From contig NQJD01000002.1 of NCBI GenBank assembly GCA_004284765.1, positions 30,001 through 62,000 of the forward strand: a DNA stretch of 32,000 nucleotides, in the 5' to 3' direction. How positions within the stretch are numbered: the stretch's first letter is position 1; every line of letters starts with the position of its first letter. The stretch is from Candidatus Electronema aureum. Lineage in GTDB: Bacteria; Desulfobacterota; Desulfobulbia; Desulfobulbales; Desulfobulbaceae. The notes under the pieces are model-generated. The model saw only the letters and a program-made list of their open reading frames with translations. It searched no databases and was not told where the DNA came from. The translations under genes and the position numbers were made by a program. Positions 1 to 32,000 of the stretch are shown here, piece by piece.

Positions 1-1924
1 AACCTGACATGAAGGCATTTTGCAACCCCATGTTATTTGCATTTTCCGACCATTCCTGCTCCATCATCCGCAGATAGATTTCAGGTCGAACCGGGAGATA
101 GGATGTAATGCGCCACCAATCATCTTCTTTTATATTCCTCCCGGAAACCCACGCATTGAACAACGCCAGATGAATTCCTTCCGGCCATTCCTTTTTACCA
201 AGCGCATGATAAAGAGCCATAGCGCAGATAGAAACTTTAATGTCCATATCCGGCTGCGGCTCTTGGAAATGCGCTATTACTTCAGCAAGATTATTTTGCG
301 CTTCCAGCGCATCTGCCACCTCATAAGCAAGCAGCAATCCCAGACCAAGAATCAGATAATCTCGGTTGATTGTCCATCCGCTACCATGTTTTTGAAGAAC
401 ACGGCCCGTACTTAACTCGGTCAGCAGAGAGTTGCTGTCACCATATCCAGATAGCTCAGTCTGCAATTCTCCCCGGAAAATTCTTTTGCTTTGCTGTATC
501 CGATTGCTTAGATTGCAGATCAATTCCTGAAATGCTTCGTGGCTCAAGGAATTACCCAGCTTGCGCTCTTGCTTATCCCGCCAGTCTTCGTAAATCAGAC
601 GCTCTCTGGTGATTTCGCCTTCGCTGTCCATGCGCTCCCACAGGCGTACAGTCAGATCAAAGTAGCGGGGAATACGAAGCAGATCGATGAGGTTTTTATC
701 AAAATGATCAGGAGTCAGATTCTTGACAGCAAGTGCCGACTTTAATTCCGCATCGTTGTATGGGCCTAATGTGAAGACAGCGGCTCCTACAGAAGACAGA
801 TGTTCATCCCAGAATTTTTTGCGGCAAGTCATCAGCACTGCTGTACGATTGCACCACGGTTCCACAGCAAATTTTGCCAAAAGCTGCCGCCATTCCATAT
901 CAGGACGCTCATTCAAGCCGTCCATGACAAGGAGAAAAAGCGGCGTGTCGCCAGCCGGACGTTCCAGCCAACGCTGCAACCGTTTCTGCCAGTATCCTTC
1001 GTATGGTTCTTTTAACTGCTTCGCAAGAATTTCAGGCAAGAGAATGTCAAATTCTTTTAAATCAGCCATTCCGGAGGGAAGGAAGATGACAGGAAAACCA
1101 TCTGACAGCTTGCCGTAGAGCCAATCTACAACCGCCCAGGTTTTGCCGTCGCCTTCTTCGCCAAGAACAACAAAAAACTTGTGCTGCTCATGCCAATTGG
1201 CAAACCAGTTGTCCAGAGCTTCCTGCGCTGCTTTGCGGGGAATGAAAAACTCTCCTTCAGCCCGCACCGCCAAGTTCTGTGAAAAGGCCGCTTTTGACTC
1301 ATCCTTATTCCGCAACCGTCCGCACAGCCAAGCATTTTGCTCTTCCAGCCAGTGATCATAACCGATATTCTGCGCGGCCAGCTCCTGCTTGAGTTTTTCA
1401 GACTTGTCCGAAACCTCTTTATTTTCTTTTAGTGATTGTAGATAGCTGGAAAATTCATCAGCTTCTTGTTTGTCAGCGAAATATTTTTGCAGATGCCTGA
1501 CGGTGATCTCCGGTGCATAAGCACATAATGCGGCAAGAAAGCTCTTCTCTTCCCCTTGAGCATCTATAGAAAAATAAGCAATCCCAGAGTCCTGACTGAA
1601 TTGCCGAAGTGGATTATGATGCTGGTCACTCAACCGCTTGGTGGTGACAACCATCCAAAGATCAGGCTTTAAACTGTTCTGGGCGGCAGCGGTGAATTTA
1701 GCTAACAGCTCATCACTTTTGAGCTTTGTTGCATCATCGTATCTTTTGCATTCCGCCATCAAGAAATTGCTGGCCATGTCCCGGCCTCCCTGATCGCCTG
1801 AACGCGAAAGATGAAAACGCTGCCCGGTCAGCCGCTCAAGCAGCTTGGCGACAAGTCCTTCAAAGCCATCCTGTCCGGCGGCGGGCTGTTTCCAGATGAT
1901 TTGCAGAAATTGTTCAAAATTCAT
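1..1924 (-). CDS. Partial CDS (C-terminus lies beyond the left edge): Mrr-like PD-(D/E)xK nuclease fused to a NACHT/STAND P-loop NTPase, of the Avs/bNACHT-like antiviral type
   Basis: Not in the supplied ORF track because it has no stop codon in the window. I checked every in-frame triplet (plus-strand positions 2-4, 5-7 and so on) from 2 to 2044 and found no TTA, CTA or TCA. ATG at 1924 gives MNFEQFLQ; an alternative ATG lies at 1987. Nuclease motif GGRD (1778-1789) ... ECKRY (1739-1753). Walker A GEEGDGKT (1139-1162). Walker B VMDGLNE (908-928). This is followed by AVLMTCRKKFW, which resembles the NACHT TSR motif. Confidence 0.75.
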   Translation of the reverse strand, partial: MNFEQFLQIIWKQPAAGQDGFEGLVAKLLERLTGQRFHLSRSGDQGGRDMASNFLMAECKRYDDATKLKSDELLAKFTAAAQNSLKPDLWMVVTTKRLSDQHHNPLRQFSQDSGIAYFSIDAQGEEKSFLAALCAYAPEITVRHLQKYFADKQEADEFSSYLQSLKENKEVSDKSEKLKQELAAQNIGYDHWLEEQNAWLCGRLRNKDESKAAFSQNLAVRAEGEFFIPRKAAQEALDNWFANWHEQHKFFVVLGEEGDGKTWAVVDWLYGKLSDGFPVIFLPSGMADLKEFDILLPEILAKQLKEPYEGYWQKRLQRWLERPAGDTPLFLLVMDGLNERPDMEWRQLLAKFAVEPWCNRTAVLMTCRKKFWDEHLSSVGAAVFTLGPYNDAELKSALAVKNLTPDHFDKNLIDLLRIPRYFDLTVRLWERMDSEGEITRERLIYEDWRDKQERKLGNSLSHEAFQELICNLSNRIQQSKRIFRGELQTELSGYGDSNSLLTELSTGRVLQKHGSGWTINRDYLILGLGLLLAYEVADALEAQNNLAEVIAHFQEPQPDMDIKVSICAMALYHALGKKEWPEGIHLALFNAWVSGRNIKEDDWWRITSYLPVRPEIYLRMMEQEWSENANNMGLQNAFMSG

Positions 1925-2108
1925 AGCTGGTGAGCGAATAGATGATTCCTGACAGCAAGAGAGACTGACGGCAAGCCATCCTATCATGTGGCGGCAGGCA
2001 GGGCAACGTGTCTTTTTCGTTGCCGCGCAAGAGGACGCGCAGTATCATGAAGAATGCAACATTCTGGAAGAAATGCGAAATTCTTATTCACTGGCCCACG
2101 AGAAAACT

Positions 2109-3350
2109 ATGCGCACAGCAGAACTCCTAGAAATCATCCGCAACGGCGAGAACTCCGGCGTGGAATTCAAACGGGACGACATCCGCCCGGAACAGCTGGC
2201 AAAGGAGATTGTGGCCTTGGCCAACCTTCAGGGCGGGCGGGTGCTGCTCGGCGTGGAAGACAACGGTGCTGTGACCGGCATCAGGCGGCCTGACCTACAG
2301 GAATGGGTGCTGAATGTGTTCCGCGACAAGGTGCATCCGCAAATTATCCCGTTCTACGAGGAAATGGAGCTTGAGGAAGGCTGCCGGGTCGCTGTGGTCT
2401 CGCTGTCGCCTGGCATTGCCAAACCCTATGTGCTCCGGCATAACGGTCGGGAGGATGTGTACATCCGCATGGGCGACCGCTCTGAATTGGCGACAAGAGA
2501 ACAGCAACTTCGTCTCTTCCAAAGCGGAGGAATGCTCCATGTGGAGACCCTGCCTGTTGCCGGAACCTCGATAGACTTTCTGGATTTAGACCGGCTCAAC
2601 TTTTATCTCGCCTCCATCATCGAAGACCCAGAGCTGCCGGTCAGCAGGGAGCAGTGGATTGAACGCCTGCTCGGGCTGGGCCTGATGGCTGAGGACGGAT
2701 TGGGGAACAAAGTCTGCTCCATTGCCGGGCTGGTCTGCTTCGGCATCCGGCCACGCCGCTATCTGCCCCAGGCCGGTCTGCGGCTCATGGTCTTCGACGG
2801 GAAGGACAAGGAATATCAGGCCCGTCTCGACACTGTGCTGGACGGCCCGCTCGCTGGCCGCTGGCGCATGATCGCCGGGCAGCGGGAGCTGGTTGACCGG
2901 GGCGTGATTGAGCAGTTCGCCGCCGCGATTCAGCCGTTCATCTCCTGCGAGGAGGCGGACGTGGACGAGACCATGCGGCGCGGCAAAGAATTCTTCTATC
3001 CGTGGCAGGCGGTGCGGGAGACGGTGATCAACGCCTTGGCGCACCGCGACTGGTCGCGGTCAGTGGATGTTGAAGTTAGCAGCTATGCGGACCGGCTGGA
3101 GGTCATCAGTCCGGGCGCGCTGCAAAACTCCATGACCGTAGCCAAAATGATCGCCGGACAGCGTTCGCCCCGTAATCCCTTGATCATGGAGATTCTACGC
3201 GATTACGGCTATGTTGACGCGAGAGGAATGGGCGTGCGCACCAAAGTCATTCCCCTGATGCGGCAGCACAACGGCGCGGAGCCGGTCTTTGAGGCCAGCG
3301 AGGACTGTTTGAAAATTGTCCTGCCAAAGAGAAAGCATAATCGAAACTGA
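2109..3350 (+). CDS. AlbA_2 (divergent AAA / Schlafen-type) N-terminal domain plus HATPase_c_4 C-terminal domain; putative ATP-binding or DNA-binding protein of unknown function
   Basis: The track ORF is 1986..3350. The probable start is ATG 2109 (MRTAELLEII), or ATG 2073. N-terminal ENSGVEFKRD...LAKEIVALANLQGGRVLLGVEDNGAVTGI is the AlbA_2 signature. C-terminal RETVINALAHRDWS...YADRLEVISPGAL...RNPLI...GMGV matches the HATPase_c_4 pattern. Confidence 0.7.
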   Translation: MRTAELLEIIRNGENSGVEFKRDDIRPEQLAKEIVALANLQGGRVLLGVEDNGAVTGIRRPDLQEWVLNVFRDKVHPQIIPFYEEMELEEGCRVAVVSLSPGIAKPYVLRHNGREDVYIRMGDRSELATREQQLRLFQSGGMLHVETLPVAGTSIDFLDLDRLNFYLASIIEDPELPVSREQWIERLLGLGLMAEDGLGNKVCSIAGLVCFGIRPRRYLPQAGLRLMVFDGKDKEYQARLDTVLDGPLAGRWRMIAGQRELVDRGVIEQFAAAIQPFISCEEADVDETMRRGKEFFYPWQAVRETVINALAHRDWSRSVDVEVSSYADRLEVISPGALQNSMTVAKMIAGQRSPRNPLIMEILRDYGYVDARGMGVRTKVIPLMRQHNGAEPVFEASEDCLKIVLPKRKHNRN

Positions 3351-3351
3351 C

Positions 3352-3927
3352 TTGCTAAACAGATACTCCCACAGCAAGGCAACTTGCTCTCCTTGAGTGA
3401 TTGAGTTGGTTGCAACGAAAGCGGCGGCAATGGGCTTGCCTACAATCAATGTATTGCGCCGCCTTAACGAACCAGTTGGCAACAAAATCTAAATCAGAGC
3501 CACTTCTGATCTCGTGCATGACAAGAAGCTGATCAGAACGCTGCTCCTCGTTTTGATAATGCTTCCCGCCAAACGGCGGATTGCCCATGATGTAACCGGA
3601 AACAAGGAGGTAACGCGGCAGCTCGCGCTCCTTCAGGCCGGGGAAGTAGCCAAGGGCTTGCTCGTGGGCGCGGTCAAGGTCTTTGCCCCGCGATTTATGC
3701 TCGATCAGCAGCTTGCCCTTCCAGAGCAGGTCAATGTAGCCCTCGCGGCCATCAATCTTCCGCACCCGCTGCTCAAAGCTGGCAACTCTGCGGCGGTCAA
3801 TCCCGAAGATGTGGAAGAACGCATTCCAGAAGGTCTTCGCCTCCGCGTCTTCAGACACCTCGTCTGCCCAGTCGCGGGAGAAGGAAAGGGCGCGGGATTT
3901 TATCTCATTCCAGCTGAGTGGGGGCAT
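3352..3927 (-). pseudogene. Remnant of an MmeI-like type IIG/IIL restriction-modification enzyme (N-terminal nuclease domain joined to the NPPF methylase motif, frameshifted and 3'-truncated)
   Basis: ORF 3355..3927 begins LSWNEIKSRALSFSRDWADE...AEAKTFWNAFFHIFG and contains IDLLWKGKLLIEHK, a D-X9-E-X-K motif as in MmeI. At about 3597 it jumps straight to GNPPFGG (3571-3600). The next conserved block, AAFVATNSITQGEQVALLWEYLF, is in a different frame (ORF 3195..3485). Homology stops at about 3352, abutting the stop codon of the convergent gene at 3350. Confidence 0.65.
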
Positions 3928-3954
3928 GGCAAGGATGTGTCTTGAAAAACGACT

Positions 3955-4614
3955 TCAGCGACAAAACTCCCGTACTCCTCGGAAGCTCTGACGGTGAATG
4001 GGCGAAGGGCCGTGTTCGGCAATAGCAGCGCGGTGCGCTTGGGTGGGATAACCTTTGTGCTGAAGCAGATTGTACTGCGGATATTGGACGTGATACTCTG
4101 CCATGAGGTGATCACGGACGACCTTTGCCACGATAGAGGCTGCAGCGATGGACGCGCTTTTCGATTCGCCCTTGACTAAGGTCAGCTGCCGAAGACCAAT
4201 AGGCACTTTGAACAGGCCGTCAACTAAGAGAAAATCAGGAAGCTGCTCTATGCAGTTAGCGCAGGTTTCCACGGCTCGCCGCATAGCTAATAAAGAGGCT
4301 TGAAGGATATTCAGCAGGTCAATTTCCTCAACTGAGGCGATACCAACTCCGATGAAGGCTTCGGATGCACGTAACTCGGCATACAGTCGTTCACGGCGTG
4401 CTGGTGCTAATTTCTTGGAATCTTTCCAGCGGGAAAAGTCACTGTCAGGAGGGAGAATCACGCAAGCAGCGGTCACTGGCCCGGCAAGAGGGCCGCGTCC
4501 GGCTTCGTCAACTCCAGCGATACGGAGCAGGCCTTGTTGTCGCAACCTGCGTTCATGAAAAAACGTATCCCCGCCCAACTGCGACGGGGATAGGAGAGAA
4601 GCTCCGGCGGGCAT
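3955..4614 (-). CDS. rnhB: Ribonuclease HII
   Basis: GVDEAGRGPLAGPV active-site motif. Length 219 aa. The start overlaps the rplS stop (ATG/TAA share position 4614). Confidence 0.95.
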   Translation of the reverse strand: MPAGASLLSPSQLGGDTFFHERRLRQQGLLRIAGVDEAGRGPLAGPVTAACVILPPDSDFSRWKDSKKLAPARRERLYAELRASEAFIGVGIASVEEIDLLNILQASLLAMRRAVETCANCIEQLPDFLLVDGLFKVPIGLRQLTLVKGESKSASIAAASIVAKVVRDHLMAEYHVQYPQYNLLQHKGYPTQAHRAAIAEHGPSPIHRQSFRGVREFCR

Positions 4615-4985
4615 TAAGCCTGGGGGGGCTGTTGCAGCCTCTGTCGCTCGGTGATGCGGGCAGCTTTGCCCCGCAGGTCGCGCAGATAGAACAGGCGAGA
4701 ACGACGTACTTTGCCGTGAGAAACTACCTCAATTTTGTCAATCCGAGGAGAATGAAGGGCAAAAGTCTTTTCAACGCCTATACTGTGGGAAATCTTACGC
4801 ACAGTGAACGTAGCGTTCATCATGCCGCGCTTCCGCTTCAGCACCACGCCCTGAAAAATCTGCACTCGCTCTTTGTTGCCCTCAATAATGCGGATATGCA
4901 CCTTAACGGTGTCGCCCGGACGAAATTCCGGGTGATCAAAACGCATCTGCTCTTGGTCAATTCTGTCAATAATATTCATGGTCAT
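4614..4985 (-). CDS. rplS: 50S ribosomal protein L19
   Basis: [13 protein letters not shown]...[28 protein letters not shown] is typical L19. The start may be the ATG at 4979. Confidence 0.95.
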
Positions 4986-5064
4986 CGTATTTTACGGGCT
5001 GCTTGCCCGAAGGATGCCTCCGCTGCCACCCCTGCTTGATTGTTCGTCAATGCTGCTGCAAGTT

Positions 5065-5649
5065 TTATATCTGATCAGCTTCTTCCCGGCGGCCTAACAG
5101 TCTATCTAAAATAATCGAGGCAGCTGACCGCACCGAAAGATGGTTAAACGGCCCTATCCCCTGAATCGACGGTAGCACTGCGTCTGCCAGCTCCATCACT
5201 GCCGGGGCTAATCCCCAAGCGGTACCGAAAAGAAGCAACACCGGTGTCTGTTGCCGCAGCTCTTGGCGCAGCTCGGCATAGCTGAGGCAGTGTTGCTGTC
5301 CGCCAGCACTGGTAGCAACCACTTTGGGCTTGCACCCGTGCTGCTCGGTCATCTCAGCAATGATTTCCTCTAAGCTGCCGATGATCCTGATGATGGAGAG
5401 AGCAGCAGCACGGTCTGAATTAGCCACTCGACCGTAGCCTTCAGTCCAATGACTGACTATCCCGTTTGCCAGCTCTTGTTGCTGTGCGTAAGGAGTCACG
5501 ACCCAGTAGGTGCTGACCCCGAAGGTCTTGCCTGCTCTGGCGATATCGTGCAAATCCAAATTGGTCACTGCCGAGCCGATGATTTCACCGTTTCGGTTGA
5601 CCACTGGATGATGGATCAGCGCCACATCAAGATGAAATTCAGCATCCAT
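5065..5649 (-). CDS. SPOUT-type SAM-dependent RNA methyltransferase (TM1570 / Methyltrn_RNA_4-like)
   Basis: LDVALIHHPVVNRNGEIIGSAVTNLDLHDIAR and GTAWGL...FNHLSVRSAASIILDRL match my recollection of the TM1570 family. The probable start is the ATG at 5649 (MDAEF), which overlaps the trmD 3' end by 11 nt. Confidence 0.7.
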   Translation of the reverse strand: MDAEFHLDVALIHHPVVNRNGEIIGSAVTNLDLHDIARAGKTFGVSTYWVVTPYAQQQELANGIVSHWTEGYGRVANSDRAAALSIIRIIGSLEEIIAEMTEQHGCKPKVVATSAGGQQHCLSYAELRQELRQQTPVLLLFGTAWGLAPAVMELADAVLPSIQGIGPFNHLSVRSAASIILDRLLGRREEADQI

Positions 5650-6400
5650 GCCCGGCTCTTGCCTGCTGCACTCGCGCATAAAGTCCGGCCTTTTTCAGCT
5701 GTTTGTCTTCGGCAGGCGAAAATTGAGCCTTGATCAGCAGCTCAGGCCGCCGCTCCAAGGTCAATCGCACCGATTCCAGAAAACGGTATTCTTCAATTTT
5801 GGCATGATCGCCATGTAACAACACTTCTGGCACTGCTAATCCGGCGAATTCACGGGGTCGGGTGTATTGGCCGTGCTTGAGTAAATTGCGACTGAAGCTG
5901 TCTTTATTCGCAGAATCTGCACAACCCAACACACCGGGAAGGAGCCGAGTCACGGAATCGACCACCACTAAGGCGGCTAACTCACCGCCGGTGAGGATGT
6001 AATCACCAAGAGAAACCTCTTCATCGACGTACAGACTGCAAAATCGTTCGTCAACTCCCTCGTAACGACCGCAGACCAGTACTAATTTATCCAACCCGGA
6101 TAGCCGCTCTGCTGTTTGCTGGGTATATACTGGGCCTCGCGGAGACAGCAAAATCACCCGCCCCGGTTTATCAGTCTGTGCATCGTGCAAACAAGCGGCC
6201 AACGGTTCTGGTTTCATCACCATGCCCTCACCGCCGCCGAAAGGCCGGTCGTCAGTCATGGCATGTTTGTCTTCAGCCCAGTCGCGGATATTGTGCAGAT
6301 TGACTTTAATCTGCTCGGCTTCCAAGGCCCGCCTGATAATGCCCTCCTGAAGAGGCGAGACGAACAGCTCAGGAAAAATGGTCAGAATGTCAAAGCGCAC
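5639..6400 (-). CDS. trmD: tRNA (guanine37-N1)-methyltransferase
   Basis: MRFDILTIFPELF N-terminus, YILTGGE motif, and the operon context rimM-trmD-rplS. Confidence 0.95.
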   Translation of the reverse strand: MRFDILTIFPELFVSPLQEGIIRRALEAEQIKVNLHNIRDWAEDKHAMTDDRPFGGGEGMVMKPEPLAACLHDAQTDKPGRVILLSPRGPVYTQQTAERLSGLDKLVLVCGRYEGVDERFCSLYVDEEVSLGDYILTGGELAALVVVDSVTRLLPGVLGCADSANKDSFSRNLLKHGQYTRPREFAGLAVPEVLLHGDHAKIEEYRFLESVRLTLERRPELLIKAQFSPAEDKQLKKAGLYARVQQARAGHGC

Positions 6401-6403
6401 GGC

Positions 6404-6934
6404 TTAGGCGTTGATCTCCAGCAGCCCAAGCGGCAGGGACATGATCACCGCATCTTCTTCAATTTCGACTATGAATTCAGGCACTAACGGAATCAAGTAT
6501 TCCTTGCCGTTGTTGTCGATCTGAAGGATATCCTGCGCTCCGCCTGACAGTAAACCGATAATTTTGCCGATTACTTGGCCTTCTTCGGTCTTGACGAACC
6601 TGCCTTCCAGCTCACGGAGATAGAACTCTCCCTCATCTAACTCCGGCAGATCGTCCTCATAGACATAAATCGAAGCAAACAGGAGCTTTTCGGCCTCGGT
6701 GCGGCTGTTACAGTCTTCCAGCTTAACCACAGCCCAGCTTTTATGCGCCCGTGATCGCTCGATCTTGTGCAGAATCGGGGTACTTTCCGGTTCTCCGAGA
6801 GCTAAAAGCAAACGAGAATAGGACAGCAAGCTCTCTGGCTCACCCGAATAAGGACGCATTTTCAGCTCACCCTTGAGACCGTGCGCCCCGCTTACCCTGC
6901 CGATCAGCACCAATTCTTCCGCGCTGTTCGTCAT
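6404..6934 (-). CDS. rimM: Ribosome maturation factor RimM
   Basis: LIGRVSGAHGLKGELK N-terminal motif, PRC-barrel-like C-terminus, and its position between the KH protein gene and trmD. Confidence 0.9.
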   Translation of the reverse strand: MTNSAEELVLIGRVSGAHGLKGELKMRPYSGEPESLLSYSRLLLALGEPESTPILHKIERSRAHKSWAVVKLEDCNSRTEAEKLLFASIYVYEDDLPELDEGEFYLRELEGRFVKTEEGQVIGKIIGLLSGGAQDILQIDNNGKEYLIPLVPEFIVEIEEDAVIMSLPLGLLEINA

Positions 6935-6937
6935 AAC

Positions 6938-7168
6938 TTATTCAATGATCTCAAGACGGCAACGTTTTTCTTTTTTTTCGGCCATCGCTGCCAAAACTGT
7001 ACGGAGGGAACGGGCAGTACGGCCTTGCTTGCCGATGATTTTGCCCAAATCTTCCTTAGCAACCTTCAGTTCCACCGTCACGGTGCCGTCTTCCTCACGC
7101 TCCGAGGTTTCTACCGCGTCCGGCGTATCAACCAACCGGGAGGCGATAAAAGAGACCAATTCCTTCAT
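6938..7168 (-). CDS. KH-domain RNA-binding protein (UPF0109/YlqC-like)
   Basis: 76 aa. GKIIGKQGRTARSLRTV is a KH GxxG motif. Conserved position between rpsP and rimM. Confidence 0.85.
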   Translation of the reverse strand: MKELVSFIASRLVDTPDAVETSEREEDGTVTVELKVAKEDLGKIIGKQGRTARSLRTVLAAMAEKKEKRCRLEIIE

Positions 7169-7172
7169 GATA

Positions 7173-7433
7173 TTAGGCAGTAGCCTGAACTGCCGCAGCT
7201 TTGCACTTGTCGATCAAGGTTTTCACCGTCTCGGAAGGCAAAGCTCCCTTGCCCATCCAATCAGCCAGCTTTGCCTCGTCGATACGGACAGCAGCAGGCT
7301 CCTGCATAGGATCATAGGTGCCGACGATGTCCAAAAACTTACCATCACGGCAGGAATGAGAATCTGCAACAATGATGCGGTAAAATGCGTGCTTCTTGCG
7401 GCCTTTTCTGGTCAGGCGGATTCGTACTGCCAT
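7173..7433 (-). CDS. rpsP: 30S ribosomal protein S16
   Basis: MAVRIRLTRKGRKKHAFYRIIVADS is the canonical S16 N-terminus. Confidence 0.95.
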   Translation of the reverse strand: MAVRIRLTRKGRKKHAFYRIIVADSHSCRDGKFLDIVGTYDPMQEPAAVRIDEAKLADWMGKGALPSETVKTLIDKCKAAAVQATA

Positions 7434-7505
7434 TTTTCTCTGTTCTCCTGTGGATTATGTGCATCCGGTTGCCCGGTTCTGATTTTCCTGCAAAAAATTG
7501 TGCGG

Positions 7506-8858
7506 TCAACGGCGCAAGCCCTTGGGCAATTTACGCCGCTGGCCGTCTTTCACCACCGCTGACTTGCCGCTGATCTTTTTCATCATTTTGAGCATCAGGG
7601 CGTAGCTTTTCAATACCCGGTTGACCTCTTGCACTGAAGTGCCGGAACCCTTGGCGATGCGGATTCTTCGGCTGGCATTGATGATCTTATAATTGGCCCG
7701 CTCCGTTCTGGTCATAGAAAGGATGATGGCCTCGGTCTTGAGCAGTTCCTTTTGGCTGGGCTGAGGAGCGTCTTTGAGCTGGCGGAGCTTGTTGATGCCC
7801 GGCACCATGCTCATGAGCTGTTCCATGCTGCCCATCTTTTTGATATGCTGGAGCTGTTCTAAAAAATCTTCCAGTGTAAAGGTGTTCTTGCGGAGCTTGC
7901 TGGCTAACTGTTGGGCCTTTTTCTCGTCAACGACTTTTTCCGCCCGTTCAATCAGCGACAGCACGTCACCCATGCCGAGAATCCGCGAGGCAGCGCGCTC
8001 AGGATGAAAGACCTCAAGCGCATCGAGTCCTTCGCCCACACCAACAAACTTGATCGGCCTGCCGGTAATTTGCTTGACCGAGAGAGCCGCGCCGCCGCGA
8101 GCATCGCCCTCCATCTTGGTCAAGATCACGCCGGTGATCTCAAGATCAGCACTAAATTTGGCCGCCACTGTCACCGCATCCTGACCGGTCATGGCATCCG
8201 CCACAAACAGCACCTCAGAAAGCGACACCGCGCGGGAAATCTCTTGCAGCTCGGCCATCAGCTCTTCATCAACATGCAGGCGGCCTGCGGTGTCGAGAAT
8301 CACTGTGTCGTAGCCCGCTGCCACAGCCTGCGCCTCAGCCTGACGAGCGATGTCAGCCGGTTTCTGCGCAGTGCTGGAGGCGAAAACCGGCACTCCGACT
8401 TGTTCACCCAGCACATGCAGTTGCTCAATAGCTGCCGGACGATACACGTCAGCAGGCACGAGGAAGGGTTTGCGACCTTTTTCCTTGAGCAGTCGGGCTA
8501 ATTTGGCCGAGGTGGTGGTTTTACCCGAACCTTGCAGACCAGCCATCATGATCACAACCGGCTGCCGTCCGTCCAAACGCAAGGATTCAGAGTGGGTGCC
8601 GAGCAGCGAAACCAGCTCCTCATAGACCACCTTTATGACCTGTTGCCCCGGAGCTAAACTGGTCAGAACTTCTTTGCCCACTGCTTTGGCCGTGACCGAG
8701 GCAACGAATTCCTTCACCACCTGAAGATTGACATCAGCTTCAAGCAGGGCCGTGCGCACTTCCCGCATGGCCTCAGCAATATTTTCTTCGGTCAGCGTAC
8801 CGTGACCGCGTAGCTTTCGGAAGACTCCGTCAAGGCGTTCGGTTAAATTCTCAAACAT
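7506..8858 (-). CDS. ffh: Signal recognition particle protein Ffh
   Basis: MFENLTERL N-terminus, GLQGSGKTTT P-loop, DTAGR motif, and a methionine-rich M domain. Confidence 0.97.
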   Translation of the reverse strand: MFENLTERLDGVFRKLRGHGTLTEENIAEAMREVRTALLEADVNLQVVKEFVASVTAKAVGKEVLTSLAPGQQVIKVVYEELVSLLGTHSESLRLDGRQPVVIMMAGLQGSGKTTTSAKLARLLKEKGRKPFLVPADVYRPAAIEQLHVLGEQVGVPVFASSTAQKPADIARQAEAQAVAAGYDTVILDTAGRLHVDEELMAELQEISRAVSLSEVLFVADAMTGQDAVTVAAKFSADLEITGVILTKMEGDARGGAALSVKQITGRPIKFVGVGEGLDALEVFHPERAASRILGMGDVLSLIERAEKVVDEKKAQQLASKLRKNTFTLEDFLEQLQHIKKMGSMEQLMSMVPGINKLRQLKDAPQPSQKELLKTEAIILSMTRTERANYKIINASRRIRIAKGSGTSVQEVNRVLKSYALMLKMMKKISGKSAVVKDGQRRKLPKGLRR

Positions 8859-8993
8859 GATCAGCCGGATAAAGTGGTAAACTTCGGACAGCGCAATGCG
8901 GCCACGACATTATCTGCCGCAGCTCCGTGAGCAGCATTTGCATAAGAAAACGAAAATATTTACCCCATGCAGGCGGTTCTGTCAAGTAGGAAG

Positions 8994-9027
8994 AAAAAAC
9001 AGCCGGATTTCATTACAGTTCCGACTG
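8994..9027 (-). terminator. Candidate rho-independent terminator downstream of fabD
   Basis: The minus-strand RNA reads CAGUCGGA-(12 nt loop)-UCCGGCUG followed by U6. On the plus strand this is A6 at 8994-8999 with stem arms at 9000-9007 and 9020-9027. One G-U pair in the stem. Confidence 0.5.
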
Positions 9028-9052
9028 TTCCTTCTGCCGTGATTCTACTTGG

Positions 9053-10006
9053 TCAATTAGACTGGATGATCTGCACTGCTTTTACCAATAATTCCGGTGA
9101 ATCAGCCTGTACGCAGACCACCGGACTGCCAGCAGGTAGGATTTTTTTCATCATGCCAGTAAGAACAGAACTAGGGCCAAGTTCAACAAAAACTTCTACC
9201 CCATCGGCAATCATCCGGCAGATGGATTCATGCCAACGCACCCGCGAAGCGATTTGACTGGCCATGATTGCCCGGATCGCTGCTGGGTTACTTTCCGGCG
9301 CGGCAGTGACATTGAAAAGCAAGGGAATTTTGGGCGAATGAAAGGTAGTCTGTTCCATACAAGCGGCGAAATCTGATACTGCGCCAGCCACCAGCGGACT
9401 GTGATTCGCTCCCGCCACCTTGAGCGGCACGATTTTCTTGGCTCCGGCATTTTTGCAGATTTCGCTAAAATTTTCCAACCCTTCCTGATCGCCAGAAATA
9501 ATGATCTGCTGCGACGAGTTATGATTAGCCACTACCACTGTACCTAGCCCGAAATAGGATGTCAGCAAGTCTTCGATTTCCTCAATGGTCAGACCGAGTA
9601 CGGCCCGCATCCCGCCCGGATGCGCTGCGCTTTCCCGCTCCATAAATTCGCCACGCTTAGTAACGAGGGCGATAGTGTCTTCGGCGAACAGCACCTCAGC
9701 GGCGTGTAAGGCCGAGTATTCGCCTAATGAATGTCCGCCAAGCCAAGCCGGTGTGAAATCTGGCAGAGCCTTTTGCAGCTGTTGCCAGCAGATGAGATTG
9801 ACGGCGGTCAACGCTGGCTGAAGATGCAGGACGCGAGTCAAGTCCTCTAACGGGCCGTCAAAACAGAGCTTGCGCAACGGAAAACCAGAGATAGCTTCGG
9901 CCATCTCCATCAACGCAGCGGCAGCAGGATCAGCTTCAATAAAGGCTTTGCCCATGCCAAGATACTGTGAACCTTGGCCGGGGAAAAGGATGGCTGTTTT
10001 TTTCAT
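9053..10006 (-). CDS. fabD: Malonyl-CoA:ACP transacylase
   Basis: FPGQGSQYLGMG and the GHSLGEYSAL active-site serine motif. Confidence 0.93.
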   Translation of the reverse strand: MKKTAILFPGQGSQYLGMGKAFIEADPAAAALMEMAEAISGFPLRKLCFDGPLEDLTRVLHLQPALTAVNLICWQQLQKALPDFTPAWLGGHSLGEYSALHAAEVLFAEDTIALVTKRGEFMERESAAHPGGMRAVLGLTIEEIEDLLTSYFGLGTVVVANHNSSQQIIISGDQEGLENFSEICKNAGAKKIVPLKVAGANHSPLVAGAVSDFAACMEQTTFHSPKIPLLFNVTAAPESNPAAIRAIMASQIASRVRWHESICRMIADGVEVFVELGPSSVLTGMMKKILPAGSPVVCVQADSPELLVKAVQIIQSN

Positions 10007-10100
10007 TCTTGGGCAGAGGGATGATTCTAAAATTTTTGCATTTTGCGATAGCGAAAAAAGACAGGGGCAAAAATCGCCCCTGCCTGATGATCACGTTTGA

Positions 10101-12506
10101 TCACTCAGCCTTATGCTCCGGCTTTTTGAAGCTGCCCAAGGTCAGCTCGATCACCTCATCCATGTGACTGACCGGGTAAAAAATGAGCTTTCTCCGCATT
10201 TCATCTGGAATTTCCACCAAATCCTTCTCGTTGTCCTTGGGAATGATGACCTTGGTGATTCCAGCCCGCAGTGCGGCTAAGGCTTTTTCCTTCAGTCCAC
10301 CGATAGGCAGAACCCGTCCACGCAGCGTCACTTCACCGGTCATGGCAATACCTTTCCGCACCTTTTGCTCAGTAATGGCCGAGCAGAGAGCTACAGTCAT
10401 GGTGATGCCTGCTGACGGCCCGTCTTTGGGAATGGCTCCGGCTGGCACGTGGATGTGGATGTCTCGCGATTCAAAATAACCTTTTTCCACACCCAGCTCA
10501 CTGCTGCGGCTGCGGCAGTACGTCAGGGCCGCCTGAGCCGATTCCTTCATCACCTCACCCAGCTTACCCGTGAGGAGCAAGCTCCCCTTACCCGGCACGA
10601 TGGAAGTTTCAATGTGCAGCAACACACCACCCACCGAAGTCCAAGCTAATCCGACTGCCAAGCCAGGCTGCGCTAAGGTGTCTAACTCCGCGTCCGGCAG
10701 ATATTTCGGCGGGCCAAGGTACTTCTCAACCGTGTTCTTGGATATGGAGTACGGCCCTTTGCCGCCCTCGGCAATCTTTCGGGCCAGTTTGCGGCAGATG
10801 CGACCCAGCTCCCGCTCCAGATTACGCACCCCGGCTTCCTCTGTGTAACTGGCAATGATCATCTCGATGATACTGTCGTCCATCTTGATATGATTCAGCT
10901 TAATGCCGTTTTCCTTAGCCTGTCGAGGCAAGAGGTAGGTGCGAGCGATAGCCTTCTTCTCTTCTTGGGTGTAGCCCGCAATTTCAATGACTTCCATCCG
11001 ATCCATCAGCGGGCCGGGGATAGTATCGGTGCGGTTAGCCGTGGTGATGAACATGACCTTAGATAAATCAAAAGGAATGTTCATATAATGATCAGAAAAG
11101 GTGTTGTTTTGCTCTGGGTCCAGCACTTCGAGCAAGGCTGAAGAGGGATCGCCCCGGTAGTCGGAGCCGATCTTGTCGATCTCGTCCATCATGAAAACCG
11201 GATTGCAGGTGCCTGCGCTCTTCAATCCTTGCAGGATGCGGCCTGGCATCGCCCCGATGTACGTTCTGCGGTGGCCGCGAATCTCGGCCTCGTCGCGCAT
11301 TCCGCCCAGCGAGAGCCGGTAGAACTTGCGGCCCATTGCCCGCGCTACTGCCTTACCCAGCGAGGTCTTACCAACGCCTGGCGGGCCGACAAAGCAGAGG
11401 ATTGGCCCCTTAGTCTCGGTGTTCAGCTTGCGCACCGCGAGGAATTCGAGAATGCGCTCCTTGACCTTCTCCAAGCCGAAGTGATCTTCGTCCAGCACTT
11501 TAGCAGCCTTGACCAGATCAAGCAGGTCAGTCGAAGACTTCTTCCACGGCAGATCAATGATCCACTCGATGTAGGTACGGATGATGTTGGCTTCGGATGC
11601 GTCGGGGTGCATCATCTCCAGCCGCTTCAGTTCCTTGAGAGCTTCCTTGCGGGCGTGCTTAGGCAGCTTCTTCTTGGTGATCTTCTTGGTCAGCTCCTCG
11701 ATGTCCTCGGTGTAGGCATCGTCGTCGCCCAGCTCCTTCTTCAGAGCCTGCATCTGCTCACGCAGGTAGTATTCCCGCTGGGACTTCGACATTTCCTCCC
11801 GTGCGTCCGACTGAATCTTAGCCTGCACCGCTGCTACTTCCAGCTCTTTGTTGAGTAGATTAGCCACTAAGCGGAGCCGCTCAAGCGGGTCAACGGTCTC
11901 CAGAATCTTCTGCGACTCACCTACCTTGAGGCGGAGATTAGAGCCGACCAAATCAGCTAACCTGCCTGGCTCTTCAATGCTGTTGACGATGCCCATCAAA
12001 TCAGCAGAAAGGATGCCGCGCAGGGACATGATCTTTTCGGTCTGCTCCCGCACCAAGCGCATCAGGGCCTCAATCTCAACCGTGACTGGCCCAGCCTCAT
12101 CTTCCTCGACCAAAGCGATGCCGACCCGGAAATGCGGCTCCTTCTGCTTATAGTCGGTGATCGTAGCCTTCGACAGAGCCTGCACCAGCACCTTGAGCCT
12201 GCCGTCCGGCAACTTGAGGCTGCGCATGATCATCACCACCATGCCCACCTCATACAGCTCTTCTGGCTCCGGCTTGTCGCTGGCTTGATCCTTCTGGGTG
12301 ACCAGCATCAGCATCTTGTTGCCGCTCATGGCCTCGTTCACAGCAGCCACGGAGCTGGGGCGACCCACAAACAGCGGCAGGATCATGTAATTAAAGACCA
12401 CCACGTCCCGCACTGCCATCATCGGCAGCTCTTCCGGGATGTCCGCGTCCTGAACGTTGTCCGCAAAATCGTCCATACTGCTGGACAATGAATCGTCACT
12501 CTGCAA
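10101..12506 (-). CDS. lon: ATP-dependent Lon protease
   Basis: LON N-terminal domain, GPPGVGKTS Walker A, KDGPSAG catalytic serine motif. 801 aa. TTG start at 12506 is preceded by GGAGG with a 5-nt spacer. Confidence 0.97.
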   Translation of the reverse strand: MQSDDSLSSSMDDFADNVQDADIPEELPMMAVRDVVVFNYMILPLFVGRPSSVAAVNEAMSGNKMLMLVTQKDQASDKPEPEELYEVGMVVMIMRSLKLPDGRLKVLVQALSKATITDYKQKEPHFRVGIALVEEDEAGPVTVEIEALMRLVREQTEKIMSLRGILSADLMGIVNSIEEPGRLADLVGSNLRLKVGESQKILETVDPLERLRLVANLLNKELEVAAVQAKIQSDAREEMSKSQREYYLREQMQALKKELGDDDAYTEDIEELTKKITKKKLPKHARKEALKELKRLEMMHPDASEANIIRTYIEWIIDLPWKKSSTDLLDLVKAAKVLDEDHFGLEKVKERILEFLAVRKLNTETKGPILCFVGPPGVGKTSLGKAVARAMGRKFYRLSLGGMRDEAEIRGHRRTYIGAMPGRILQGLKSAGTCNPVFMMDEIDKIGSDYRGDPSSALLEVLDPEQNNTFSDHYMNIPFDLSKVMFITTANRTDTIPGPLMDRMEVIEIAGYTQEEKKAIARTYLLPRQAKENGIKLNHIKMDDSIIEMIIASYTEEAGVRNLERELGRICRKLARKIAEGGKGPYSISKNTVEKYLGPPKYLPDAELDTLAQPGLAVGLAWTSVGGVLLHIETSIVPGKGSLLLTGKLGEVMKESAQAALTYCRSRSSELGVEKGYFESRDIHIHVPAGAIPKDGPSAGITMTVALCSAITEQKVRKGIAMTGEVTLRGRVLPIGGLKEKALAALRAGITKVIIPKDNEKDLVEIPDEMRRKLIFYPVSHMDEVIELTLGSFKKPEHKAE

Positions 12507-12587
12507 TTTTTCCTCCTGAGATCAGGAAATTACCAGCAAAAGCCCGCCTGTAGCCAACAGACCCGCAGCGGTTTGCTGCATCAATGG

Positions 12588-12616
12588 TTGAAAGAACTTA
12601 AACATAACCTTATAGT
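12588..12616 (+). promoter_or_regulatory. Candidate sigma70-type promoter
   Basis: TTGAAA (12588-12593), a 17-nt spacer, then TATAGT (12611-12616). The predicted start near 12623 would give an ~80-nt leader before the ATG at 12704. Confidence 0.5.
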
Positions 12617-12655
12617 AAGTCAAGCAGGGGAAGACGCGAGGCGCAAAAAAACATC

Positions 12656-12681
12656 GGCTGGCCCTCTGTCCGGCCCTTTTT
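12656..12681 (+). terminator. Terminator-like hairpin inside the leader of the hexapeptide-repeat gene (A-tract/T-tract flanked, potentially bidirectional)
   Basis: GGCTGG (12656-12661), an 8-nt loop, CCGGCC (12670-12675), then C and T5 (12677-12681). It is preceded by A7 (12645-12651). Confidence 0.4.
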
Positions 12682-12703
12682 GACAGACTCAGTGAGGTAA
12701 TTA

Positions 12704-13504
12704 ATGCTTTCCGCCCCTTCTTTTTTCGACCTAAGCGATTTTGACCACCGAGCAATTTTTCAGGACACTGTCCCGGCTTGGGACGCACTGAAGATGCTGA
12801 AAAGCTACATGAACGGGCTGGACTACGGTCTCTTCTGCCATGAGCATCTACAAAACGGTGTACCGTTGGCTTGTCCGCTCATTGTTCATAACGGAAAATT
12901 GCAGACAGCAGAAGGCTGCGCTATTACCTTTGGCGACGCAACCAAAGGCAAGCTGCGGGTTGTCCGTGAGGATCAAGAACTCAGCGGCGCGTCCGTGATT
13001 ATGGCCGGAGCAGTGATTATGGGCAGCAGAATCTTGCTTGGCAAAGGGGTTTTGATCGAATCCGGTGCCTTGATCAAAGAACCTGCGGTGATCGGCGACT
13101 GCACTGAAATACGGCAAGGGGCGTATCTGCGCGGCTACTGTTTGGCAGGTAAACGCTGCGTGCTTGGTCATGCCACTGAGGTTAAGCACTCCATTTTTCT
13201 CAATGATGCCAAGGCCGGGCATTTTGCCTATCTCGGCGATTCTATCCTCGGCAACGAAGCCAATCTTGGCGCAGGCACTAAGTTCGCCAATCTTCGCTTT
13301 TTACCCGGTAATGTTTCGATCAAAACACCAAGCGGCGTACTTGACAGCGGCTTGCGCAAATTCGGCGCAATCCTCGGCGACCGGGTGCAAACCGGCTGCA
13401 ACTCCGTCACAAACCCTGGCACCTTACTCGGCAAAGACAGCCTGCTTATGCCGAATACCACTGCGCCGTCTGGCTATCATTCACCCAAGTCAATGCTGCG
13501 GTGA
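12704..13504 (+). CDS. Left-handed beta-helix (hexapeptide-repeat) transferase, GlmU C-terminal-like
   Basis: Repeated [LIV]-G-x4 hexapeptide pattern (ILLGKGVLIESGALIKEPAVIGDCTEIRQGAYLRGYCLAGKRCVLGHATEV...LGDSILGNEANLGAGT). GAGG ribosome-binding site upstream of the ATG. Confidence 0.7.
   Translation: MLSAPSFFDLSDFDHRAIFQDTVPAWDALKMLKSYMNGLDYGLFCHEHLQNGVPLACPLIVHNGKLQTAEGCAITFGDATKGKLRVVREDQELSGASVIMAGAVIMGSRILLGKGVLIESGALIKEPAVIGDCTEIRQGAYLRGYCLAGKRCVLGHATEVKHSIFLNDAKAGHFAYLGDSILGNEANLGAGTKFANLRFLPGNVSIKTPSGVLDSGLRKFGAILGDRVQTGCNSVTNPGTLLGKDSLLMPNTTAPSGYHSPKSMLR
13457..13504 (+). repeat. Direct repeat copy 1, the functional 3' end of the hexapeptide-repeat gene (TTAPSGYHSPKSMLR*)
   Basis: 39/48 nt identical to 14328-14375, including perfect blocks ggctatcat and aagtcaatgctgcggt. 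Confidence 0.85.
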
Positions 13505-13533
13505 ATGATGAAAATTCAAAAATAGGATTCAAG

Positions 13534-14274
13534 ATGAATCATCTTTCACAGCTTATTGCAGCTTATCTGAGTTATTACTTATCAATATGCTGTTTGATTC
13601 TTATTCCAATTCAGGGTGATTGCGCAAGTTCATCATTGCGACCCGGTAAGTACATCTATGAAGGTGGATATGGCGAATTGACTATCAAACGAGAACTAAA
13701 TGGAAAACTTACATTCTCAATAGGTACTATTTTTCGATTCATGGTTTTTATGCCAGTATGCGGTCTTGATGGGCAACTTGAAGGAAACAAGAGTATTATT
13801 ACAATTTCTGAGGAGATGGAAGGCATCAAGGATGGTCTTTGCATTGTGAATTTTTCTTATACTTCTGACGGAATCAATGTTGACAGCAGTAATTGTGACT
13901 ATTTTTGTGGAACTAATGGTAGCTTTGATGGACTTTACCTGAAACCAGCTATCGGTTGCAAAGCTAATGAAATTAGTCGCTCCCGTAAAAAATTCAAGCA
14001 GCTTTATGACCATAAGGATTTTGACAAGGCATATGCAGTTCTATCACCCGTACTGAAGAACTGTGAGCGAGTCTTAGCAATGGAGGATGCCGGATGGATT
14101 CGAAATGATATAGCTATAACAGAATATCAGATGGGTCATTATAGTGATTGCATAGAGACGTTAATCCCTCTTGTTAAGGAACAAGAATTTTTGACAGAAA
14201 GTTACGAGCCTATCATTAACGCGACTCGATTCAATATGGGATTGTGCCGTGAAGGTGATAGTCATGATGAATGA
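13534..14274 (+). CDS. Hypothetical secreted/exported Cys-rich protein (orphan) in an AT-rich cassette
   Basis: The track ORF is 13501..14274. The likely start is ATG 13534 (MNHLSQLIAAYLSYYLSICCLILIPIQGDCASS), a hydrophobic signal-like N-terminus. I recognised no family. Confidence 0.5.
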   Translation: MNHLSQLIAAYLSYYLSICCLILIPIQGDCASSSLRPGKYIYEGGYGELTIKRELNGKLTFSIGTIFRFMVFMPVCGLDGQLEGNKSIITISEEMEGIKDGLCIVNFSYTSDGINVDSSNCDYFCGTNGSFDGLYLKPAIGCKANEISRSRKKFKQLYDHKDFDKAYAVLSPVLKNCERVLAMEDAGWIRNDIAITEYQMGHYSDCIETLIPLVKEQEFLTESYEPIINATRFNMGLCREGDSHDE

Positions 14275-14327
14275 TTAATAAATTCGTAATTCATTAAAGG
14301 TTAGATTCTTTGTCAAAAAGATGCTAA

Positions 14328-14375
14328 ACCACCGCACTTTCGGGCTATCATCCGCCGAAGTCAATGCTGCGGTAA
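14328..14375 (+). repeat. Direct repeat copy 2, a displaced ghost 3' end of the hexapeptide-repeat gene (TTALSGYHPPKSMLR*)
   Basis: Its frame is bounded by TAA at 14325-14327 and TAA at 14373-14375. 39/48 nt identical to 13457-13504. Confidence 0.85.
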
Positions 14376-14433
14376 CGGCTGATCCCAGCCCCCTACAGTA
14401 AGTAATCGCACTTAACGCACTTAATTTATCTAC

Positions 14434-15345
14434 ATGAATCAATCAGAGAACTATCATTCTGGCGTGGTCGCCGTAGTCGGCCCACCCAATGCGGGTAAAT
14501 CCACCCTGCTGAACCGCTATCTTCAGCAGAAAATTGCTATCGTCACCCCGCTACCGCAAACCACCCGCAACCGGATTCAGGGTATCGTCACCGGCAAGGA
14601 CTGGCAGATGATCCTGCTCGACACCCCCGGCTTGCACAAGGCCAAAGAAACGCTGAATAAGGAGATGATGCGGATTGCGATGGATGCGTTAGCTGAGGCG
14701 GACGTGGCCTTGTTTCTTGCTGATGCCTCAGATGATTCTCAGCGTCGAGAACGGCGACGGAGCGAATACTGTGGCTGGTTAGAGCAGGTGCGTTGCCCCT
14801 CGGTGCTGGCCCTCAATAAGATTGACATGATGAGTCGCGATCAGCTGTTGCCAGTCATTGACTGGTATCGCTCGTTGCATCCCTTTAACGCCATTATTCC
14901 GATTTCCGCCTTGAACGGTGAGGGAGCAGAGCTACTGCTTCAGGAGTTAGTCAGCCGTCTGCCCGAAGGGCCACAGTATTATCCTGCTGATATTCCCACC
15001 GATGCAACCGAGCGTTTCATTGCCGCAGAGCTGATCCGGGAGAAGATTTTTCTGCGCACCCATCAGGAGGTTCCTTACTCCACCGCTGTGCTGATTGAGT
15101 CTTTTCAGGAAGATGAGCAGGCCGGACAGGTGGTGATTCACGCGGTCATTCTGGTGGCACGTGATTCGCAGAAGGGTATTATTATCGGCAAAAACGGTGC
15201 AATGCTGGGCGATATCCGCAAAGCCGCTGTCAGAGAAATCGAAAAAATGCTCGGCTGCAAAGTGCAGCTCAGGCTCTGGGTCAAGGTCAAAAAGAACTGG
15301 ACAGAAAACGAGCAAATTCTCCGTGAGTTGGGGATGCAGGGGTAG
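14434..15345 (+). CDS. era: GTPase Era
   Basis: GVVAVVGPPNAGKSTLLN G1 motif, DTPG, NKID, and a C-terminal KH domain. Confidence 0.95.
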   Translation: MNQSENYHSGVVAVVGPPNAGKSTLLNRYLQQKIAIVTPLPQTTRNRIQGIVTGKDWQMILLDTPGLHKAKETLNKEMMRIAMDALAEADVALFLADASDDSQRRERRRSEYCGWLEQVRCPSVLALNKIDMMSRDQLLPVIDWYRSLHPFNAIIPISALNGEGAELLLQELVSRLPEGPQYYPADIPTDATERFIAAELIREKIFLRTHQEVPYSTAVLIESFQEDEQAGQVVIHAVILVARDSQKGIIIGKNGAMLGDIRKAAVREIEKMLGCKVQLRLWVKVKKNWTENEQILRELGMQG

Positions 15346-15362
15346 ATTGTAGCCCCGCAGAG

Positions 15363-15395
15363 TGGGCTTCCACTTGGGAAGCCCAGCCTGTTTTT
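15363..15395 (+). terminator. Rho-independent terminator between convergent era and the PMM/PGM gene
   Basis: TGGGCTTCC (15363-15371), a 5-nt loop, GGAAGCCCA (15377-15385), then T5 at 15391-15395. Confidence 0.7.
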
Positions 15396-15398
15396 CCT

Positions 15399-16772
15399 CT
15401 ACTCCCTAATCAGCCTCAGCAATTCCTCAGCCTTCTCTTGCAGCAAATGCTCATTGCTACGGGTCTCCACATTGAGGCGCAAGGCCGGCTCAGTGTTGGA
15501 TTTGCGCAAATTGAAACGCCACGTTGGATAAGCCACTGACAGTCCGTCGGTGTAATTTTTCTCCCCATCTTGATGCCGCTCTTCCACTCTGCTAATCACT
15601 GCATCAGGATCAGTCACGGTGGAGTTGATCTCGCCACTGACCGGAAAAGCCTGCATCCGCTCATCAACCAAGGCCGTAAGAGTGCTGTTTTGCTGACTCA
15701 TCAGTTGACAGATCAGCAGCCAAGGCAGCATCCCGGAATCGCAATACCCAAAGGCTTGAAAGTAATGATGCGCTGACATTTCACCGCCGTACACCGCATT
15801 TTCACGACGCATCGCCTCTTTGATGAAGGCATGGCCAGTTTTGGTCATCACCGTCTTGCCACCTGCTTTGGCCACCATTTCTTGGGTGTTCCAAATCAGC
15901 CTTGGATCATGCAGAATAGTTGCGCCGGGCTGCGTTTTCAGTATCGCCGCTGCTAATAATCCAACGATATAATATCCCTCAATGAAACGGCCATCGGCAT
16001 CAAAGAAGAAGCAGCGATCACAATCACCATCCCAAGCAATGCCAAGATCAGCCTGATGCTCCCGCACCGCGCGAGTAGTGTCCTCCCGATTCTCCGGGAG
16101 AAGCGGGTTTGGCACTCCGTTCGGAAAGGTGCCGTCAGGCTGATGATTGAGCTTGATAAAGCTGAAGGGTAATCGTTGCGCAAGCAGATCAATCACTGGC
16201 CCAGCGCAGCCGTTCCCCGCGTTAACCACAATCTTCAAAGGTTTGAGCAGCGGCGCATCAACATAGGACAGCAGATGTGAGATATACTGGTGTTTGTTCG
16301 GCATCTTCTGGTTGCGGCCCACATGGGCGGGCTTTTTCAGTAAAGCGGTGCAGCACCAGTCCGCATCCGCTGCTCGCGCGGCAACCTCCAGCAGGCCAGA
16401 GTCACACGACATGGGCTGCGCACCTTGGCGGACAAACTTCATTCCGTTCCATTCCGCCGGATTGTGACTGGCTGTGACCATGATGCCGCCATCAATGCCC
16501 TCAGCTTCGCCGTTGAACACGGCAAAATAGACTTCCTCGGTGCCGCAGAGGCCGATATCGATCACATCAATGCCAGCTTTAGTTAGCACATCACAGAGCA
16601 TTTCAGCAATCTCTGGGCTGGACAGGCGAACATCCCGGCCAATCACCACTTTACGTGCCTTAATCTGAGCGCAAAAGGCCAGTCCAATGCGGGCGGCAAT
16701 TGCAGGGTTCAAGTCGTTGGGCACTCGCCCACGCACATCATAGGCAGTGAAACAGTTCAGTGGCTCAGGCAT
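15399..16772 (-). CDS. Phosphomannomutase/phosphoglucomutase
   Basis: TASHNPAEWNG phosphoserine motif and the GDGDR-like motif WDGDCDRCFF. The likely start is ATG 16772 (MPEPLNCFTAYDVRG) rather than the track start at 16811. Confidence 0.92.
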   Translation of the reverse strand: MPEPLNCFTAYDVRGRVPNDLNPAIAARIGLAFCAQIKARKVVIGRDVRLSSPEIAEMLCDVLTKAGIDVIDIGLCGTEEVYFAVFNGEAEGIDGGIMVTASHNPAEWNGMKFVRQGAQPMSCDSGLLEVAARAADADWCCTALLKKPAHVGRNQKMPNKHQYISHLLSYVDAPLLKPLKIVVNAGNGCAGPVIDLLAQRLPFSFIKLNHQPDGTFPNGVPNPLLPENREDTTRAVREHQADLGIAWDGDCDRCFFFDADGRFIEGYYIVGLLAAAILKTQPGATILHDPRLIWNTQEMVAKAGGKTVMTKTGHAFIKEAMRRENAVYGGEMSAHHYFQAFGYCDSGMLPWLLICQLMSQQNSTLTALVDERMQAFPVSGEINSTVTDPDAVISRVEERHQDGEKNYTDGLSVAYPTWRFNLRKSNTEPALRLNVETRSNEHLLQEKAEELLRLIRE

Positions 16773-16930
16773 GACAGACTCCGTTTGGAAAAATAAAAGA
16801 CAGACCAGCACAACTGCGGCTCGATACTGCCTGCGGAATATTCTCGACAGTGCTTGTGAGATTATCCCGATAACGCTTTCGAGTCAATCCCGATACTACT
16901 ATCGAGGGAGGCTTACAAGCGTTATCGAAA

Positions 16931-17773
16931 TTATCTCGATAGTGGCTGTGGGTTATCTGATGGGGAACGTTCCTGCCGCACGACCTCAAACATAATCAAG
17001 GCCGCTGCCACTGAGGCGTTAAGCGAGTTGAACTCGCCCGGCATAGGGATGGTGACAAGGTGGTCACAGTGCTTTTGCACCAGCGGGCGGATGCCCTTGT
17101 CCTCGCTGCCGATGACGATGCCGATTTTACCGCTGAAATCGGTCGAATAAATAGGCTGTGCCGCCTTCTCAGCCACTGCCCCGTAAATCCAAAAACCATG
17201 CTCTTTGAGCTGGCGCAGCGCATCAGAGAGATTAACCACACGGGCAATTTGGAGATGCGCGACCGCCCCAGCTGAGGTGCGGGCCACAGTGCCGGTTAGG
17301 GGTGCGCTGCGTTCACTGGTGAGAACCACTGAGCTAAAGCCAGCGGCCAGCGCGGATCGGAGGATAGAGCCGAGATTGCGGGGGTCTTGAATCGAATCCA
17401 AAAGCAAGATGCGCTGCGGCTCCGCTGCCAAAAGCTGGGACAGCGGTAGCAGCTGGGCCTCGGTCTGGCGAGCAATAACACCCTGATGGCGACAGTCGCG
17501 AGGCAGACCCATTCGCTCCAGCTCAACAAAACGAATCCGCACCTCGACCTCACGGGCCGCATCAATGATTTCCTGAATCCGCCCTCCGGCCCTACCCTTT
17601 TCGATCAAGATTTCGCACAAACTGCGGGGATTGCTGCTCAGGGCTTCGCCCACCGCATTGATACCCCAGAGCAGACTGTCATCTGTTTCTTCCACGGGTG
17701 GTTTGGGTTCCACCGGTTTAGGCGTGGGCCTTTTTCTGTCAGGAATGGAAACTTTCTTTTGTTGTGAGGTCAT
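16931..17773 (-). CDS. rlmB: 23S rRNA (guanosine-2'-O)-methyltransferase, RlmB/TrmH family
   Basis: SpoU substrate-binding N-terminal region (WGINAVGEAL) and SPOUT C-terminal motifs (GSEDKGIR, IPMPGEFNSLNASVAA). Confidence 0.88.
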   Translation of the reverse strand: MTSQQKKVSIPDRKRPTPKPVEPKPPVEETDDSLLWGINAVGEALSSNPRSLCEILIEKGRAGGRIQEIIDAAREVEVRIRFVELERMGLPRDCRHQGVIARQTEAQLLPLSQLLAAEPQRILLLDSIQDPRNLGSILRSALAAGFSSVVLTSERSAPLTGTVARTSAGAVAHLQIARVVNLSDALRQLKEHGFWIYGAVAEKAAQPIYSTDFSGKIGIVIGSEDKGIRPLVQKHCDHLVTIPMPGEFNSLNASVAAALIMFEVVRQERSPSDNPQPLSR

Positions 17774-17888
17774 AAGTTGTTGTGAAAATAAATGTAAGAT
17801 TGAACAGCGTATCCCCTCTTAACCTACTTTGCAAAGAAATGCTCCATAAATTTGATACGTTCTGGTGCAAAAGATAGCTCATGATGAC

Positions 17889-19259
17889 TTATGCCAAATC
17901 ATCACTCCCCTCTAAATGATACTTCTTCAGTTTCCGCCAAAGTGAAACCCGATTGATGCCGAGGACTTCCGCTGCCTTGGATTTATTGTTGCCGGTCTGT
18001 GCCAGCACCCATTCGATGTAGCTCCGCTCTTGATCATCCAAGGAAGGCATAGTGCCGCTCGGTTCCGTAGTCGGGGCGCGAAAGGTCTTCACGTCCACGT
18101 CTGTCGGTAAATGGGCGGTCTCGATGCGTTCACCAGAAGCCAGCACTACGGCTCGTTCAATAATATTCTCCAATTCGCGCACATTGCCGGGAAAATCATA
18201 ATCCAGCAACCGCTCTAACGCCTCTGAGGTCAACTCGCGCACCGGCTTGTTCATGAGAGCACTGAAGCGGTCGAGAAAAAACTGAGCCAGTAAGCGGATG
18301 TCCCGCCTGCGCTCGGCCAACGGCGGTAAGTGCAGGTGCATGACATTGATCCGAAAATACAAATCTTGACGAAAACCACCTTCTTTGACCATCTGAGCAA
18401 GGTCGCGATTCGTTGCCGCCAAAAAGCGAACATTGACTTTGAGCGATTCGGTCGCGCCGAGCGGAAGCACCTCTTTTTCTTGTAACACCCGCAGGAGCTT
18501 GACCTGCATCGCCAAGGTCATTTCTGTGACTTCGTCGAGGAAAAGGGTGCCGCCACCCGCAGACTCAATCAGGCCGATCTTGTGCCGATCCGCGCTGGTA
18601 AAGGCTCCTTTCTCGTGGCCAAACAGCTCATTGGCCAGCAAATCTTCTGTAAACACGCCGCAGTTCACCGCCTTGAGCGGTCCGGCAGCGCGAGGGCTGT
18701 GTTCGTGGATATAACGGGCGAGCAGTTCCTTGCCCGTACCAGAATCACCGCTGATCAGTACAGAACAGTCGCTCAGGGCCACTTCGCGGGCGGTCTGGAG
18801 GAGCTTCTGCATGGCCGGGTCTTCAGTGAGAATACTCACGCCCTGCGCCTTGGCTAACCGCTCCTTCAGTTCCATGTTTTCCCGCCGCAGCCGCCGTTTC
18901 TCCAAGGCTTCGCGCACGACCTTACGCACCTCATCCAATTTATAAGGTTTGATTACATAGTGATAGGCTCCCATTTTCATCGCAGAAACCGCTGAACTCA
19001 CCGTGGCATAGCCAGTGATCATAATCACCTCGCTGTCCGGTGAAACCTCTTTCACCCGCCGCAGGATTTCCATGCCATCAACATTGGGCATCCGTAGGTC
19101 AGTGAGTACCAAATCAAGGGCATGTTGCTCAATCAATTTGAGAGCATTCTGGCCGCTCTGGGTAGAAATAACCTCGTACCCTTCTTTGCTCAGAATATGC
19201 TGGAGATTACGGGTGGCTGCTTGTTCATCATCCACTACCAAAATTTTTGCCTGCTCCAT
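17889..19259 (-). CDS. Sigma54-dependent response regulator (NtrC/Fis family)
   Basis: REC domain (ILVVDDE...DLVLTDLRMP), AAA+ domain with GDSGTGKE Walker A and GAFTSA (a GAFTGA variant), and a C-terminal Fis-type HTH (AAEVLGINRVSLWRKLKK). Confidence 0.93.
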   Translation of the reverse strand: MEQAKILVVDDEQAATRNLQHILSKEGYEVISTQSGQNALKLIEQHALDLVLTDLRMPNVDGMEILRRVKEVSPDSEVIMITGYATVSSAVSAMKMGAYHYVIKPYKLDEVRKVVREALEKRRLRRENMELKERLAKAQGVSILTEDPAMQKLLQTAREVALSDCSVLISGDSGTGKELLARYIHEHSPRAAGPLKAVNCGVFTEDLLANELFGHEKGAFTSADRHKIGLIESAGGGTLFLDEVTEMTLAMQVKLLRVLQEKEVLPLGATESLKVNVRFLAATNRDLAQMVKEGGFRQDLYFRINVMHLHLPPLAERRRDIRLLAQFFLDRFSALMNKPVRELTSEALERLLDYDFPGNVRELENIIERAVVLASGERIETAHLPTDVDVKTFRAPTTEPSGTMPSLDDQERSYIEWVLAQTGNNKSKAAEVLGINRVSLWRKLKKYHLEGSDDLA

Positions 19260-19272
19260 CTTTCCGCTCCGT

Positions 19273-20709
19273 TTACTCTGTTTTTTTTAGGGGCAGGCGG
19301 ATGAAAAAGGTCGCGCCGTGTCCTTCCTCGCTCTCCGCCGTGATTTTTCCACCGTGTTTGGCAATAATTTCACGGGTAACAGCCAACCCAAGACCGCTTC
19401 CCTTGCCCACATCTTTGGTGGTGTAGAAGGGATCAAAAATGCGCTCCAAATCCACTGCTCTGATGCCAGGGCCGTTGTCGATCACCTCAATCAGTACTTG
19501 TTCATTTCTTGGCTCAACTCCGGCCTTGAGACAAATTTTACCCTTGCCTTCTAAGGCCTGAGCCGCGTTACGAAGGATATTAATCAGAGCCTGCTGAAGT
19601 TGCTGCTTGTCAGCATAAAATACCCCATTCGGGCTGATATCGGCGGTAAACTCTATTCCTGCTGAAAAATCGCTGCTGACTAATTTGACGGTTTGACCAA
19701 TAAATTGCTCTAAGTCCAGCTCAATAGGCCGCATCTCTCGGTCATGGGCGAATTCCAGCAGCGAGCGGATAATGTTCCGTGCTCGATCGGTTTCCTCATC
19801 AATCTGCGCCGCCATTTCCACCAAAAAATCGCTGTCGGGCAGATGTGCCTCTTGCAATTCTTCCAAAAGAATCTGAGCCGAGGTGCTGGCATTGGAGAGG
19901 GGATTATTCAACTCATGGGCAACGCCAGCCACTAAGGTGCCAACGGCAGCTAACTTTTCGCTCTGAATGAGTTGTTTTTCCCGCTTATCTAAAACCTCCA
20001 GCATAGAGCGGATAGCTTGGGTCACGGCTCGAATTTCCGTCAAATCAGCTACATTTTCTTGGTCAATGAAACGGCCCTGAGCAATACTTTGAGTGTAGGC
20101 CACAATGCGTTGGAGCGGTTTTACCACCAAAGTGGACATCTGTCTGCCGAGAAACAAAGCTAATCCAGCCACGACAATAACAAAAAACGCTCCAGCAAAC
20201 TTGAGATGGGCTAATTTCTCATCAATAGAACGGCGGATGCTCTGGTTCATCACTTCGGCTAATTTCACTAACACTTTTCCCACGCTGCGAATTTTCTCCA
20301 CGTCCGCATGGTGTTGCACTGTCTGAAAAAAAATAAATTCCGTATCCATCAGTTGCCGATAATGCAATAGCCCTTGTTTCAATTCTTCCTCTGTCTGAGG
20401 TAGTGCTGCAATCGTTCCTTCCTCTTTTTCGAGAAGTAGAGCTAATGCTTTTTCTAACTGCATTCGGTTTTCATAAAAATCCTGTTCTTGCCGATAAAGG
20501 AGCCAATTTTTCTCATAACGGCGGATTTCTAATACCGTATCGTTGAGGGCTGATACTGTTTCTAAGGCGGAGACGCGCCGCCTGATGTCAGCCAAGCCTA
20601 AGGCAACCAGCAGCATGATCAAAGCGACCAGCGTCACCATGAGGCAGTAGCCCAGCTGGATACGCCGAGCGAGGCTGTTGAGGAAAGGCCAATTTTTCAT
20701 GGATTGCAT
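19273..20709 (-). CDS. Sensor histidine kinase (transmembrane sensor region, HAMP, HisKA, HATPase_c)
   Basis: H-box AHELNNPL, N-box NILRNAAQA, G-boxes DNGPGI and GSGLGL. The start is uncertain: ATG 20709, ATG 20700, or the track's TTG at 20805. Confidence 0.88.
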   Translation of the reverse strand: MQSMKNWPFLNSLARRIQLGYCLMVTLVALIMLLVALGLADIRRRVSALETVSALNDTVLEIRRYEKNWLLYRQEQDFYENRMQLEKALALLLEKEEGTIAALPQTEEELKQGLLHYRQLMDTEFIFFQTVQHHADVEKIRSVGKVLVKLAEVMNQSIRRSIDEKLAHLKFAGAFFVIVVAGLALFLGRQMSTLVVKPLQRIVAYTQSIAQGRFIDQENVADLTEIRAVTQAIRSMLEVLDKREKQLIQSEKLAAVGTLVAGVAHELNNPLSNASTSAQILLEELQEAHLPDSDFLVEMAAQIDEETDRARNIIRSLLEFAHDREMRPIELDLEQFIGQTVKLVSSDFSAGIEFTADISPNGVFYADKQQLQQALINILRNAAQALEGKGKICLKAGVEPRNEQVLIEVIDNGPGIRAVDLERIFDPFYTTKDVGKGSGLGLAVTREIIAKHGGKITAESEEGHGATFFIRLPLKKTE

Positions 20710-20879
20710 AATGCAACGCCGCTGCTTGAAATGCAACGTCTTTTGCAGGCTCGGCAGACCGCTTTTTTTGCAGTCAAACTGATAATACGTTGCTATTTGC
20801 AGCAATCATCGGAAAACTAAGAGATATAACGTGCTTCTTTGTTCAGGTAATATTAGAGAATTGTGAGAATCTTTCCTGT

Positions 20880-20896
20880 TGGCATGAAATTTGCAT
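20880..20896 (+). promoter_or_regulatory. Sigma54 (-24/-12) promoter
   Basis: TTGGCATGAAATTTGCAT against the consensus YTGGCACGrNNNTTGCW. GG at 20881-20882 and GC at 20893-20894 have the correct 12-nt offset. It points toward the small ORF and SulP and lies next to the sigma54-dependent two-component genes. Confidence 0.65.
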
Positions 20897-20956
20897 AAAG
20901 AATGTACCGAGAAAAATGTCAATCAATATTTTCACCTTACCTATACGGAGAAAAAT

Positions 20957-21136
20957 ATGAAACTCATCTGCACTCTGCAAGCCATCGAAGAGACCTTCAG
21001 TGCTGCCGCTTTTGCCGAAGAGAACGACCATCAATCCGCGCTGGAACTGCTTCGGCGGCAAGAACCGGAGCGAAAAACCGTCTCCGCAACTCCGATCAAC
21101 AGAGAAAAGCTAAGAAGTCTGACACCTGCTGCCTGA
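20957..21136 (+). CDS. Small hypothetical protein (59 aa)
   Basis: ATG 20957 is preceded by GGAG (20947-20950) with a 6-nt spacer. The product is an acidic, helical-looking peptide, MKLICTLQAIEETFSAAAFAEEND.... I recognised no family. Confidence 0.35.
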   Translation: MKLICTLQAIEETFSAAAFAEENDHQSALELLRRQEPERKTVSATPINREKLRSLTPAA

Positions 21137-21150
21137 AGATGATTATGAAA

Positions 21151-21177
21151 CTGCCCCGGACACTGCAACCGGGGCAG
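21151..21177 (+). terminator. GC-rich hairpin after the small ORF (terminator or attenuator candidate)
   Basis: CTGCCCCGG (21151-21159), a 9-nt loop, CCGGGGCAG (21169-21177), followed by AATTTCGCGTTCTTT, which is only moderately T-rich. Confidence 0.4.
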
Positions 21178-21328
21178 AATTTCGCGTTCTTTGTGATTTT
21201 TGTAATGAACATTTCAGTGAAAAAATCACAAAGCGCACGAAACAGAAGTTGTTAGTATTTTTCCAAGCAAAGACTGACCATAAGGTCATTCGCATTTATT
21301 TTTTATTTAACACAGAGGAGAGCTGTCA

Positions 21329-23182
21329 ATGAATCTGCAAGCGTTGTTCCCTTTTCTTTCTTGGTTTAAGTTGATTACCAAGGAAAGCGTCAAGGCGGAC
21401 TTCTTCGCCGGATTGACTGGTGCGGTCATTGTACTACCGCAAGGTGTTGCTTTTGCGACGATTGCCGGAATGCCACCTGAATACGGTCTGTACACTGCAA
21501 TGATCACGCCGGTTATCGCTGCCTTGTTCGGCTCTTCCTTTCATCTGATTTCTGGCCCGACCACTGCCATTTCCATTGTGGTCTTTTCTGCTATCAGCCA
21601 ATATGCCAGCCCCGGTTCGCCAGAATTTATTTCACTGGCCTTAACTCTCACCTTTTTAGCCGGGGTTTATCAGCTTGCTTTCGGTTTAGCTCGCTTGGGA
21701 GTGCTGGTCAATTTTGTCTCGCACACGGTGGTTATCGGTTTTACTGCCGGGGCGGCGGTGTTGATCGCCACCAGTCAGCTGAAACACATCACTGGTATCC
21801 CGATCAAAAGCGGTTCAGAATTTTTGCACACGTGGGTTGCTCTGTTTTCAGGAATAGGTCAATTAAACATCTATCTTTTGATTATTGCCCTAACAACATT
21901 AGGTATCTCGATACTATCAAAAAAATACATGCGGAAAGCACCTAATCTGCTGATCGGCATGGTTGTAGGCAGCATTCTTGCAGTATTCTTCAGCAGCTTT
22001 GCCGAAGGCATCAAGTTTGTCGGTAAAATTCCTGCCCAACTGCCGCCGCTCTCTGCACCTGACCTTTCCCTTGCTACCATTAAGACCTTGACTGCTCAGG
22101 CTTTTGCTGTTGCCCTGCTGGGTTTGATTGAAGCAGTGTCAATCAGCCGGGCGGTTGCCACCAAATCTGGTCAGCGGATTAATGCCAACCAAGAATTCAT
22201 TGGTCAAGGCATGTCTAATTTGGTTGGCAGCTTTTTCTCCAGCTATGCAGGCTCCGGCTCTTTTACCCGATCTGGCATCAACTATGCGGCTGGTGCCAAG
22301 ACACCGCTTTCAGCAATTTTTGCGGCAGTTGCGCTCATGGGAATTATTCTGCTGGTGGCTCCGTTAGCACAATATCTGCCGATTGCGGCGATGGGCGGAG
22401 TCATTTTATTGGTGGCCTACAACTTGATTGATTTTCATCACATCGAGCACGTGTTGAAATTCAGTAAATCAGAGTCTGCAATTTTGATGACCACGTTCTT
22501 TGCAACCTTGTTCCTTGAATTAGAATTCGCTATCTACTTAGGTGTGCTGCTTTCGCTTGTGTTGTTTTTGGCAAAAACATCTATACCAGAAATACCTGCT
22601 ATCTCCATTGACGTATCAGACGACGGCAATAGAAGGAAGTTTATTGATCTTGATCAAAAGCCTTTACGGGAATGTCCGCAGTTAAAAATGATCAGGATTG
22701 ACCGATCCATCTATTTCGGTTCAATAAGCCGCATTCAGAGTCGTCTTGCTGAGATATCCGACAAGGAAGGAATTCGTCATATTTTGATCATCGCTACTGG
22801 CATCAATATGATTGATCTGGCAGGTGCAGAGGCGTTGGCAGCAGAAGATAACCGTCTGAAAAATATGAATGGCGGTTTGTATTTTGTTGATATGAAACCA
22901 TCTGTATATGAGATTGCTGCGAAATCAGGACTAATCAAAAAGATAGGTAGCAATAATTTCTTTGATGAAAAAAGCAAGGCCATTGCAGCTATCTATAAAA
23001 ATATAGATAAGCAGAAATGTGTCAATTGTAAAGCATTGATCTTCAAAGAATGCTCTGCTGTGATTATACCAGAAGGTCTGAGCAAATCACGTCAAAAGCC
23101 TAAGCAGCAAGACGAAGACCGAGAGCTTCATGAAGATGCTGGTTTGACCGTACTCCATCATCCGTTGGCAGGACAGGTGTAA
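21329..23182 (+). CDS. SulP-family inorganic anion (sulfate/bicarbonate-type) transporter with a C-terminal STAS domain
   Basis: Multi-TM Sulfate_transp core (FAGLTGAVIVLPQGVAFATIAG, GQGMSNLVGSFFSSY) and a STAS-like region (LKMIRIDRSIYFGS...). GAGGAG ribosome-binding site. Confidence 0.92.
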   Translation: MNLQALFPFLSWFKLITKESVKADFFAGLTGAVIVLPQGVAFATIAGMPPEYGLYTAMITPVIAALFGSSFHLISGPTTAISIVVFSAISQYASPGSPEFISLALTLTFLAGVYQLAFGLARLGVLVNFVSHTVVIGFTAGAAVLIATSQLKHITGIPIKSGSEFLHTWVALFSGIGQLNIYLLIIALTTLGISILSKKYMRKAPNLLIGMVVGSILAVFFSSFAEGIKFVGKIPAQLPPLSAPDLSLATIKTLTAQAFAVALLGLIEAVSISRAVATKSGQRINANQEFIGQGMSNLVGSFFSSYAGSGSFTRSGINYAAGAKTPLSAIFAAVALMGIILLVAPLAQYLPIAAMGGVILLVAYNLIDFHHIEHVLKFSKSESAILMTTFFATLFLELEFAIYLGVLLSLVLFLAKTSIPEIPAISIDVSDDGNRRKFIDLDQKPLRECPQLKMIRIDRSIYFGSISRIQSRLAEISDKEGIRHILIIATGINMIDLAGAEALAAEDNRLKNMNGGLYFVDMKPSVYEIAAKSGLIKKIGSNNFFDEKSKAIAAIYKNIDKQKCVNCKALIFKECSAVIIPEGLSKSRQKPKQQDEDRELHEDAGLTVLHHPLAGQV

Positions 23183-23216
23183 AGAAAGAGTCGATACCTC
23201 TCTCTTCTTGTTTCCT

Positions 23217-23247
23217 ATCCGGGTTTGCCTTAGCAGCCCGGATTTTT
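23217..23247 (+). terminator. Rho-independent terminator after the SulP gene
   Basis: ATCCGGG (23217-23223) and CCCGGAT (23237-23243) form the stem, running into T5 (23243-23247). Confidence 0.6.
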
Positions 23248-23271
23248 CATTTGATCACATACGACACAGCT

Positions 23272-23475
23272 CTATCGTTTAATTAAGAAAGGCAAGGCCG
23301 TAAAAATAACACCGATGATAACCAAAAGAGCTACATTGGAAACGAAATAGGGAAAGATCATCAGCACTATTCCGCTGATCAACGGAATAGCTGCTTGCTG
23401 TTTTTTTCCGTACATAAAGAATCCAACTCCTATAGAGCCAAACAGCACTCCCCACAGCAAGGTTGCCGCATCCAT
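23272..23475 (-). CDS. Small two-TM membrane protein (67 aa)
   Basis: Two hydrophobic segments separated by YGKKQQ. It lies 35 nt downstream of the DUF3616-like gene on the same strand. Confidence 0.6.
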   Translation of the reverse strand: MDAATLLWGVLFGSIGVGFFMYGKKQQAAIPLISGIVLMIFPYFVSNVALLVIIGVIFTALPFLIKR

Positions 23476-23510
23476 GTTTATTTAAAATTGACGTTGAATA
23501 AAGAGAATCA

Positions 23511-24497
23511 TCAGCTTGACGAGGTAAACTTATTCACACTGAACCGCTGCAATACTCGGTCTTTGTCCTTGGTGCCATCATAGGCGATGATGAGTTGATA
23601 TGCCGACTTCTGCTCTTCTATCACAGCCATTCCTTCAATCTTTTCTTTGCGCGGTGGTTCAATTTCTCCCAAGAGATGGAGCGTGCCAACCTCTTTCTTG
23701 CTCCGATCTTTGCCGGAAACCGTATCTTTGCCGTCCCAATGCAGAACCTGATAGGAATCAGATCCGCCTCCGATGGGTCCGGCTAAAATCAAAAAGCCGT
23801 CAGATACTATAGCAAGATCACGGATACCGCGCCCGCCTAATTGTACATAAAGCAGCGCATAGGTTGTTTCTGGATCGTCAAAGCGCAGCTTCATCACCGG
23901 GACATAATTATCCCGGAATACCGGCCCTCTAAAACCAACATACAGCCAGCCGTCCTTAGCCGCAATGCCTTCAATGTTAATCCCGTTCTCCTTAGCGGGA
24001 ATCTCGCAGAAGGCTTTCAATGCCGGGTCATTCATGAGAATTTTTCGCAGACTAATCATGTTCTTGTCGATTTCATTCCCCTTGGCATCTAATCTAATAC
24101 GGTACAACCAGTCGCGACTGCTCTTCTTTTCAATCTTGTCGATATAGAACGTTGTTTGATTTTCCTTGTACGTGTTGTTTAAACTAAGCCTTTCCCTTCG
24201 TGCAGAATGGGAACCGATGACATAGACACAATCGCCTTCCGTGCAGATGCCTTCAATATCCATCTCGTTGCCTTCATCGTTGCTCCCTTGGAACACGAGA
24301 ATATTATGCTGCACTTTGCAGCTGCCGTCTTTCTTTATTTTCAGCAATTGAATGCAGTTTGTCTTGTTGTCAGTTCCCGTGCCTTCATCGGAGCCAATAA
24401 TCAGGAAGTCATTCAATGTGGTGACTGCGCTGACATTCTTCACTGCCACAATATCACCTGATATTTTTATAAAAGAACCGGGAGTTGCGGTATCCAT
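23511..24497 (-). CDS. DUF3616/phytase-like beta-propeller-type protein (function unknown)
   Basis: Recurrent (D/N)IEG(I/M) motifs (MDIEGICTEG, INIEGIAAKDGWLYVGFRGPV, KIEGMAVIEE) and LIIGSDEG. The family assignment is from memory of motif patterns only. Confidence 0.55.
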   Translation of the reverse strand: MDTATPGSFIKISGDIVAVKNVSAVTTLNDFLIIGSDEGTGTDNKTNCIQLLKIKKDGSCKVQHNILVFQGSNDEGNEMDIEGICTEGDCVYVIGSHSARRERLSLNNTYKENQTTFYIDKIEKKSSRDWLYRIRLDAKGNEIDKNMISLRKILMNDPALKAFCEIPAKENGINIEGIAAKDGWLYVGFRGPVFRDNYVPVMKLRFDDPETTYALLYVQLGGRGIRDLAIVSDGFLILAGPIGGGSDSYQVLHWDGKDTVSGKDRSKKEVGTLHLLGEIEPPRKEKIEGMAVIEEQKSAYQLIIAYDGTKDKDRVLQRFSVNKFTSSS

Positions 24498-24827
24498 GTC
24501 TCTGTTTCCTCCACCAAAAGTTAATCCGTCGTCCGGCAGTACAATCTGCCGCTGAATATGCTATTTCCCATGGAAACACAAGACGTTCTGTCCGTCAATA
24601 GGAAAGAGGACAAGGACTCTGATTTTCTCTTTCCTCAGCAAATAGCCGCTACGAAACAGACAACTTCCCCTCCACCGCCACCCTGACCTTTCGCTTGCTA
24701 AGAGCGGGGATTTCTGTTACCTTAGCGGGTTTTGCTTGCGCTCTTCACAATGAACAACACCGGAACCCGGCTCGCTGCATGTTGACCGGCTGCAAGAATA
24801 ATTACAACTATCAGGAAGGCGGAACCA

Positions 24828-26267
24828 TTGAAGACTAAAATACTCGTTGCCAACCGGGGTGAGATAGCCATCCGCATCATCCGGGCCATTCAAGAGCTGA
24901 ACTACGAAGCTGTCGCCATCTACGAGACACCTGACCGGGACTCCATGCACATCCGCAGTGCTGACGAGGCGGTCTGGATTGGTCATGGCCCGCGCTGCGA
25001 CTACCTGAACATTGATAAGGTGATTGCCGCTGCCCAGAAGAGCGGGGCTACAGCCATTCATCCCGGCTACGGCTTCTTGGCTGAGAACGCCGACTTCGCC
25101 CGCGCCTGCGAGAAGGCGGGCATCATCTTCATCGGCCCGCCCTCGGACGTGATTGACAACCTTGGCAACAAGGTCACGGCCCGCAGGATCATGGCTGAGG
25201 CAGGCATTCCGATGGTGCCGGGCACGCAGAACCTGAAGGCTGGGGACGAGGGCGTACAGGAGGCTGTCGAGTTCGGCAAGCAGTACGGCTACCCGATCAT
25301 GCTCAAGGCCACCGCAGGCGGCGGCGGGCGCGGCATCCGCAAGATCGAGCAGGAGAAAGACCTGAAGGATCACTATGCGATGGCCCGCGCCGAGGCCAAG
25401 GCCGCCTTTGGCGATGACTCGGTCTATTTAGAAAAGGCCGTGGTCAAGCCCAAGCACATCGAGGTGCAGATCATCGCCGACAAGAGCGGCACGACCATCC
25501 ACCTCGGCACCCGCGACTGCTCCATTCAGCGGCGCAACCAGAAGTTAGTTGAGATCGCCCCGGCCTTCCAGCTCACGCCGGAGCAGCAGGAGGCAATCAG
25601 CCAGACCGCAGTGAAGGCGGCCAAGGCCGCAGGCTACTTCAACGCAGGCACGGTTGAGTTCCTCTTCGATAACGGCAAGTTCTACTTCATGGAGATCAAC
25701 ACCCGCCTGCAAGTCGAGCACACAGTCTCTGAGATGATCACCGGCATTGATGTCGTGCGCACCCAGATCAAGCTGGCGATGGGCAAAGACCTGTCCATCA
25801 AGCAGGAGGACATCCACCTGCGCGGCCATGCCGTGGAGATGCGCATCAATGCTGAGGACCCGAAGAACAACTTTATGCCCGAAGGTGGCAAGACCGTGCG
25901 CGTGTATCGCTCGCCAGGCGGTTACGGCGTGCGCTTGGACGGCTTCTGCTATCAGGGCTTCACCATCCCGCAGGTTTATGACTCGCTCTTAGTCAAGCTG
26001 ACCGTGTTCGGCTGGTCGTGGAATGAGACGGTTGACCGCCTGCGCCGCAGCCTGAACAACTTCGTCATCATCGGCCCCAAGACCACCATTCCTTTCTACC
26101 TGAACCTGATCAACGACCCGGACTTCAAGGCGGGCAAGTTCGACACCTCCTTCTTAGAAACCCACGAGCACCTGTTCAACTACGAGGAGGACAGCAGCGA
26201 GGTCAACAAGCTGGCCAAGCTGATCGCCGAGATTCACTGCAAGGGCGGCAATGCCTATGCGGCGTAG
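24828..26267 (+). CDS. Biotin carboxylase subunit (AccC/PycA-type) of a two-subunit biotin-dependent carboxylase
   Basis: KILVANRGEIAIRIIRA, GGGGRGIR and MEINTRLQVEHTVSE motifs. TTG start at 24828 with AGGAAGG upstream. Confidence 0.95.
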   Translation: MKTKILVANRGEIAIRIIRAIQELNYEAVAIYETPDRDSMHIRSADEAVWIGHGPRCDYLNIDKVIAAAQKSGATAIHPGYGFLAENADFARACEKAGIIFIGPPSDVIDNLGNKVTARRIMAEAGIPMVPGTQNLKAGDEGVQEAVEFGKQYGYPIMLKATAGGGGRGIRKIEQEKDLKDHYAMARAEAKAAFGDDSVYLEKAVVKPKHIEVQIIADKSGTTIHLGTRDCSIQRRNQKLVEIAPAFQLTPEQQEAISQTAVKAAKAAGYFNAGTVEFLFDNGKFYFMEINTRLQVEHTVSEMITGIDVVRTQIKLAMGKDLSIKQEDIHLRGHAVEMRINAEDPKNNFMPEGGKTVRVYRSPGGYGVRLDGFCYQGFTIPQVYDSLLVKLTVFGWSWNETVDRLRRSLNNFVIIGPKTTIPFYLNLINDPDFKAGKFDTSFLETHEHLFNYEEDSSEVNKLAKLIAEIHCKGGNAYAA

Positions 26268-26302
26268 GGGCTGAGTTTTGACTCGCCCGCCTTGCCGCTG
26301 GA

Positions 26303-26440
26303 CTGGCAGCAGGCTGTCTCTCAGGGTGACACTACGCTGTCACAGTACGTGACACCATGCTGTCACTCTGACTGACGCTATGCTGTCACATCAAGTGACA
26401 CTACGCTGTCACCCTGACTGACACTATGCTGACTCCCAAA
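26303..26440. repeat. Tandem array of six 23-bp units, each carrying a GTGACA-N6-TGTCAC palindrome (the outer units are degenerate)
   Basis: Units start at 26303, 26326, 26349, 26372, 26395 and 26418, an exact 23-bp period. Units at 26326 and 26395 are identical over 18 nt (GTGACACTACGCTGTCAC). There is also a 46-bp higher-order repeat, 26349-26394 versus 26395-26440. Confidence 0.85.
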
Positions 26441-26497
26441 GCGGCAGGCACCTGTCTGCCGGAAAGGAAAGAATTGATACCACCACGGACACAGGTC

Positions 26498-28402
26498 ATG
26501 ACACGAATCACGCAAGACATGGACATTGCCTCGATGCTGGCCGCGCTGCGCCAGGCCGACGGCTATTACATCACCAACACGGCGCGGGATATGTCCCAGT
26601 CGGACTACAAGAACCGCATCCTGCTCCACACCGATCTGATGGCGGCTCCGACCCGCGAGGCGGCAGGCTACTTCTCGCTGGAGATCACCGGCGGGGCCTC
26701 GGTGCATGTGGATATTCTCCGCAAGCAGGTTGATCCCTTCCTCAAGCTGGACCTGCTGCGCCAGGCCATGCCCAAGACCATGTTCCAGACCCTCTGCCGG
26801 GGCCTGAACCTCTTTGGCTATCGGCCCTATCCGGCCAACGTCATCCGCTTCACGGTACGCGAGTTCGCCAAGTACGTGGATGTCTGGCGCACCTTTGACT
26901 TCCTCAACCATGTGCCGAACATGCAGGCCGTGCTGGAGGAAGTGGGCAAGGCAGGCAAGATCAACGAGCCGTGCATCTGCTTCTCCACCGGGCCGGAGCA
27001 CACGGATGCCTATTATGTGGCCAAGGTGGGCGAGATTCTTGCCGTCACGGGCGAGGACATCACGCTGTGCATCAAGAACCACGGCGGCCTTGGCACGCCG
27101 CGCCGCATCGGCGAGCTGGTCAACGCGATCAAGCAGGCGTATCCTGACCTGATCATCCACTACCACGGCCACAACACTGACGGCAACGACGTGGGCCGCA
27201 TCACGGAGGCGGTGCTCAACGGCGCGAAGATCGTGGACGCATCTGACCACGCCTTCACCGGCTATTACGGCCCGCCTGCGGTGCTGACCGTGATTCAGAC
27301 TCTGAAAGATCACGGCAAGACAGCGGTCGGCATTGACGAGGCGGCGGTGATTGCTGCCTCCGATGCCATCCGCGACCAGCGTCCGCACTATGCTCAGTTC
27401 GAGTCGCAGATCAAGGGCTTCCAACCCACGGTGCAGATTCATAAGCTGCCTGGCGGGGCAATGGGTTCGAGCTTGGAGCAGGCGGCGAAAGGCGGCTTCT
27501 TAGACAAGATGCCGGACATTCTCCACAAGGAGCTGCCCAAGGTGCAGGAGGAGCTGGGCAACTTCTGGAGCGTCACGCCCGGCTCGCAGATACTGTGGAC
27601 AACGGCGGTCTCCAACGTCCAGCATGGCCGCTACGAGTCGCCTTCCGGCGATCTGAAGAACCTGCTGCTGGGCAAGTACGGCCCCTTCCCCTTCTATCAG
27701 CCTGCGGACTGGATCTACGAGAAGGTCTTTGGCGAGGACTGGCGCAAGGTGCTGGCCGAGCAGGGCGGGGCTGAGGCCATCAGCGACATGGACATCGAGC
27801 AGGAGCGGAAGACCTTGGCCGAGCGGCTGGGCTATGAGCCGACTGAGCAGCAGCTCGTCATCTATCTCCAGCACCCGAATGATGCGGTCAACTTCTACAA
27901 GTTCGAGGCAGAGTTCGGCAGGGCCTACGTGCTGCCGCCGTCCATCTTCCTGCGTCAGGGCGGCTTTGCCCTCGGCGAGACCATGACCTTCCGCGACCAC
28001 TTCGGCAAGGAGCATCTGCTGGAGGTTGGCCCGGTGCAGAAGACCGAGGACGGCCACACCAACGTCTATCTCAACGTCGATCACCACGAGCGGGTCTATG
28101 TCTTCGAGCCGGTCAAGCCTGCGGGCGCGGCCCCGGCTGCGGCCAAGCTGTCCAAAGAGGAGATTGCCGAATTAGCCAAGGCAGGTGACTTCCGCGCTCC
28201 CTTTGCCGCCAACGTCAGCGCAGTGAGCGTCAAGGCAGGGCAGGAGGTTGCTGCCGGAGATCAGTTGCTGGTGCTGGAGGCGATGAAGATGCAGACTCCG
28301 GTAGTGGCAGAGGCGACGGGCGTGGTGGCCGTGGTGAGCGTCAAGGTCGGGCAGAGCTTGCAGCCGGGGGACAAGCTGGTGAAGGTGGATGTGAAGGAGT
28401 AA
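26498..28402 (+). CDS. Carboxyltransferase (PycB/OadA-like TIM barrel) fused to a C-terminal biotinyl carrier domain
   Basis: HYHGHNTDG metal-site motif, CIKNHGG (KCX-lysine position), and the biotinylation motif EAMKMQT near the C-terminus. Start options are ATG 26498, TTG 26474 (AGGA 5 nt upstream) or the track's ATG 26426, which lies inside the repeat array. Confidence 0.9.
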   Translation: MTRITQDMDIASMLAALRQADGYYITNTARDMSQSDYKNRILLHTDLMAAPTREAAGYFSLEITGGASVHVDILRKQVDPFLKLDLLRQAMPKTMFQTLCRGLNLFGYRPYPANVIRFTVREFAKYVDVWRTFDFLNHVPNMQAVLEEVGKAGKINEPCICFSTGPEHTDAYYVAKVGEILAVTGEDITLCIKNHGGLGTPRRIGELVNAIKQAYPDLIIHYHGHNTDGNDVGRITEAVLNGAKIVDASDHAFTGYYGPPAVLTVIQTLKDHGKTAVGIDEAAVIAASDAIRDQRPHYAQFESQIKGFQPTVQIHKLPGGAMGSSLEQAAKGGFLDKMPDILHKELPKVQEELGNFWSVTPGSQILWTTAVSNVQHGRYESPSGDLKNLLLGKYGPFPFYQPADWIYEKVFGEDWRKVLAEQGGAEAISDMDIEQERKTLAERLGYEPTEQQLVIYLQHPNDAVNFYKFEAEFGRAYVLPPSIFLRQGGFALGETMTFRDHFGKEHLLEVGPVQKTEDGHTNVYLNVDHHERVYVFEPVKPAGAAPAAAKLSKEEIAELAKAGDFRAPFAANVSAVSVKAGQEVAAGDQLLVLEAMKMQTPVVAEATGVVAVVSVKVGQSLQPGDKLVKVDVKE

Positions 28403-28544
28403 ACGGCGGTAAAGCATAATCCTCTGCGCCAGTTTGCTGTTCAACATGGTGCAGAGGAAAGGACTGGAAGCGGCGTGAATGGTTATAGCTGAATAGTTTT
28501 CGCTATATAGTATTTAAGTTTTAAATTAGTTGTGTTATAATTGG

Positions 28545-29618
28545 TGAATTCAAGTTCCAAGTGCAACCGTTAAGTAGTCTCGCCAAAATAGCTCTTTTGG
28601 TGTTTTAAATCCAAAAAATTTTCGAGACCTGTTGTTGAGCTTTTCCATAATAGCTTTAACATCCTGCGTGTCCAGCGTGTCAAAGCTCGCTCCTTTTGGG
28701 AGGTATTGCCGTATAAGTCCGTTCGTATTTTCGTTGAGCCGCGCGTTGCCAAGCCTGATACGGATGCGCGAAGAAGCAGTCTGCCTGAAGAGTGCTTGCG
28801 AACTCCTGATGCAAGGCAAATTCCTTGCCGTTATCGCAGGTTAGGGTATGAACTTGGTCTTGGTAGGGAAGAAGGGCTTGGACAAGTGCCTGCTTGACGC
28901 TATCTGCCCGTTTATCCGGGGCAAGAGCGATGATGGTGAGGCGTGTCTTCCGTTTTGCCAAGGTGACAAGAACAGCTCCTCCCCGACGACCGATCACCGT
29001 ATCCACCTCCCAATCACCAATCCGAGAACGTTCTTCAACGATGCTGGGGTGATGATCTATCGAGACCCGGTTTTTAATCGTGCCCCGTCGGTCAGTGCTG
29101 CCATAACGTTTTTTTCTTTTCTTTCGGCAACGTAGATGGAGATACAGGGTTTCTCTGTGCTGCTTATCATGGGCAATATGTTGATAGATTCGTTCATGAC
29201 TGATCTGAAGATTTTTGGTTGCGGAGAGCTAGCCGCTGATTTGTTCAGGACTCCAATCTTAGCAGAGAAGATCATTGACAATATGCCATATTTCTTTGGA
29301 AAGTCTCGATTTGGCCTTTTCTTGGCGGCGTTGACCAGACAGTTGTTGTGCCTGCTTGGGCCGATAGCCGCGTTCACCGCTATTACGCTGCAATTCTCGA
29401 TCGATAGTTGATCTGTGTCGGCCAAGCTGCAAGGCTATCGCTGATTTCTGATGCCCTGCTTGCTTTAACGCGTAAATTTGATTACGTTCTGCTTCGGTGA
29501 GTTGTGTGTAGTTTTTCATCCGTGCTCCTCTTGCTTGCCGGTAAAAAATGAGCCATTATACTACCACAACTCACTTTTCTTACAACCAGACAAAAGTTGC
29601 ACTTACAAGTTGAATTCA
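28545..29618 (-). mobile_element. IS30-family insertion sequence (~1.07 kb) with imperfect terminal inverted repeats; the transposase is inactivated
   Basis: IR at 28545-28567 (tgaattcaagttccaagtgcaac) versus the reverse complement of 29596-29618 (tgaattcaacttgtaagtgcaac), 20/23 identical. The IRs enclose the transposase reading frames. Confidence 0.85.
28550..29519 (-). pseudogene. IS30-family DDE transposase pseudogene
   Basis: N-terminal HTH (MKNYTQLTEAERNQIYALKQAGHQKSAIA...) and DDE core (GDWEVDTVIG...LTCDNGKEF...NENTNGLIRQYLPKG). In-frame TAA at 29259-29261 and TAG at 29229-29231. A frameshift near 28730-28760 separates FAHPY from NENTNGL. Confidence 0.85.
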
Positions 29619-29675
29619 CACCTCATTACAATGAAAATATAGCTCCAAATTTAGCCACTACGCCTTAAGCGCGTA

Positions 29676-30125
29676 TCAAAATCTCTTCTGCGAATCAAGA
29701 AGAATAGTCACTGGCCCAGAATTGATCAAGCTGACTTCCATCATCGCCTGAAACTCGCCGCTGGCAGTCGTGATGCCGTAGTCCTTGATGGCTGCGATGA
29801 AATCAAGATAGAGCTGTTTGGCCCGCTCTGGCGGTGCAGCTTCCGACCAAGACGGGCGGCGACCTTTGCGGCAATCGCCAAGCAGGGTGAACTGGGAGAC
29901 GATCAGCATTCCGCCGCCAGTTTCAAGCAAAGAGCGATTCATCAGGCCAGCCTCATCGTCAAAGATGCGTAGGTTGATAACTTTGTCCGCCAGCCACGTA
30001 ATGTCCTTTTGCTCATCAACACCATGCACACCTAGGAGCACCAGTAAGCCCGCGTCAATAGCACCGGTTTGACGGCCTGCCACTGTCACGCTGGCAGAAC
30101 TGACCCGCTGTACCACAGCTCGCAT
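29676..30125 (-). CDS. dtd: D-aminoacyl-tRNA deacylase
   Basis: [14 protein letters not shown]-terminus, GLLVLLGV and SQFTL motifs. 149 aa. Confidence 0.95.
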
Positions 30126-30267
30126 ATCTTACCCTCCTCAGGTTGGATTTCAATTGTACGTTGAACAGCATAGCCTGATTTTTCCCGGTTGGCAAGCAAG
30201 GCAGGGTGTAGTATGGTTAGCAGGAGTTTAATTCATCGAGAACCTACCAGCACAAAAGGAAATAACC

Positions 30268-31554
30268 ATGAATCAGCACCGGTTTGAAACCCTCGCCCTG
30301 CACGCTGGACACACGGTGGATCAAGAGACCCTTTCGAGGGCAGTGCCAGTCTATCGGACAAGCTCTTATCTGTTCAAAAACAGCCAGCACGCTGCTGATC
30401 TCTTCGGACTCAAGGAGATGGGGAACATCTACACCCGGATCATGAATCCAACCCAAGATGTGCTGGAGAAACGAGTAGCTGCCATTGAAGGTGGGGCAGC
30501 AGCCTTGGCATTAGCTTCCGGTACATCAGCAATCTTCTATTCCATCATCAATATCTGTGAAGCAGGTGATGAGGTGGTGGCTGCCAATAATCTGTACGGT
30601 GGTACGTTCACCCAATTTGTTGCCATTCTACCTCAATTGGGCATCAAGGTACGCTTGGTTGATCCTAAAGACCCAGCAAACTTTAGCCAAGCAATCACGG
30701 AGAACACCAAGGCCATCTTCTGCGAGACCATTGGCAACCCGCGCTTAGAAATGACCGACATCGAGGCGGTGGCAGCAGTTGCTCATCATCACCATCTGCC
30801 CTTGATTGTTGATTCTACCTTTACTCCGCCTTGTCTGCTGCGTCCCTTTAACTACGGTGCAGATGTAGTAATTCATTCACTGACAAAATGGATGGGTGGT
30901 CATGGCCTTGCTATCGGTGGTATCGTGGTTGATGGCGGAACCTTTGATTGGACTGATCCTAAATTCAGCCTTTATAATCAGCCTGACCCCAGCTATCATG
31001 GCTTACGGTTTGCCCATGACCTCGATGCAATGAATAAGATCGCCTTTGCCCTGCGAATGCGATTAGTTCCTTTACGCAATCTTGGTGCCTGCATTAGCCC
31101 AGACAATTGCGCTTTCTTCCTCCAAGGGATTGAAACGCTTTCTTTGCGCATGGAGCGACATTGCAGCAATGCGCTGGCAACGGCAACGTTTCTGCAAACG
31201 CATCCTCAGGTAGAATGGGTACGCTATCCGGGATTATTGGGCGAGGAGAACAGCGTAGCCCGCACGTATTTGAAGAACGGTTTTGGGGGGATGGTTGCCT
31301 TTGGCATCCGAGGCGGGCGAGAGGCAGGGAGGCGATTCATCGACAGTCTGCGGCTTATCTCTCACCTCGCTAATGTAGGCGATGCGAAATCATTAGCCAT
31401 TCATCCAGCCAGCACCACCCATTCCCAGCTTTCCACCGAGCAGTTAGCTGCTACTGGCCTGAGTGAATCTATGATCCGTTTGTCTGTTGGTATTGAGAAT
31501 ATTAATGATATCCTTGATGATATCGAGCAAGCATTAACAACCGAGGATAAGTAG
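30268..31554 (+). CDS. metY: O-acetylhomoserine sulfhydrylase (PLP-dependent, MetY/Cys-Met metabolism family)
   Basis: FETLALHAGH N-terminus, SLTKWMGGHG PLP-lysine motif, IRLSVGIE C-terminal motif. Confidence 0.92.
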   Translation: MNQHRFETLALHAGHTVDQETLSRAVPVYRTSSYLFKNSQHAADLFGLKEMGNIYTRIMNPTQDVLEKRVAAIEGGAAALALASGTSAIFYSIINICEAGDEVVAANNLYGGTFTQFVAILPQLGIKVRLVDPKDPANFSQAITENTKAIFCETIGNPRLEMTDIEAVAAVAHHHHLPLIVDSTFTPPCLLRPFNYGADVVIHSLTKWMGGHGLAIGGIVVDGGTFDWTDPKFSLYNQPDPSYHGLRFAHDLDAMNKIAFALRMRLVPLRNLGACISPDNCAFFLQGIETLSLRMERHCSNALATATFLQTHPQVEWVRYPGLLGEENSVARTYLKNGFGGMVAFGIRGGREAGRRFIDSLRLISHLANVGDAKSLAIHPASTTHSQLSTEQLAATGLSESMIRLSVGIENINDILDDIEQALTTEDK

Positions 31555-31581
31555 GGTCACGGTACGTTGTAACCCTACTTT
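31551..31581 (+). terminator. Weak terminator-like hairpin overlapping the metY stop
   Basis: GTAGGGT (31551-31557) pairs with ACCCTAC (31572-31578), followed only by TTT. Confidence 0.35.
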
Positions 31582-31727
31582 GTGCAAGCTACCGGTTCAC
31601 CTCATGCTGTCTTCACCTCCAGCAGCCTGCCGCCTTAGCGGCATTGAGACCGCTCTACAGTGAACAAGGCGGCCTGCGGACATGCCGCTTCTGGAAGTCA
31701 GAACGGGATGTTGTTATTAAGCACAAT

Positions 31728-32000
31728 TCAAGCGCATCTACAGAGGCATTCTTTGACGTAATAATCATAGCGCCCGCCGCCGTCTTTAAAGTTAGTATAA
31801 CTTTCCGCAATCAAGCAGCCATTCTCCAAATGGCCTGTTAGCAGGCGTTCTGAAAAACCGGCATCAAAAACAGCGGTGAACGCCACAGCATCCAGAGAAG
31901 AAACACTGCTTGAGTAGCTGTGTCCAGACACGGCCCCCCAGTCACACGGATCTGGATGGCACGCACCGTAGGCATGGACGACAAGCCCTTTTCCGTCCAC
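31728..32000 (-). CDS. Partial CDS (N-terminus beyond the right edge), hypothetical protein with a CHPDPCDWG motif
   Basis: Open frame from the window edge to the stop at 31728. The GTG 'start' at 32000 is an edge artefact. I confidently recognised no family. Confidence 0.4.
   Translation of the reverse strand: MDGKGLVVHAYGACHPDPCDWGAVSGHSYSSSVSSLDAVAFTAVFDAGFSERLLTGHLENGCLIAESYTNFKDGGGRYDYYVKECLCRCA

Follow-up and report, generated by a model that had tools for sequence, protein, structure and literature searches.

A truncated reading frame at the left edge of the window

The stretch of DNA analysed here, the window, comprises 32,000 nucleotides from Candidatus Electronema aureum. Its left end (positions 2–1924, minus strand) holds the N-terminal 641 codons, about 40–41%, of CDV28_10229, a gene that encodes a predicted Mrr-type nuclease, a NACHT module and a C-terminal solenoid. 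Translation of positions 2–2104 on the minus strand showed that the frame is free of stops from 2044 to the window edge, exact to the base with what had been read from the bare sequence in the original prediction. An in-frame stop at 2047–2045 bounds it, after which the frame stays open down to position 2. The start ATG at 1924–1922 (minus strand) gives a product beginning MNFEQF and leaves 641 codons inside the window; a second in-frame ATG lies upstream, at 1987–1985 on the same strand, and no strong Shine–Dalgarno sequence precedes the ATG at 1924.

The 641 residues are 100% identical to residues 1–641 of a 1,572-residue database protein (P0183, the CDV28_10229 product of Candidatus Electronema aureum). 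Because of this identity, and of the 1,093 cluster representatives described below, the open frame lies far beyond chance. Leftward extension, as had been proposed, recovered the complete 1,572-residue ORF: the full, intact gene lies at L078:1720–6438 and reaches ∼2.8 kb past the left edge of the window. NCBI and UniRef label this protein and its homologs ‘NACHT domain-containing protein’. Scans of the window for tRNA genes and Rfam families found nothing, and megablast with positions 1–3400 gave no match in E. coli genomes; the DNA is not of enterobacterial origin.

The N-terminal domain is a predicted Mrr-type nuclease

Residues 1–125 (1550–1924, minus strand) are assigned to a Mrr_cat-type PD-(D/E)xK nuclease effector from the N-termini of the family, conserved motifs and the secondary structure of the model. 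The window translation places the presumptive catalytic residues E22 at 1861–1859, D49 at 1780–1778 and E58-C-K60 at 1753–1745 (minus strand), so that the constellation helix-E...D...(E/Q)-x-K is present in the Mrr register. In a set of 225 members, counting those that carry the domain, E22 is kept in 193 of 200, D49 in 197 of 208, E58 in 180 of 196 and K60 in 188 of 195, each being conserved in at least 92%; an alignment of family N-termini shows no substitution at E22, G43, Q45, D49 or K60. DSSP analysis of the AlphaFold model fits an alpha-beta-beta-beta-alpha-beta core, in which the loop bearing D49 (residues 42–51) is modelled with low confidence. Compared by eye, the order and spacing of the motifs agree with those of EcoKMrr.

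Seven of 10 homologous N-termini passed the Mrr_cat (PF04471) gathering score of 21, with 21.5–28.9 bits over profile positions 6–101 of 115, and a Mrr_cat-type Pfam family was matched at E ≤ 0.01 by 14 of 30 family N-termini. The window copy itself falls below the Pfam cut-offs: its N-terminal 130 residues had no match at E ≤ 0.01, and Mrr_cat_2 alone was detected, scoring 12.9 bits where 22 are required (E = 0.1). Comparison of the nuclease profile with EcoKMrr by hhalign and hmmsearch was not significant, the hhalign alignment being misregistered over 16 columns; a single sequence is too weak a template for this purpose and we do not count the result against the assignment. A search of PDB sequences with the nuclease-domain profile returned nothing meaningful. 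We conclude from motifs and model that the window carries an intact, predicted Mrr_cat-type PD-(D/E)xK domain, and we infer that it would be active as a nuclease. The restriction-endonuclease-type core proposed for the N-terminus is thus upheld by homologs, conserved motifs and structure.

A NACHT-type STAND module follows the nuclease

The effector is joined to the NTPase by a helical linker (residues 129–247, 1184–1540, minus strand; DSSP helices 129–247). Residues 250–400 (725–1177) form a NACHT-type STAND nucleotide-binding domain, as judged from Pfam, conserved residues and Foldseek. Within it, on the minus strand, Walker A (GEEGDGKT, residues 255–262, 1162–1139) fits GxxxxGK[ST], Walker B (LLVMDGLNE, residues 331–339, 934–908) fits the extended hhhhDG-x-[DN]-E pattern, and MTCRK (residues 365–369, 832–818) provides a sensor-1 element with a conserved R368. 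The helical and winged-helix domains occupy residues 401–520 (365–724, minus strand), assigned by DSSP and conservation, with helices over 410–506, a beta-hairpin at 510–519 and a PRY motif at 419–421.

These residues are conserved across the 225 members: K261 in 225 and G260 in 224 for Walker A; D335 in 225, G336 in 211, N338 in 219 and E339 in 214 for Walker B; R368 in 220 for sensor 1; and P419 in 224, R420 in 217 and Y421 in 205 for PRY. At the Walker B position that is D in classical NACHT proteins, this family carries N. Every motif position given for the nuclease and NTPase in the original prediction (D49, E58-C-K60, Walker A, Walker B and MTCRK) proved correct.

Pfam NACHT (PF05729) matches residues 251–376 of the window product with E = 0.004 and 17.5 bits, against a gathering cut-off of 26.7, and reaches E ≤ 0.01 in 25 of 40 homologs, the best at 2.4e-9. 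The window's own Pfam scores are subthreshold, and it is homologs, conserved motifs and structure that support both the nuclease and the NACHT assignments. The whole-family profile matched PDB sequences at the level of P-loop noise only (for example, phage terminase 4ife, E = 0.011). The AlphaFold (AF2) model of the 641-residue fragment (pLDDT 86.6) was searched with Foldseek, a comparison with Avs4 that had been suggested; Avs4 (8dgf) was the best match (E = 3.6e-8 over 608 columns), ahead of Avs3, NOD2, NLRP9, NAIP/NLRC4 and CED-4, all with probability 1.00. The P-loop NTPase with NACHT-style motifs is therefore borne out by homologs, conserved motifs and fold, and on sequence and model the centre of CDV28_10229 is a NACHT-type STAND NTPase of NBD-HD-WHD layout with its Walker A, Walker B and sensor-1 residues intact.

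The C-terminal region models as a large alpha-solenoid

From homolog loci and a homolog model, residues 521–641 (2–364, minus strand) are taken as the beginning of a C-terminal alpha-solenoid, the putative sensor, of which a further ∼930 residues lie off the window. The helical region that was expected to continue beyond the edge does so as this solenoid. Among 71 genome loci, most carry the C-terminal region of ∼940 residues directly after the NTPase part, and the usual form is one ORF of 1,480–1,600 residues. Since most loci fuse both parts in one such ORF, we read the split forms as frameshifts or secondary splits. A separate downstream partner gene, considered for three loci (L002, L003 and L005), was rejected; the downstream ORF there is the family's own C-terminal region.

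The C-terminal region was modelled for a homolog, P0193 (pLDDT 86.4), and consists almost wholly of helices. In a search of the PDB, 8dgf included, the top 50 matches of this model were HEAT/ARM solenoids such as karyopherins and CAND1 at a TM of about 0.2, and no Avs chain is among them. The solenoid has no Pfam or PADLOC match, and it ends in a conserved tryptophan-rich motif, ...WAHHWFERF...AWAAFRLFLRCVDRRFWLW.

The divergent neighbour is not a conserved partner

A divergent intergenic region of 61 bp (1925–1985, by direct reading) separates the NACHT gene from its neighbour. No sigma-70-like site was found within it; the sole promoter-like site in 1700–2300 is at 2020–2048 on the plus strand. 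The neighbour (1986–3350, plus strand) encodes a 454-residue Schlafen/AlbA_2 protein with SLFN_AlbA_2 and HATPase_c_4 domains (Pfam, 7e-20 and 1.6e-17). It is followed by a decayed remnant of an MmeI-family (type IIL restriction-modification) gene of 190 residues (3355–3927, minus strand), recognized by MmeI_N at 3.9e-23 and an MmeI_Mtase fragment. The remnant forms the inner edge of a small defence island adjoining rnhB. At L008 a full-length MmeI counterpart of 921 residues takes the same relative position, and window positions 3929–3616 share 85.7% DNA identity with the start of a second MmeI gene that lies just downstream of the NACHT gene (L078:6455–6768).

The pairing of the two divergent genes had been put forward as a possible undescribed variant, and one could imagine an obligate two-gene system of the NACHT protein and the AlbA_2/HATPase_c_4 protein, with or without MmeI. 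The divergent layout and its 61-bp spacer are indeed kept at the window's own locus (L078), L008 and L007; the neighbour's orthologs at L007 and L008, its only ones, are 91–94% identical, more than the 80–88% of the NACHT protein; and of the remote paralogs at L020 and L026, the latter lies directly downstream of a homolog. However, the neighbour is missing beside an intact NACHT gene in the cable-bacteria orthologs L079 (78% identity) and L081 (73%), some 70 further loci lack it as well, and unbiased clustering of flanking genes found the AlbA_2 family in three of 76 loci. At L008 the neighbour moreover appears disrupted (two HSPs, no ORF longer than 331 residues), and it is shared by three closely related loci which also have MmeI in common, an arrangement that inherited synteny suffices to explain. 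We therefore consider an obligate pair very improbable, and the proposal of a novel pairing falls away. On sequence grounds the AlbA_2/HATPase_c_4 gene is a local island passenger and no conserved partner; we propose that the NACHT gene acts alone and that the AlbA_2/HATPase_c_4 gene and the MmeI remnants are co-resident island genes.

Flank clustering recovered no recurrent gene family in more than seven of the 76 loci. In cable bacteria, the NACHT gene adjoins MmeI restriction-modification, ABC-3C, pYEATS and OLD-like genes, and Type I restriction-modification subunits recur at several other family loci. At L001, L003 and L079 the homologs lie among housekeeping or metabolic genes, with no obvious defence island.

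A large family with an exchangeable effector

An exhaustive profile search collected 1,093 cluster representatives (clusters at 50% identity) at E ≤ 1e-30. A word-indexed protein search with 39 hits had made the family look rare, an impression that the exhaustive search, with its more than 1,000 clusters, corrected. The family occurs in environmental and for the most part filamentous bacteria, and is concentrated in filamentous, multicellular ones (cable bacteria, Beggiatoa, heterocystous cyanobacteria, Chloroflexi). The Mrr-type motif is present in about 87% of the 225 members, as counted by D49 (197 of 225); in the others the N-terminal effector is exchanged for a TIR (TIR_2), caspase (Peptidase_C14) or CHAT domain. 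The swap boundary lies near residue 190, and the TIR, caspase and CHAT variants are homologous from about query residue 190–197 onwards. Effector swapping is a hallmark of defence STANDs. The high share of immune-type effectors in the family exceeds the 50% of members with an annotated immune effector domain by which Lee et al. (Nature 2026) recognize a defence clade.

PADLOC v2 (Avs1–5 and NLR-like models) matched neither the window fragment nor six full-length members. For the Avs4 models, no match was obtained in the fragment, in 40 alignment members or in the six full-length members, the last at E ≤ 0.1. Avs2 models gave weak matches in eight of 40 partial members (best 3.7e-6) and none in the six full-length members. 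Of the profile checks proposed, Pfam was thus positive in part of the homologs while the window copy stayed below threshold, and PADLOC was negative. NCBIfam found nothing in the fragment, and no relatives of CDV28_10229 were present on 2.9 million viral contigs.

Some of these observations would suit a STAND NTPase outside defence, for instance a signalling ATPase with a regulatory or housekeeping role, in which the nuclease-like domain does not serve immunity. In the STAND phylogeny, clades with and without a part in defence lie intermingled (Lee et al., Nature 2026), several homologs sit among metabolic genes, and relatives on viral contigs and PADLOC matches are lacking. Against this, the nuclease keeps its catalytic residues throughout the family, the domains that replace it are all effectors of conflict systems, restriction-modification and other defence genes adjoin in cable bacteria, and the best structural match is Avs4. 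A role outside immunity consequently seems to us highly unlikely.

Comparison with known systems and proposed mode of action

Avs4 reportedly combines a Mrr-like N-terminal nuclease with a large helical sensor. The 608 aligned columns of 8dgf cover nearly the whole 641-residue query, from the effector through the STAND NTPase, and the two chains are of similar length (1,541 residues in 8dgf and 1,572 in CDV28_10229). They differ in sequence, with 14% identity over the window fragment and no PADLOC Avs4 match, and in the sensor: Avs4 senses the phage portal; the family's solenoid, as modelled for P0193, shows no Avs4-type sensor fold, no Avs4 chain being among its top 50 matches.

A second known system of like architecture is bNACHT25, an experimentally validated antiphage protein in which a Mrr-like REase is fused to NACHT (Kibby et al., 2023); both have an N-terminal Mrr-like effector and a NACHT module, and bNACHT25 acts as a single-gene system. 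In contrast to bNACHT25, the CDV28_10229 family has a much longer solenoid C-terminus of ∼930 residues, occurs in environmental, largely filamentous bacteria rather than Enterobacteriaceae, and is not matched by the PADLOC NLR-like models. The suggestion that the nuclease–NACHT fusion is undescribed does not hold, given the validated bNACHT25 and the 608-column alignment with Avs4.

Lee et al. (Nature 2026) described 589 clades and 684 sensor clusters, and with their defence-associated clades and sensor clusters (Avs7–24), compared here by description, the CDV28_10229 family shares an effector, a STAND NTPase and a helical-repeat sensor of at least 400 residues, as well as effector exchange within one sensor family. 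The eukaryotic NLRs (NOD2, NLRP9, NAIP/NLRC4) and CED-4/Apaf-1 share the NBD-HD-WHD core (Foldseek E 1e-6 to 1e-5) and the same Walker A/B and sensor-1 logic; they differ in having a CARD, PYD or BIR effector and an LRR or WD40 sensor, instead of a nuclease and a HEAT/ARM-like solenoid, and sequence identity is 12–15%.

Homologs, conservation and models thus agree with the Avs/bNACHT-like overall architecture originally predicted. The family is an uncharacterized one of a known kind (Avs/bNACHT), and CDV28_10229 is probably a single-gene NLR-like antiviral STAND protein of this type, as sequence, model and analogy together suggest. By analogy with Avs3/Avs4 and bNACHT25, the solenoid would keep the protein auto-inhibited until a trigger is bound, for which a conserved phage protein is the likeliest candidate and a perturbed host factor a possible one. 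ATP-dependent oligomerization through the NACHT module might then join the Mrr domains, and the joined domains would cleave DNA indiscriminately, sacrificing the cell to abort the infection.

The alternative for the trigger is that the solenoid acts as a guard, monitoring a host factor or process that infection disturbs. This is how bNACHT25, with the same Mrr-REase and NACHT layout, senses phage, through the host chaperone DnaJ (PLoS Biol 2025). Even between very distant phyla the sensor keeps 20–30% identity, as would fit a ligand conserved among hosts, and it is unlike all solved phage-protein-binding Avs sensors. Nevertheless, in most characterized Avs families that have large helical-repeat sensors, a conserved phage protein is bound directly, and no host partner gene is conserved nearby; the present data do not discriminate between the two modes, and we regard a guard as rather unlikely. 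More speculatively, and with somewhat better prospects than the guard, the solenoid may represent a sensor class beyond all trigger-assigned Avs families, recognizing some component of phage or host for which no sensing is known so far; the concentration of the family in filamentous multicellular bacteria could reflect altruistic, filament-protecting cell death.

The predicted antiviral STAND protein leaves the concept of such systems unchanged because effector, STAND switch and helical-repeat sensor are the canonical design. What it adds to the known NLR-like immune sensors of bacteria is a well-populated uncharacterized family (over 1,000 clusters at 50% identity), whose sensor goes unrecognized by PADLOC v2 and Pfam. 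A literature search on antiviral defence in cable bacteria found no paper, and CDV28_10229 would be their first concrete candidate immune gene. Identification of its trigger would widen the map of phage and host components that bacteria survey.

The locus also yields a correction of annotation. As originally noticed, the large ORF is absent from the window's ORF list because its frame runs off the edge of the contig as analysed; listed instead, on the plus strand within 20–1355, are short, TTG- or GTG-started ORFs that are its antisense shadows.

An Mrr–NACHT gene at the left edge of the window

The original prediction placed a large minus-strand ORF, encoding an Mrr-like nuclease fused to a NACHT NTPase, at the left edge of the window. 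Translation confirmed that this frame (codons on 2-4, 5-7 and so on) is open, with a stop at 2047-2045 and none from there to the window edge. The ORF was missing from the ORF list because it runs off the window; the plus-strand ORFs listed at 20-1355, which are short and TTG- or GTG-started, are its antisense shadows. From a start ATG (MNFEQF...) at 1924-1922, 641 codons lie inside the window, and all 641 residues are identical (100%) to those of the 1,572-aa database protein P0183, ‘hypothetical protein CDV28_10229 [Candidatus Electronema aureum]’; the window thus derives from this freshwater cable bacterium and holds ∼41% of the gene. The predicted motif coordinates all proved exact: on the minus strand, the nuclease residue D49 is at 1780-1778 and the nuclease motif E58-x-K60 at 1753-1745, with the NTPase motifs Walker A, Walker B and MTCRK at 1162-1139, 934-908 and 832-818 respectively.

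A second in-frame ATG lies 63 nt upstream of the MNFEQF start, at 1987-1985, where it overlaps the ATG of the divergent AlbA_2 gene (1986-1988, opposite strand); an upstream in-frame ATG at the identical offset is also present in the related loci L008 (9938) and L007 (909). We consider 1924 the likelier start, because more distant homologs begin at the position equivalent to MNFEQF.

Nuclease and NTPase domains

The assignment of an N-terminal nuclease and a NACHT domain is backed by three independent lines: homologs, motif conservation and structure. The window fragment alone gave sub-threshold Pfam matches (NACHT, 17.5 bits vs a cut-off of 26.7; nSTAND3; Mrr_cat_2, E=0.1), and neither PADLOC nor NCBIfam matched it. 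Among 40 aligned relatives, Pfam matched NACHT in 25 (best 2.4e-9) and Mrr_cat in 12. Mrr_cat was also matched by 14 of 30 isolated N-terminal domains of relatives, and its gathering score (21) was exceeded in 7 of 10 N-termini (21.5-28.9 bits, profile positions 6-101 of 115).

Within a 225-member family set, the nuclease residues E22 (193/200), D49 (197/208), E58 (180/196) and K60 (188/195) are conserved, as are the NTPase residues K261 and D335 (each 225/225), N338 (219/225), E339 (214/225) and R368 (220/225). The window copy retains every one of them. An AlphaFold2 model of the 641 residues (pLDDT 86.6, pTM 0.83) is confident except in the loop 42-51, which carries D49. Against the PDB the model aligns best with phage-portal-bound Avs4 (8dgf; E=3.6e-8, 608 aligned columns), followed by Avs3, NOD2, NLRP9, NAIP/NLRC4 and CED-4; as modelled, the protein is structurally akin to Avs4 and the NLRs. 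Profile searches of PDB sequences and of EcoKMrr returned nothing significant; by eye, EcoKMrr and the window protein are alike in motif order and spacing (FE helix, G-D-G-G-x-D, [Q/E]-x-K-R-[W/Y]).

A predicted helical sensor and a usually unbroken gene

A helical region had been expected to continue off the window, and the C-terminal region indeed models as an almost entirely helical solenoid in the C-terminal-only homolog P0193 (pLDDT 86.4, pTM 0.86). Neither Pfam nor PADLOC matched the region. Because the P0193 model matches generic HEAT/ARM proteins only (karyopherins, CAND1; TM ∼0.2), with no Avs3, Avs4 or Avs5 chain in its best 50 structure matches, the predicted sensor belongs to a common helical-repeat type and differs from that of Avs4.

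Among genomes, the nearest relatives belong to cable bacteria and other Desulfobulbaceae (L008, 88%; L007, 80%). In the 71 genome loci the gene is usually one ORF of ∼1,480-1,600 aa, in which the ∼940-aa C-terminal region follows directly, and lengths from an exhaustive profile search agree. In a minority of loci, ∼10, the gene is split at varying positions into two ORFs of, for example, 637+905, 924+679 or 918+627 aa (L002, L003, L005/L006, L024, L027, L029, L040, L055 and L056). The large downstream genes without Pfam match at L002, L003 and L005 were rejected as separate genes, because they are the C-terminal region of the split NACHT-family gene. The splits may reflect frameshifts, errors of assembly or true decay of the gene. 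A Nostoc protein of 1,111 aa (P0011) falls in one 90% cluster with a 1,558-aa form (P0040).

A widespread family with exchangeable effectors

The exhaustive search, which covered 1.84 billion representatives, gave 1,093 relatives at E<=1e-30 and 2,166 at E<=1e-3, and the family is therefore well populated. A word-indexed protein search had returned 39 relatives, none full-length (∼1,550 aa); the rarity that this implied was wrong, since the exhaustive search found >1,000 clusters, mostly full length. Members occur in Desulfobulbaceae, Beggiatoa and other Thiotrichales, many cyanobacteria, Chloroflexi, Acidobacteriota, Poribacteria, Alpha- and Betaproteobacteria and Geobacter relatives; none was found among 2.9 million viral contigs.

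Descriptively, the family is conspicuously frequent among genome loci L007-L077 in filamentous or multicellular bacteria, such as cable bacteria, Beggiatoa and other Thiotrichales, Nostoc, Calothrix, Westiellopsis, Coleofasciculus, Anaerolineae, Ca. Amarolinea and Ca. Vecturithrix. Poribacteria and Acidobacteriota carry it often as well.

The N-terminal effector is swapped within the family at about residue 190 of the window protein: Mrr is the usual form, and the alternatives are TIR_2, a caspase-like Peptidase_C14 or a ∼350-aa CHAT protease domain (for example at L082:7586-7930 and 8001-12845, and in proteins P0123 and P0125). The Peptidase_C14 variant has a divergently transcribed Trypco1 neighbour in one locus. 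Antiviral STANDs typically exchange effectors in this way while switch and sensor stay constant. By the effector criterion of Lee et al. (2026), who catalogued 589 clades and 684 sensor clusters, the family would count as defence-associated.

The fusion had been proposed as a possible undescribed variant, yet its architecture is already established: bNACHT25, which is antiphage, joins an Mrr-like REase to NACHT, and among solved structures Avs4 matches best. Although the window fragment most resembles Avs4 (8dgf), the family is not Avs4, because it neither matched the Avs4 sequence models nor yielded the Avs4 sensor fold, both of which were tested. Assignment to Avs2 was also rejected. We conclude that the NACHT protein represents an uncharacterised family of the known Avs/bNACHT kind.

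The AlbA_2 neighbour and the surrounding island

The divergent gene at 1986-3350 (plus strand) encodes an SLFN_AlbA_2 plus HATPase_c_4 protein, whose orthologs in L008 and L007 (91-94% identity) occupy the same position. The original prediction paired it with the NACHT gene, and this pairing did not hold. The AlbA_2 gene is not beside the intact NACHT orthologs of Ca. Electrothrix scaldis (L079, 78%) and L081 (73%), and is absent from ∼70 other loci. When 1,261 flanking ORFs from the 76 loci examined were clustered without bias, no family occurred at more than 7 of the 76; the largest cluster held generic two-component signalling proteins, and AlbA_2 proteins turned up at 3. We therefore read the adjacency, from these gene neighbourhoods, as inherited local synteny and not a two-gene system.

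Between cable-bacteria relatives the AlbA_2 protein is the more conserved (91-94% amino acid identity vs 80-88% for the NACHT protein), which is consistent with an immune sensor evolving faster. The L008 AlbA_2 gene appears disrupted (longest ORF 331 aa, two tblastn segments).

A decayed MmeI-family remnant of 190 aa (3355-3927, minus strand), an N-terminal domain fused to a methyltransferase piece, lies between rnhB and the AlbA_2 gene. On the source contig (L078) a second MmeI gene begins 19 bp past the NACHT stop, and its first 314 bp (L078:6455-6768) are 85.7% identical to window 3929-3616, so direct repeats of the MmeI 5′ end flank the AlbA_2 and NACHT block on both sides. In L008 a full MmeI gene lies upstream of NACHT and a 95-aa remnant downstream; in L007 the contig ends upstream within the AlbA_2 gene, and a truncated MmeI lies downstream; L081 has a 60-bp remnant upstream and a full MmeI downstream. 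The simplest reading of these arrangements is an ancestral island, MmeI-A / AlbA_2 / NACHT / MmeI-B, that decayed differently in each lineage. GC content is ∼48% in the NACHT portion (1-2000) vs 56-59% across the AlbA_2 gene and MmeI remnant (2001-4000), a weak hint of foreign origin within an overall window range of 44-62%.

A proposed defence mechanism

The analysis established the domain composition, intact catalytic and nucleotide-binding residues, structural kinship to Avs4 and NLRs, a conserved sensor, effector modularity and the lack of a partner gene. By analogy with Avs3/Avs4 and bNACHT25, the solenoid would bind a trigger, either a phage protein or a perturbed host factor, and so release autoinhibition; ATP-dependent oligomerisation would then bring the Mrr domains together, and the outcome would be non-specific DNA cleavage and abortive infection. 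A literature search yielded no paper on antiviral defence in cable bacteria.

The rest of the window

The remainder of the window is ordinary chromosome: rnhB, an RNA methyltransferase, trmD, rimM, ffh, fabD-like, lon and era-like genes, phosphoglucomutase, a sigma-54 two-component pair, a SulP transporter, pyruvate carboxylase subunits and a Cys/Met PLP enzyme. Scans of the window for tRNA genes and Rfam families came back empty. A 257-aa ORF without Pfam match (13501-14274, plus strand) overlaps the stop of the upstream hexapeptide-transferase gene, and a DUF3616 protein (23511-24497, minus strand) adjoins the SulP/STAS transporter in a low-GC stretch (44-47%) at 20-24 kb.
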